A stretch of DNA of 40,188 nucleotides, from positions 1 to 40,188 of the forward strand of contig MGIQ01000001.1 of the NCBI GenBank assembly GCA_001793825.1, given 5' to 3'. Positions within the stretch are counted from its first letter, which is position 1, and the number at the start of each line of letters is the position of its first letter. The position numbers and the translations under genes were made by a program. The stretch comes from Candidatus Wolfebacteria bacterium RIFCSPLOWO2_01_FULL_38_11 (GTDB lineage: Bacteria > Patescibacteriota > Minisyncoccia > UBA6257 > UBA9933). The notes under the pieces are model-generated. The model was not told the DNA's origin. It was given only the letters and a program-made list of their open reading frames with translations, and made no database searches. Below, in pieces: positions 1-40,188 of the stretch.

Positions 1-23
1 ATTAACTAAACTCAATTAGTAAT

Positions 24-113
24 GGAGGCGTGCGTGAGTGGTTGAAACGAACTGTCTTGAAAACAGTTATACCCGAAAGGGTATCGAAGGTTCGAATCCT
101 TCCGCCTCCGCCA
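24..113 (+). tRNA. tRNA-Ser(UGA)
   Basis: Cloverleaf GGAGGCG...CGCCTCC-G-CCA; anticodon arm ACTGT-CT TGA AA-ACAGT; long variable arm; GGTTCGAATCC T arm. Confidence 0.97.
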
Positions 114-171
114 GAAAGGATTTTATCTAAAAAGCTCTGTCAAATTTGAAAAAATTCGCTGAAAATTTTTT

Positions 172-203
172 CCGGCAAGCAGGCTTGCCTATAGACAAGC
201 AGG
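172..203. repeat. Two degenerate tandem ~20-nt palindromic units (...CAAGCAGG x2) downstream of tRNA-Ser
   Basis: CAAGCAGG at 176-183 and 196-203; internal CTTG-cctataga-CAAG hairpin. Confidence 0.5.
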
Positions 204-320
204 TCGTCCTGTTAATAGGAGGGAGAAACACTTTACAAAAAATTATTTATAAGTTATTATAAAATGATATTAAAGATACAGAAATAAAGTCGAGTTTCTG
301 AATACAAATAAAATAATTAC

Positions 321-518
321 ATGAACGGAACTATTAAAACTCTTACAGATAAAGGATATGGTTTTATTTCCCGCGAAGGCGAAACAAAAGACCTTTTCTT
401 TCATTCTAAAGAATTAAGTGGCGTATCATATGACGAATTGAAGGTTGGCGATGCCGTTACCTTTGAAGTCGTTGAAGGCGAAAAAGGCCCAGCCGCTACA
501 AACGTATCGCGCGCGTAA
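321..518 (+). CDS. cspA: Cold-shock protein (CspA family)
   Basis: KGYGFI (RNP1), DLFFH (RNP2), KGPAATNV; 65 aa. Confidence 0.96.
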   Translation: MNGTIKTLTDKGYGFISREGETKDLFFHSKELSGVSYDELKVGDAVTFEVVEGEKGPAATNVSRA

Positions 519-530
519 GCGTTGTAAAAG

Positions 531-565
531 AAACCGCTCCGATATTATATTGGGGCGGTTTTTTT
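531..565 (+). terminator. Intrinsic terminator
   Basis: AAACCGCTCC...GGGGCGGTTT followed by T run after csp. Confidence 0.8.
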
Positions 566-634
566 AATTCTTTTTTGTATATTATCCACAGATAGATAAT
601 TTAATGTATGATATAATTTCTTTATAAGACAATA

Positions 635-1141
635 ATGAACAAAGTAATAAAAATTATATTAATAGTTATCATAATAATTTTAATAGCCGCTTTTATCGGC
701 GGGATTGTTTATTACAGAAGAATACTTAACAGGCAACATTTAAAAGATGAGATTTTAAATTCGCCCGAGGCGATATCGTTTAAAATAAACAATTTTATTT
801 TACAGCCGCGGAAAAAAGATTTTGGCAGCCAGCTTCCTCCGGAATTTCCCAAAGAGATTCCCATTGAGTCGGGCGTTAAAATTGAACAAAGTTACGGTCT
901 CAATTATCAAAATCAGAAACAGCTTTCATTGGTTTTCCAATCAGAAAAAACGGTTTTGAAAAATTATGACATTTACTATGACTATCTGATAAAGAATAAC
1001 TGGAATATCATCAATAATCATCGGGGTGAAAATATTTCTTCGCTTTATGCTTCAAAAGAAAGTCAAAAAATTAATATCACGATTTTTTATGACGAAACTT
1101 CCAAGAAAGCCAAAGTAAGCATCAGTGTTTTGGAAAGATAA
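635..1141 (+). CDS. Single-pass membrane hypothetical protein (paralog of 2109..2624)
   Basis: N-terminal TM helix; shares DFG..PP.F..EIPIE...IEQSY...Y..QKQL..VF.SEKT and SLY..KE...IN.TI..DE..KK.KVSIS.LE with 2109..2624. Confidence 0.8.
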   Translation: MNKVIKIILIVIIIILIAAFIGGIVYYRRILNRQHLKDEILNSPEAISFKINNFILQPRKKDFGSQLPPEFPKEIPIESGVKIEQSYGLNYQNQKQLSLVFQSEKTVLKNYDIYYDYLIKNNWNIINNHRGENISSLYASKESQKINITIFYDETSKKAKVSISVLER

Positions 1142-1154
1142 GTCATTAATTAAT

Positions 1155-2096
1155 ATGTTTAAAAAATTCAATCTTATTCAGATTTTATCCGTAATTATTT
1201 TAGGATTATCTATCAGCGCGGTTTTTTTTCCTTTTAAACAGGCTCAATTTAATGTTTACGGCGCCGCAGTTTGTCCGGCTTCGTGGTATGGCCAGGAAAT
1301 TTCCGCCACTGCTTATGAATACGATCCTGACCCTGCAGATGGTTGTCGGCCGTGTTTTACCACTGGCTATGTCAGATGCGACAGCATCGGGAATCTTAGT
1401 TATCGGACCATAACTTCGTATAGCGGAACAAAAGCTACAAACGGAAGCTGGGGAGTTAAAAGCGAACGGTGTTCTCCTTATAACGTTTGGCAGGCAACCG
1501 AGAGTCGAGATTCGGGCTATATATCATCAGCAGGCGATATAAACGTGAGTTATTTTAATTATCCGCAGATGAAATTTCTTAGTCCGGGAAATTATTCGTA
1601 TTTTAGCCGCTATGTTAAAAGTTATTGTAATCAAACAGACTGGGTATTTCCCCAATATACTGCCGATGGTTATCTTGATTTTAATCTTAGTAATGGGAAT
1701 TTAACAGTTAGAAATTCCCATCGCGATGGTTCTTGGAAAGAGCAGAGCGTTGCTTTTTCACTGGGCGTTCCTCCTCCGCCGCCTTTAGTCGGCACTATTA
1801 ATATTGCAAGCAATAATTCTTCATCTTCTTGGACAATTGCCGGACCAGAAATAATTACTGGCTCGGGCATTTCAGCTGCCTATACTGATAAACCCGAAGG
1901 CATTTATACGATTGTTTGGAATAATGTTGCCGGTTATACCACTCCTTCAACCGAGAGCCAAACCTTAATTGCTGGCGGAGCAATTACTTTTATCGGCAAC
2001 TATCAATTGATTTCTCCGCCTCCGCCACCTCCTCCTCCAGCGCCTACTTCTTCGCCTTCGAGTAAATTTAAATTGGAGGAGATAATACCCGAATAA
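1155..2096 (+). CDS. Secreted/surface protein: Cys-rich N-domain plus Pro-linked Ig-like beta domain
   Basis: ATG at 1155 preferred to GTG 1125; signal/TM segment; poly-Pro linkers; domain WTI.GP...G.YTIVW..V.GY.TP..E..TL repeated in 2624..3961. Confidence 0.75.
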   Translation: MFKKFNLIQILSVIILGLSISAVFFPFKQAQFNVYGAAVCPASWYGQEISATAYEYDPDPADGCRPCFTTGYVRCDSIGNLSYRTITSYSGTKATNGSWGVKSERCSPYNVWQATESRDSGYISSAGDINVSYFNYPQMKFLSPGNYSYFSRYVKSYCNQTDWVFPQYTADGYLDFNLSNGNLTVRNSHRDGSWKEQSVAFSLGVPPPPPLVGTINIASNNSSSSWTIAGPEIITGSGISAAYTDKPEGIYTIVWNNVAGYTTPSTESQTLIAGGAITFIGNYQLISPPPPPPPPAPTSSPSSKFKLEEIIPE

Positions 2097-2108
2097 AATT
2101 ATTAATTA

Positions 2109-2624
2109 ATGGAAAATCTCAAAATTAAGAACTTAATAATCGGCGCGCTGATAATTTTAGTAATTATCGCGGCAGTTATTTTTTTGAGTATTTATTGGAG
2201 AAATTATCAAAAATCATCTAAAAATTTTCAGGTTCAATCATTGATGCAAGTCGAACTCGAAGCCCAGCCGAAAGTTTACAAACCCGCAAAGACAGATTTT
2301 GGTAATAAAATCCCTCCGGATTTTATTCAGGAAATTCCTATTGAAAAAAAAGCCAAAATCGAACAAAGTTATTCTTTTGACTATTCCGGACAAAAGCAAT
2401 TGACAATTGTTTTTGAATCAGAAAAAACCATTGAACAGAACCGAAAAATCTATTCCGATTTTCTTGCCAATAATCAATGGTCAGTCGTCAATAATTATTT
2501 TGATAAAAAAATTGCCTCCTTATATGGCTTAAAAGAGAATAAGGAAATCAACGTGACGATTTCTTTTGATGAGCTGGCCAAAAAAACTAAGGTTAGTATC
2601 AGTATTTTAGAAAAACAGATTTAA
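2109..2624 (+). CDS. Single-pass membrane hypothetical protein (paralog of 635..1141)
   Basis: Same motifs as 635..1141. Confidence 0.8.
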   Translation: MENLKIKNLIIGALIILVIIAAVIFLSIYWRNYQKSSKNFQVQSLMQVELEAQPKVYKPAKTDFGNKIPPDFIQEIPIEKKAKIEQSYSFDYSGQKQLTIVFESEKTIEQNRKIYSDFLANNQWSVVNNYFDKKIASLYGLKENKEINVTISFDELAKKTKVSISILEKQI

Positions 2625-3961
2625 TGGCGATCTCATGTAAAAAAATTTTTTTAGCCACATTGTCTTTATTGGTTTTTTTTGGAACAATGGCCGTCGTTTT
2701 GGAAGATGTTGAAGCGATGATCGGCTGTTCCACCATTAATTCTTCCCAGATTAGAATTTATAAAACTGCCTGCGCTGACAGTTCTAATATTGTGGCGCGC
2801 AATGTCAACACTAATCAAACAAGTCCGACTTTAACCTGCGTCAGCCCTTATTGGAACAATACCGGCCTGACCGCGCTTTTTAATAATTACAGCAGTTCAG
2901 AGGGCCGGACATTTTGTATAGCTTCTTTATTATCCGGCGTATATCCTTCAATCAATATTAAGGTTAACTCAAATATCTCGGCTTCTTGGAGAATTACCGG
3001 TCCTCAAAATATTTATGATTCCGGCGTTTCCGGAGACTACACAATGCCGCCGGGAACTTACACTATAATTTGGGGCAGCGTCAGTGGTTATAATACTCCT
3101 CCTTCTGAAACCCTAACTGCTACCGCTTCCGGAAGTAACGCTATTATTACTTTTAACGGCAATTATCAGCCGTCTTCTCCACCGCCGCCTTCTGTTTCCT
3201 GCGCGCCGGATAAAACAGTTGCCAATACAGGAGAGATCGTCAGATGGAGCGTTATTCCTCCTTCAAGTTCGCCCGGAATCACTTATTCCTGGTCTGGCAC
3301 TGACGGTCTTTCGGGAAATACTGCGTCAGTTGATAAAATTTATTTTACCAGCGGCGCCAAAAGCGCTTCGGTAAACATAGCGACATTAGGCAGTCTTCGG
3401 CCGGCGACTTATTCCTGCGGAAACGTAAATATTGCTTCTTCGGTCGGCATCGTTAATGTTTCTTCTAATAATTCTTTCGCTTCCTGGACAATCACCGGTC
3501 CTTCAAATAAAACCGGTTCCGGATATTTTGATTCTTACGGCAATATGTCAGCAGGAATCTATACGATTGTCTGGAACTCGGTTTCCGGCTACAATACGCC
3601 AATTTCCGAATCAAAAAATTTAACTGACGGAGAAATAATAAATTTTTCAGGAATTTATAATCCAATAGCATCTGTTGCGCCTCTCTCAGTTTCCTGTTCG
3701 CCGAGCAAGACAAAAATTAAAATCAACGAAACGGTTGTTTGGACTGCTTCGGTAAGCGGCGGGATTTCTCCCTACAGCTATTCTTGGTTTGGCAGCGAGA
3801 GTTTAAGCGGTACGATCAATCCTATTGATAAACTTTATACAACCAGCGGAACTAAAAACGCTTATGTGACTGTCAAGGACAATGACGGACAGCAGTTAAC
3901 ATCCAATTGCGGCACAATAAGCGTTTCAAAAAGTAGTATAATAGAAACTCCTCCTCGTTAA
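2624..3961 (+). CDS. Secreted Ser/Thr-rich surface protein with two Ig-like repeats and two PKD-like modules
   Basis: Signal peptide; two WxITGP..YTIxW.SVSGYNTP repeats alternating with two VSC.P.KT...E.V.W...YSW.G...LSG....DK.Y.TSG.K.A.V modules. Confidence 0.78.
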   Translation: MAISCKKIFLATLSLLVFFGTMAVVLEDVEAMIGCSTINSSQIRIYKTACADSSNIVARNVNTNQTSPTLTCVSPYWNNTGLTALFNNYSSSEGRTFCIASLLSGVYPSINIKVNSNISASWRITGPQNIYDSGVSGDYTMPPGTYTIIWGSVSGYNTPPSETLTATASGSNAIITFNGNYQPSSPPPPSVSCAPDKTVANTGEIVRWSVIPPSSSPGITYSWSGTDGLSGNTASVDKIYFTSGAKSASVNIATLGSLRPATYSCGNVNIASSVGIVNVSSNNSFASWTITGPSNKTGSGYFDSYGNMSAGIYTIVWNSVSGYNTPISESKNLTDGEIINFSGIYNPIASVAPLSVSCSPSKTKIKINETVVWTASVSGGISPYSYSWFGSESLSGTINPIDKLYTTSGTKNAYVTVKDNDGQQLTSNCGTISVSKSSIIETPPR

Positions 3962-3978
3962 GCTTAAAGAAACACAAA

Positions 3979-4965
3979 ATGTCTTACGAACTTTATTTTA
4001 ATATTCTTTTAATCGCAATCGGAATTTTTGTGATTATAAAATCCGGCGCCTATGTTGTTAAGGCGTCAGTCAATATTGCCCATTTCCTCAATGTTTCGGA
4101 ATTCACTCTTTCTTTCATTTTAATGGCATTTGCCACCACTTTGCCGGAATTTGGAATCGGCATCAGCTCTTCTTTAAATAACCAACCTTTGATTTCTTTG
4201 GGAAATATTTTCGGCTCTAATATCTTAAATCTCACCTTTATTCTCGGTCTTATTGCCGTAATTGCGGGGAAAATTACCATTGACGAAAAAGATAAAATTC
4301 ACAAGAGCTGGCTTAATTTTTTTCTTGCCATTTCTCCGGTGGTTTTAATGCTGGATTTAGAACTTTCTAGATGGGAAGGAATTGCCTTAATCATTCTTTT
4401 TATACTTCACTTGGCGAAAATTTTTCACTTAAAGCAATTTATAGAACACCATCATCATTTTTGGAGCGCCTTTATCAAAAATTTCGGCCACCCGTCTAGC
4501 GCTTTAAGCGTCAAACATTTTTTCAAAAACATAATTATTTTTATTATTGCCGTTGTTTTTCTTCTAAGTTCGGCTTATTTTGTTGTTAAAGGAGTGGAAT
4601 CGGTTTCAATTAAAATCGGTTTGTCCAGTATTTTAATCGCGCTGTTTGTCGTTGCCTTTGGTACCAGTTTGCCTGAACTTATTTTTGGCCTGCGTTCGGC
4701 TTTAAGCGGAAATGGGAATCTTTCGCTTGGCAATTTATTCGGTGCTTCCGTCCTTAATTCCACTTGGGTTTTAGGAATCACCGCTCTAATAAGCCCGATT
4801 CAGATTATTGATGCTGTTTCTTTCTACGTCAGCGCTTTGGCGATGATTTTAGTTCTTTTTCTCGCAAATTTATTTTTAAAAACTTATAACTCCATTACTC
4901 GCCGCGAAGGCATTCTGCTTCTTTTTATTTATTTGGTTTTTGTTTTTGTCCAGTTTTTTATTTAA
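3979..4965 (+). CDS. Calcium/sodium antiporter (CaCA, YrbG-like)
   Basis: Two alpha-repeats ATTLPE..GNIFGSN and GTSLPE..GNLFGAS; ~10 TM helices. Confidence 0.92.
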   Translation: MSYELYFNILLIAIGIFVIIKSGAYVVKASVNIAHFLNVSEFTLSFILMAFATTLPEFGIGISSSLNNQPLISLGNIFGSNILNLTFILGLIAVIAGKITIDEKDKIHKSWLNFFLAISPVVLMLDLELSRWEGIALIILFILHLAKIFHLKQFIEHHHHFWSAFIKNFGHPSSALSVKHFFKNIIIFIIAVVFLLSSAYFVVKGVESVSIKIGLSSILIALFVVAFGTSLPELIFGLRSALSGNGNLSLGNLFGASVLNSTWVLGITALISPIQIIDAVSFYVSALAMILVLFLANLFLKTYNSITRREGILLLFIYLVFVFVQFFI

Positions 4966-5057
4966 ATTAAAAAAAGGATAAATCTTGCAAATAACGAATT
5001 ATCGCTATATAACCTTATATAGTTGTTCTCATAAAATCTAATAAGGAGGTGATTTGA

Positions 5058-5801
5058 TTGGATAAGATAAAGATTTACGCTCACCGGTGCGCAATGCTTG
5101 ATGGCCCTGAAAATAATATCTCCACTGCAATAATGGCTTTGGCTCGCGGCGCTGACGGGTTGGAATGCGATATTTTACTGACCAAAGACGGACATCCGGT
5201 AGCGGCTCATGATGACAATTTGTCGCGAATCAGCAACGGCCATATTACAAAAAAAATTTCGGAAATGAAATTGGAAGATGTTATAAAAATTTCCCTGCCC
5301 GGTGGCGTGAAAATAAATCATCTTCGTGATTTTTTGGCCGTGGCAGAGGGGTCCGCGGAAAAAATAATTTTTATCGAAATAAAAAAAATAAATTTCTCCA
5401 ATCGGCTGATTGAAGCGGTATTAAAAGAAATAAAAGCGCATCCATCGGCAAATGTAGTCATTATTTCTTTTGACGAAAACATTTTGATGAATTTTTTTGT
5501 TAAAAATCCCAATCTCAAAGTAAAGATCGGATTAATAATAGGAAAAATAAGCCAACTTATGAATCTCGAGCAGTTTCTTATAAATTATGACTGCGTTTTA
5601 ATGGGTTGGGATTCAGAAAGGTTCTGGACAAAGATGTTGTTTAAAATAGCGTTTAATTGCTTGGCCGTGAAAAAGCAATTGAAAAATCTGGATCTTGACA
5701 GGATTTATACTGGCATTGCCAGCAATAAGAAAGACTTGGAGTGGTTTAAAAAGCGGGGTTTTACCAAAATCTTTTCCGACACAATGGCGGTTATTTCTTA
5801 A
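5058..5801 (+). CDS. Glycerophosphodiester phosphodiesterase family protein
   Basis: AHR, PEN, GLECD, HD, IEIK, IISFD motifs; TTG start with SD AAGGAGGTG. Confidence 0.85.
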   Translation: MDKIKIYAHRCAMLDGPENNISTAIMALARGADGLECDILLTKDGHPVAAHDDNLSRISNGHITKKISEMKLEDVIKISLPGGVKINHLRDFLAVAEGSAEKIIFIEIKKINFSNRLIEAVLKEIKAHPSANVVIISFDENILMNFFVKNPNLKVKIGLIIGKISQLMNLEQFLINYDCVLMGWDSERFWTKMLFKIAFNCLAVKKQLKNLDLDRIYTGIASNKKDLEWFKKRGFTKIFSDTMAVIS

Positions 5802-5813
5802 ATAGCCGCCATT
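5783..5813. terminator. Bidirectional terminator between convergent genes
   Basis: AATGGCGGTTATTT-ctt-AAATAGCCGCCATT hairpin. Confidence 0.7.
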
Positions 5814-5814
5814 T

Positions 5815-7389
5815 TTATTTATGTTTTGGAGGATTGCTCCATTTTGGAGTAATCCAGAAACCCAATCGGAATTTTCCGGAAAGCATCAGCCGAGTTTGGG
5901 CATCGAGTCCCGGAAAAGCGCCGAAAATTATCATTGTTATTAAAAGTAATGGCCATTGGAGAATCATCAGGAGATATTTATGTCCGCCGTATTCAATTGG
6001 TTTTGGCGGCAAAATTATCATTGTTAGATAAGCAGAGGAGATGATGCCGATTGATGCCAAGGTCATCAGCCAGCGGGTAATTTGAGGCAGGTTATAAGCC
6101 AAAAGAGTTTGATTGAAAACTTCACCGCCCAAAAATATTGGAAGCCAGCCGAGCATAAAAATAATCAAGGCATTAGTCGACCACGACCAAAAACTTTCGA
6201 TGTAAATCCAGCTGTAATGCCATTTTTGATAAAGCGGAATTTTTTTATTTTTTAGAAAACCAAAAAGCATATAAGGGATGTTCTCGCAGCCCCAGCCCCA
6301 GCGTCTCTGCTGTTTGTATAAATTTTTCATTGTTTGCCAAAATGTTTCAGCCACATTAGCGTCCATTTTTACCGGATAATATAAAGGTATTACGCCGTAA
6401 TTACCGTTGTGATGGAATAAGCATTGCCAGAAAATCCGGGAATCTTCGCTAACCATATTTTTTTGCCAGAAATCAGCATTGATCAAAGCCCGCAAAGGCA
6501 TTGAATGGGAGGAAAAAGTCGTTAATCTGTCCGCTCTTTCTTGTTGAAGCATATGCCAGAAAGTTGCGGAAAAAGCGACCACTCGGGCAAGAGAGGGTGC
6601 CTGCCAAATATTATTGATATAAAAAGGCACGGGTTGATAGCTGAAATTTTGATTATCGGGCGTTGTTAAAAAAACATAAGTCAGCCGGCTGAAATATTCG
6701 GGGTAAACAACAGTATCAATATCAAAAGCCGAAACAATGATTTTATCGTATGAAATTTTTAGATTATCAATTATTTTTCTCTTGGTTTCTTTCCCGGCGT
6801 AAGCGATATTCGATCCTTTGCCGGGAATTTCATCAGCTAAATCTTTCGGGTGAACGGTAATTAAAAATTTATAAAATTTATCGCCGAATTCATTTTTAAT
6901 TCTTCGGGCGATCTTTAAAGCATTTTCTCCCGCGCGCTCTTCGGCTCCCAAAACCACAATCATTTTATCTTTTGGATAATTGGCACTTGCCAAACTTTCA
7001 ATTGAAGCGCGAATAGTTTCTTCCGGTTCATTATAAAAAGGCAGAATAATTAAATGGAAAATATCTTTCCAATTCTTAATTTTTAATTCTTCATTCTGAA
7101 TTAGCTTGCTGAGCCAATTTATTTTCAAATTTTCCCTGACCTTTTTAAAAGCGCTTCGCAAATGGAGCGAAAGATAAATAGTTTTCAATAACCAATAAAT
7201 ATCAAAAATAATAATGAAAAAAGCGGCGAAAATCGGCGTGAGCCAAGAAATAAAAACAACTCCTAGAAGAGTCAGCCAGGAAAGAGCGCCCGGAATAATT
7301 TCTAAAAATCGATAAATTCGCCGCTCTCGCGAGTTTTCCAGATCTTGAGATGAGGCGGCGTTAAGATAATAATATTGGGAAGGCAACAT
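5815..7389 (-). CDS. Membrane GT2 glycosyltransferase (processive, cellulose-synthase-like)
   Basis: P.YNEP, GKG.N, DID, SED, QQRRW motifs; flanking TM helices. Confidence 0.88.
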   Translation of the reverse strand: MLPSQYYYLNAASSQDLENSRERRIYRFLEIIPGALSWLTLLGVVFISWLTPIFAAFFIIIFDIYWLLKTIYLSLHLRSAFKKVRENLKINWLSKLIQNEELKIKNWKDIFHLIILPFYNEPEETIRASIESLASANYPKDKMIVVLGAEERAGENALKIARRIKNEFGDKFYKFLITVHPKDLADEIPGKGSNIAYAGKETKRKIIDNLKISYDKIIVSAFDIDTVVYPEYFSRLTYVFLTTPDNQNFSYQPVPFYINNIWQAPSLARVVAFSATFWHMLQQERADRLTTFSSHSMPLRALINADFWQKNMVSEDSRIFWQCLFHHNGNYGVIPLYYPVKMDANVAETFWQTMKNLYKQQRRWGWGCENIPYMLFGFLKNKKIPLYQKWHYSWIYIESFWSWSTNALIIFMLGWLPIFLGGEVFNQTLLAYNLPQITRWLMTLASIGIISSAYLTMIILPPKPIEYGGHKYLLMILQWPLLLITMIIFGAFPGLDAQTRLMLSGKFRLGFWITPKWSNPPKHK

Positions 7390-7484
7390 ATATGCGCTAA
7401 AATCCGGGATTGGGGATAAATATTTTGTTATATTAGCATAAATTCTTTATAATTTAAAAAGGAACAAAAGTTTTAAATAAAATC

Positions 7485-8009
7485 ATGGAACTCAATATTC
7501 TTTCTTTATTATTAAAGGCAATTCGGGGATTTCATATTTTGGGAGCGCTTTTTGGCACTGGCGCAGCAACTTTGGAGGAAATTTTATATTTTAGGGACAT
7601 TCGTGACGGAAAAATAGACGAATGGGAAGCAAGACAATTAAGAATTACTTATAAAATAATGCGCTGGAGCATAATTACCTTGATTATTTCCGGCGTTGCC
7701 ATGGTTGCCATTTTGAGATTCAAATATTCGCCGGCGGTTTTATACGATCCGCGGCTCGTGGCAAAATATATTATTGTCGGCATTATGATTATTAATGCCG
7801 TTTTAATTCAATTTAAAAAAATTCCGATGTCAATAGCCAGTCCTCTGTCACTTACTTCGTGGTGGGCAGAATCGATTTTGGGCAGGTGGCGCGGATTAGA
7901 AGCTTCGCTTTATGTTATAATGATTGGGTATTTTATCGCAGTGGTTGTTGTCGGATTAATTTTGTATAATATTAAAAAATTGGCAATGAGACCGAAAAAT
8001 TTGCCATAA
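7485..8009 (+). CDS. Hypothetical integral membrane protein
   Basis: 4-5 hydrophobic segments; first gene of the copper/NirK cluster. Confidence 0.7.
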   Translation: MELNILSLLLKAIRGFHILGALFGTGAATLEEILYFRDIRDGKIDEWEARQLRITYKIMRWSIITLIISGVAMVAILRFKYSPAVLYDPRLVAKYIIVGIMIINAVLIQFKKIPMSIASPLSLTSWWAESILGRWRGLEASLYVIMIGYFIAVVVVGLILYNIKKLAMRPKNLP

Positions 8010-8029
8010 ATTACCAGTTTAAATCATTT

Positions 8030-10306
8030 ATGGATCAACCGTCTTTAAATTCCATCCCTAATCAAAATCCAACAGGGGAAACACAGGATAAAAATTGGCG
8101 TTTTCTATTTATAATTTTCGCAATTTTTCTTTTTACGATTTTTATTGCTGGCCTTTTTTGGATTTTTACCAAAAGCACGGCTTCGCCCATGGGTTTAGGG
8201 TGGTTTCTTTTTAGTTTTGCCGCCGGTCTTTCCATGATTGTTTTGCCCTGTACTCTCCCCTTAGCTTTTGTCATTGTTCCGCTTTCAATGGGCAAGGGGT
8301 ATGTTAAGGGTTTTATGGTGGCTTTGGCTTTTGGCCTGGGCGTTGCCATCACGCTTTCCACTTACGGCATATTAGCCGCCTTGCTTGGCAAAGCGTTTTT
8401 CGCATATGCTTCCGGAGGAGGAGAAATTATTAAAAATATTTTTTACGCCATTGCCGGCACCTTTGCCATTCTTTTTGCTTTAAGCGAGCTTAAGCTTATC
8501 AAGTTCCGTATTCCAAGTTATATGGGCGCGGCTCCGAAGTTTGTTGAACAAAAAAGCGATATTCTTAAAGCGCTTTTTTTAGGACTTTTTCTCGGCAATA
8601 TCGGAATTGGTTGTCCGCATCCGGCAACGCCGATTATTTTGGGACAAATTGGTTTGACTGCCGATGTTTTTTACGGCTGGCTTTTGTTTTTTGTTCACGC
8701 CATCGGCAGAATCATCCCTCTTCTGCTCCTTGCCATTTTGGGCATTCTAGGAGTCAACGCCACTCGTTCGCTTTTAAAACACAAAGAAAGCATTGCCAGA
8801 GCAACTGCTTGGGGTATGGTTTTTGTTGGCGCTTTTTTGTTCACGCTTGGATTTTTTAGCCACGATTGGTGGGTATATTCCGGCATGCACACTTTGCTTG
8901 AAGAAATAACCCAAGAAGAGCGGATGCTGGGTATTTTAAAAGGCAGATGGGAAAGCGCGGTTACTCATATCCACGGCATTCCGACCGGAACGGGATTTTT
9001 TGGCCTGCCTTTGTGGCTTGGTAATTGGGTATTTGTTTCAATGATGGTTTTGCCTTTGTGGGGATATTGGCTTTCTTTACGCAGAAAATTAAGCATTTTA
9101 GTTGAGCCGGAACAAGGCGTCTTAAAAAAAGAATTAAGATTAAAAAAATTCAAATATTCCATTTTAACGATTGTTTTTGCTTTAACTTTTATTTATATTT
9201 TGCCTCAGAGGTTTTTATCCCAGCAATTAGCGCATCAGCGCGAAGAAGCTGGCGATACGCATAAAATGGAGGCATTGGCCGTGGATGTTGGTGAAATCGG
9301 TAAGAGGGCCGATGATTTGCTTCAAACTATTTTCCGCAGAGAAAACGGAAAAGTAATAGTAGAATTAAAAACCGAGGAGATTGTTGCCGAGATTGCTCCG
9401 GGAGTCACTTATCAATATTGGACTTACAACGGCACTGTTCCCGGACCGTTTATTAAAGTTAAAGAAGGAGACACGATTGAAGTCCGGCTTACTCACATGG
9501 TCCATGATCATGCAAATATCGATCATTCTTTTAATATCAGCGCGTTTCCGATCAGTATCGCAAGTGCTGATGAAGATGGGCATAATACGGCTGCTTCCGA
9601 ACACGAAAAAGCCGGCCATGCCAAGCATTCTATTGACCTCCATGCCGTAGAAGGTCCCGGAGGAGGAGCGGTTTTGACGCAGACCGTAAGCGGTCAAACC
9701 ACGGCTTTTCAGTTTAAAGCTACGCGGCCGGGAATTTATGTCTATCATTGCGCCAGCCCTCATATTCCCACTCATGTTGCCAATGGAATGTACGGTTTGA
9801 TTTTGGTTGAGCCGAAAAATGGTTTGGCAAAAGTTGATAAAGAATTTTACGTGATGCAGGGAGAATTTTATACAAATGGAGTATTTGGAGAAAAGGGCCA
9901 TCAGGAATTCAGTTTGGAAAAAATGAAAAAAGAAGAGCCGGAATATTTTGTATTTAACGGCCGTGTTGGTTCGCTTTCCGGCACCCGGGCTTTGCGAGCC
10001 AAAGTCGGTGAAACCATCCGTCTTTATTTCGGAGTTGGTTCGCATATCGCTTCTAATTTTCATATTATCGGCGGTGTTTTGGACAAACTTTATCCTGAAG
10101 GCGACATTATTTCCGCGCCGCATCGCAATGTTCAAACAACAGTTGTGCCTCCAGGAGGCGCGATGATGGCGGAATTCAAATTGGAAGTTCCCGGCAAATA
10201 TTTATTGGTTGATCATAGCTTGTCGCGCGCCATTGACAAAGGAGCGATTGGAGAAATTATTGTCGAAGGAGAAGAAAATCCGGAAATTTTTAAAAAAATA
10301 GAATAA
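8030..10306 (+). CDS. nirK: Fusion: CcdA/DsbD-like TM domain plus copper-containing nitrite reductase (NirK/AniA type)
   Basis: N-half: ~9 TM with LPCTLP and GCPHP cysteines; C-half: WTYNGTVPGP, HSIDLHA, YHCA...H...GMYG, FHIIG, LVDH. Confidence 0.88.
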   Translation: MDQPSLNSIPNQNPTGETQDKNWRFLFIIFAIFLFTIFIAGLFWIFTKSTASPMGLGWFLFSFAAGLSMIVLPCTLPLAFVIVPLSMGKGYVKGFMVALAFGLGVAITLSTYGILAALLGKAFFAYASGGGEIIKNIFYAIAGTFAILFALSELKLIKFRIPSYMGAAPKFVEQKSDILKALFLGLFLGNIGIGCPHPATPIILGQIGLTADVFYGWLLFFVHAIGRIIPLLLLAILGILGVNATRSLLKHKESIARATAWGMVFVGAFLFTLGFFSHDWWVYSGMHTLLEEITQEERMLGILKGRWESAVTHIHGIPTGTGFFGLPLWLGNWVFVSMMVLPLWGYWLSLRRKLSILVEPEQGVLKKELRLKKFKYSILTIVFALTFIYILPQRFLSQQLAHQREEAGDTHKMEALAVDVGEIGKRADDLLQTIFRRENGKVIVELKTEEIVAEIAPGVTYQYWTYNGTVPGPFIKVKEGDTIEVRLTHMVHDHANIDHSFNISAFPISIASADEDGHNTAASEHEKAGHAKHSIDLHAVEGPGGGAVLTQTVSGQTTAFQFKATRPGIYVYHCASPHIPTHVANGMYGLILVEPKNGLAKVDKEFYVMQGEFYTNGVFGEKGHQEFSLEKMKKEEPEYFVFNGRVGSLSGTRALRAKVGETIRLYFGVGSHIASNFHIIGGVLDKLYPEGDIISAPHRNVQTTVVPPGGAMMAEFKLEVPGKYLLVDHSLSRAIDKGAIGEIIVEGEENPEIFKKIE

Positions 10307-10311
10307 TTCCT

Positions 10312-10590
10312 ATGGATAAAAAAATTTTTCTTGAAATTTTGTCGTCGCCGGGATGTTATCATTGCGCTGAATTTAAAAAATATTGGGAAAGCGTTAAAAA
10401 TCAGTTTGCCGACGTGGAAATGCGCGATATTGATTTAACTAGCGATAAAGGGCAGGAAATGGCTCAGAAATATATGATTTTTTCTTCGCCCGGCATTATA
10501 ATCAATGGAGAGCTATTTGCTACGGGCGGAGTCAATAAAGAAAAATTTGAAGCAAAATTAAAAGAATTGTCCGCACCTAAGCAAACATGA
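10312..10590 (+). CDS. Small thioredoxin/glutaredoxin-fold protein
   Basis: CYHC active site; SPGIIING cis-Pro region. Confidence 0.85.
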   Translation: MDKKIFLEILSSPGCYHCAEFKKYWESVKNQFADVEMRDIDLTSDKGQEMAQKYMIFSSPGIIINGELFATGGVNKEKFEAKLKELSAPKQT

Positions 10591-10623
10591 AAAAGGTCGT
10601 AATAAATATCGAACTAATTTAAT

Positions 10624-11106
10624 ATGCTAAAAATATTTTCAACACTGATTTTTGCAATTTTATTATCAAGCGGTTTTGCATCCGCAGTTTCTGCTCATGG
10701 CGGCGAAGCGGATGGGCACAGCGGAACAATGATGAAAATGGATGATATGATGTCGGAAATGATGGGAGAAAATAAAGCAATCAATTGCGCGGCAATGGAC
10801 TCCGCTGAATTAATTGAAGAAGGAGAGGATTTGATGTCAAAAATGATGGCTGGCGATGAGGCAAAGCACGAGAGTATGGAAGAATCAATGGAAGAAATTG
10901 CTGGTATGGAATTTCATGATATGATGCATTTAATGATGGGGCGGGTGGCCAGCGGATGTCTTACTGATGAACAGCAAAAAGCCGTGGCATCAAAATTAAC
11001 AGTAGTTGCGCCGCAAAGAACCAATCAGACGCTGCCTCTTGTAACCGGTCTTGCAATAGGATTGATTGTTGGATTGGTCGGAATGTCGTTTTTCCGAAAA
11101 TCTTAA
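10624..11106 (+). CDS. Met/His-rich exported, C-terminally anchored protein (putative Cu-binding)
   Basis: Signal peptide ending VSA-HGG; many Met; C-terminal TM helix; copper-gene context. Confidence 0.65.
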   Translation: MLKIFSTLIFAILLSSGFASAVSAHGGEADGHSGTMMKMDDMMSEMMGENKAINCAAMDSAELIEEGEDLMSKMMAGDEAKHESMEESMEEIAGMEFHDMMHLMMGRVASGCLTDEQQKAVASKLTVVAPQRTNQTLPLVTGLAIGLIVGLVGMSFFRKS

Positions 11107-11137
11107 TTTAAGGACGTACGGCGTCCTCATAATTGGA

Positions 11138-11530
11138 TTAATCAACGACAATGAAGTGGCCGGTTTGTTCAAAATGCCCTTCACCGCAAGGGACCGAACA
11201 ATAAAAGACAAACTCGCCTTTCTTTGAAGCAACAAATTCAATAATAGTTTCCTGTTTTGGAAAGAGTCGCTTGTTGACGCCGAAGACCTCAATGGCAAAA
11301 CCATGGTCATAAGGATCGTCGTTATAAATTTTCAATCTGACAGTATCGCCGGCTTTAACAGTAATTAAAGTGGGATCCCATTTATTTTTGGCCGCTGTCA
11401 TATTTATTTCCACTACATTGCCGGTCGCTTTAATGGGGGCGACCTCCGGCGCCCGGAAATAAATTTGATAAACAACACCGCCGGAAATAAGAACCGCGGC
11501 AAAGATAATTATGATAATAAATTTATTCAT
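11138..11530 (-). CDS. Membrane-anchored cupredoxin (CuA-like motif)
   Basis: N-terminal TM; DHGF and FYCSVPCGEGHFEQ. Confidence 0.85.
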   Translation of the reverse strand: MNKFIIIIIFAAVLISGGVVYQIYFRAPEVAPIKATGNVVEINMTAAKNKWDPTLITVKAGDTVRLKIYNDDPYDHGFAIEVFGVNKRLFPKQETIIEFVASKKGEFVFYCSVPCGEGHFEQTGHFIVVD

Positions 11531-11564
11531 ATTATAATCATATTATATTAAATTAGCATTTAAT

Positions 11565-13973
11565 ATGCAGGAAAGAAAAATTTTTAAAATCAGAGGTATG
11601 CATTGCGCGGCTTGCGCCAACCTCATTAATAAATTTTTGATTAAGCAAAAGGGTGTTTTGGAAGCCAACGCTAATTTCGGGTCGGAATCCTTAAACGTGT
11701 TTTACGACGATTCACTGATAAATCCCCAACAGATGGACGTCGTGCTCAAAAAACTTGGCTATGGTCTTATTTTATCAGAAGAAGAGGGTAAAAGCGAAGA
11801 ATTGGCAGAGGCCGAAAGACAAAAAGAAATTCAAGGTCTAAAAAAGAGGGCTATTGTCAGTTTCATTCTTGCTTCACCTATAATTTTTTATTATATGACC
11901 GTGCATATGTTTAATCTGCAGCATATTCACGCTTTTTGCGTCAGCGGCGGGGGACTAGTGGCGGGGCTTGCGAGCGGTTGTTCTGGCGGCTGGCTTTTGG
12001 ATTTTAATTGGATATTTTTTGCAATGACGACTCCTATTCAGCTCGGCGTTGGCTGGATTTTTTATCGCAATGCTTGGACGGCTATAAGAGTCGGTTCTGC
12101 TTCAATGGATGTTTTGGTTGTTTTAGGCACAAGCGCGGCTTATCTCATCTCGGTTTTCGGATTCATTTTTTCTGATTTTGAATTTTTACATAGATATTGG
12201 GGCGGTCTTGATCATCCTTTTTGGGAATCTTCAGCCGCTTTGGTTTCTTTTATTATCCTCGGGCGTTATTTTGAAGCGCGTTCCAAAGGACGGGTGACAT
12301 CTGCCATCAGAAAATTGATGAATTTGGCGCCGAAAATGGCAGTCATTGTCAATGACGGCAAAGAAATGGAAATTCCCATAAGTGAACTTAAAATCGGCGA
12401 TGTTTTTCTGGTAAAACCGGGCGCTAATGTACCGACTGATGGCGTTATTTTGGAAGGAAAATCTTCAATTGACGAAAAAGTGGTAACTGGCGAATCAATG
12501 CCTGTTGGAAAAGATGTCGGCGACGAAGTCATCGGCGCTACTACTAACACTTACGGTCTGCTAAAATGCCGTGCAAACAAAGTTGGCCGAGACACCTTGC
12601 TTTTCCAGATTATTAAAATGGTGCGCGAGGCGCAATCTTCAAAAGCCAGTATCCAAGATGTCGCCGATAGAGTTTCGGAAAAATTTGTGCCTGCCGTGGT
12701 TGTTTTTGCGTTTTTGGTTTTTGCTCTTTGGTATTTTGTGCTTGGTTATCCAGTTGTTTCTTCCTTGCTTTTCATGATTGCCGTACTGGTTATTTCTTGT
12801 CCCTGCGCTTTGGGTTTGGCAACGCCGACCGCTTTGATGGTTGGCACGGCCAGAGGGGCGCAATCGGGAATTTTAATCAAAGGCGGCAAAGCGCTTGAAG
12901 GCGCTTATAAGATAAACAGCGTCGCCTTTGACAAAACCGGCACTTTGACAAAAGGCGAGCCGTCGGTAACCGATGTTATTGCAGTAGCCGATCTTTCAAA
13001 AGAAGAAGTTATAAAAATCGCCGCTATTGCCGAACGCGGCTCGGAACATCCTTTAGCTCAAGCTATTGTTAAAGCCGCTGGCAAGGTTCCGGAGCCGAAA
13101 AATTTTTCCGCTTTGGCCGGACGCGGCATCAAAGCCGACTACAATAAAAAAACGATTTTAGTCGGCAATGAACAATTAATGCTGGAAAATAAGATTGACA
13201 TCTCTCCTTATCAAAAAGATTTTGAATCTCTTCAGAATCAGGCAAAGACCGTGGTTTTTGTCTCTTATGGCGCTAAGATGATCGGTATTTTGGCTTTAGC
13301 CGATACTTTAAAGGATTATGCCAAAGAGGCAATTGCCGAATTGAAGAAAATGAAGAAGGAGGTCATTATGATTACCGGAGATAATGAAAAAACCGCCAAA
13401 GCCATTGCTCAGAATCTCGGCATCGATACTTTTTATGCCAAGGTTTTGCCGGAAAAAAAGGAAGAATTGATTTCAAATATTCAGAAAAAAGGCAAAGTTG
13501 TGGCAATGGTTGGCGACGGCATCAATGACGCGCCGGCTTTAGCTAAAGCTGATTTGGGTATTGCCGTTGGTTCCGGCACTGATGTTGCCATTGAAACCGG
13601 AGATATCATTCTTATTAAAGACGACATCCGCGACGTGGTAACAGCCATTGATTTGTCAAAGAGAACTATTCGCAAAATTTGGGAGAATTTCTTCTGGGCT
13701 TTTATATACAATATTGTCGCCATTCCAATAGCCGCCGGCATTCATTTATTTATTACTCAAACAGCCGGCGATCCGGCGCCTTGGGTGGTTACAGGGGCGG
13801 CTTTTTTAGGAGGAATTGCCGGTAAAGTATTTTTGAATCTCTCTCAATCTTCGCTCAGGCCGGAAATCGCCGGCTTTGCCATGGCGTTTTCCTCCGTATC
13901 AGTGGTGATGAATTCTCTTTTGCTTAACCGTTATAAAGAACCAAAATTTGCGCGACAGACAAAAGATAAGTAA
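11565..13973 (+). CDS. copA: Cu(I)-translocating P1B-type ATPase
   Basis: GMHCAAC metal-binding domain, TGES, CPC, DKTGT, HP, GDGINDAP, YN, MAFSS. Confidence 0.95.
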   Translation: MQERKIFKIRGMHCAACANLINKFLIKQKGVLEANANFGSESLNVFYDDSLINPQQMDVVLKKLGYGLILSEEEGKSEELAEAERQKEIQGLKKRAIVSFILASPIIFYYMTVHMFNLQHIHAFCVSGGGLVAGLASGCSGGWLLDFNWIFFAMTTPIQLGVGWIFYRNAWTAIRVGSASMDVLVVLGTSAAYLISVFGFIFSDFEFLHRYWGGLDHPFWESSAALVSFIILGRYFEARSKGRVTSAIRKLMNLAPKMAVIVNDGKEMEIPISELKIGDVFLVKPGANVPTDGVILEGKSSIDEKVVTGESMPVGKDVGDEVIGATTNTYGLLKCRANKVGRDTLLFQIIKMVREAQSSKASIQDVADRVSEKFVPAVVVFAFLVFALWYFVLGYPVVSSLLFMIAVLVISCPCALGLATPTALMVGTARGAQSGILIKGGKALEGAYKINSVAFDKTGTLTKGEPSVTDVIAVADLSKEEVIKIAAIAERGSEHPLAQAIVKAAGKVPEPKNFSALAGRGIKADYNKKTILVGNEQLMLENKIDISPYQKDFESLQNQAKTVVFVSYGAKMIGILALADTLKDYAKEAIAELKKMKKEVIMITGDNEKTAKAIAQNLGIDTFYAKVLPEKKEELISNIQKKGKVVAMVGDGINDAPALAKADLGIAVGSGTDVAIETGDIILIKDDIRDVVTAIDLSKRTIRKIWENFFWAFIYNIVAIPIAAGIHLFITQTAGDPAPWVVTGAAFLGGIAGKVFLNLSQSSLRPEIAGFAMAFSSVSVVMNSLLLNRYKEPKFARQTKDK

Positions 13974-13982
13974 AATAATACA

Positions 13983-14198
13983 ATGATTAAGAAAAATTAT
14001 AACATTGAAGGCATGCATTGCGGCGCTTGCTCTACCGGCATCGAAATGTTTCTTTCAAACACCGAAGGCGTTAAATCAGCCAAGGTCAGCTATGAATCCA
14101 AGAAAGCCGAAGTTGAATATGACGAAAGCAGACTTAAAGATGGAGATATAATAAAAACCATCGAAGAAGCCGGTTTTAAAGCGTCTCCGGTTGCCTGA
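13983..14198 (+). CDS. copZ: Copper chaperone (HMA domain)
   Basis: GMHCGAC; 71 aa; follows copA. Confidence 0.9.
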   Translation: MIKKNYNIEGMHCGACSTGIEMFLSNTEGVKSAKVSYESKKAEVEYDESRLKDGDIIKTIEEAGFKASPVA

Positions 14199-14232
14199 TA
14201 TAAAAAACGCGCCATTTTTTAAAGTTTGAGCT

Positions 14233-15285
14233 ATGGAGATAATTTTTTTATCGCTGATTTTAATAATTCTTATAGCCGGAATTGCCGGCCTTTTTATTCT
14301 TTTTAAAAAAAGGTTTGAAGGCACAGAGACCGGCGGTCAGTCCCTGCTTTTGCTTCAAAATCAGATTCAGGAAATTTCTCGGGTGCTTGACTCGAAGTTG
14401 GAGCATTCAACTCGCATAATGCAAAGCCAATTCGGCGAAAGCGCGAGAATTATCAAAGAAATCACTCAAGAGCTTACCAAAGTCGGCGAAGGCCAGAAAC
14501 AAGTGGTTGACCTTGCCAAGCAATTGGAGAATCTTCAGGACATTTTGAAAAATCCAAAGCAGCGCGGGGTAGTTGGCGAATATTATTTGAAAACCGTTTT
14601 GGAAAATGTCTTGCCTCCCAATGGCTTCCAAATGCAATACGAATTTAAAGATGGCACTATTGTTGACGCCGCGATTTTTGTCAAAGATAAAATTATTCCA
14701 GTTGATTCCAAGTTCTCTTTGGAAAATTATAATCGTTTGATTGAAACTCGCGATGAATCCGAAAGGCAAAGATTGGAAAGTGCTTTTTATAACGACTTAA
14801 AAGCCCGAATTGATGAGACATCGAAATACGTCAAGCCCGGCGAAGGCACAATGGAATTTGCTTTTATGTTTATTCCGTCCGAGGCAATTTATTATGATTT
14901 GCTAATTAATAAGGTTGGAGCCGTTAAAGCCGCTACTCGCGACTTGATCCAATATGCAGCGGGAGAGAAAAAAGTTTTAATTGTCAGTCCGACAACCTTT
15001 TTGGCGTATCTTCAAACAGTGCTTCAGGGATTAAAAGCGCTTCAGATTGAAGAATCAGCCAAAGAAATCAGAAAAAGAGTTGAAGAACTCGGTCGTCATC
15101 TTTTGACGGTAGATGAATATATGCAAAAATTAGGCGGCCATCTTGGAACAACAGTTAATATGTACAATAAAACTTACAAAGAGCTTGGCAAGGTTGATAA
15201 AGACGTTTTAAAAATTTCCGGCGTTGCCGCTGGCGTTGAACCAATAGTTATTGGAAAACCGGATAATAACGAAGAGGGGGATTGA
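14233..15285 (+). CDS. rmuC: DNA recombination protein RmuC
   Basis: TM plus coiled coil; K.RG..GE..L, DSKF.LENY, MFIPSEA, VSPTT. Confidence 0.93.
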   Translation: MEIIFLSLILIILIAGIAGLFILFKKRFEGTETGGQSLLLLQNQIQEISRVLDSKLEHSTRIMQSQFGESARIIKEITQELTKVGEGQKQVVDLAKQLENLQDILKNPKQRGVVGEYYLKTVLENVLPPNGFQMQYEFKDGTIVDAAIFVKDKIIPVDSKFSLENYNRLIETRDESERQRLESAFYNDLKARIDETSKYVKPGEGTMEFAFMFIPSEAIYYDLLINKVGAVKAATRDLIQYAAGEKKVLIVSPTTFLAYLQTVLQGLKALQIEESAKEIRKRVEELGRHLLTVDEYMQKLGGHLGTTVNMYNKTYKELGKVDKDVLKISGVAAGVEPIVIGKPDNNEEGD

Positions 15286-15405
15286 CAATTGCCCATTTCT
15301 TTAATATTTTATTATTACTTGAACTTAATTCTTAAGTGAAAAGGTCGCACTTTCAAACTTTTCAAAAGCGCGGAAATCAATGAATTTCCACGCAAATTTA
15401 TTTTT

Positions 15406-15676
15406 ATGAATATTAAGCCATTGTCCAATCATTTATTTATTGAAGCAGTTGAATTAGAAAAAACAACCGCTTCTGGCATTGTTCTTCCGGAAACCGCGGA
15501 AAAAGAAAAACCAATCAAAGGCAAAGTTATTGCCACTGGACCGGGAAAAATTAATGAAAAAGGCGAACGCCTTCCAATGTCGGTAAAGGTTGGAGACCTA
15601 GTTCTCTTTAAAAAATACGGCCCCGATGAAATTGAAATTGAAGGAAAAAAATATTTAGTCGGGGACGAAGACGATA

Positions 15677-15696
<20 letters not shown>
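15406..15696 (+). CDS. groES: Co-chaperonin GroES
   Basis: IKPL, TASGIVLP, GPG, VKVGD.V, DILAI. Confidence 0.98.
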
Positions 15697-17439
<1,743 letters not shown>

Positions 17440-17448
17440 TCAGCTCTT

Positions 17449-17480
17449 TAGCTTAGTAGCTTGTTAGCTAGTTAGCTTGT
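17449..17480. repeat. 4 x 8-nt tandem repeat (TAGCTTGT-like)
   Basis: TAGCTTAG TAGCTTGT TAGCTAGT TAGCTTGT. Confidence 0.8.
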
Positions 17481-17510
17481 AAAAAATTCCGCGGAACCGC
17501 GGAATTTTTT
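17481..17510 (+). terminator. Intrinsic terminator of groESL
   Basis: AAAAAATTCCGCGG-aa-CCGCGGAATTTTTT. Confidence 0.85.
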
Positions 17511-17583
17511 ATATTTGACATTTCACGAAATTTTAATAATTATGAATCAGTTCCGAAAATCAAACAAATAAGGAGAGAAGCCT

Positions 17584-18108
17584 ATGATTCCGAAAGTGCC
17601 GAAGAATTACGAAGAGTTTGACAGGCTGTTGGAAGCTGTTGGAAAGAACATTGCCGTAGTCGAGGAGCTTAACAGAGAACTTGACCGGATTGGCCTGGGA
17701 ATAAGAAAACGAATCAAGAATCTTAAGGAAAAGATAATAAGCGAAGCGGAAAATGTTCTGGTTTTTTCAGAAATCTACCGGCAAGAATTAACAGAAAAAG
17801 GAAAGCACAAAACTTCCAAGAGGCCGTCAAGCGAACTGGGTTGGCGCAAAACTCCGCCTGCTGTTCAAATTAAGAATCTCAACTATGTTGTTGAGCAGCT
17901 GAAGAAAATCGGCCTCAGTGATTTTATAATAACAAAAGAACAGCCCGACAAAAGGATGATTTTGAAAAATCCTGAAGTCATCGAAAAACTTAAAGGCGTG
18001 AAAATTTCCAAAGGCGCGGAAATGTTCTTTGTCAGGCCAAGAGGCGCTTCCACCGAAATTATCATTGTTAAAGGCACGACAAAATTCCAAGCAATAAGAA
18101 AGAAGTAG
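17584..18108 (+). CDS. Mu Gam-like host-nuclease inhibitor family protein
   Basis: Coiled-coil N-half, then ELT..GK.KT...S.ELGWRK.PPAV, FI.TKE..DK, GV.I...E.F..P typical of Mu Gam; SD AAGGAG. Confidence 0.8.
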   Translation: MIPKVPKNYEEFDRLLEAVGKNIAVVEELNRELDRIGLGIRKRIKNLKEKIISEAENVLVFSEIYRQELTEKGKHKTSKRPSSELGWRKTPPAVQIKNLNYVVEQLKKIGLSDFIITKEQPDKRMILKNPEVIEKLKGVKISKGAEMFFVRPRGASTEIIIVKGTTKFQAIRKK

Positions 18109-18130
18109 TTTCAAATGCTTATATATTTAT

Positions 18131-18154
18131 AGCCCCTTTTTAAGGGGCTTTTTT
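18131..18154 (+). terminator. Intrinsic terminator
   Basis: AGCCCCTT-ttt-AAGGGGCT followed by T run. Confidence 0.8.
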
Positions 18155-18185
18155 ATTTTTTATCTAAAAATGCATAATTATAAAA

Positions 18186-19289
18186 ATGGAAAAGAGAATT
18201 ATCGCTCATCTTGATATGGATGCCTTCTTTGCCGCTGTTGAAGAACGGGAAAAACCGCATTTAAAAGGTCTGCCTATTGTTGTTGGTTCTGACCCCATGG
18301 AAGGAAAAGGAAGGGGAGTTGTATCTACTGCCAATTATTTAGCTCGAAAATACGGCATTCATTCCGCCCTGCCGATTGCTCGAGCTTGGCAATTTTCTCA
18401 ATCCGCAAAAAAAGAAGGCAAACCCGAAGTTGTTTTTTTGGAGCCCAATATTAAAAAATATAGCGGCGTTTCCCAAAAGATTTTTGAAATCATAAGAAAA
18501 TATTCTCTTCAAGTTGAAGAATCCAGTATTGATGAAGCGTATTTTGATTTAAGTTTTGTAAAAAGTTTTAAGCAAGCTGAAAGCATTTGTCAAAAAATAA
18601 AAAATGAAATAAAAGAAAAAGAAAAACTAACCGCTTCCATCGGCATCGGTCCCAATAAATTAATTGCCAAACTCGCTTCTGATTTTCAAAAACCCGACGG
18701 TCTTACCGTGATAGGAACTGACGATAAAAAAAAATGTACTGAGCTTGTCGAAATATTTTTAAACCCATTGCCGATTCGCAAAATCCCCGGCATCGGCCCC
18801 AAAACGGAAATAGTTTTAAAAAACAAAGGAATAAATTTTGTGAAAGATTTAAAAAATCTTTCAAAGGAAAAATTAAAAGAAATGCTTGGCAAATGGGGCG
18901 CTGATTTGTACGATATGGCCCGTGGCCGCGATAATTCCCCGATTATCGAAGAATATGAAATAAAATCAATTGGCGAGCAGGAAACATTTTTAAAAGACAC
19001 CAAAGACGCCGGTTTTCTTTTCCAAAAATTAAACGAGCTGGCGGAAAATATTATCAACCGATTCAATCAGGGAGATTTTAGAAAATTTAAAGCCATTACT
19101 CTCACTGTTCGTTTCGCCGATTTTGAAACAAAAACTTCTTCCAAAACACTAAGCAAGCCGATAAATTCTTTGGATAATTTAAAATTTGAAGCTTTGAAAT
19201 TATTGACTCCGTTTTTAAGCGCTCAAAAAAATCCGAGAAAAAAGTTGATTAGATTGATAGGTTTAAGAATTGAAAAGCTGGAAAAATAA
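18186..19289 (+). CDS. dinB: DNA polymerase IV (Y family)
   Basis: HLDMDAFFAAVE, Y.AR.YG, SIDEAY, AKLASD..KPDG. Confidence 0.96.
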   Translation: MEKRIIAHLDMDAFFAAVEEREKPHLKGLPIVVGSDPMEGKGRGVVSTANYLARKYGIHSALPIARAWQFSQSAKKEGKPEVVFLEPNIKKYSGVSQKIFEIIRKYSLQVEESSIDEAYFDLSFVKSFKQAESICQKIKNEIKEKEKLTASIGIGPNKLIAKLASDFQKPDGLTVIGTDDKKKCTELVEIFLNPLPIRKIPGIGPKTEIVLKNKGINFVKDLKNLSKEKLKEMLGKWGADLYDMARGRDNSPIIEEYEIKSIGEQETFLKDTKDAGFLFQKLNELAENIINRFNQGDFRKFKAITLTVRFADFETKTSSKTLSKPINSLDNLKFEALKLLTPFLSAQKNPRKKLIRLIGLRIEKLEK

Positions 19290-19302
19290 AGCTTTTGAAT
19301 TA

Positions 19303-19331
19303 TTGACAACTCCTCGATAATCTCCTAAGAT
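19303..19331 (+). promoter_or_regulatory. Sigma70-type promoter for rpsB-tsf
   Basis: TTGACA-17 nt-TAAGAT. Confidence 0.65.
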
Positions 19332-19361
19332 AATTAGGCCAAACATTGGCGATTTTTATTT

Positions 19362-20123
19362 ATGAAAGACACTTCGAAAAGCAAAACTCAATTAACAGTA
19401 GTGGAAGAAGAAGTAAAAGAGAAAGAGATTGAAGCAATTGCCTCAGCCGCCGATATTGAATCAATAAAAGAAATGATGAAAGCTGGTTTGATGTACGGCC
19501 ATAAAACCAATCGGACTGAGCCGAAATTCAAATCTTACATTTCGCTTTCCCGGAATAACATTGAAATTATCGACCTTAGTCAGACTCTTTTGGCAATTAA
19601 TGAAGCGGCTGAATTTTTGAAGAAAATTATCAGTGAAAACAAGATGGTTCTTTTGGTAGCCACTCAATCGGCTGCCCAAGAAGCTATCGAAAAATTTGCT
19701 AAAAAGTTTAATTTTCCTTATGTGAAAAATCGTTGGCTGGGAGGATTAATCACTAATTTTAAAGTTTTATCAACTCGGATTGAAAAATTTAAGAAAAATC
19801 AAATTGACATGGAAAAAGGAGAATTTGACAAATATACCAAGAAAGAAAGAGTGGTCATTAATAAAAATATCGCCAGAATGAGAATATTGTTTGGCGGTTT
19901 GGAAAATCTGACAAAACTGCCTGATGCTTTGCTTATAATAGATTCTTCTTTAAAAAATCATAAAACTGCCATTCGCGAAGCGCGCCAATTGAATATTCCG
20001 GTTATCGGCATAATAGACAGCGATGACAATCCGGAATTTGTTGACATGGTGATTCCCGCCAACGACCATGCTAAAATGAGCATTGATTTCATTATTGATA
20101 AAATAATGGAAAAAATTTCTTAA
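19362..20123 (+). CDS. rpsB: 30S ribosomal protein S2
   Basis: AG..YGH, IIDL, RWLGG.ITNF, IPAND. Confidence 0.96.
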   Translation: MKDTSKSKTQLTVVEEEVKEKEIEAIASAADIESIKEMMKAGLMYGHKTNRTEPKFKSYISLSRNNIEIIDLSQTLLAINEAAEFLKKIISENKMVLLVATQSAAQEAIEKFAKKFNFPYVKNRWLGGLITNFKVLSTRIEKFKKNQIDMEKGEFDKYTKKERVVINKNIARMRILFGGLENLTKLPDALLIIDSSLKNHKTAIREARQLNIPVIGIIDSDDNPEFVDMVIPANDHAKMSIDFIIDKIMEKIS

Positions 20124-20125
20124 AA

Positions 20126-20566
20126 ATGACCAGTGAAATTCAAAAGTTAAGGGAAATTACCGGCGCTGGAGTAATGGAATGCAAAAAAGCTTTGGAAGAA
20201 GCCGCCGGCGATTTTGAAAAAGCAAAATCAATTATTTACGAGCGGGGATTGACAAAAGCCGAGAAAAAAAGCGAGCGAGCGACTGGTTCCGGCCTTCTTC
20301 ATTCTTATATTCACAATGGCCGAGTTGGCGTTTTGCTTGAACTTCGCTGTGAAACTGATTTTGTGGCGCGGAATCCTTTATTTAAAGAATTAGCGCATAA
20401 CTTGGTTATGCAGATTGCCGCCATGAATCCGCAGGATATAAATTCTTTAGTGGCTCAAAATTATGTAAAAGACGATTCTATGGCGGTTGAAGCCCTGATA
20501 AAAACTGCTATTGCCAAACTTGGCGAAAATATAAAAGTAGAAAAATTCTGCCGATACGAAATATAA
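20126..20566 (+). CDS. tsf: Elongation factor Ts (short form)
   Basis: LRE.TGAG.MECKKAL, ELRCETDFVA, GENI.V..F.R; follows rpsB. Confidence 0.95.
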   Translation: MTSEIQKLREITGAGVMECKKALEEAAGDFEKAKSIIYERGLTKAEKKSERATGSGLLHSYIHNGRVGVLLELRCETDFVARNPLFKELAHNLVMQIAAMNPQDINSLVAQNYVKDDSMAVEALIKTAIAKLGENIKVEKFCRYEI

Positions 20567-20571
20567 TAATA

Positions 20572-20922
20572 ATGTACACTTTTATTCTTCAAATCATTAT
20601 AATGTTAAGCCTTGGCGCGGTAATTTATTTGATTGCAAGAGTTGCTCCGCGCGTTGGCGATGTCCATGATTATACGCGCACTCCTCATTTATTTGATAAG
20701 TTGGGATCAAAAATCCCGCTTAATGAAATTGATTTTGCTGCTAGCGCGTTTTTGGAAAAAACATTAAGAAAAATAAAACTATTATTAATGAAATGGGACA
20801 ACATTGTCAGCGGCCATATTAATAAAATAAAAAAAACCAATGGTAATGGCTTAAATAAAGAAGCAAAGCCAAATCTTTTTGAAGAAGTTAAAGAAGAAAA
20901 TTCTCAAGAGGTTAAAGAATAG
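20572..20922 (+). CDS. Hypothetical membrane protein
   Basis: N-terminal TM; co-oriented after tsf. Confidence 0.7.
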   Translation: MYTFILQIIIMLSLGAVIYLIARVAPRVGDVHDYTRTPHLFDKLGSKIPLNEIDFAASAFLEKTLRKIKLLLMKWDNIVSGHINKIKKTNGNGLNKEAKPNLFEEVKEENSQEVKE

Positions 20923-20941
20923 AAAAATTAAAAATTATCAT

Positions 20942-21025
20942 CCGGCGGTGGCGGAGCGGTCAATCGCATCAGACTGTAAATCTGACGGGCTTGTCCCTGC
21001 GTAGGTTCGAATCCTACCCGCCGGA
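20942..21025 (+). tRNA. tRNA-Tyr(GUA) with C1:G72 and a long variable arm
   Basis: CCGGCGG/CCGCCGG-A acceptor; TCAGA-CT GTA AA-TCTGA; GTAGG-TTCGAAT-CCTAC. Confidence 0.95.
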
Positions 21026-21106
21026 CAAATATAAAGCGCTTAACTAGGCGTTTTTTATTTATGATTGCTCTTAATACAAAATTTTGATAATATCTAATTA
21101 ATATTT

Positions 21107-22210
21107 ATGGATATTAAAGAAAAAATTAACCTAATTTCTCGGCTCACTGAAGAAGTCATTGAAAAAGACGAGCTGGAGTTTTTGTTTTCTCAAAATATTC
21201 CCTTAAAGCATTATATTGGCTTGGAAATTTCCGGAAAAATTCATCTTGGCACTGGTTTGGTTTGCATGCAAAAAGTGAAAGATTTTGCCGATGTCGGAGT
21301 TAAGGTTCATATTTTTTTGGCTGATTATCACACTTGGATAAACGATAAGCTTAATGGTGATTTGGAAACAATTAAAAAAATAGCTGTTGGCTATTTTAAA
21401 GAAGGGTTGAGCGTTGCGTATAAATGTCTGGGTGGCAATCCGAAAGATTTGAATTTTATTCTTGCTTCTGATTTTTATCATAATAACGATATTTTTTGGC
21501 AAACTGTCATTGATGTCAGCAAAAACACAAGTTTGAGCCGGATGCAAAGAAGTATCACTATTTTAGGCAAAAAAGAAGGAGGCGAAGTTGATTTTGCCAA
21601 ACTTCTTTATCCGGCAATGCAAGTGGCTGATATTTTTGCCGGCGGTTTTCATTTTTCTCATGCCGGATTAGACCAAAGAAAGGCCAATGTTATTGCCCGT
21701 GACGTGGCAAATCATTTAAAATTCTCTCCTTTAAAAATTGGAGATAAAATTATCAAGCCCATTGCTGTTCACAATCACTTGCTTTTGGGATTAAGCAAGC
21801 CAACAGGCGATTCAGAAGAAGATTTACAAACTTCTATGAAAATGAGCAAATCAAAACCTGACAGCGCTATTTTTATTCACGACAGCGAAGATGAAATAAT
21901 AAGAAAAATCAAAAAAGCGTATTGTCCGGAAAAAGAAACAGAACTTAATCCTATAATTGATTGGGTAAAATATCTGATTTTTTCTCGCGAAGAAAAAATT
22001 GTTATAGAAAGGAATCCCGAGCACGGCGGAAATTTTGAATTTAGAAATTTTGAAGAATTGGAAAAATCTTATAAATCGGGCGAGCTTCATCCTGTTGATT
22101 TGAAAAATTTTGTTGCCGGATATTTAATTGAGCTTTTAAGGCCGGCGCGCGATCATTTTGCAAAAAGCGAGCCAAAAAAGATGCTTGAAGAATTGGAAGC
22201 GTTAATGTAA
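21107..22210 (+). CDS. tyrS: Tyrosyl-tRNA synthetase, archaeal/eukaryotic type
   Basis: YIGLEISG..HLG, LAD.H.W.N.K, YP.MQ.ADI, G.DQRK, KMSKS, KI.KAYCP, LHP.DLK; no C-terminal S4 domain; adjacent to tRNA-Tyr. Confidence 0.9.
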   Translation: MDIKEKINLISRLTEEVIEKDELEFLFSQNIPLKHYIGLEISGKIHLGTGLVCMQKVKDFADVGVKVHIFLADYHTWINDKLNGDLETIKKIAVGYFKEGLSVAYKCLGGNPKDLNFILASDFYHNNDIFWQTVIDVSKNTSLSRMQRSITILGKKEGGEVDFAKLLYPAMQVADIFAGGFHFSHAGLDQRKANVIARDVANHLKFSPLKIGDKIIKPIAVHNHLLLGLSKPTGDSEEDLQTSMKMSKSKPDSAIFIHDSEDEIIRKIKKAYCPEKETELNPIIDWVKYLIFSREEKIVIERNPEHGGNFEFRNFEELEKSYKSGELHPVDLKNFVAGYLIELLRPARDHFAKSEPKKMLEELEALM

Positions 22211-22240
22211 GATAATTTTTGCGCCAGAGTAGCTCAATGG

Positions 22241-22347
22241 TCCCCCACCCATTATTATGCCACCCTAGCTCAATGGCAGAGCAATACTTTTGTAAAGTAG
22301 AGGTTCGGGGTTCAACTCCCCGGGGTGGCTCAAAAATGGGTGGGGGA
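22241..22347 (+). mobile_element. tRNA-carrying mini-insert with 13-bp perfect IRs
   Basis: TCCCCCACCCATT (22241-22253) / AATGGGTGGGGGA (22335-22347) enclosing tRNA-Thr(UGU). Confidence 0.65.
22259..22330 (+). tRNA. tRNA-Thr(UGU), nested
   Basis: GCCACCC/GGGTGGC-T acceptor; TACT-TT TGT AA-AGTA; CGGGG-TTCAACT-CCCCG. Confidence 0.92.
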
Positions 22348-22376
22348 TAAAGCGAAAGTTGGCTGGCTCGCAATAT

Positions 22377-22448
22377 GCCGATGTAGCTCAGTGGTAGAGC
22401 AACTCCATGGTAAGGAGTAGGCCGCCAGTTCAATCCTGGCCATCGGCT
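22377..22448 (+). tRNA. tRNA-Thr(GGU)
   Basis: GCCGATG/CATCGGC-T; ACTCC-AT GGT AA-GGAGT; GCCAG-TTCAATC-CTGGC. Confidence 0.95.
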
Positions 22449-22513
22449 CAAATTTTTTTTCAAAGGAAAAAAAATTTGCCCCGAAGAAGCGAAGCGAAAG
22501 CGGGGCTATAAGT

Positions 22514-22780
22514 ATGTATTTTGTCTACATTTTAAAATCTAAAAGTACAGGCAGACATTATGTTGGCTATACAAATAATCTTCAAAGAAGATTAAAAGAA
22601 CATAACAACGGCAAAACTAGATCATTAGTAAAGTACATACCTCTTGAAATTATTTTAGTAGAAGAGTATAAAATATTAAAAGAAGCAAGAGAAAGAGAAA
22701 AACAAATTAAAAGCTATAAATCGGGCGAAGCATTTAAAAAATTATTAAATTTACAACCCACGCCTTCGGCGGGGTGCTGA
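22514..22780 (+). CDS. Stand-alone GIY-YIG nuclease
   Basis: YFVYIL.S....HYVGYT.NL.RRL.EHN.G, E..A..RE..IK; flanked by GC hairpins at 22478-22506 and 22756-22775. Confidence 0.93.
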   Translation: MYFVYILKSKSTGRHYVGYTNNLQRRLKEHNNGKTRSLVKYIPLEIILVEEYKILKEAREREKQIKSYKSGEAFKKLLNLQPTPSAGC

Positions 22781-22833
22781 ATTTTATAGATAAATTTTTT
22801 ATCGCTTTACTCAAAAATTTATATAAAATTCGC

Positions 22834-23001
22834 ATGGCAAAATCAAAATTTTCAGAAAATTTAATAAGACTTCGCTGTACTGTCTGCAAAAGAAATAATT
22901 ATTATACTCGCAAAAAGAAATCATTGGAGCGGAAAATTGAAGTTAAAAAATATTGTAAATGGTGCCGAAAACACACTCCGCATAAAGAAGCGAAAATATA
23001 A
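22834..23001 (+). CDS. rpmG: 50S ribosomal protein L33 (Zn-binding form)
   Basis: ATG at 22834; CTVC..NYYT.K, KKYCKWCRKHT.HKE. Confidence 0.95.
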   Translation: MAKSKFSENLIRLRCTVCKRNNYYTRKKKSLERKIEVKKYCKWCRKHTPHKEAKI

Positions 23002-23067
23002 TATTTTGATATTATATCAAAACATTAATTAGGGAGTTTAGGTAAGTGGCATAACGGCGGTCTCCAA

Positions 23068-23174
23068 CTCAGCACATTTAGTTTAAATGGGAGTGTCGTC
23101 CAATGGCAGGACTCTGGTCTCCAAAACCAGGTATCCAAGTTCGAATCTTGGCATTCCCGCAAAAATGTGCTGGG
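23068..23174 (+). mobile_element. tRNA-carrying mini-insert with 12-bp IRs
   Basis: CTCAGCACATTT (23068-23079) / AAATGTGCTGGG (23163-23174) enclosing tRNA-Trp. Confidence 0.65.
23089..23159 (+). tRNA. tRNA-Trp(CCA), nested
   Basis: GGGAGTG/CATTCCC-G; CTGGT-CT CCA AA-ACCAG; CCAAG-TTCGAAT-CTTGG. Confidence 0.94.
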
Positions 23175-23308
23175 CGATTCCCTCAATTCATTATTCTTAT
23201 TCCCTCCCTAGGTTTTTTGAACTTATTTTCTTTTTCCGAGATTTTATTATTAATTGGAATTAATCCAAACTTTTTATATAATAATTAAAATAAAACAAAC
23301 TTTCAATA

Positions 23309-23959
23309 ATGGATATTGATTTTGAAAATTTAATAAATTCACTAATTAAAGATGGTTATTTAAAAACTTCGGGCATAATAGAGGCTTTTAAAAAAATAAA
23401 TCGCAAAGATTTCGTTTCCGAAGAATATAAAAATGAAGCCTATATTAATGCTCCCCTGCCTATTGGTTTTGGGCAAACCATTTCTCAACCTTTAACCGTA
23501 GCTTTTATGCTTGAACTTCTTGAGCCAAAAAAAGGAGAGCGTATCTTGGATATTGGTTCCGGTTCTGGCTGGCAAACCGCAATACTTTCTTCTATTGTCG
23601 GCGATCCGCCGGCTGGCGGAGGTAGAGTTGTCGGTATGGAAAGAATTCCTGAGCTTAAAGAAATGGCCGAAAGAAACGTTTCCAAATATAATTTTATTGA
23701 AAAAAATATTGCCAGCATTATCTTGGCTGATGGTTCTTTTGGCTATAAAAGAGAATCGCCTTATGATAAAATTATTGCCGGAGCAGCCGCTGTAAAAGAC
23801 ATACCAATGGAATGGAAAAAACAGTTAAAAATCGGAGGCCGGATAGTCGCTCCCGTTGGTCATAGCGTTATTGTTATTGATAAAATTAGCAAAAATGAAT
23901 ATACTAAAAAAGAGTATTTTGGATTTAGCTTTGTCCCGCTTATCACTATTAACCATTAA
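23309..23959 (+). CDS. pcm: Protein-L-isoaspartate O-methyltransferase
   Basis: LPIG.GQTISQP, LDIGSGSGW, DGS.G, PYD.I, QL..GGR.V.PVG, F.FVPL. Confidence 0.94.
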   Translation: MDIDFENLINSLIKDGYLKTSGIIEAFKKINRKDFVSEEYKNEAYINAPLPIGFGQTISQPLTVAFMLELLEPKKGERILDIGSGSGWQTAILSSIVGDPPAGGGRVVGMERIPELKEMAERNVSKYNFIEKNIASIILADGSFGYKRESPYDKIIAGAAAVKDIPMEWKKQLKIGGRIVAPVGHSVIVIDKISKNEYTKKEYFGFSFVPLITINH

Positions 23960-23977
23960 CCATTTATCACCATACAT

Positions 23978-25231
23978 ATGGAACCCGCTCAAAAAATAGC
24001 GAAGATTTTAAGGACTGATAAAGATATTATTGAAAAACTGGCTGAAAAAGCCGAGGCCTTAACTGATAAAGAAAATATTTTGGAAAAAATTGTTAAGGGA
24101 AACGAAGCGCTTATTAAAAATCGCCTTCAGCTTAAAGAATTGGGTTCAAGCATTTCTGCGGAAGAAATTTATAAGGCCTTAATCGATAAAATAAAAGAAG
24201 ACGACCTTCAGCTTTTCAAAGCTCTTGGCAAGCCGTCTTTTATGTTAAAAGAAGATGTTGATTTTGTTTTGGAAAAAGTAAAGGATTTGGTGGTGCCTGC
24301 AGAAGGATTTTTCCTTAAAAAAGAAAAAGCGGTTGAATTTCTGAAAAAAGAACCACCCCAAAAAGTGATTGATTATCTCGGTTATAAAAATGTTGATGAG
24401 TTAATCAGTCGGGAAGATATTTTTGAAATCTTCGCCGCTATAAGAATTTTCGAAGATACTAAATGGCTTAATGATGTTTTCTCAAAACAATATTTATCAT
24501 TAACGCCGAATGATTTCGAAAAAAGAATGATAGAGATGCGGTCACTAAGCCAAAAATGGGTTGGAGTGGCTCAAACCTTTTTAAAGAAAAAATATCAAAA
24601 CATCTCTCATCTGAAAGAACTCGGCTATATTTTTGTGATTCCGGTTGAACTGGGGATGCTGGGAGAGGTGACTAGAATGTTTTCTTTGGCTCTTCATTAC
24701 TTTTTTGAAGTAAAATTCAACTCCGAGCTTTTCGAAAAATTTGCGAGTGAACCAGCTACTTTCGGGAAAAATTTTGCTTCAGTGATTAAAGTGGAAATAA
24801 TTGATAATCGTCCGCCGGAAACCGATAAACTTCGCTGGTTAATTATTCCGAGATATCTGGCGCGATACGATGAAAATGATTGGCGGCTTTTTGAGCCTCA
24901 TATTTCGCCCGAAGCTCTTTATTGGAAAAAGGCGGAAGACGCTTTGGTTAATATCAATAAAGTTTTGAAGGATGTTTATGTTAATTTTCTTTTTTGGCAG
25001 GACCTTGATTGGGTTGGCGATTATTTTAAAACAAAGACCGGCATAGAATCTTTGGTGAGTTTTAATTTAGTTGACGCGATTATGGCCTTAATCAGAGAAA
25101 AGGAACTTGAAAAGTATCTTTATCATCATCAGGAATCTCTTTGGAATAAAATTTTTATCGAATATTTTGGGGAAGAGAAGTTTGAGAAATTAATTAAAGA
25201 AAATTTCATTAAAGGCTATTTTGAAATGTAA
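23978..25231 (+). CDS. Hypothetical protein
   Basis: 417-aa ORF with host-like codon usage; no motif recognised. Confidence 0.8.
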   Translation: MEPAQKIAKILRTDKDIIEKLAEKAEALTDKENILEKIVKGNEALIKNRLQLKELGSSISAEEIYKALIDKIKEDDLQLFKALGKPSFMLKEDVDFVLEKVKDLVVPAEGFFLKKEKAVEFLKKEPPQKVIDYLGYKNVDELISREDIFEIFAAIRIFEDTKWLNDVFSKQYLSLTPNDFEKRMIEMRSLSQKWVGVAQTFLKKKYQNISHLKELGYIFVIPVELGMLGEVTRMFSLALHYFFEVKFNSELFEKFASEPATFGKNFASVIKVEIIDNRPPETDKLRWLIIPRYLARYDENDWRLFEPHISPEALYWKKAEDALVNINKVLKDVYVNFLFWQDLDWVGDYFKTKTGIESLVSFNLVDAIMALIREKELEKYLYHHQESLWNKIFIEYFGEEKFEKLIKENFIKGYFEM

Positions 25232-25240
25232 AAATTTAGT

Positions 25241-25277
25241 AATATAAAATCGCTCCGTTACGGAGCGATTTTATATT
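25241..25277. terminator. Bidirectional terminator
   Basis: AATATAAAATCGCTCCG-tta-CGGAGCGATTTTATATT perfect hairpin. Confidence 0.85.
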
Positions 25278-25370
25278 GAATTATCGGGCTGCCATCCTTC
25301 GCTAAAGCTACGGACTGGCAATCGCCCTTATTTCATTCGGGCTGCCGAGAATTGAACTCGGACCTCGTGC

Positions 25371-25405
25371 CTGCCCCGTAGCGAGCTTCGCTCTGCTACC
25401 GGGGT
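25371..25405 (-). repeat. 35-nt palindromic insert at the 3' edge of the outer tRNA-Pro anticodon loop
   Basis: ACCCCGGTAGCAGAGCGAAGCTCGCTACGGGGCAG (minus) hairpin capped by GCGAAGC. Confidence 0.8.
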
Positions 25406-25412
25406 TCCCAAA

Positions 25413-25529
25413 CCCCCACACTAAAAATTTATTTATCGGAGAGCCGAGAATCGAACTCGGACCTCGTGTTCCCAAAACACGTATACTACCACTATACTAC
25501 TCTCCGTTTAATTTTAGTGCGGGGCTAAC
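25413..25529 (-). mobile_element. tRNA-carrying mini-insert with 13-bp IRs
   Basis: CCCCACACTAAAA (25414-25426) / TTTTAGTGCGGGG (25512-25524) enclosing tRNA-Pro. Confidence 0.7.
25436..25506 (-). tRNA. tRNA-Pro(UGG), nested
   Basis: Minus strand CGGAGAG/CTCTCCG-A; CGTGT-TT TGG GA-ACACG; CCGAG-TTCGATT-CTCGG. Confidence 0.94.
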
Positions 25530-25625
25530 GCACGTATTACTACCACTATACTACAGCCCGCTTTTGGTATTGAAATTTTAAGCCAAAAAAATTATATTGT
25601 AAACACGTATTTGAATGAATAAATT

Positions 25626-25697
25626 GCCCTTGTAGCTCAATGGATAGAGCAGTGCTCTTCTAAGGCATTGATGCGGGTTCGATTCCTGCCGAGGGCA
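25626..25697 (+). tRNA. tRNA-Arg(UCU)
   Basis: GCCCTTG/CGAGGGC-A; GTGCT-CT TCT AA-GGCAT; GGTTCGATTCC. Confidence 0.94.
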
Positions 25698-25708
25698 CTT
25701 AAGTATAT

Positions 25709-25780
25709 GCCGCGGTAGCTCAGTGGTAGAGCGAAGGTCTGAAGAACCTTGCGTCGGGTGTTCGATTCACCCCCGCGGCA
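25709..25780 (+). tRNA. tRNA-Phe(GAA)
   Basis: GCCGCGG/CCGCGGC-A; AAGGT-CT GAA GA-ACCTT; GGGTG-TTCGATT-CACCC. Confidence 0.95.
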
Positions 25781-25781
25781 C

Positions 25782-25822
25782 ACAACAAAAACAACTCAAT
25801 GATATTGAGTTGTTTTTGTTGT
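25782..25822. terminator. 19-bp perfect hairpin between tRNA-Phe and convergent pth
   Basis: ACAACAAAAACAACTCAAT-gat-ATTGAGTTGTTTTTGTTGT. Confidence 0.7.
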
Positions 25823-26317
25823 AAATATTTCTTTTACCGCTTTTTCAAAAACTTTCTCTAAGATTCCCCTGTCTTTTTTGCTTATCTTTTTTAGAACAAA
25901 TTCAATTGCCTTTTTCCTGACTACTTTCTTCTTACTACTTACCACTCTAATAGGGCGAATTCCAATTCTCAATCTCCAGAATTTTTTGGTTTTTAATGAT
26001 TTTATAATTGATTCCACTCCATTATGTCCGGCGCTTCCCCGAGCAAAAGCGATTTTATATTTTCCTAATTCAATGTCGGAATCGTCATGGACAATTAAAA
26101 TTCCTTCCGGTTTGGCGCCGGATTTTTTCAGCGCTTTACTGACAAATTTCCCTGATTCATTCATATAAACATCGCTTTTTAAAATTTGGCATTGAATGTC
26201 TGATATTTGATGCGTATTAAGATAGTCAGTAAATAGAAAGCCCGCATTATGGTAGGTATTTTGATATTCTTTCCCCGGATTTCCCAGTCCGATAATAATT
26301 GTGGGCTTGATTTCCAT
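25796..26317 (-). CDS. pth: Peptidyl-tRNA hydrolase
   Basis: GLGNPG..Y..T.HNAGF, YMN.SG, VHDD, GHNG..S, RLRIGI. Confidence 0.95.
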   Translation of the reverse strand: MEIKPTIIIGLGNPGKEYQNTYHNAGFLFTDYLNTHQISDIQCQILKSDVYMNESGKFVSKALKKSGAKPEGILIVHDDSDIELGKYKIAFARGSAGHNGVESIIKSLKTKKFWRLRIGIRPIRVVSSKKKVVRKKAIEFVLKKISKKDRGILEKVFEKAVKEIFTTKTTQYH

Positions 26318-26346
26318 AGTTTTAATTATATAATAAAGTCAAAATT

Positions 26347-26898
26347 ATGAAATCGCTTCTCTACGCCATTTGGGAAACCGTTGAGGTGGCTCTAGTGGCA
26401 ATTGTTTCCGTTTTAATAATCCGATATTTTTTAATCCAACCTTTTTTGGTCAACGGCGCTTCAATGGAGCCGAATTTTCGCGACGGTGATTATCTTTTAA
26501 TAGATGAAGTTTCTTACAAATTTAATAAACCGGAAAGGGGAGAGGTGATAGTTTTCCGCTATCCCGGAGATGAAAGTTTTTTTTACATTAAAAGGATTAT
26601 CGGCCTGCCCAATGAGACAATAGAAATAAGCGATGGCCAGATAAAAATTTCAAACGCAGAAAATCCGAAAGGTTTTACTTTGGAAGAAAAATATTTGCCT
26701 TTTAATTTGGATACCGAGAGTAAAACCAGAAAAATCTCCCTAAAAGACAATGAATATTTTGTAATGGGAGATAACCGCAATTTTAGTTTTGATTCTCGCA
26801 GTTGGGGCCCGCTCGAAGAAAATGAAATTATTGGATTGGTTCGTTTAAGGCTCTGGCCTTTAAATACTGTGATGGCTTTTGAAAAACCGATTTACTAA
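26347..26898 (+). CDS. lepB: Signal peptidase I
   Basis: G.SMEP, YIKRIIGLP, GDNR..S.DSR.WG. Confidence 0.96.
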   Translation: MKSLLYAIWETVEVALVAIVSVLIIRYFLIQPFLVNGASMEPNFRDGDYLLIDEVSYKFNKPERGEVIVFRYPGDESFFYIKRIIGLPNETIEISDGQIKISNAENPKGFTLEEKYLPFNLDTESKTRKISLKDNEYFVMGDNRNFSFDSRSWGPLEENEIIGLVRLRLWPLNTVMAFEKPIY

Positions 26899-26902
26899 AA
26901 AT

Positions 26903-28207
26903 ATGGCGAAAAAATCCCCCAAAAATAAATCTGTCAAAGGCAAAATTCTGCCTCAATCTCCAAAAGGCATGCATGATATTTTGCCGGAAGAACAGCCTCG
27001 TTGGGAAAAAATCCGCGGCATGCTTTATAAAATCGCCGACGCTTTTAATTTTTTAAGGATTGACACGCCGATTATGGAAAGGGCCGAAATTTTTGAACGC
27101 AGCGGAGAAGCGACTGATTTAGTGGAAAAGCAAATGTATTTTGTAAAGACCAAGGGTGAAGACCGCTTTGTTCTGCGGCCCGAGGCAACCGCTTCAATAA
27201 TGAGGGCGTATTTTCAAAACGGACTCAGTAAAATTTCCCAACCATTAAAACTTTTCTACATCGGCCCGATGTTTCGCTATGAACAGCCGCAGGCCGGCCG
27301 TTTCCGCCAATTTCATCAGATTGGTTTCGAGATAATCGGCGATGAAGACGATTCTATTTATGATGCCCAAATTATTTTGGCCTCTTTCCGGCTGATCGAA
27401 GAATTAAAAATAAAAAATCTTATAATCCAGATTAACAGCATCGGCTGTCGGCAATGCCGCCATGCTTACATAAAAAAATTGGAGGAATATTATAAAAACA
27501 AACAAGATGAAATCTGCAAAAACTGCCGCCAAAGATTGGCTACTCGGCCTCTGCGCTTGCTTGATTGCAAGGAAGAAAAATGCCAGCCGATAAAAATGGA
27601 AGCGCCGCTTATTGTTGATAAACTTTGCAATAATTGTAAAAGGCAATTCAAATCAACCTTGGAATATTTAGACAGCCTTTCTTTGCCTTATAGTCTTAAT
27701 CCTTATCTTGTCAGAGGCCTTGATTATTACAATGGCGTTGTTTTTGAAATTATTTCAGAAGTTCCTGAATTAAATTTCGCGTTGGCTGCCGGCGGCCGCT
27801 ATGATTATCTTTCGGAAATGCTCGGCGAAAAAAAGGTTTGTGCAGTGGGTTCGGCCGTTGGCATTGAGCGTTTAATAGAAGCAATGAGGTTTTATGATAT
27901 TCCGGGCCAATTACGAAATGAAGCAAAAGTATTTTTGGCTTATATTGGAGAAGAAGCCAAGAAAAAAAGCCTTTTTGTTATTGAAGAATTAAGAAAAGCC
28001 GGCATTAAAACCATTGAATCTTTTATTAAGGAATCATTAAAATCCCAACTTAGAGTAGCTGATAAAAAAGAGGTAAAAATTACTTTGATTTTCGGCCAAA
28101 AAGAAGTTTTTGAAGAGTCGGTGATTATTAGGAATATGGAAACAGGCAATCAGGAGACAGTTCCTTTAATTAGAGTTGTTGAAGAAGTTAAAAGAAGACT
28201 GCATTAA
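26903..28207 (+). CDS. hisS: Histidyl-tRNA synthetase
   Basis: PKGM.D, LRPE.TA, FRYE.PQAGR.RQFHQ, LVRGLDYY, GGRYD; ATG at 26903. Confidence 0.97.
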   Translation: MAKKSPKNKSVKGKILPQSPKGMHDILPEEQPRWEKIRGMLYKIADAFNFLRIDTPIMERAEIFERSGEATDLVEKQMYFVKTKGEDRFVLRPEATASIMRAYFQNGLSKISQPLKLFYIGPMFRYEQPQAGRFRQFHQIGFEIIGDEDDSIYDAQIILASFRLIEELKIKNLIIQINSIGCRQCRHAYIKKLEEYYKNKQDEICKNCRQRLATRPLRLLDCKEEKCQPIKMEAPLIVDKLCNNCKRQFKSTLEYLDSLSLPYSLNPYLVRGLDYYNGVVFEIISEVPELNFALAAGGRYDYLSEMLGEKKVCAVGSAVGIERLIEAMRFYDIPGQLRNEAKVFLAYIGEEAKKKSLFVIEELRKAGIKTIESFIKESLKSQLRVADKKEVKITLIFGQKEVFEESVIIRNMETGNQETVPLIRVVEEVKRRLH

Positions 28208-28215
28208 ATTGAATT

Positions 28216-28569
28216 ATGGCCGATTGCGTATTTTGCAAAATCATAAATAAAGAAATACCGGCGGAAATTATCTATGAAGATAATGAAATGATTGCCTTCA
28301 AAGATATTAATCCATCGGCACCCTTGCATTATTTAATTGTCCCTAAAGAGCACATTCAATCAATAATGAGTTTGGAAAATAATCATGGAGAAATAATTTC
28401 TAAAATAATTTTTACTGCCAAAAAAGTCGCTGAAAAAGCCGGCCTTAAAGGCTATAAATTAGTTTTTAATGTCGGCCGGGAAGGAGGGCAAATTATAAAT
28501 CATTTGCACTTGCATTTGCTTGGCGGTTGGACAAAACAGAGCGACATTGATTTAATGCCTCATCCATAG
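28216..28569 (+). CDS. Histidine triad (HINT-like) protein
   Basis: CVFCKI, F.DI.P, HLHLHLLGG. Confidence 0.95.
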   Translation: MADCVFCKIINKEIPAEIIYEDNEMIAFKDINPSAPLHYLIVPKEHIQSIMSLENNHGEIISKIIFTAKKVAEKAGLKGYKLVFNVGREGGQIINHLHLHLLGGWTKQSDIDLMPHP

Positions 28570-28651
28570 ACCCCTATCCCCATATTAATCTGCCTTGATC
28601 TATTTCATTTTGGCTAACAACGCGTCTAGAGGTTAATATGAGGATAGGGTC
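28569..28651. repeat. ~22-bp imperfect inverted repeat around a ~40-nt spacer (MITE/IS-scar-like)
   Basis: GACCCCTATCCCCATATTAATC ... GGTTAATATGAGGATAGGGTC. Confidence 0.6.
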
Positions 28652-28691
28652 ACTGGACAAATAAATAAATCAGCAATATACTGATTCAATT

Positions 28692-28904
28692 ATGATTGAA
28701 GTTAAAAGAAAAGAAGGCGAATCAATCAACGCATTCTTATATCGCTTTACCACCAAAATAAAACAAAGCGGCATTTTGATTGAAGCGAAAAAACGGCGCT
28801 ATCGCAATCGGCCGGTCAGTAAAATTAAAAGAAAACTCTCAGCCCTTCATCGCGAACAAAAGAAAAAAGAATTCAGGAAAGCTAGAAAAATGGGTCTTGC
28901 CTAA
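28692..28904 (+). CDS. rpsU: 30S ribosomal protein S21
   Basis: V..KEGES...L.RF...K.SG.L.E.K.R; small and basic; HIT-rpsU-yqeY synteny. Confidence 0.85.
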   Translation: MIEVKRKEGESINAFLYRFTTKIKQSGILIEAKKRRYRNRPVSKIKRKLSALHREQKKKEFRKARKMGLA

Positions 28905-28913
28905 ATTTTCTTT

Positions 28914-29375
28914 ATGACTCTTGTAGAGCAAATAAACAGCGACTTAAAAGAATTCTTAAAAGCCGGCAAATCTTTCGAAGCCGGCGTTTTAAGAATGATT
29001 ATTGCGTCTTTCAAAAATAAAGAAATAGAAAAAAGGGGAAATGGCCAGGACATAAATCTTTCCCAAGAAGAAGTAATTGATATTCTGGCAAAAGAATATA
29101 AAAAAAGGAAAGAGGCAATGGAGATTTATACTGGGGCCGGCCGCGCCAATTTGGCCGAAAAAGAAAAGCAAGAAACGGAAATAATAAAAAATTATCTGCC
29201 CGAGCAAATGAGCGCTCCAGAGATAGAAAAATCAGTTATGGAAATAATTGAAAAACTCGGCGCCTCCGGACAAAAAGATTTCGGGAAAGTTATGGGGCAA
29301 GCGGTAAAAGAATTAAAAGGCAAAGCCGATTCAGCTGTAATCAGCGAAATTGTCAAAACCAAACTTGGAAATTGA
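28914..29375 (+). CDS. GatB/YqeY domain protein
   Basis: K.RKEA...Y..AGR..LAEKE..E...YLPEQ, GKVMG...KGKAD. Confidence 0.93.
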   Translation: MTLVEQINSDLKEFLKAGKSFEAGVLRMIIASFKNKEIEKRGNGQDINLSQEEVIDILAKEYKKRKEAMEIYTGAGRANLAEKEKQETEIIKNYLPEQMSAPEIEKSVMEIIEKLGASGQKDFGKVMGQAVKELKGKADSAVISEIVKTKLGN

Positions 29376-29379
29376 TAAA

Positions 29380-29799
29380 ATGAAAAATCGAGCAGTAGTT
29401 GCCAGTTTGGATAAGAGATTTAATAAACAAAAGGATAAAATCAGAAAAGCATCTCTAGAAATTCTGAAAATCCTAAACCAAAAAAGCGTCTTGGTTGAAA
29501 TTTATTTGGCTAGCGGCGCAAAAATGCGGATTTTAAACAGAAGATTTAAGGGAAAAGACAAGCCCACCGACATTTTAAGCTTTCCCGAGCCGAGAAACTT
29601 CCCTCATCCGGGGTTAAAATTAAGAAATCTTGGAGAAATTTATCTTTATTTAGATTATTTTCGGAAAAATCTGGTGAGACATGATTACCGTTATTTATTA
29701 ACTCATGGCATTCTTCATTTGCTTGGTTATGACCATAAGAAAAAAAATGATAGAATTAAAATGAATAAAAAAGAGCAATTGGTGATTAAAAAATTATGA
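29380..29799 (+). CDS. ybeY: rRNA maturation endoribonuclease YbeY
   Basis: LN..F.GKDKPTDILSF, HGILHLLGYDH; ATG at 29380. Confidence 0.93.
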   Translation: MKNRAVVASLDKRFNKQKDKIRKASLEILKILNQKSVLVEIYLASGAKMRILNRRFKGKDKPTDILSFPEPRNFPHPGLKLRNLGEIYLYLDYFRKNLVRHDYRYLLTHGILHLLGYDHKKKNDRIKMNKKEQLVIKKL

Positions 29800-31052
29800 A
29801 TTTTGCCATTTTAGATATCGGTTCTTATCAAATAAAATCATTAGTGGCTGAACTAAATAGAGACGGCAAATTATCTTTGCGGGATATTTTTAAAGAAATT
29901 TCTACAGGCATTCGCCGAGGGGAAATTATCGATAATAACGACGTCATTGTTTCGCTCGAGAAAATTTTTAAAAGAATAAAGGAAAATAACAGATTAGCCC
30001 TTAAAAATGTTTTTGTTAATGTTGGCGGAAGTAATATTCGCTGCCAAAATTCCAAAGGCATTGTGGCGGTTTCCCGCGCTGATAATGAAATTTCTCAAGA
30101 AGATATTGATCGTGTCGTTAAGGCTTCTCAAGCCATCAAGCTTCCGCCTAATCGGATGATTATGCATGCCATTACTCAGGAATTCGTTGTTGACGGAATA
30201 GGCGACATTAGAGAACCTCTGGGAATGAACGGCACGCGCTTAGAGGTCAACAGTTTGATTATTGATGCATTTTCTCCGAATGTAAAAAATATTTTAAATA
30301 CTTTGGAAAAACTTGGAGCGAGTGTCAGCGGATTGATTTATAATCCGTTGGCTGCCAGCCGTTCAGTTTTAACAAAACACCAGAAAGATCTTGGAACAGT
30401 CTTAATTGATATTGGTTTTGGCACAACTTCAATGAGCGTTTATGAAGAAGGTAAGCTTTTGCATATTGCCAGCTTTCCGATTGGTTCCGGCAACATTACT
30501 AGAGATTTGGCAATTGGTTTGAAATGTTCAATGAAATTGGCTGAGCTTATTAAAATAGTTTTCGGCCGCGCCATTACTAATAATATTTCTAATAAAGAAA
30601 AAATCACGGCAGAACTTATTGAAGAGAAAAGCGGCATTGACGTGGCTGACCTTGACAAGAATTTTAAAGCCAATGTTTCCAGCCGCTTTGTCGCTGAAAT
30701 AATCGAAAGCCGCTTGTCGGAAATTTTTGAACTTATCAATGGCGAGCTTAAAGCAATTCATCGTTTTGGCCAATTGCCCGGCGGCGCTATTATTTGCGGC
30801 GGGGGGGCAAAAATGCCGGAGATTGTTAATTTGGCAAAAAGCGAATTAAAATTAATGTCGGAAATCGGTTTTCCGGAAACTGATAATTTTGAAATTATTC
30901 AGCCGGATATCTCGAATCAGATCAATGATCCGGAATTTGCCACTGCTTTGGGTTTGCTCTATTGGGCATTGGATCAAAATTTTAAAGACAATAATTGGTC
31001 CTCTGGCGAAAGAATTTCCTTAAAGAAAATTTTTAAATACTTTATGCCTTAA
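29796..31052 (+). CDS. ftsA: Cell division protein FtsA
   Basis: LDIGS, DIGFGTT, GGGA, ATALGL actin-like motifs. Confidence 0.95.
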   Translation: MNFAILDIGSYQIKSLVAELNRDGKLSLRDIFKEISTGIRRGEIIDNNDVIVSLEKIFKRIKENNRLALKNVFVNVGGSNIRCQNSKGIVAVSRADNEISQEDIDRVVKASQAIKLPPNRMIMHAITQEFVVDGIGDIREPLGMNGTRLEVNSLIIDAFSPNVKNILNTLEKLGASVSGLIYNPLAASRSVLTKHQKDLGTVLIDIGFGTTSMSVYEEGKLLHIASFPIGSGNITRDLAIGLKCSMKLAELIKIVFGRAITNNISNKEKITAELIEEKSGIDVADLDKNFKANVSSRFVAEIIESRLSEIFELINGELKAIHRFGQLPGGAIICGGGAKMPEIVNLAKSELKLMSEIGFPETDNFEIIQPDISNQINDPEFATALGLLYWALDQNFKDNNWSSGERISLKKIFKYFMP

Positions 31053-31115
31053 TGGCAAAATAGCTGTCCTATAAGCAATCTTTACAAAAATCCTAAAAAT
31101 TGTATACTTTAATAA

Positions 31116-31775
31116 ATGGCTAATATGATTCCTAGAATTTTTCAACAATTTACTTATTGGCCGACTTATTTGGCTTTGCGGATTTTATTTGATTATAAGA
31201 TTGAAGGTTGGGAAAATATCAGGGGTTTGGAAGAAAAAGGAGTGATTTTTGCTTCAAATCACGCTAGCTACATTGACGGCCCGATTTGCGCCGCTTCTAT
31301 GCCGCGGGAAAGTTTACTGCCAAAAAGATTCTTCCCTGTGAGATTCATCATTGTTGATGAATATTATAGGTGGAATAATCCATTCCCGTTTCCGTTCTCA
31401 ATTTTTTCCGCCGCCTATGTCAGAATAAATGGCAGTGTTCCGGTCACCAGGGGCTTGAATAACCTTCAGGAGAACCTTGCTAAAGCTGTTGAGATTGTTA
31501 AAAAGGGTGAAAAACTCTGGATTTTTCCCGAAGGAAAATTCACCAAAGACGGCCGGCTCCAGCCCGGTAAAAAAGGCGTGGCTTATCTTCATCAGGAAAC
31601 CAAGGCGCCAATTGTGCCGGTTGGCATTATTGGAAACTATAAAATTCTCTCTTTTAAAAGCCTTTTTAGTAAAAATCGGCTTAAAATAAGGATTGGCAAG
31701 CCGATTTATTCGCTTGATTCAGACTTAGAAAAAGGCGTGCAAACAATAATGTCGGAAATCGCCAGACTTCTCTAA
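31116..31775 (+). CDS. Lysophospholipid acyltransferase (PlsC family)
   Basis: NHASYID, IFPEG, PIVPV.I.G. Confidence 0.9.
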   Translation: MANMIPRIFQQFTYWPTYLALRILFDYKIEGWENIRGLEEKGVIFASNHASYIDGPICAASMPRESLLPKRFFPVRFIIVDEYYRWNNPFPFPFSIFSAAYVRINGSVPVTRGLNNLQENLAKAVEIVKKGEKLWIFPEGKFTKDGRLQPGKKGVAYLHQETKAPIVPVGIIGNYKILSFKSLFSKNRLKIRIGKPIYSLDSDLEKGVQTIMSEIARLL

Positions 31776-31904
31776 AATGTCCTTGCCAGCCCCTTAAGGG
31801 CTATTTATTTTTTAACGGGATTTGTATAATTATGGTATAAAGCTTGGTTTGCAAACCAATCGTATTTGCCCTATCATATATTTAAATTTTAAGCTTAAAA
31901 TAAA

Positions 31905-32315
31905 ATGTTTTTTAAATCCAAAAAAGAAAATTTAAAACCGAAAGTTGTAATTATTGACGATGAAGTGTCCTTCTTGAGTATTTTTTCAACTGCCCTAAAC
32001 AATGCCGGATTTGAAACAAAAAGTTTTTCCAGCTCCAAAGAAGCTTTAAAAGATATTGTCGGAGAGAATCCCGATTTGATTCTTTTAGACATTTCCATGC
32101 CTGAAATGGACGGCTTTCAGTTTTTTGAATACCTTAAAAAAGATTTTGGGAGCAAAATGCCGAAAGTTATATTTTTAACTAACCTCGGTGAAACCGTTTC
32201 CGGCACTGCTGTTGACAATCATTTTGCGAAATCAATCGGCGCTTCCGGTTATTTTCATAAATCAGACGATCTAAATAATATTGTCAGCAAAATTAAAGAC
32301 GCGCTTCAAAATTAA
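31905..32315 (+). CDS. Single-domain response regulator (receiver)
   Basis: IIDDE, PDLILLDISMPEMDG, LTN, GA..Y..K. Confidence 0.92.
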   Translation: MFFKSKKENLKPKVVIIDDEVSFLSIFSTALNNAGFETKSFSSSKEALKDIVGENPDLILLDISMPEMDGFQFFEYLKKDFGSKMPKVIFLTNLGETVSGTAVDNHFAKSIGASGYFHKSDDLNNIVSKIKDALQN

Positions 32316-32323
32316 TTATAAAA

Positions 32324-33544
32324 ATGAAAAAGAGGCGGCCAAAAGCAAAAAAAATAAAAAGAATTTCTAAAGTAAAAACAAAATCTCCAAAGCCAAGACA
32401 AAAAGCAGCGGAGAATTTTTTACCCAGAATAAAAGTTGTTGGCGTTGGCGGCTCCGGCGGAAATGCCGTCACCAGAATGAGCAATGACTCTATTAAAGGA
32501 GTTGAACTCATTGCGATTAATACCGACATTCAGGATTTAAATTATTGTTCCGCCAGAAAAAAAATTTGTATCGGCCGGAATCTTACCAAAGGAATGGGCA
32601 CTGGCATGGATCCGGAACTTGGCCGCCGGGCTGCCGAAGAAAGTCAATCGGAAATCGCGCAGGCGCTTGAAGGCGCGGATATGATTTTTTTGACTGCTGG
32701 TTTTGGCGGCGGCACAGGCACCGGAGCTCTGCCGGTCATCGCCGAAATTGCCAGAGAAATGAATATTCTCACGCTCGCGGTTGTTACCAAACCTTTTGTT
32801 TTTGAAGGGTATGAAAGAATGAGAATTGCCGAAGAAGGAATGTCTAGGATAAAAGACAAAGTTGACACTTTAATCACTATTCCCAATGACCGCATTTTCT
32901 CCATAATCAATAAAAACACCTCGTTGCTTAAAGCTTTTGAAGAGATTGATGAAATATTAAAAAATGCTGTTTTAGGCATTGCTGAATTAATCTCCACTCC
33001 GGGTATAATTAATATTGATTTTGCCGATGTTAAATCAATAGTTCAGAATGCCGGATTAGCCATTATTGCCAATGGAGTTGCTTCTGGGAATGATCGGGCA
33101 CTTAATGCCGCTAACCAAGCCACCAATTCTCCTCTTTTAGATATTTCCATCAGCGGCGCCAAAAGAGTGCTCTTTTCCATCTCTGGACATCGCGATTTGA
33201 AAATGAGTGAGATAAACGATATTGCCAAAATGATTTCCGAACAAGTTAACCCTTCCGCCAGAATAATTTTTGGCGCTCACCATGACCGGAAATTGAAAAA
33301 AGGAGAATTAAAGATAACATTGGTAGCCACGGGATTTGGCAATGATTTAAAAAGAGATTCAACATCTTTGCCTAATTTGTTTATCTCCGAACTTGGCCGT
33401 TTTTCTGAAGAATCAAAAGAGCCGGCATCTTCAAAATCAGCTAAGCACGGCGAAAAAGATAAAAAAGAAGATAAAGAAACAAAAGTAGAAGATATCTGGG
33501 ATATCCCTGCGTTTTTAAGAAAAAAAGGGAACAAGCGACACTAA
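32324..33544 (+). CDS. ftsZ: Cell division protein FtsZ
   Basis: GVGGSGGNA, GGGTGTG, NIDFAD, C-terminal DIPAFLR. Confidence 0.98.
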   Translation: MKKRRPKAKKIKRISKVKTKSPKPRQKAAENFLPRIKVVGVGGSGGNAVTRMSNDSIKGVELIAINTDIQDLNYCSARKKICIGRNLTKGMGTGMDPELGRRAAEESQSEIAQALEGADMIFLTAGFGGGTGTGALPVIAEIAREMNILTLAVVTKPFVFEGYERMRIAEEGMSRIKDKVDTLITIPNDRIFSIINKNTSLLKAFEEIDEILKNAVLGIAELISTPGIINIDFADVKSIVQNAGLAIIANGVASGNDRALNAANQATNSPLLDISISGAKRVLFSISGHRDLKMSEINDIAKMISEQVNPSARIIFGAHHDRKLKKGELKITLVATGFGNDLKRDSTSLPNLFISELGRFSEESKEPASSKSAKHGEKDKKEDKETKVEDIWDIPAFLRKKGNKRH

Positions 33545-33546
33545 TA

Positions 33547-33601
33547 TGCGAATATACACGAATCATTAACAATGAATTCGTATTATTCGCGTGTATTCGC
33601 A
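33547..33601. repeat. Hairpin built from short CGAAT/ATTCG tandem units
   Basis: TGCGAATATACACGAAT ... ATTCGCGTGTATTCGCA. Confidence 0.65.
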
Positions 33602-33622
33602 GATTGGCGTCGTTAAATTATC

Positions 33623-36208
33623 ATGTTTAGAACCATTAAAAAGAGAAACGGTCAAATTGTGCCTTTCAAGATGGAAAAAGTTGTGAATGCCATCTATAAA
33701 GCTTCTGTGGCGGTTGGCGAACCGAATTGGCAGTTGTCCAATAATTTAACAAAAGAAATTGTCGGCCGGATAAAGAAAAGGCTTAAGAAAGGAGCAGTTC
33801 CAACCGTTGAAGAAGTTCAAGATGTTGTGGAAGCGGTATTGATTGAATCCAATCGTCCGAGAATAGCAAAAGCTTATATTTTATACCGCCAACATCGCGC
33901 GGAAATTCGTTATGAGAAAGAGCAGGTTCTTAATAGGGAAGAAATAGATGAAGTTGATAAAAAATTCGACATTAACGCTTTAAGAGTTTTAGCTTCCCGT
34001 TATTTAAGAAAAAGCGAGGAAGGACAAATAATTGAATCTCCAAAACAGCTTTTTCAAAGAGTGGCTGTTCATACAACTATTCCTTCGCTCTTTTACGACT
34101 CTAAAGTTTATCAGAAGCGAGGCGGTGCTTCTGAACGCCGCATAGAAGAATTCGAACCGGAAAAATTTGAAGGTAAATTTTCCATTGGCAAATACAAACT
34201 TAATCAATTTCATTTGGAGGGAGCCAAAAGGCTTTATGACCGTTTAGCTAAAGAGAAAAAAATAAAAATTTCCTGGTCTAAATTTCTCAATCTTATTAAA
34301 GATGGCTATTTTGACAAATATGAAGAAGAAATAACCCAATATTACAATTTAATGGTAGAGCGTCATTTTATGCCCAATACTCCGGCTTTGGCCAATTTCG
34401 GAAATTATTTCGGCATGGGTTCGGCTTGTTTTGTGCTTGGCGTTGAAGATTCAATTAATAAAATAATGGATTCTTTGAAAGCCGCGGCGATAATTTTTAA
34501 ATCCGGAGGCGGCGTTGGCTATAATTTTTCCCATCTTCGGCCGGAAGGAGATTTTGTCAAAACTACCGGCGGTCTGTCGTCAGGGCCGATTAGTTTTATG
34601 TCGATGTTTGATAATATGACCGACGTCATTAAGCAGGGAGGAATTCGGCGCGGCGCTAATATGGGTATTTTAAACTCAGATCATCCTGATATTGAAAGAT
34701 TTGTTAAAGCCAAAGAAGGCAACAAAGCTTTAAGGAATTTTAATATTTCCATAATGGTCAAATCCGAATTCTGGTCATCAATTAAAGAAAACAAACCTTA
34801 TCAACTGATAAATCCCAGAAATGGAAAGGTTGTCAAAGAAATTGACGCCAATCAGCTTTTTGACATTATTACTTATCAAGTTTGGGAATCAGCCGAGCCG
34901 GGTATTCTTTTTCACGACCGCATTAATGAATATAACCCTTTCGCTAAATCATTGGGCCCGATTGAATGCACCAATCCTTGCGGAGAAGTTTTGCTTTATC
35001 CTTATGAGAGCTGTAATTTAGGCTCGCTTAACATTTGGTCTTATTTGAAGAAAAACGGAGATAAAAAGCCTCATCTTGATTGGCAGCGCTTGGAAAACGA
35101 TATAAAAACAGTAACCAAATTTTTGGACAATGTTGTTGACATTAACAAATATCCGCTTTCTGAAATTGAAGAAATGTCTTTAAATACCAGAAAACTCGGT
35201 TTGGGCGTTATGGGCATTGGCGACGCGCTCTACGAATTGGAAATTTCTTATAATTCCAAAGAAGGATTGGTTTTCATGGAAAAATTAATGGAATTTGTCA
35301 ATTACCATTCCAAAATCCAGTCTATTGAACTTTCTAAGGAACGCGGCCGCATGCCTTATTTTGACAAATCTTTTTATAAAGAAGGCAAGCTCCCGTTTTC
35401 CGGTTTTAAAGACAAAAAATCCTGGCATTTTGATTGGAAGGAATTGGCTAATAAGGTAAAAAAATACGGAATTAGAAACGCTTTTACCACTGTTATTGCG
35501 CCAACTGGCTCAATTTCCATGATTGCCGGATGTTCTTCCGGAATTGAACCGGTCTACAGCCTTGTTTTCGAAAAAAGCGTTGCCATTGGAAAATTTTATT
35601 ATGTTGATCCGGTTTTTGAAGAAAGAATGAGAAAAGAAGGATTAATGGACGAGGATTTAATCAAAGATGCCGCTGTCTTAAACGGAAGCGTTAAAAATAT
35701 TTCCTATATTCCCCAAAATATCAAAAAAATTTTTGTGACCGCCATGGATATTTCTCCTGTCGATCACGTTAAAGTTTTGGGCGCTTTTCAAAAGTGGACT
35801 GATTCTTCTATTTCCAAAACCAATAATTTTCCATCTGAAGCCACGGCCGAAGACATTAAAAAAGTTTATTTATTGGCTTATGAACTTGGATGCAAAGGCG
35901 TTACTGTCTATCGGGATAAATCATTGACTCAGCAGGTTTTAATCGGAGGCAGTACCAAGAAAAAACATCACAAAGAAGTTCCAAAGCTGTCAATGATTAA
36001 AGATGAAAAAGCTAAAGGCCTGGCGGTTTATTCCGAAGCCTCTGCCAATATTCCTATTATTGACAGCGGTCTTGGATTGTCTCCGGCTCAAAATGAAAAA
36101 GACATCAATAAAAATTCTTTGAAAAATTGCCCCTCTTGCGGCACAGCTGTTATTAAACAGGAAGGTTGCACCAAGTGTCCTGCTTGCAATTGGGGACTCT
36201 GCACATGA
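33623..36208 (+). CDS. nrdJ: Class II (adenosylcobalamin-dependent) ribonucleotide reductase with N-terminal ATP cone
   Basis: IKKRNG ATP cone; PNTP.L.N, SACFV, RRGANM, TNPCGE, CNLGS, APTGSIS; C-terminal CPSC/CPAC Zn ribbon; no nrdB nearby. Confidence 0.92.
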   Translation: MFRTIKKRNGQIVPFKMEKVVNAIYKASVAVGEPNWQLSNNLTKEIVGRIKKRLKKGAVPTVEEVQDVVEAVLIESNRPRIAKAYILYRQHRAEIRYEKEQVLNREEIDEVDKKFDINALRVLASRYLRKSEEGQIIESPKQLFQRVAVHTTIPSLFYDSKVYQKRGGASERRIEEFEPEKFEGKFSIGKYKLNQFHLEGAKRLYDRLAKEKKIKISWSKFLNLIKDGYFDKYEEEITQYYNLMVERHFMPNTPALANFGNYFGMGSACFVLGVEDSINKIMDSLKAAAIIFKSGGGVGYNFSHLRPEGDFVKTTGGLSSGPISFMSMFDNMTDVIKQGGIRRGANMGILNSDHPDIERFVKAKEGNKALRNFNISIMVKSEFWSSIKENKPYQLINPRNGKVVKEIDANQLFDIITYQVWESAEPGILFHDRINEYNPFAKSLGPIECTNPCGEVLLYPYESCNLGSLNIWSYLKKNGDKKPHLDWQRLENDIKTVTKFLDNVVDINKYPLSEIEEMSLNTRKLGLGVMGIGDALYELEISYNSKEGLVFMEKLMEFVNYHSKIQSIELSKERGRMPYFDKSFYKEGKLPFSGFKDKKSWHFDWKELANKVKKYGIRNAFTTVIAPTGSISMIAGCSSGIEPVYSLVFEKSVAIGKFYYVDPVFEERMRKEGLMDEDLIKDAAVLNGSVKNISYIPQNIKKIFVTAMDISPVDHVKVLGAFQKWTDSSISKTNNFPSEATAEDIKKVYLLAYELGCKGVTVYRDKSLTQQVLIGGSTKKKHHKEVPKLSMIKDEKAKGLAVYSEASANIPIIDSGLGLSPAQNEKDINKNSLKNCPSCGTAVIKQEGCTKCPACNWGLCT

Positions 36209-37911
36209 TTAAAATTCCTCCTCAGAAAATTAAAGAATTATTAACTGAAGAAGGGCTGATCTCTAACGCCGATTTTGATAATTTAATGATAGAAACGGAA
36301 CGCATGGGACAAAACATAAACGACGTCTTAATTTCCCGGGGCATAATCACCAATGATTATTTATATAATCTTTTTTCCAAATATTATGGAGTTGAAAGAT
36401 CAAATTTAGTCAGCCGCGAGATAAAAGAAGAATCATTGCGCCGGCTTTCCGAAAATTTGGCCCGCCAGAAAAGAGTTATTATTTTTGACGAGGAAAACGG
36501 AACATTTAGTGTGGCTATGGAAGATCCGACTGATTTGACCATAATAGAGTTTCTTAAAAATCATCTTAACGCGAATATCAAGCCGTATTTGGCAACTGGT
36601 GATGACCTTGATAAAGGTTTTGCCATCTATGGCCGGCAATTTGCGCAGGATTTCAAAAAGCTCATCGAAGAAAATATTAAAGCGTCTCTTGTTCAGAAGG
36701 CGAAAACAGTTGAAGAATCGGCTCAAGCCGTGCCGATTGTCGCTTTAATTGATAATTTAATTTCTTATGCCATCTCCTTGCGGGCTTCTGATATTCACAT
36801 CGAAATTTTTGACGATGGTATCTTAGTAAGATTTAGGATAGACGGCGTGCTTCAGGAAATCGTGAAAATTCCCAAAGAAGTTCATTCGCCGATTGCCGCG
36901 AGAACCAAACTCCTTTCCGGATTAAAAATTGATGAACATCAAAAACCTCAAGACGGTCGTTTTCGTTATAAAGTCGGTCTTGATTTGATTGATATCAGAG
37001 TTTCCACCATTCCGACTTTTTACGGAGAGAAAATAGAAATGCGTCTTTTGCCCTCAACTCAAAAACCGCTATCGTTAAGAGAACTGGGAATGATTGAATC
37101 AATGGAGCGCGTTATCAGGGAAAATATTAAAAAAACTTACGGCATGATTTTGATTACCGGTCCGACTGGTTCCGGAAAAACCACCACTCTTTATTCAATT
37201 TTAAATATTTTAAACCGGCCGGAAGTAAATATCGTCACAGTTGAAGATCCGATTGAATACGATATGAAATATATCAACCAAACTCAAATCAATCCTTTGG
37301 CCGGAATCACTTTTGCCAATGGTCTGCGGGCGATTTTAAGGCAAGACCCGAACATTATTATGGTCGGTGAAATTCGCGACGAAGAAACCGCTGAAATCGG
37401 AGTTCATTCGGCTTTAACCGGTCACCTTTTGCTCTCCAGCTTGCACACCAACGACGCGGTCACGGCTATTCCCCGCTTGGTTGATATGAAAATCGCTCCT
37501 TTTTTGGTGGCCGCTGTCTTAAATTTAGTCCTTGCTCAAAGATTGGTTAGAAAAATTTGTCTCCATTGCATAGAGTCGTATATTCCTTCTAACGATTTGA
37601 TAACATCCTTAAAAAGGCAATTAAAAGAATTAAATATCTCCGCCGACATTAAGCCGTCTAAAACTCTTTATCGCGGTCGGGGCTGCATTAATTGCAATAA
37701 TAGCGGTTATTCCGGCCGTCTTGGAATTTTTGAGATTTTGGATGTTGGGGAGGAAGTGAGAAAAGAAATTATTAATCCCAATTTTTCGCTTGATGTTATT
37801 ATTTCATTGGCAAAAGGCAAGGGAATGGTTACAATGTTTGAAGATGGCCTTCGTAAGGCGGAATTGGGAGTTACCACAATTGAAGAAGTCCTTCGCGTAA
37901 TAAGAGAATAA
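36205..37911 (+). CDS. pilB: Type IV pilus assembly ATPase PilB/GspE
   Basis: ASDIHIE, GPTGSGKTT, EDPIE, LRQDP, GEIRD, HTND, CxxC motifs; ATG 36205 overlaps the nrdJ stop (ATGA). Confidence 0.95.
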   Translation: MIKIPPQKIKELLTEEGLISNADFDNLMIETERMGQNINDVLISRGIITNDYLYNLFSKYYGVERSNLVSREIKEESLRRLSENLARQKRVIIFDEENGTFSVAMEDPTDLTIIEFLKNHLNANIKPYLATGDDLDKGFAIYGRQFAQDFKKLIEENIKASLVQKAKTVEESAQAVPIVALIDNLISYAISLRASDIHIEIFDDGILVRFRIDGVLQEIVKIPKEVHSPIAARTKLLSGLKIDEHQKPQDGRFRYKVGLDLIDIRVSTIPTFYGEKIEMRLLPSTQKPLSLRELGMIESMERVIRENIKKTYGMILITGPTGSGKTTTLYSILNILNRPEVNIVTVEDPIEYDMKYINQTQINPLAGITFANGLRAILRQDPNIIMVGEIRDEETAEIGVHSALTGHLLLSSLHTNDAVTAIPRLVDMKIAPFLVAAVLNLVLAQRLVRKICLHCIESYIPSNDLITSLKRQLKELNISADIKPSKTLYRGRGCINCNNSGYSGRLGIFEILDVGEEVRKEIINPNFSLDVIISLAKGKGMVTMFEDGLRKAELGVTTIEEVLRVIRE

Positions 37912-37912
37912 C

Positions 37913-39124
37913 ATGCGTTTTCAATATACCGCGCTCCAATCAAATGGAAAAATAATCGAAGGAAATTATGAAGCGGAAAATCCGGCTGAAGTTTTAAAAC
38001 ATCTTGCCAGCCAGGGATTAAAGCCGATTTCTTTAAAAGTTTTAAAAAGCGCTGAAAAAGAAATGGGCTTCCAGATATTTAAGCGGTCAATTACGGTTGT
38101 TGATAGGGTTTTTTTGACAAAATATCTTTCCTTAATGCTTAAAGTCGGAACAGATCTTTTAAGAGCCATTGATATTTTAATTGCTGATTTTGACAAGCCG
38201 GCGCTTAAAGCCCTTTTAATAGAAATCCGTCTTGGCATTGAAAAAGGCCAGCCTTTTTATTCAACTTTTCTCCGGTACCCCAAGTTTTTTTCTCCGGTTT
38301 TTGTTAATTTAATAAAAGCTGGGGAAACTTCGGGAAATTTGGAACAGATTTTAAACCAGTTAAGCACATCTTTACAGCGGGAGCAGGATTTAAGAAATAA
38401 AATAAAAGCCGCGCTTACTTATCCGATGTTGCTTTTAATCGCCTCGTTTATCATTCTTTTTCTTTTGGTTAGTTTTGCCTTGCCGAAAATTGCCGGCGTT
38501 TTTTCTTCCAGCGGATTTGAGCCGCCTATGTTTTCAAAAATTGTTTTTACTATCGGACTTTTTATCGGAAAATATGTTTTAGTCATTGCGATTAGTTTGG
38601 TAACAATAATAGTCGGCAGTTGGCTTTTATTTTCTAAAACTATGGTTGGCCGGAAAATATTTTACCAATTTATTGTTAAAGTTCCGGCTGTTGGCGGTGT
38701 TTTGAAAAAGATTGCTCTTCAGCGTTTTGCTTCCACGTTTTCCGCTTTACTTTCTGCCGGTTTGCCGATTCTAGAAGCTTTGGAAATTACAGCTGATGCC
38801 ATTGGTTCTGAAGAATTAAAATCATCTTTAATGAGAATTTCCCGGGAAGGCATTATGAGGGGGTTGACTATTGGTGAAGCTTTTCGTCGGGAGACTGCTT
38901 TTCCCCGCGTGGTTGTCAATTTGATGGCCATCTCGGAAAAAGCCGGCCATGTTGAAAAAATGCTGATGACCTTGGCTGATTTTTATGAATCAGAAATAGA
39001 ATCTTCCATTAAATCATTAGTTTCTTTTTTGGAACCGGTTTTGCTTTTATTGATCGGCTTGGTTGTCGGAGCTATTGCCCTTTCAATTATCGTGCCGATT
39101 TACCAGCTGGTCGGAAATTTCTAA
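37913..39124 (+). CDS. pilC: Type IV pilus platform protein PilC/GspF
   Basis: GE.SGNL, AL.YP, LEP two-domain GspF pattern. Confidence 0.94.
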   Translation: MRFQYTALQSNGKIIEGNYEAENPAEVLKHLASQGLKPISLKVLKSAEKEMGFQIFKRSITVVDRVFLTKYLSLMLKVGTDLLRAIDILIADFDKPALKALLIEIRLGIEKGQPFYSTFLRYPKFFSPVFVNLIKAGETSGNLEQILNQLSTSLQREQDLRNKIKAALTYPMLLLIASFIILFLLVSFALPKIAGVFSSSGFEPPMFSKIVFTIGLFIGKYVLVIAISLVTIIVGSWLLFSKTMVGRKIFYQFIVKVPAVGGVLKKIALQRFASTFSALLSAGLPILEALEITADAIGSEELKSSLMRISREGIMRGLTIGEAFRRETAFPRVVVNLMAISEKAGHVEKMLMTLADFYESEIESSIKSLVSFLEPVLLLLIGLVVGAIALSIIVPIYQLVGNF

Positions 39125-39154
39125 ATAGCTTAATTGGTTTGTTGACTAATAATC

Positions 39155-39616
39155 ATGAAAGCATTTACCATTATTGAAATTTTAATTGTTATGGCAATTA
39201 TTGGCGTCTTAATCGGATTTGGCTTTGCCAATCTTAATTTTGGCAGCCGAAACGACTTAAATTTATCTGTTAATGAAATTGTCGCCGCTCTGCGCAATGC
39301 CCAGAGCAATTCTATGACTCAGGAAAAAGGCAGCGAGTGGAGCGTTCATTTTGAAAATCCTCCAAGCAATAAAGGATTTTACGAGATTTATAAAGAATCA
39401 ATCTATTCTTCCGCCAATGTTGTTTCTCATATTAATTTAAGAGAAACAGTAAAATTTGACGATCCTTCTTCTGGCTCAAGTAAAAATATTTCATTTTCCG
39501 TTCTATCCGGTTTTCCCTCCGGCAGCGGTTCTGATGTTATTATCATTTCTTTAAAAAACAATCCTTCGGAAACCAAAACAATTAATATAAAAGCTAATGG
39601 TCAAATTGAATACTAA
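39155..39616 (+). CDS. Type IV (minor) pilin, FimT/GspH-like
   Basis: MKA|FTIIEILIVMAII class III signal. Confidence 0.9.
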   Translation: MKAFTIIEILIVMAIIGVLIGFGFANLNFGSRNDLNLSVNEIVAALRNAQSNSMTQEKGSEWSVHFENPPSNKGFYEIYKESIYSSANVVSHINLRETVKFDDPSSGSSKNISFSVLSGFPSGSGSDVIIISLKNNPSETKTINIKANGQIEY

Positions 39617-40188
39617 AAATATAAATAATCATCATAAAGCCGGCCAATCCTTAATAGAACTTATTGTTGCTATCACAATTGGTGGAATTTTGCTGGGTGT
39701 CGCGACCGTAGCAGTTGTTCTGATTTTAAGGGTAAATTCCGATACTCGCGCGACACAAGTTGCTGTTTCGCTGGCTCAGGAATATCTTGATAATATTTCG
39801 GCGCTCAGTGAATCGGCTTGGGATAATATTTATGGTTTAAATAAAGGAAGTAGTTATCTTTATAGTATAAAAAATCTTTATCTTTCCCAGATTAGCGGCG
39901 GCGCTTGGCATACTTGCGGACTTAAAACTGATAAAACCGCTTATTGCTGGGGATCAAATGGCTTTGGCCAGCTTGGCGATAATTCAATAATAGACAAATT
40001 AACCCCAGTTCAAGTTTTAGGCGTTGGCGGAGCTGGCAATTTAGCCAATGTTTCCCAGATTACCAGTGGCGGCAATCACACTTGCGCCATTACAGCTAAT
40101 GGCTCAGCTTATTGCTGGGGATATAATGGCTTTGGCCAGCTTGGCGATAATTCAACAATAAATAGATATACTCCGGTTCAAGTCAAAG
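39597..40188 (+). CDS. Minor pilin fused to RCC1-like repeats (runs off the window end; absent from the ORF track)
   Basis: Manual translation: MVKLNTKNINNHHKAG|QSLIELIVAITIGG..., then QISGGAWHTCGLKTDKTAYCWGSNGFGQLGDNS...PVQV and QITSGGNHTCAITANGSAYCWGYNGFGQLGDNS...PVQV. Confidence 0.88.
   Translation, partial: MVKLNTKNINNHHKAGQSLIELIVAITIGGILLGVATVAVVLILRVNSDTRATQVAVSLAQEYLDNISALSESAWDNIYGLNKGSSYLYSIKNLYLSQISGGAWHTCGLKTDKTAYCWGSNGFGQLGDNSIIDKLTPVQVLGVGGAGNLANVSQITSGGNHTCAITANGSAYCWGYNGFGQLGDNSTINRYTPVQVK

Follow-up and report, generated by a model that had tools for sequence, protein, structure and literature searches.

Nested tRNA genes in Patescibacteria: candidate cassettes that disrupt a tRNA gene while supplying an entire cognate replacement

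Results and discussion

In a 40,188-nucleotide stretch of Candidatus Wolfebacteria bacterium RIFCSPLOWO2_01_FULL_38_11 (GenBank:MGIQ01000001.1, positions 1 to 40,188; hereafter the window), three tRNA genes each lie inside the 5′ and 3′ remains of an older cognate tRNA gene, and this nested layout is common in CPR (Patescibacteria), being general rather than confined to the window. Insertion with replacement recurs, relatives have empty alleles, nesting is stacked to three levels in one genome, and families of cassette ends are common to different cargo tRNAs. We consider it fairly probable that small DNA cassettes disrupt a tRNA gene and at the same time supply an intact cognate one, the outer halves being dead remnants. 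A literature search found no published description of the nested-tRNA layout in CPR/Patescibacteria.

Three nested tRNA loci in the window

The inner tRNAs, Thr-UGU, Trp-CCA and Pro-UGG, were all called by ARAGORN and Rfam, and each is flanked on both sides by GC-rich inverted repeats of 12-13 bp, the inserts measuring 107 (Thr), 107 (Trp) and 111 nt (Pro) from repeat to repeat. The features, in the direction of the tRNA genes except for the promoter-like site, are as follows.

22223..22241 (+): outer tRNA-Thr 5′ fragment, acceptor strand and D-arm to D-loop (nhmmer positions 1-19)
22241..22253 (+): Thr cassette left inverted repeat, TCCCCCACCCATT
22259..22331 (+): inner tRNA-Thr(UGU), the genome's sole gene for this anticodon (62.8 bits)
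22335..22347 (+): Thr cassette right inverted repeat, AATGGGTGGGGGA
22348..22376 (+): outer tRNA-Thr 3′ relic, decayed, TAAAGCGAAAG... (nhmmer and comparison with relatives)
23032..23067 (+): outer tRNA-Trp 5′ part, positions 1-36, stopping within the anticodon loop CTCCAA
23068..23079 (+): Trp cassette left inverted repeat, CTCAGCACATTT
23089..23160 (+): inner tRNA-Trp(CCA), the sole tRNA-Trp gene of the genome
23163..23174 (+): Trp cassette right inverted repeat, AAATGTGCTGGG
23175..23189 (+): outer tRNA-Trp 3′ relic, CGATTCCCTCAATTC, with T-loop end, T-stem and start of the acceptor strand
25525..25560 (-): outer tRNA-Pro 5′ part, acceptor CGGGCTG, D-arm and anticodon stem 5′ strand (nhmmer positions 1-31)
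25512..25524 (-): Pro cassette left inverted repeat, CCCCGCACTAAAA
25436..25506 (-): inner tRNA-Pro(UGG), sole gene for this anticodon (65.3 bits)
25414..25426 (-): Pro cassette right inverted repeat, TTTTAGTGTGGGG
25405..25413 (-): remainder of the outer tRNA-Pro anticodon loop, GTTTGGGAA
25374..25404 (-): cargo-less palindrome of 31 nt, CCCCGGTAGCAGAGCGAAGCTCGCTACGGGG, with the anticodon-loop remainder on one side and the outer Pro 3′ part on the other
25337..25370 (-): outer tRNA-Pro 3′ part, anticodon stem 3′ strand, T-arm and acceptor CAGCCCG (nhmmer positions 38-71)
25575..25603 (-): promoter-like site TTTACA-17-TAAAAT (consensus scan 10/12, a pattern match only)

Comparison with relatives revealed that the outer Thr 5′ fragment and the tRNA-Thr-UGU of a relative agree at 19/19 nucleotides (positions 1-19), and that the Thr 3′ relic has the junction GGGGGATAAAGCGAA in common with genome G033, whose outer gene is better preserved and which also carries (locus L016) an arm near-identical to the left repeat. 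The outer Trp 5′ part shows 92% identity to positions 1-36 of relatives' uninterrupted tRNA-Trp, in which CGATTCCCTCAACTCCCGC agrees with the 3′ relic. The acceptor of the outer Pro 5′ part equals that of the uninterrupted tRNA-Pro of G017, and the acceptor strand of the 3′ part is complementary to 25554-25560; a leftover anticodon loop laid out as in the window was also present at metagenome loci L266, L290 and L330. Upstream of the outer tRNA-Pro, about 14 nt separate the promoter-like site from the 5′ end of the gene, and the consensus scan called no promoter within the cassettes.

An earlier note on this DNA had described the three nested loci, and the ARAGORN, Rfam, repeat and outer-fragment matches confirm them. 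As it had stated, the acceptor stems of inner and outer genes differ (GCCACCC vs GCCAGAG, GGGAGTG vs GGGAGTT and CGGAGAG vs CGGGCTG for Thr, Trp and Pro, respectively), and the single mismatches of the Trp and Pro repeats are G-T on the sense strand; mismatches in 17 repeat stems from many genomes, too small a sample to be decisive, were G-T in 5, A-C in 2 and other in 4 cases. Its proposals that the insertions break a tRNA gene while delivering a complete replacement of the same identity, and that the events differ in age, are likewise supported. As a check against assembly chimera, independent public contigs were found to cross all three loci: those of run X2 cover 22150-22411, 22392-23541 and 25129-25650 and therefore span every locus, and a contig of run X4 also crosses the Thr locus.

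Repeats and nested loci elsewhere in the genome

Among the 41 tRNAs of the genome, only the three in the window have a GC-rich flank repeat with 11-15 matches, values at least equal to the maximum of 100 shuffles, the remaining 38 having flank repeats of at most 10 matches that are mostly AT-only. In the wider tRNA-Pro set described below, a flank stem score of at least 16 was reached by 82/109 nested tRNA-Pro versus 3/109 shuffled flanks and 13/126 neighbouring tRNAs. Both comparisons argue against plain processing stems, which the earlier note had named among the outcomes that would refute its reading. Further nested loci lie elsewhere in the same genome: Glu-UUC (C16), Val-CAC (C3/C13), which is split by an island, and Pro-GGG (C20), with no more than a 5′ half. 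RNase P RNA was also found in the genome.

Distribution in Patescibacteria and families of cassette ends

When 185,579 species genomes were scanned for pairs of tRNA-Pro D-arms too close together, a search covering Pro only, 114 stretches were obtained, 104 of them nested and 65 of these with a 3′ part, frequencies that are not unbiased because the pattern scans were derived from nested examples. Almost all of the 104 loci were in genomes titled as Patescibacteria. The acceptor strand differed between inner and outer gene in 77/90 loci, and the outer acceptor strands paired 7/7 in 47 of the 54 loci having both halves. When the flanks of 44 cassettes were identified by library BLAST, 21 were cognate, 12 had no match and 11 were assigned to another amino acid, all 11 through generic D- or T-arm stretches only; in the other cases cognate identity is a reading of the junctions by eye.

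The identical repeat CCCCGCACTAAAA/TTTTAGTGCGGGG bounds 35 distinct metagenome cassettes with 15 anticodons and 10 amino acids, and an Ala-CGC cassette is bounded by an almost identical repeat. It was also noticed that the palindrome at 25374-25404 occurs alone in six genomes, which belong to four other families and match it at 92-97% identity, and that cargo-less palindromes with the ends of the cassettes sit in the D-, anticodon- and T-loops of outer relics (L278, L293, L081, L082, L077 and L092). Across the 104 nested loci there was no consistently neighbouring ORF family, and none of the ORF families checked beside them linked a mobilising enzyme to the cassettes.

Empty alleles, independent nesting and origin of the inner genes

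Relatives hold both uninterrupted and independently nested versions of the outer genes. Empty alleles, which the earlier note had proposed to look for, were found for Thr in G017 and G027, for Pro in G017, and for Trp in G030 and others. At the Thr locus of G030 the repeats carry compensatory changes, and the outer gene is of a type identical to the intact genes of G017 and G027. Locus L074 has three nesting levels in one genome, its two repeat pairs differing by a compensated A-T to G-C change. Within one genus, G032 is nested and G375 plain. Near-identical inserts are found in different outer genes in G032 and G035.

The claim that the replacement is foreign held in part. The inner Trp and inner Pro are closest to tRNAs of other families; for the Trp type, 0/41 genomes of its own family gave a match at E<=1e-12, and a tRNA-Trp of another family is 95% identical. 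However, the replacement may not be foreign in every case: inner and outer halves are identical at several loci titled as Yonathbacteria, and in 2/90 loci (L164 and L168) the inner and outer genes are preceded by the same 8 nt, as against about 0.02 expected. Both findings favor local copying or gene conversion over foreign DNA.

Alternative explanations

A possible but rather doubtful alternative is that the cassettes are residues of islands of a large serine recombinase (LSR), integrated in the anticodon region and carrying a whole replacement tRNA at one end; the terminal inverted repeats would be the two attP half-sites, and later deletion of recombinase and cargo would leave repeat-tRNA-repeat. 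The tRNA-Val of this genome provides a lead, although not proof, for such an island: before tRNA-Val(CAC) (C3:16352-16426) come an outer 5′ half and the arm CCTGTTAGATTT, and after it come genes for an LSR (domains Resolvase, Recombinase and Zn_ribbon_recom), for a restriction enzyme resembling MamI and for a DNA methylase. The outer 3′ half that corresponds to this 5′ half is at C13:225-263, where it directly follows the inverted arm AAATCTAACGGGG; the acceptor strand of the 3′ half, AGCGCCC, is complementary to GGGCGCT of the 5′ half. The Val-type repeat (CCCCGTTAGA...) bounds many mini cassettes (L167, L231, L258 and others), LSR homologues were found in 127/301 genomes of the order, the LSR 3′ end was convergent with a tRNA in 20 of the 30 loci examined, and an LSR adjoins nested loci, or has left fragments near them, at L250, L329, L055, L094 and L167. 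However, among the 30 LSR loci a cassette-type repeat beside the tRNA was seen at this genome's own locus only, and an outer 5′ fragment only there and perhaps at L345, while the C3/C13 junction spans a contig break, entry of the island into a pre-existing cassette being equally possible. Random deletion would hardly yield trimming to 3-12 nt from the tRNA in more than 100 lineages, and the use of one attP half-site with many tRNA targets does not fit the known site choice of large serine recombinases.

Less probable still is a repair scar, in which small cargo-less palindromes would be the mobile agents that hit tRNA loops. The cell would survive a hit in a single-copy tRNA gene only when repair filled the broken palindrome with a copy of an entire cognate tRNA, taken from imported DNA or from the sister chromosome, so that the two halves, the arms of the palindrome and a new full gene are left. 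Such an event would account for the cognate cargo, for one repeat family with many tRNAs and for the loci identical up to the 8 upstream nucleotides, and the cargo-less palindromes with cassette ends in outer-relic loops, including 25374-25404, are in its favor. However, we know of no documented mechanism of this type, ordinary gene conversion would be expected just to restore the gene, the inner gene differs from the outer one in most loci, and no palindrome was found within a working tRNA gene of this genome.

Duplication of a tRNA gene into itself, with leader-trailer stems, gene conversion and vertical inheritance in place of mobility, appears very improbable. The identity of inner and outer halves in some lineages, the Thr junctions shared between genera (this genome, G000, with G033 and G011) and the conservation of the repeat despite decay of the outer gene are what one would expect from it, but it is opposed by the identical 13-nt repeat with 10 amino-acid identities on unrelated contigs, by inner Trp and Pro genes nearest to those of other families, by the difference between G032 and G375, and by the G032/G035 inserts in different outer genes.

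A tRNA-containing intron, the alternative named in the earlier note, would be spliced out so that both tRNAs function, and this we judge to be highly unlikely: the outer Pro keeps all arms, the outer acceptor stems mostly pair, the whole nested region folds as nested helices (z -3.2 to -5.3) and the genome encodes an RtcB ligase, but the outer Thr is without the anticodon and the 5′ strand of the anticodon stem, the outer Trp is without positions 38 to about 56, the whole 3′ half is missing at several loci, simple excision in the common layout does not restore positions 38-40, extra palindromes occupy D- and T-loops of outer halves, no tRNA-splicing endonuclease was found in the genome, 12 nested loci gave no intron or ribozyme family match, and ARAGORN in intron mode called nothing new.

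Comparison with known systems

Islands, prophages and ICEs in tRNA genes, as described in PMC9897764, resemble the cassettes in that 1) they target tRNA genes, often in a stem-loop, 2) an imported tRNA sequence preserves tRNA function, and 3) a tRNA fragment is left as a scar, serial integrations being known. According to the same description, they carry only the tRNA part beyond the crossover, leave one complete hybrid gene plus a partial copy with direct repeats at the ends, and are of kilobase scale with an integrase, whereas the cassettes bring a whole new gene, leave both old halves, have inverted repeats and measure about 110 bp with the tRNA as their only gene. Tycheposons of Prochlorococcus are likewise tRNA-targeting integrative elements of streamlined genomes, a few of which use large serine recombinases, and their repeated integrations displace older ones and leave partial tRNAs; unlike the cassettes, they are kilobase-scale, cargo-carrying and integrase-encoding, their flanking partial tRNAs are attachment sites, and the portion of the account available to us does not describe a whole replacement gene nested in the target (bioRxiv 10.1101/2020.12.28.424599). 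In Caldiarchaeum subterraneum, a 5′ fragment likewise lies upstream of a complete tRNA-Thr(GGU) of the same identity, with a putative recombinase-encoding mobile element between them, similar to the C3/C13 tRNA-Val island of G000; as presented in PMC3293823, it is a single archaeal locus with a 1.8 kb spacer, introns in the full gene and no inverted-repeat mini cassette, whereas the cassettes form a widespread class.

The window contains, between its Thr and Trp loci, a GIY-YIG ORF that comprises an 88-aa catalytic domain only. Phage T4 similarly has a GIY-YIG gene, segB, among its tRNA genes, and the SegB homing endonuclease is described as driving preferential inheritance of its own tRNA region (PMC2330249); in contrast, GIY-YIG was near only 7/114 nested loci.

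MITEs and small bacterial palindromic repeats are, like the cassettes, short, bounded by terminal inverted repeats and without an encoded transposase, with families defined by their ends and cargo-less palindromic versions. They differ in being multi-copy, usually intergenic, flanked by target-site duplications and without a functional gene, whereas the cassettes have one copy per target, only inside cognate tRNA genes, with functional tRNA cargo and no clear target-site duplication seen. Archaeal tRNA genes that have introns or are split or permuted likewise show a break in or close to the anticodon loop, and helices adjoin the junctions, but those genes function and need a splicing endonuclease, whereas here the interrupted gene is dead and the insert is the functional tRNA.

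Proposed mode of insertion, spread and maintenance

Under the cassette explanation, a cassette of 107-111 bp would have entered an old tRNA gene within or beside the anticodon arm and so broken it. The cassette comprises an inverted repeat at either end, short AT-rich spacers and a single complete tRNA gene whose amino-acid identity is that of the old one; the cognate target is presumably recognised through the tRNA sequence itself. Since the same cassette was not seen at two sites of one genome and no excised form was seen, mobility is a reading drawn from comparison only, and the cassettes may be mobile DNA, or descended from such, spreading between Patescibacteria. The most economical route would be recombination of a nested allele into a plain one, with the conserved outer halves as homology arms that the repeat stem would bring side by side; such recombination explains spread, but not why one repeat sequence flanks 10 amino-acid identities.

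Transcription of the nested gene would start at the outer gene's promoter, and the repeats are probably both the ends of the cassette and a predicted stem in the precursor RNA. There they may pair, so that mispairing between the inner tRNA and the outer halves, which resemble it, would be prevented and the inner tRNA would be offered to RNase P and RNase Z. The inner gene would take over the function while the outer halves decay and gather further small palindromes, and the putative pairing in the precursor RNA would explain why the repeats stay complementary throughout this decay.

Nested tRNA genes in the window

ARAGORN and Rfam were concordant in calling 8 tRNA genes in the window. Three of these, tRNA-Thr(UGU), tRNA-Trp(CCA) and tRNA-Pro(UGG), were each flanked by a GC-rich inverted repeat, with pieces of an older tRNA gene of the same identity (the outer tRNA) lying directly outside the repeats, as listed below.

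Features of the three nested loci

22259-22331, plus strand: inner tRNA-Thr(UGU), called by ARAGORN and Rfam
22241-22253 and 22335-22347: GC-rich inverted repeat of the Thr locus, TCCCCCACCCATT / AATGGGTGGGGGA
22223-22241: outer tRNA-Thr, positions 1-19
22348-22376: outer tRNA-Thr, decayed 3' relic
23089-23160, plus strand: inner tRNA-Trp(CCA), called by ARAGORN and Rfam
23068-23079 and 23163-23174: GC-rich inverted repeat of the Trp locus, CTCAGCACATTT / AAATGTGCTGGG
23032-23067: outer tRNA-Trp, positions 1-36
23175-23189: outer tRNA-Trp, T-loop and acceptor end
25436-25506, minus strand: inner tRNA-Pro(UGG), called by ARAGORN and Rfam
25524-25512 and 25426-25414, minus strand: GC-rich inverted repeat of the Pro locus, CCCCGCACTAAAA / TTTTAGTGTGGGG
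25560-25525, minus strand: outer tRNA-Pro, positions 1-31
25413-25405, minus strand: leftover anticodon loop of the outer tRNA-Pro, GTTTGGGAA
25404-25374, minus strand: 31-nt palindrome in the outer tRNA-Pro
25370-25337, minus strand: outer tRNA-Pro, positions 38-71

Measured from repeat to repeat, the Thr, Trp and Pro inserts (hereafter cassettes) were 107, 107 and 111 nt long, respectively, and each carried one tRNA and no other gene. The three regions folded as nested helices with z of -5.3, -3.2 and -5.3, respectively. A promoter-like sequence (TTTACA-17-TAAAAT) preceded the outer tRNA-Pro, and none was called inside the cassettes in a pattern scan. Logan contigs of other sequencing runs spanned 22150-22411, 22392-23541 and 25129-25650 (run X2) and 22150-22404 (run X4). 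These independent contigs, and the recurrence of the layout in over 100 assemblies, rule out the assembly chimera considered by the earlier note, and the nested architecture that it had read at the Thr, Trp and Pro loci stands on the tRNA calls, the repeats, the cognate outer pieces and the spanning contigs.

It was also noticed that a hairpin downstream of the outer tRNA-Pro (25284-25326, minus strand) was followed by a second copy of the last ten bases of the gene (GGCAGCCCGA), which looks like a further displaced 3' end. Six genomes, from four other families, had a stand-alone palindrome 92-97% identical to that at 25374-25404. A 417-aa ORF (23978-25231) between the PCMT gene and the Pro locus had no Pfam match, and a paralogue-like DNA match to it (68% identity) was located at 15934-16849 of contig C9 of the host genome.

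Nested genes elsewhere in the host genome

The host genome (G000; 540,729 bp in 23 contigs, 96% complete) had 41 detected tRNAs, and the inner Thr, Trp and Pro genes were the sole ones for their anticodons. GC-rich flanking repeats of 11-15 matches, at least equal to the best of 100 shuffles, were found among the 41 tRNAs only at these three window genes. To find further cases, every tRNA collected was compared with the genome by short-word BLAST, and only matches outside annotated tRNAs were kept; these were the following.

Further nested or relic loci in the host genome

C16:11185-11257: nested tRNA-Glu(UUC), repeat CCCCCACTCAGT / ATTGAGTGGGGG
C20: tRNA-Pro(GGG) with an outer 5' half and the left arm CCCAGCACTAAAATTT only
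tRNA-Arg(CCU): upstream 5' relic
C13:225-263: lone tRNA-Val 3' half

The two outer parts around tRNA-Glu(UUC) were nearly identical to the intact tRNA-Glu(CUC). The tRNA-Pro(GGG) of another genome (G014) had the same arm and spacer as that of the host, with outer halves differing at about one third of the positions. The tRNA search and the fragment BLAST revealed neither a gene nor a fragment of tRNA-Asn in the 96%-complete genome. The heptamer GCGAAGC occurred 55 + 39 times, compared with about 12 expected per strand, and made up the loop region in numerous small GC-rich hairpins, that at 25374-25404 of the window among them.

Two roles of the repeat arm were discarded: leaderless transcription from the arm in a cell devoid of RNase P, since RNase P RNA is present in the genome, and a DNA-uptake sequence, since CCCCGCAC was only weakly over-represented (5 + 3 occurrences versus 1.4 expected per strand).

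Empty, filled and stacked alleles in relatives

The 3.5-kb region was used to search 61 related genomes, in which syntenic loci were read, and order-wide searches with the three loci covered 401 genomes each. The uninterrupted outer alleles expected from the earlier note were found: tRNA-Thr(UGU) in G017 and G027, tRNA-Pro in G017 with an acceptor stem identical to that of the window's outer Pro, and tRNA-Trp of the window's outer type in several genomes, including G030 and G035. In G030, tRNA-Thr was nested in outer halves of the G017/G027 type with positions 25-46 replaced, and a compensated C>T / G>A change set its repeat apart from the rest. The nested tRNA-Thr of G033 had nearly the repeat of the window and an identical right junction (GGGGGATAAAGCGAA), with an outer gene far better preserved than that of the window. 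The order-wide searches returned many additional nested Pro and Thr genes, which belonged to other families. The inserts of G032 and G035 were near-identical, and their outer acceptor stems differed by compensated changes. In G402 a three-level nest of outer, middle and inner tRNA-Pro was found (locus L074), with two related repeat pairs differing by a compensated A-T to G-C change, and G375, of the same genus as G032, had an inner-type gene at the syntenic site with neither repeats nor halves. No match to the window's inner tRNA-Trp was found at E<=1e-12 in its own family (41 genomes), and a genome from another family had a tRNA-Trp 95% identical to it.

Two tandem arrays of tRNA fragments were also observed. 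Downstream of a tRNA-Trp of G035 (C7:3161-3232, locus L012), the repeated unit consisted of a hairpin (CCCGGCAGTTGCCGGG) and the last 19 nt of tRNA-Trp; upstream of a tRNA-Thr(GGU) of G032 (C1:407-479, locus L040), the units comprised tRNA positions 1-23 and a 55-nt spacer. The latter fragment, a single copy of which was present in G017 (L002), broke after the GAG of the D-stem, as in the Thr-UGU cases.

Breadth of nested tRNA-Pro genes

One genome per species (185,579 species) was scanned with a pattern requiring two tRNA-Pro D-arms spaced more tightly than an intact tRNA would permit; because the pattern itself requires them, the sample is biased to well-preserved outer D-arms. Among the 114 stretches returned, 104 contained a 5' fragment followed by a complete tRNA-Pro, 65 of them with a 3' fragment as well, and the other 10 were chance matches or were cut by contig ends. 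The 80 titles among the stretches listed were nearly all of Patescibacteria or the Parcubacteria group, with a few of other phyla; L152 and L157, two loci with titles of other phyla, were chance matches. All break points of the nested Pro loci fell within tRNA positions 25-42, and the outer acceptor strands paired 7/7 in 47 of the 54 loci having both halves. A layout shared by many Pro loci was repeat, inner tRNA, repeat, two extra hairpins and the outer 3' part, constant in structure and varied in sequence.

The difference in acceptor stems, from which the earlier note read that the inner gene is not a copy of the outer one, was present in most loci, only 13 of 90 having identical inner and outer 5' acceptor strands. 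The 8 nt upstream of the inner and outer genes were identical in 2/90 loci, versus about 0.02 expected. As a separate observation, in L164, L168 and L224 the 8 nt upstream of the inner tRNA-Pro equalled those upstream of the outer gene and formed part of the left arm, with the right arm as their reverse complement, which hints that some repeats were built from the gene's own leader. Mismatches in the repeat stems, counted as a possible sign of an RNA stem, were G-U in 5 cases versus A-C in 2, a small count.

Flank stems with a score of at least 16 were present at 82/109 nested tRNA-Pro genes, versus 3/109 shuffled flanks and 13/126 other tRNAs of the same loci. Together with the restriction of such repeats to 3 of the 41 host tRNAs, these counts rule out plain processing stems around all tRNAs.

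Shared cassette ends with different cargo

A metagenome scan for the window Pro repeat (GCACTAAAA, 78-108 nt, TTTTAGTGNGGG) returned 67 stretches, including 44 repeat pairs enclosing a sense tRNA. Removal of duplicates left 35 distinct cassettes sharing CCCCGCACTAAAA/TTTTAGTGCGGGG, whose cargo covered 10 amino acids and 15 anticodons (Arg-GCG, Asp, Glu-CUC/UUC, Gly-CCC, Ile-GAU, Phe, Pro-CGG/GGG/UGG, Ser-CGA/UGA, Trp and Val-CAC/GAC). By BLAST against a limited tRNA library, a flank matched the amino acid of the cargo in 21/44, another amino acid in 11/44 (through generic D-/T-arm stretches only) and nothing in 12/44. Junctions read directly showed the cargo's own anticodon loop cut open, for example CTCCAA| for Trp, CCTGA| for Ile, TTTGA|..|CA for Val-GAC and ACTGAAAAT following the Phe cassette.

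In addition, an Ala-CGC cassette in a genome record had a repeat nearly the same as the Pro repeat of the CCCCGCACTAAAA type, a second repeat (CCCGCCCCCACACCAAT) was common to Arg-CCU, Thr and Pro cassettes, and Gly-UCC was likewise nested. Outer relics also had palindromes with cassette-type ends and no cargo, placed in their D-, anticodon- and T-loops. Phage-borne cassettes were rejected, a single viral scan giving 2 chance matches without a tRNA.

Candidate enzymes and the tRNA-Val island

No ORF family was consistently adjacent to the 104 nested Pro loci; the neighbour search returned only spurious ORFs through tRNAs and syntenic housekeeping genes, some of the clusters being presumably CCA-adding enzyme, L28 and YraN-like. 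The following genes and element were considered.

Candidate genes and element

Window 22514-22780: GIY-YIG ORF (PF01541, 88-aa catalytic domain), single-copy in the host genome
C3:16383-17936, minus strand: large serine recombinase (LSR) gene, convergent with tRNA-Val(CAC)
C3:16290-20410 and C13:1-263: tRNA-Val island of the host genome (loci L337 and L338)

The GIY-YIG ORF, a candidate for the linked endonuclease that a homing-driven element would need, lies between the Thr and Trp loci, between tRNA-Thr(GGU) and rpmG, framed by GC-rich hairpins (22478-22508 and 22761-22781). In G033, G032 and G022 its homologues adjoined tRNA loci that were nested or relic, and they were near only 7/114 nested Pro loci. 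Contigs of runs X1 and X5 joined 22450 to 22833/22834 and hence do not contain the ORF; the joined sides were only 28 nt long.

The host genome has one tyrosine recombinase, far from the nested loci, RtcB and two LSRs; neither Y1 transposase nor reverse transcriptase was detected in its 96%-complete sequence. Upstream of the C3 tRNA-Val(CAC) were an outer 5' half and the arm CCTGTTAGATTT, and downstream were the LSR, a MamI-like restriction enzyme and an N6/N4 DNA methylase before the contig end, while C13 opened with the inverted arm AAATCTAACGGGG followed by the complementary outer tRNA-Val 3' half. The arms, the halves and the LSR therefore indicate that a full-size island with ends of the cassette kind divides a tRNA gene in this genome. 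This repeat type bounds many mini cassettes too. On the opposite strand, the LSR ORF extends into the 3' portion of the replacement tRNA-Val.

LSR homologues were present in 127/301 genomes of the order, and in 20 of 30 loci (L341-L370) the gene was convergent with a tRNA, often overlapping its 3' end. The convergent tRNAs in this set were of varied identity, most with an encoded CCA end. Since a cassette-type repeat beside the tRNA (1/30) and a clear outer 5' fragment were found only at the host's own locus, the island may have entered an existing cassette.

Comparison with known element classes

As in integrative islands, empty sites were present in relatives (Thr, Pro and Trp). An integrase inside the element was found only in the tRNA-Val island of C3 and in none of the three window inserts; in place of direct repeats and a hybrid regenerated gene, the ends are inverted repeats, and the inner gene is complete with an acceptor stem differing from the outer one on both strands. 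Islander reportedly treats tRNA genes as integration sites. Shared terminal inverted repeats, as in MITEs, were found in the 35 CCCCGCACTAAAA/TTTTAGTGCGGGG cassettes, and other families recur; there was one cassette per target, no multicopy set, and no Y1 transposase or reverse transcriptase found in the host genome. At the junctions, where a MITE would leave a target-site duplication, 2-4 nt were repeated in some cases (GGG in G032/G035, TTT in L081), and others were clean (L126, L202) or had 11-22 nt deleted (G033, G030). Integron cassettes have an imperfect palindromic attC at one end, an integron integrase and an array at attI; here repeats at both ends enclose the cargo, and no array was found in the host genome.

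That tRNA genes serve as integration sites, that scars of partial tRNA copies are left behind and that integrations can follow one another is textbook matter (PMC9897764; for tycheposons, bioRxiv 10.1101/2020.12.28.424599), and PMC3293823 describes an archaeal locus where the 5' fragment of a tRNA is accompanied by a recombinase-bearing element and a full tRNA. The literature searched contained no prior description in bacteria of the combination seen here, namely a full replacement gene inside the old anticodon region, a repeat-bounded unit of ~110 bp with no other gene, families with many cargoes and multi-level nesting. The basic kind, tRNA-targeting insertion, is already known; a distinct class of self-addressed replacement cassettes is a possibility.

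Interpretation

An insertion at the DNA level puts a tRNA gene out of action and brings a whole cognate gene to replace it. It recurs in many lineages with empty alleles in relatives, is stacked to three levels, and involves cassette-end families common to different cargo tRNAs. Of the rescuing, tRNA-gene-inserting element proposed by the earlier note, insertion with a cognate replacement is thus borne out, and a mobile origin with horizontal spread of the cassettes is what we infer.

A bolder reading, possible but less likely than not, is that of selfish tRNA-replacement cassettes in Patescibacteria, in which a minimal mobile unit of repeat stem and tRNA would invade the cognate tRNA gene, with the tRNA sequence as the address, become indispensable by killing the resident copy and be overrun by the next cassette, turnover proceeding by serial nesting and not by point mutation; the stem would unite the homology arms in DNA and release the inner tRNA in RNA. 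In our preferred reading, the target would be addressed through the tRNA sequence itself, and homologous replacement of a plain by a nested allele via the conserved halves would be the most economical route, because no cassette-linked enzyme would be needed and serial nesting fits. The nested gene would be transcribed from the outer promoter, and the putative repeat stem would act in the RNA by separating the inner tRNA from its look-alike outer halves, making it available to RNase P and RNase Z. Such a role would explain why the repeats stay complementary, or the left arm identical, while the outer halves decay.

The preferred reading leaves unaccounted for one repeat sequence flanking tRNAs of ten amino acids, the two additional hairpins in the recurrent Pro layout, and the loci with inner and outer sequences identical even in the 8 nt upstream. 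A recombinase island accounts for some of these points, but the link of the LSR to nested loci is weak outside the host genome, as the single repeat among the 30 LSR loci indicates; repair scars likewise account for some. The tRNA-containing intron suggested by the earlier note, in which the outer tRNA would be spliced from around the insert, fails: exon parts are missing, the Thr and Trp outer genes being without essential parts, the outer genes are decayed, and the tRNA-splicing endonuclease (PF01974) was not found in the 96%-complete genome, so that a bulge-helix-bulge intron is not supported. Rfam scans for a self-splicing intron or ribozyme in the window region and 12 nested loci gave only tRNA and sub-threshold chance matches.

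Should the preferred reading be right, single-copy essential tRNA genes of the most reduced bacterial genomes would be replaced horizontally, by a mechanism leaving a legible fossil record of up to three generations per locus. For annotation, tRNA finders report the inner gene only and fragments can be miscalled, with consequences also for tRNA phylogenies and inferred codon usage in CPR genomes. Mobile-element biology would gain a cargo-carrying unit of ~110 bp addressed to its own homologue, which bears on why tRNA genes are favoured for integration and how disrupted tRNA genes arise, and the cassettes could mark gene flow among uncultured lineages.

Follow-up and report, generated by a model that had tools for sequence, protein, structure and literature searches.

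A tRNA-Trp gene inside a native tRNA-Trp gene of a patescibacterial genome: a hairpin-bounded insert that probably belongs to a family of GIY-YIG nuclease/tRNA cassettes

The stretch of DNA analysed here (40,188 nucleotides, hereafter the window) is contig C1 of the genome G000, which comprises 540,729 bp in 23 contigs and is rated 96% complete. Here, we focused on the region between rpmG and pcm, where two tRNA-Trp genes lie one inside the other (Table 1). BLAST and synteny place a tRNA-Trp gene directly 3′ of rpmG in relatives, and pcm is also found 3′ of the intact tRNA-Trp in G014, G020, G030 and others. In the window, 30 nt separate the end of rpmG from the outer tRNA-Trp 5′ part GGGAGTTTAGGTAAGTGGCATAACGGCGGTCTCCAA (23032-23067), which reads GGGAGTT...GGTCTCCAA and, when aligned with the intact relatives, breaks off after A37 of the anticodon loop. 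The initial annotation had begun the outer gene at 23031; such a gene is indeed present at the locus, but the A at this position lies outside it, as the relatives begin at GGGAG. An insertion at position 37/38 had also been proposed, and the break does fall after nt 37; however, nt 38-55 of the old gene (18 nt) are absent and a 107-nt insert (23068-23174) stands in their place, which is more than a mere interruption.

The insert is bounded by an inverted repeat of 10 exact pairs, or 12 if a T.G pair is included. An exact inverted repeat of at least 10 appeared in just 2 of 2000 shuffles of the 45-nt flanks, indicating that the repeat of the window exceeds chance, and in the centroid fold of the single-stranded DNA the repeat stem encloses the cloverleaf. 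The inner gene does not encode a CCA end and is followed by two A residues before the right arm. The first reading, that a repeat-bounded insert carries an intact and different tRNA-Trp, was borne out by ARAGORN, by Rfam RF00005 and by the inverted repeat, with an identity of 25/36 between the inner gene and the outer 5′ part. Downstream of the right arm the outer gene resumes in its T loop. The old T arm had been regarded as lost, and nt 38-55 are missing, but half of the arm survives as CGATTCCCTCAA (23175-23186), identical at 12/12 positions with the relatives. An 8-nt direct repeat ATTCCCTC at 23177-23184 and 23199-23206 brackets the filler that follows, its second copy reaching inside the filler. 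The CTCCCT at 23204-23209 is, as first noticed, complementary to the old 5′ end and can still pair with it; the decayed 3′ end as a whole (23187-23209) may derive from the former acceptor strand or represent a second scar that has decayed. Direct repeats next to the arms are lacking, and 18 nt of the target are missing instead. With respect to miniature inverted-repeat elements, terminal inverted repeats (12 bp) are thus present, while the target-site duplication is absent.

Table 1. Features of the nested tRNA-Trp locus and of the other nests in G000.
Feature	Position	Strand	Evidence and remarks
tRNA-Thr(UGU) nest	22259-22331		repeats TCCCCCACCCATT and AATGGGTGGGGGA; preceded by a 21-nt 5′ tRNA piece, cut in the D loop (22221-22241)
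88-aa single-domain GIY-YIG nuclease gene	22514..22780	+	between tRNA-Thr(GGU) and rpmG; PF01541, E 1.7e-14, residues 1-67
rpmG (ribosomal protein L33)	22834..23001	+	PF00471, E 1.1e-16; conserved on the upstream side of tRNA-Trp
Outer native-type tRNA-Trp nt 1-37 (acceptor 5′ strand, D arm, anticodon stem 5′ strand, CTCCAA of anticodon loop)	23032..23067	+	34/36 identity with G020 (L027) and G014 (L031)
Inverted repeat, left arm CTCAGCACATTT	23068..23079	+	inverted-repeat pairing; homologous arm in G004
9-nt spacer AGTTTAAAT	23080..23088	+	equivalent place in G015 holds the nuclease gene
Inner intact tRNA-Trp(CCA)	23089..23160	+	ARAGORN; Rfam RF00005, 61.2 bits
Inverted repeat, right arm AAATGTGCTGGG	23163..23174	+	complement of left arm except one T.G pair
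Outer tRNA-Trp remnant CGATTCCCTCAA (nt 56-60 of T loop, T stem 3′ strand, first two acceptor bases; CGATT CCCTC AA)	23175..23186	+	12/12 identity with nt 56-67 of intact type-A relatives
Decayed 3′ end of outer gene (17-nt filler, then CTCCCT)	23187..23209	+	direct-repeat and complementarity search
pcm (protein-L-isoaspartate O-methyltransferase)	23309..23959	+	PF01135, E 1.7e-57; downstream syntenic neighbour
tRNA-Pro(UGG) nest	c25436-25506		repeats CCCCGCACTAAAA and TTTTAGTGTGGGG; inside outer tRNA-Pro spanning 25560-25337
tRNA-Glu(UUC) nest	contig C16, 11185-11257		repeats TCCCCCACTCA and TGAGTGGGGGA; at 37/38 of outer tRNA-Glu

We then compared both genes with those of relatives, the matches to the outer gene being found by BLAST (query positions 198/203-238). 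The outer 5′ part agrees at 34/36 positions with the intact tRNA-Trp genes of G020 (L027) and G014 (L031), and same-family relatives carry this intact match between rpmG and pcm, in agreement with the initial view that the native tRNA-Trp of the rpmG locus had been interrupted at 37/38. The inner gene, at 46/72 identity to the G020 and G014 genes and at best 56/72 within its own family (G015), is 68/72 identical to the gene of G288 and 65/72 to that of G039, which belong to other families of the order. It finds matches at E<=1e-5 in 70 of the 401 genomes of the order, the top ones in families f6, f4, f16, f24 and f29, and an inner-type tRNA-Trp lies directly after the end of rpmG in several of the 28 loci examined in other families; the GC-rich flanking repeat was seen at 0 of these 28 inner-type loci. 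The outer gene, being the interrupted one, must be the older, and its type occurs intact at this locus in the family. The comparison of rpmG-downstream regions suggested at the outset, with the outer type intact in same-family relatives, came out in favour of the proposed replacement. The outer type is native and the inner type foreign, and the search for a donor lineage leads to other families of the same order, where the inner type is native. Moreover, the inner gene is the sole tRNA-Trp among the 41 tRNA genes of G000, so the passenger has taken over the function, as had been supposed from the window.

The same architecture recurs at tRNA-Trp in relatives. Among 65 other genomes, only G004, G015 and G035 were flagged as sharing both breakpoints (37/38 and 55/56), the 3′ restart point and homologous hairpin arms, despite differences in the sequences of the outer and inner tRNAs. 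G004 carries the same nest with different outer and inner genes between the arms CCTAGCACCTTTT/AAAAGGTGCTAGG, which show 3 differences from the arms of the window: two are compensated on the opposite arm, and the third is the T.G pair of the window against C-G in G004. G015 carries a nuclease-bearing version at the same site, in the order outer nt 1-37, complete hairpin CCCGGCAGTTGCCGGG, an 88-aa GIY-YIG ORF (PF01541, E 5.8e-14) that reads into the inner tRNA, the inner tRNA-Trp, AAA, the hairpin again, and the outer 3′ end from the T loop. Within the nests of G015 and G004, little distinguishes the type of the inner gene from that of the outer one (2 differences in 36 in G015). In G035, two tandem units of TCTCCAA, hairpin and a 3′ end from CGATT come after an intact gene, an arrangement that would be expected from recombination between both 5′ halves of a G015-like nest. 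In G249, from another family, the hairpin and then CCTCAACTCCCGC lie downstream of its tRNA-Trp. Searching the order with the junction pattern GTYTCCAACYYRGCA gave 8 places in 7 of 401 genomes, and those at tRNA-Trp are confined to G000, G004 and G015, all of family f1; the matches in G059, G232, G391, G400 and on contig C15 of G000 lie away from tRNA-Trp and were set aside as chance. Pattern GCYRGGCRATTYCYT matched 13 of 51 family genomes, 9 of them by chance in coding DNA, and occurs at tRNA-Trp in G000, G004, G015 and G035 only. The common breakpoints together with the differing outer sequences would fit a single deleted allele that spread through homologous repair, for which the outer pieces supplied the homology.

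Within G000 the architecture recurs at four loci, in each case as a nest of the same identity with related GC-rich repeats: tRNA-Trp, tRNA-Thr(UGU), tRNA-Pro(UGG) and tRNA-Glu(UUC). Shuffles reached the observed exact repeat in 0/2000 cases for Thr, 2/2000 for Glu and 32/2000 for Pro, whose repeat is weak in its exact part (8 nt); behind the anticodon loop of the outer tRNA-Pro there is another hairpin. At 93-100%, the outer Glu and Pro genes agree with the bodies of the genome's own tRNA-Glu(CUC) and tRNA-Pro(GGG), and they are called complete tRNAs by ARAGORN once the inserts are left out, while the outer Thr gene is without most of its body. The nests of G000 thus form a series from fresh (Glu, Pro) through gutted (Trp) to nearly erased (Thr). 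Nesting of tRNA-Thr(UGU) is seen in G011, G022 and G033 as well; a complete outer gene in G011 has its insert between nt 35 and 36 of the anticodon, and in G058 the repeat is present at tRNA-Thr(UGU) with no remnant. The insertion points seen are the D loop, 31/32, 35/36, 37/38 and 55/56. A 10-nt repeat also flanks the tRNA-Met of G000 (C8); it is AT-rich and looks unrelated, indicating that repeat length alone is not diagnostic. The heptamer CCCCCAC occurs 13 times in G000, estimated to be near the chance level, and the arms are not a dispersed repeat family in this genome. With its intron search switched on, ARAGORN miscalls such nests as intron-bearing tRNA-Ala and tRNA-Arg.

Between rpmG and the preceding tRNA-Thr(GGU), beside the Trp nest and outside it, lies the only GIY-YIG gene of this family found in G000 by tblastn. 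It has a separate small hairpin at each end, and no GC-rich gapless inverted repeat encloses it; G033 carries a 69% identical copy at the same place. The residues Y5, Y16, R26, H30 and E62, which we take to be the GIY-YIG catalytic residues, do not vary across the 11 aligned homologues. Among solved proteins, the UPF0213 mini-nucleases come closest to it. In Pfam, the 88-aa proteins match PF01541, with a weaker T5orf172 and a sub-threshold MUG113 match on the same stretch, and no separate DNA-binding domain was found in them. Homologues occur in 51 of the 61 relatives, a single genome giving as many as 9 matches, and they are strongly associated with tRNA genes: among the best 20 homologue loci in relatives, 15 are tRNA-associated. 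Ten of these abut or overlap a same-strand tRNA at the 3′ end of the ORF, and in 9 of the ten a copy of at least 14 nt of the 5′ half of the tRNA lies upstream of the ORF; four others have a tRNA 12-163 nt upstream and one has a tRNA remnant, which leaves 5 loci without a tRNA. Three of these five (L092, L103 and L105) lie between arms like TCCCCCA/TGGGGGA or CACCCCCATCTTT/AAAGGTGGGGGT, which is the arm family of the Thr and Glu nests. In a phylum sample, an alignment-based search found the nuclease family in 108 of 151 genomes; among 29 loci examined there, 10 abut a tRNA, 9 have a same-strand tRNA at most 205 nt upstream, and 10 have no tRNA nearby.

Based on these observations, we propose that a small hairpin-bounded cassette with a tRNA-Trp of its own probably invaded the native tRNA-Trp gene of this locus, and that this cassette is a nuclease-less copy of a GIY-YIG/tRNA family. 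The full family form would consist of the old 5′ part, a hairpin, a GIY-YIG gene of ~85 aa, a new tRNA of the same identity, a hairpin and the old 3′ part. In the window the cassette would span 23068-23174 as left arm, 9-nt spacer, tRNA, two A and right arm; it would have replaced resident nt 38-55 and left the resident gene as a dead shell, with the passenger supplying all tRNA-Trp. Whether nuclease-driven homing was the mode of spread is, in our estimate, evenly balanced. In such a scheme, the nuclease would cut an uninvaded tRNA gene in or near the anticodon, T or D loop; an invaded copy would then serve as the template for repair of the break, with homology provided by the old tRNA pieces and flanks. 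The spare tRNA would render an otherwise lethal disruption tolerable, and the nuclease gene could later be lost while the outer gene decays. The passenger is probably cotranscribed with rpmG, released by RNase P and a 3′ processing nuclease, and then completed by CCA addition. No nuclease ORF or trace of one was found between the arms of the window (23068-23174), where the spacer measures 9 nt, so the loss of a nuclease gene is an assumption here, and the cassette of the window may never have had one; the product of the neighbouring GIY-YIG gene is a possible candidate for a nuclease acting in trans. Moreover, the anticodon loop of the inner tRNA-Trp is the same as that of the target, and homing would therefore leave the immunity of the cassette to re-cutting unexplained.

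An invasion is not the only way to arrive at two tRNA-Trp genes at one place. If tRNA-Trp had been duplicated in tandem or by fold-back and one copy had then decayed, no mobile element would be needed and the repeat would be a by-product; the Trp nest of the window contains no nuclease gene, a target-site duplication is absent, and the near-same inner and outer types of G015 and G004 fit a local duplication there as well as an import. However, the inner and outer genes of the window agree at only 25/36 positions over the 5′ part while the inner gene is 68/72 identical to a gene of another family, G000 alone holds four same-identity nests with related arms, these arms also border GIY-YIG genes at other places, and identical breakpoints are found in four genomes with differing tRNA sequences, all of which make a purely local rearrangement unlikely. 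The breaks of the Trp and Glu genes at 37/38, the canonical intron site, could also point to a device at the RNA level, in which the outer gene is a split or intron-containing tRNA whose halves are held by the 12-bp stem after excision of the inner tRNA and are then ligated. Such a stem would tolerate a G.U pair, and the outer Pro and Glu genes keep all parts and are called tRNAs without their inserts. For Trp and Thr this reading is excluded, because the outer Trp gene is without nt 38-55 and the outer Thr gene without most of its body, and no tRNA can be rebuilt from them. It is unlikely overall, since no gene for the splicing endonuclease (PF01974) was found in G000, 96% complete, at E<=1, in a search where 4 of 4 archaeal genomes were positive and 4 of 14 controls came over the cut-off. 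In addition, the anticodon of every inner tRNA equals that of its outer gene, which makes the outer gene redundant, and the stem has the wrong form: in a general fold it is continuous over 9-10 pairs (12 from the sequence with one T.G), without two 3-nt bulges around a 4-bp helix, in agreement with the initial remark that no bulge-helix-bulge is seen. We therefore give an RNA-level device scarcely any weight.

tRNA genes, particularly their anticodon and T loops, are classic integration sites, and the tRNA-Trp might have served as attachment site for a tyrosine-integrase element that was later deleted. But elements of this kind give rise to direct repeats of the tRNA 3′ part and leave no whole second tRNA between inverted repeats; the list of ORFs from 20 to 27 kb holds no long ORF near the locus except housekeeping-looking genes, and no integrase-bearing island with the same junctions was present among 66 tRNA-Trp loci inspected, so that we regard an integrase scar as very unlikely. 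Short-read contigs often break or are mis-joined in tRNA genes, and the Logan contigs do break inside the inner tRNA, which could speak for an artefact of assembly or binning that joined the tRNA-Trp genes of two organisms. Nevertheless, in four runs of four studies the Logan contigs span both junctions, from the outer 5′ part through the left arm to the inner 5′ part and from the inner 3′ part through the right arm to the outer 3′ part, and show 0 differences (22394-23134 in X1 record 3; 23107/8-23320 in X1 record 6, X4 record 15 and X8 record 31), and the same architecture is found in the independent genomes G004 and G015; the probability of an artefact is accordingly next to nil. The best-matching Logan run may be the source sample of the window itself. 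Contig joints such as 22913 to 23101 were discounted, their sides being shorter than 30 nt at 90% likeness and probably from other organisms. No uninvaded allele of the strain of the window was seen in the four Logan runs, and recent mobility is thus not supported there. Scanning metagenomes with the first 22 nt of the outer gene returned 2 contigs only, one an uninvaded G014-like locus and the other a decayed tRNA-Trp with hairpin ahead of an intact type-A gene; an empty-site allele of this strain is not among them.

Parts of the proposed scheme have precedents in two known systems. T4 SegB is a free-standing GIY-YIG homing endonuclease encoded in the tRNA gene cluster of phage T4, whose site includes the conserved T-psi-C stem-loop motif of tRNA genes and which drives the inheritance of itself and of neighbouring tRNA genes (PMC2330249). 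As here, a GIY-YIG gene lies among tRNA genes, and the 3′ breakpoint of the Trp nests is in the T loop; in contrast, the gene of the phage protein lies between tRNA genes and not inside one, there is no broken outer tRNA of the same identity, and hairpin or inverted-repeat borders form no part of the system as PMC2330249 describes it. The proteins found here are single domains of ~85 aa. SegB has a DNA-binding part, and a separate DNA-binding domain defines the SegB-type family, from which our proteins differ in this respect. In an element of the SegB type the nuclease gene would be inside the mobile unit, as it is in the G015 copy at the same site and is not in the window. The second precedent is the Ssn family of site-specific GIY-YIG nucleases, which cut single-stranded DNA beside hairpins and whose genes are flanked by hairpin repeats (NTS/SRM); the authors describing it liken the gene-and-repeat architecture to an insertion sequence (Chenal et al. 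2025, PMC11893778). These are small single-domain proteins (~100 aa, against 88 aa for the ORF of the window) whose genes lie, like those described here, between hairpin-forming repeats. However, the Ssn repeats are dispersed by hundreds, whereas here the hairpins surround a tRNA that itself lies within a tRNA gene; the Ssn paper never uses the word tRNA. The SRM pattern HGTCWY..RNCYNB matched nowhere in the 40-kb window or in the 20 nuclease loci (24,119 nt); the hairpins that do occur are of other sequence.

The archaeal and eukaryal introns at 37/38 and the Nanoarchaeum-type split tRNAs share with the nests the 37/38 position and GC-rich complementary flanks. They differ in that no bulge-helix-bulge and no splicing endonuclease gene was found in the present case, the exons are incomplete, and the 'intron' is a complete tRNA of the same identity; the resemblance is one of position only. 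In the same host group, GIY-YIG and LAGLIDADG genes have been described in insertion sequences of CPR rRNA genes (Tsurumaki et al. 2024, PMC11270868). There too structural RNA genes harbour nuclease genes, frequently at the tips of stem-loops, and that study found the GIY-YIG genes sparse and considered them to be outside homing. The described cases concern rRNA genes only, and the word tRNA is absent from PMC11270868. While an rRNA insertion must be removed or tolerated, the cassette proposed here would supply a spare gene. A search of full-text literature, with subscription journals and supplements outside its scope, returned no account of tRNA-in-tRNA nests or of GIY-YIG/tRNA cassettes in these bacteria.

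On a wider scale, there is perhaps an even chance that such cassettes represent a phylum-wide class of undescribed, tiny selfish elements made up of a hairpin, a GIY-YIG gene of ~85 aa and a tRNA, which would invade the loops of essential tRNA genes of the same identity, persist by carrying the replacement, and drive repeated horizontal replacement of tRNA genes in ultra-small bacteria. As a corollary, the nuclease-less repeat-tRNA-repeat units, four of which with related arms occur in G000, would be tRNA-carrying miniature elements, perhaps mobilised in trans by the nuclease encoded at 22514-22780. The nests matter for annotation, for tRNA-based phylogeny and for estimates of horizontal transfer in Patescibacteria. 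If the proposal is true, the nucleases would be candidate structure- or sequence-specific cutters of tRNA-gene DNA, and the scheme would explain both the strong divergence of tRNA-Trp within one family at one syntenic locus and the nesting of 4 of the 41 tRNA genes in a 0.54-Mb genome. It would further mean that neither intron nor intein is needed to parasitise an essential gene when the parasite brings a spare copy, which would be a third way for homing elements to live in indispensable genes.

Besides tRNA-Trp, the nested arrangement, in which an intact tRNA gene lies between inverted-repeat arms inside an older tRNA gene, was observed for further tRNAs of this genome (G000). In the tRNA-Thr(UGU) nest, the inner gene is enclosed by a 13-bp repeat with arms at 22241-22253 and 22335-22347 of the window. 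Upstream of it lies a 21-nt 5′ piece of a different tRNA whose break falls in the D loop; downstream is the decayed 3′ rest of the outer gene, TAAAGCGAAAG...CTGGCTCGCA. Nests resembling this one were present in three relatives (G011, G022 and G033). In an intron search, ARAGORN called a tRNA-Ala(GGC) with an 89-nt intron at one locus (L005), which we rejected as a misread nested tRNA-Thr(UGU); at another (L021), it called a putative tRNA-Arg(GCG) with a 197-nt intron.

The tRNA-Pro(UGG) nest has its repeat arms at 25524-25512 and 25426-25414 on the minus strand of the window, and the outer tRNA-Pro around it looks complete. A second hairpin (25404-25374) lies on the 3′ side of the anticodon loop of the outer gene, and removal of both inserts yielded a 72-nt tRNA-Pro by ARAGORN. 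On another contig (C16), the body of the outer tRNA-Glu is 97-100% identical to the tRNA-Glu(CUC) of the same genome, and the junction of this nest carries additional TT and AAGC, which lengthen the anticodon stem.

Coordinates of the nests, the tRNA remnant and the nuclease gene in G000
Feature	Location	Strand	Inner tRNA	Setting
tRNA-Thr(UGU) nest region	window 22221-22376		22259-22331	
Sole GIY-YIG gene of the genome (region)	window 22450-22833			between tRNA-Thr(GGU) and rpmG; hairpin on either side
tRNA-Pro(UGG) nest	window 25337-25560	minus	c25436-25506	
tRNA-Arg(CCU) remnant	C16:1340-1436	minus		15-nt 5′ piece, then two 7-bp hairpins
tRNA-Glu(UUC) nest	C16:11100-11324			inserted at 37/38 of outer tRNA-Glu

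The two hairpins of the tRNA-Arg(CCU) remnant occupy the former D loop, and an intact tRNA-Arg(CCU) lies ~115 nt downstream of the 5′ piece; this arrangement looks like a tandem, not a nested, replacement. On a metagenome contig (L115, oriented 1-210), a decayed tRNA-Trp that is not of type A, the type intact in same-family relatives, carries within its anticodon loop the hairpin element TCCCGATTT...AAATCGGGA. An intact type-A tRNA-Trp follows directly downstream, and the type-A gene is therefore the replacement here. A hairpin cluster, TTCGCT..GAAGCGAG..CGGCGGGCAAAGCCCGCC and variants, recurs 3′ of tRNA-Trp at L069, L073, L076 and L085, in several families, beginning right at the tRNA 3′ end. 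Similar GCGAAGC-type hairpins were seen in the Pro nest, in the Thr nest and upstream of the GIY-YIG gene of the window.

Homologous nuclease ORFs at five loci (L088, L089, L099, L100 and, in G015, L010) run into the downstream tRNA gene. Since their stop is a TAG within the D arm of that tRNA, the two genes overlap by 10-25 nt. G033 carries a 69% identical GIY-YIG gene at the position matching that in the window, indicating that the insertion predates the split of the two genera.

Follow-up and report, generated by a model that had tools for sequence, protein, structure and literature searches.

Some integrative elements enter tRNA genes and restore the gene they have entered by means of their own copy of a tRNA segment, with duplication of the att site. 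Bacterial genomes also contain palindromic repeats of the MITE and REP types, which are small, have no open reading frame (ORF), carry terminal inverted repeats, and occur in many copies.

Phage T4 encodes SegB, a free-standing GIY-YIG homing endonuclease whose gene lies within a cluster of tRNA genes (PMC2330249). Archaea have multi-intron, split, and permuted tRNA genes, associated with bulge-helix-bulge motifs, the endonuclease EndA, and the ligase RtcB (PMC4090602, PMC3218864, PMC3978253). Group I introns occupy the anticodon loops of bacterial tRNA genes and are often mobile by virtue of a homing endonuclease (10.1101/2020.01.27.920355). The rRNA genes of CPR bacteria contain short (<200 bp) inserts at stem-loops that have no ORF, and some CPR rRNA inserts belonging neither to group I nor to group II encode GIY-YIG proteins (PMC11270868).

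The locus considered here resembles each of these systems in part, but none of those compared combines a helix-armed insert lacking an ORF, a complete replacement tRNA of the same anticodon, and a nested relic. In the literature searched (passages of PMC11270868 and PMC10714607 included), no description was found of a bacterial tRNA gene nested within a tRNA gene. The locus lies in the window, i.e., the whole stretch of 40,188 nucleotides that was analyzed, which is contig C1 of the source genome, labeled G000 (other G numbers denote relatives). The G000 assembly comprises 540,729 bp in 23 contigs, is 96% complete, and has a G+C content of 37-38%. The window has genes of standard bacterial housekeeping, e.g., GroEL, TyrRS, HisRS, and Pth, and genome size and gene content suggest a member of the CPR/Patescibacteria. 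On the minus strand, from 25560 to 25337, a tRNA-Pro(UGG) gene is interrupted in two places, and one of the interruptions holds a second tRNA-Pro(UGG) gene, this one complete. The features of the locus, in the order of that strand, are:

25575..25603, minus strand: putative sigma-70-like promoter, TTTACA-17 nt-TAAAAT (10/12 matches in a consensus scan)
25530..25560, minus strand: 5' half of the outer tRNA-Pro(UGG), 31 nt, consisting of the acceptor 5' strand, the D arm, and the anticodon-stem 5' strand CGTGC
25413..25529, minus strand: insert 1, 117 nt, a closing helix around a complete tRNA-Pro(UGG)
25436..25506, minus strand: inner tRNA-Pro(UGG), 71 nt, with acceptor CGGAGAG/CTCTCCG (ARAGORN; Rfam RF00005, 65.3 bits)
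25406..25412, minus strand: anticodon loop of the outer gene, TTTGGGA, isolated between the two inserts (the same loop is found in the intact orthologue of G014)
25371..25405, minus strand: insert 2, a GC-rich hairpin 35 nt long, of the form CCCC...stem-loop...ACGGGGCA, with GGC often next
25337..25370, minus strand: 3' half of the outer gene, 34 nt, consisting of anticodon-stem GCACG, the variable region, the T arm, the acceptor 3' strand, and A73
25284..25336, minus strand: perhaps an older relic, consisting of a hairpin and then the 10-mer GGCAGCCCGA for a second time (25293-25284), with a second CAGCCCGA
25241..25277, minus strand: terminator-like hairpin (17 pairs, loop of 3, T tail) that ends the transcription unit

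The 10-mer repeated at 25293-25284 is the end of the outer gene. The promoter-like site upstream and the terminator-like hairpin after the outer 3' half suggest that the nest is a single unit, read from the resident promoter.

A sequence-only reading of the window had proposed this five-piece layout, and its coordinates for both inserts and its 72-nt product proved exact to the base. Slicing by coordinates gives pieces of 31, 117, 7, 35, and 34 nt, for a nest of 224 nt, and when the inserts are removed in this way, ARAGORN calls a 72-nt tRNA-Pro(tgg). The perfect outer stems it had described are borne out in the rejoined gene (acceptor CGGGCTG/CAGCCCG, anticodon stem CGTGC/GCACG, and T stem), and alignment confirms that the outer gene differs in length from the inner solely by an additional A within its D region. 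Insert 1 falls between positions 31 and 32 of the outer tRNA and insert 2 between positions 38 and 39. When introns are permitted, ARAGORN reports a different structure, with one 150-nt intron and anticodon GGG, because pairing of CCCC with GGGG closes a four-way junction. The two-insert parse is nonetheless right, since the intact orthologue in G014 reads exactly CGTGC-TTTGGGA-GCACG. The closing helix of insert 1 consists of 13 bp (25524-25512 with 25426-25414), one of them a G-T pair, and the leader-trailer duplex has a predicted energy of -23.4 kcal/mol versus a genome median of -8.45 (n=40). Local alignment of the halves of the inner tRNA with its own flanks gives scores of 41 upstream and 47 downstream, versus 10-12 for wrong-side controls, and across the 41 tRNA genes of G000, flank scores are mostly below 26 unless there is a neighboring tRNA gene or nest. 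The half-tRNA matches around the inner gene are not due to chance.

The 224-nt RNA has a predicted folding energy of -89 kcal/mol (z = -4.4), equaled by none of 200 shuffled sequences. It had been supposed that the outer fold could survive in the precursor, and the predicted fold does retain the acceptor, anticodon, and T stems of the outer tRNA together with the inner cloverleaf. What it adds is that both inserts and the loop between them form one four-way junction, in which the CCCC of the 5' arm pairs with the GGGG that ends insert 2. No bulge-helix-bulge is found at the junctions: in both the minimum free energy and the centroid fold, what lies above the anticodon stem is an internal loop of 5 nt/3 nt and, beyond it, the four-way junction, and inspection of the sequence at the junctions revealed no offset bulges.

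The likeness to SegB-type systems lies in a small GIY-YIG gene among tRNA genes (described below), for which preferential inheritance together with flanking tRNA sequence would be expected. Here, however, the insert sits inside the target tRNA, the replacement tRNA may be whole or partial, relic halves remain, and the host is cellular. Moreover, the Pro nest itself is devoid of a nuclease: none is encoded within 25337-25560, and the 117-nt insert has no ORF. Integrative elements share with the nest an insertion that compensates for itself, a tRNA regenerated by the element, and a displaced fragment left behind, but the nest has no integrase, an insert of only 117 nt, nested halves rather than a tandem repeat, and ends that form hairpins. 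Integrase action with att duplication was rejected as an explanation, since a recombinase is absent and the halves are in nested order rather than forming a direct repeat at the far end. Like MITE and REP elements, the inserts display terminal inverted arms shared by several copies and a family of GC-rich hairpins. They differ in their cargo, a complete tRNA that corresponds to the target gene, and a cognate transposase was not identified. Set against the intact anticodon arm of G014, the boundaries of neither insert show the direct repeat of a target-site duplication.

The archaeal tRNA genes are similar in having several inserts per gene, noncanonical positions of insertion, and complementary sequences that join the halves. 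RtcB provides a further similarity. The sequence-only reading had suggested a search for splicing enzymes, and RtcB is indeed encoded in G000 (C23:34211-35557, 557 bits), but the EndA domain (tRNA_int_endo, PF01974) has no match in G000 at E <= 0.001, in a search whose control matched 4 archaea. In further contrast to the archaeal cases, the organism is a bacterium, the junctions have no bulge-helix-bulge, the cargo is a tRNA of the same anticodon, and many outer copies are degenerate. A trans-split model was also rejected, since no 3' partner was found for the Pro(GGG) 5' half described below when either the complement of its arm or a second CAGCCCG acceptor was sought. Group I introns, as the cited source presents them, likewise interrupt bacterial tRNAs at the anticodon loop, but inserts of 117 and 35 nt have no ribozyme core, and neither group I nor any other Rfam family was found in them at gathering score, nor at E <= 1 over 25150-25650. 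Finally, the CPR rRNA inserts are found in the same kind of organism, and G000 itself has hairpins with the arm motif of its nests inside 16S and 23S genes. Those hairpins, however, are free of cargo, and the word tRNA does not occur in the text of PMC11270868.

Which of the two tRNA genes belongs to the locus can be judged from relatives. The sequence-only reading had proposed looking for relatives with fewer inserts, and this proved fruitful: G014 has an uninterrupted tRNA-Pro(UGG) gene, and other genera have other cassettes. The G014 gene has the same acceptor and anticodon arm as the outer gene, and it adjoins tRNA-Arg(TCT), as does the nest in the window. It agrees with the rejoined outer gene at 63 positions (71 versus 72 nt), and the outer 5' half is the same as its 5' part, except in the region of the D arm and position 26 that holds the extra A. 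The region upstream of the G014 gene aligns with that upstream of the outer 5' half, the TTTACA-17-TAAAAT site included. These alignments identify the outer tRNA-Pro(UGG) as the gene that was ancestrally resident at the locus. Where the locus adjoins tRNA-Arg(TCT), the gene is intact in some genera (G014, G017, G020, G030, and G034) and contains differing cassettes in others (G000, G010, G024, G028, and G032); in G032, the outer halves are matched, by inspection, by the intact gene of G017. Four fully compensated pairs, of which three lie in the acceptor and the fourth is 31:39, set the inner gene apart from the outer, as do the extra A and a single base in the T loop. Since the pairs are compensated, and since inner-type and outer-type acceptors are each found as uninterrupted genes in relatives, the inner gene is an import from another tRNA-Pro lineage and was not recently copied from the outer.

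The nest is not the only one of its kind in G000. Of its 41 tRNA genes, about 8 have relic halves of the same tRNA beside them when the Pro(UGG) nest is counted, the others being:

window, 22221-22372: tRNA-Thr(UGU), relic halves on both sides
window, 23031-23210: tRNA-Trp, relic halves on both sides
C16:11100-11324: tRNA-Glu(UUC), relic halves on both sides
C4, about 3713-3910: tRNA-Leu(CAG), relic halves on both sides
C20:34025: tRNA-Pro(GGG), preceded by a one-sided relic
C20:14352: tRNA-Gly(CCC), preceded by a one-sided relic
C16: tRNA-Arg(CCT), preceded by a one-sided relic

An arm motif, CCC(N)(G)CAC...GTG(C)(N)GGG, encloses the inner tRNAs of the Pro, Thr, Trp, and Glu nests, while the arms of Leu(CAG) are more distant. 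The same motif closes the short, cargo-free hairpins within the 16S (C3:9392-9446) and 23S (C18:9972-10025) genes. The possibility that the arms serve as paired uptake signals was considered and set aside, as arm words are just about 2.6-fold enriched (12 versus 4.6 expected).

Nests recur outside G000 as well. A search of 60 related genomes with the 224-nt query, followed by inspection of 49 fetched loci, turned up Pro nests in G032 (two loci), G035, G010 (without the 3' half), G024 (two), G028, and G040 (a member of another family), along with nested tRNA-Leu(CAA) in G029 and G032. The Pro nests have at least four arm types, and the positions of insertion are 31/32, about 37/38, 26/27, or a point within the anticodon itself. 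It had been suggested that the elements target the anticodon arm, but such specificity did not hold up, for inserts in nests are found also in the D loop, at position 26/27, and in the T loop. In all 12 of the 12 nests that are readable by eye (the unreadable Ala nest of G022 was excluded), the inner and outer genes have the same anticodon. G000 and G040, though of different families, have in common the arm type, both insert positions, and the second hairpin; their closing helices are distinguished by one compensated change, T-A to C-G, and their inner and outer anticodons differ jointly (UGG in G000, CGG in G040). No near-identical second copy of the G000 Pro cassette was found.

The outer copies form a series of increasing decay. 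It begins with the intact outer copy of the G000 Pro nest and copies with one mismatch in the acceptor or T stem (G040, G028), continues with the loss of the 3' half (G010) and with the loss of the anticodon-stem 5' strand and the presence of palindromes in the T loop (G024 and the C5 locus of G032), and ends with the heavily deleted outer copies of the Thr, Trp, and Leu nests of G000. Each interrupted copy seen has a complete gene of the same anticodon within it or next to it, as would be expected if the inserts could not be removed from RNA. No interrupted tRNA standing alone was found in the whole genome, using ARAGORN with introns of up to 1500 nt and Rfam tRNA matches at E <= 10; these intron-aware and permissive scans also failed to find Asn GTT, Val TAC, and other undetected tRNAs.

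The relative ages of cassette and host gene were gauged from the type-B nests of G032 and G035, where the number of differences depends on the piece:

arms and inner tRNA: 3 of 98 columns differ (3%)
stretch beyond the 3' arm: 3 differences in 36
outer 5' half: 8 differences in 37
outer 3' half: 5 differences in 32

All changes in the stems of the outer halves are compensated, and none breaks a pair. Since the outer changes are compensated and the cassette has diverged little, the outer genes diverged as working tRNAs, and the cassette in these two genomes is much younger than they are. This step in divergence fits horizontal spread of the cassette into different resident alleles, as judged from the sequences compared, and possibly the adjacent sequence was co-converted alongside it. 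In both G032 and G035, the outer 3' part contains two secondary hairpins; independent insertion would require that these traveled with the cassette.

A further locus in G032 gives a hint as to how such elements might move. Between a relic 5' fragment of tRNA-Phe, which contains GC hairpins, and a complete tRNA-Phe lies an 88-amino-acid ORF of the GIY-YIG type (55.8 bits), two genes from the Pro nest in the same tRNA cluster. A homologue of this ORF (37% identity, E = 5e-18) is found in the window at 22514-22780, 65 nt past tRNA-Thr(GGT), with a hairpin of the insert 2 family immediately before it. Matches to the GIY-YIG family occur in 50 of the 61 genomes; a single genome may have as many as 9 copies, and some copies contain internal stops. 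Of the 30 best-scoring loci, among them that of G000, 17 lie no more than 300 nt from a tRNA gene, and these tRNA genes are of many identities; the chance expectation for such proximity, estimated from the density of tRNA genes, is about 5%. In about 10 of the 17 tRNA-adjacent loci (three checked by eye), the 5' or 3' part of the tRNA is copied beyond the ORF. A nuclease so associated with tRNA genes points to events at the level of DNA, and the association suggests that this putative nuclease may mobilize the cassettes.

Insert 2 is a member of a dispersed family of GC-rich hairpins. The genome has 5 copies of the 11-mer ACGGGGCAGGC, which comes from its 3' side, versus 0.03 expected, and matches of 88-94% to the insert are found in many relatives. 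As read by eye from the copies of the family that were listed, about half lie in relic tRNA pieces, beside tRNA genes, or closely upstream of the GIY-YIG ORF. The family was counted by motif, a strict pattern for symmetric hairpins having overlooked bulged copies.

The nest is thus probably best regarded as a cassette of the disrupt-and-replace kind, in which the outer halves are relics transcribed along with the inner gene. According to this proposal, an element associated with a nuclease would cut or enter a tRNA gene, bringing with it the tRNA sequence that the cell needs. In the case of the Pro nest, a small ORF-less cassette with complementary ends and a complete tRNA-Pro(UGG) of another lineage would have entered at positions 31/32. 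The class of cassettes would be a recurrent one in this bacterial order, its longer members having a GIY-YIG gene between a relic half and a complete tRNA; later degeneration of the ORF would lead to helix-armed nests without ORFs, such as the Pro nest of G000, which presumably derives from a nuclease-bearing element. Hairpin repeats would then build up in the dead halves. The working gene is presumably the inner tRNA, which would be read from the resident promoter. Ordinary end-processing enzymes may free the inner tRNA from the long precursor, perhaps with the assistance of the closing helix, while the outer halves would ride along as structured leader and trailer. By this account, the outer gene presumably gives no mature tRNA. 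The sequence-only reading had offered something close to this, a recent double hit by hairpin elements that left a pseudogene. The hit and the pseudogene are near what is favored here, but insert 1 is not merely a hairpin, since it carries a complete tRNA-Pro.

Some observations sit uneasily with the outer gene as a relic. It is nearly perfect (all stems intact, one extra A), and the sequence therefore leaves function possible. The joint difference between G000 and G040 in inner and outer anticodon is not what simple decay of a dead gene predicts. The G-T pair and the compensated change in the closing helix fit selection at the level of RNA, but selection acting on how the inner tRNA is processed would have the same effect. 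Also to be counted against the cassette proposal are the lack of a nuclease ORF and of a target-site duplication at this nest, and the failure to find a second copy or an empty allele. One might then suppose, as the sequence-only reading did in its other proposal, that the outer gene is a tRNA with two introns, an endonuclease cutting out both inserts and a ligase such as RtcB joining the ends, so that one transcript yields two tRNA-Pro(UGG). Besides the wobble and compensated pairs of the closing helix, the compensated differences in the outer stems of G032 and G035 speak for this, as do the return of a canonical 72-nt tRNA-Pro upon removal of the inserts, a predicted fold that keeps the outer stems and holds both inserts in one closed domain, and the presence of RtcB in G000 and also in G040 and G028, both of which have well-preserved nests. 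Yet the proposal fares poorly overall and is improbable. EndA, a group I core, and a bulge-helix-bulge were all sought at the locus or in G000 and not found. RtcB is matched in 15 of the 61 genomes but in only 3 of the roughly 14 that bear nests, too few to discriminate as a marker of nests, and it has no match in the nest-bearing G032 (99% complete), G024 (100%), G010 (98%), or G029 (96%). The arm types and insert positions vary among genera at one and the same locus, and many outer copies are so decayed that they cannot yield a tRNA. All 41 ordinary tRNA genes of G000 are free of such inserts, the interrupted copies being always paired with a complete copy of the same anticodon. Lastly, the cassette shared by G032 and G035 is far less diverged than the outer halves around it.

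Perhaps nothing moves between genomes at all, and errors of replication or repair mediated by palindromes copy a tRNA into its own anticodon loop, the hairpins arising as by-products. The identity of inner and outer anticodons in every readable nest is what one would expect from such a local rearrangement, the insert contains no transposase or integrase, and some GIY-YIG loci consist of an exact direct repeat that extends into the downstream flank (e.g., 53 nt in G027). However, the inner and outer genes of the G000 nest belong to different acceptor lineages, four compensated pairs apart, and the step in divergence between G032 and G035 argues for import, making a purely local origin doubtful at best. 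It is more doubtful still that the outer halves are kept for a purpose, as a tRNA-like clamp that aids RNase P, 3' processing, or the stability of the inner tRNA, in which case they would be neither a tRNA for decoding nor mere debris. Consistent with a clamp, the nest is a single unit from promoter to terminator, the outer acceptor strands remain largely complementary even in the deleted Thr, Trp, and Leu nests of G000, and at the Pro(GGG) locus of the C20 type, the leader arm is identical in G000 and G014 while the relic half is different. But a clamp is absent at most tRNA genes of G000, as the median leader-trailer duplex noted above attests, relatives have the same tRNA without one, and there are relics that lie on one side only.

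If the disrupt-and-replace reading holds, then selfish DNA in ultra-small bacteria breaks an essential, single-copy tRNA gene and simultaneously supplies the replacement, and about a fifth of the tRNA loci of G000 are layered scars. This would bear on the turnover and horizontal spread of tRNA genes in streamlined genomes and on the role of the numerous small GIY-YIG genes in such organisms. It would bear also on annotation, in that split halves and hairpin-laden relics mislead tRNA finders and intron predictors. If instead the outer tRNA is spliced, an unlikely outcome, then helix-closed inserts outside group I would be removed by a protein endonuclease and RtcB. This would be the first known case in Bacteria of tRNA splicing that depends on proteins, and the first of the two "introns" would itself be a tRNA gene. 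With an outer gene intact save for the inserts and RtcB present in the genome, the locus offers a clean test of protein-based tRNA splicing in bacteria.

Contigs from public DNA runs confirm the nest with zero differences, in run X4 as a single contig (25369-25656) and in run X2 as pieces (25128-25397, 25373-25491, and 25479-25653). The runs that match the stretch are groundwater and soil metagenomes. In the contigs of four runs (X2, X4, X8, and X9), there was no trustworthy allele that is empty or has a single insert. Joints at which contigs skip over part of the nest (e.g., from 25366 to 25538) were rejected as empty alleles, for their short sides are just 20-37 nt; they are accounted for by the similarity between inner and outer sequences or by other organisms. 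One related X2 contig is without the extra A at 25537 but has 10 further differences.

The window carries, on its plus strand, two nests beyond the tRNA-Pro(UGG) nest (each nest a complete inner tRNA gene between complementary arms, set inside relic halves of the same tRNA), and a nuclease ORF lies between them:

22221-22372, +, second nest, tRNA-Thr(UGU): inner gene, arms and relic fragments
22221-22241, +, relic tRNA-Thr 5' fragment, outside the arms
22242-22253 with 22335-22346, +, 12-bp arms around the inner tRNA-Thr(UGU)
22259-22331, +, complete inner tRNA-Thr(UGU)
22514-22780, +, GIY-YIG nuclease ORF, 88 aa
23031-23210, +, third nest, tRNA-Trp: inner gene, arms and relic parts
23068-23079 with 23163-23174, +, arms around the inner tRNA-Trp
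23089-23160, +, complete inner tRNA-Trp

The relic 3' end of the tRNA-Thr nest, reaching 22372, is strongly deleted and retains its pairing with the 5' fragment at 22221-22241; the leader-trailer duplex amounts to -40 kcal/mol, and none in the genome is stronger. In the tRNA-Trp nest, the relic 5' part extends through the anticodon loop, with the anticodon CCA still legible, and the 3' part is degenerate.

Elsewhere in the same genome there are further nests, one-sided relics (a tRNA half on only one side of a complete tRNA gene) and short rRNA hairpins bearing the nest arm motif, their host genes delimited by Rfam:

C16:11100-11324, nest, Glu(UUC)
C4:3713-3910, nest, Leu(CAG)
C20:34025-34147, one-sided relic, Pro(GGG)
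C20:14352-14487, one-sided relic, Gly(CCC)
C16:1233-1436, one-sided relic, Arg(CCT)
C3:9392-9446, hairpin in the 16S gene at C3:9187-10751
C18:9972-10025, hairpin in the 23S gene that starts at C18:7997

The D loops of the Leu(CAG) and Gly(CCC) relics carry hairpins of the type of insert 2, the GC-rich hairpin of the tRNA-Pro(UGG) nest. The assembly contains 41 tRNA genes; ARAGORN and Rfam found in it no tRNA-Asn(GTT), tRNA-Val(TAC) or third CAT tRNA, genes that may lie in assembly gaps, since the contigs include runs of N.

Directly 3' of the outer tRNA-Pro, at 25284-25336 (minus strand), comes a hairpin and after it the gene's terminal 10-mer once more, perhaps the 3' scar of a yet older layer.

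The GIY-YIG ORF begins 65 nt downstream of tRNA-Thr(GGT), and the GC hairpin immediately before it (about 22477-22510) belongs to the insert-2 family. Its homologues occur in several copies in relatives' genomes, and a tRNA gene adjoins the homologue in 17 of the 30 best-scoring loci.

Relic tRNA halves at five loci in relatives (L033, L034, L035, L045 and L049; genomes G032, G024 and G020) contain perfect 16-20-nt palindromes in T or D loops, for example of the types CCTGCC...GGCAGG and TCCGCCAG...CTGGCGGA; the same T-loop site holds different palindromes in G024 and G032. At another locus (L031, G023:C5, about 1810-1985), a complete tRNA-Pro(GGG) has no 5' half visible upstream; downstream of it come a stretch resembling an arm, then a hairpin, then the 3' half of a tRNA in which CCA is encoded. 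This arrangement mirrors that of the one-sided relic on C20 of the window's genome.
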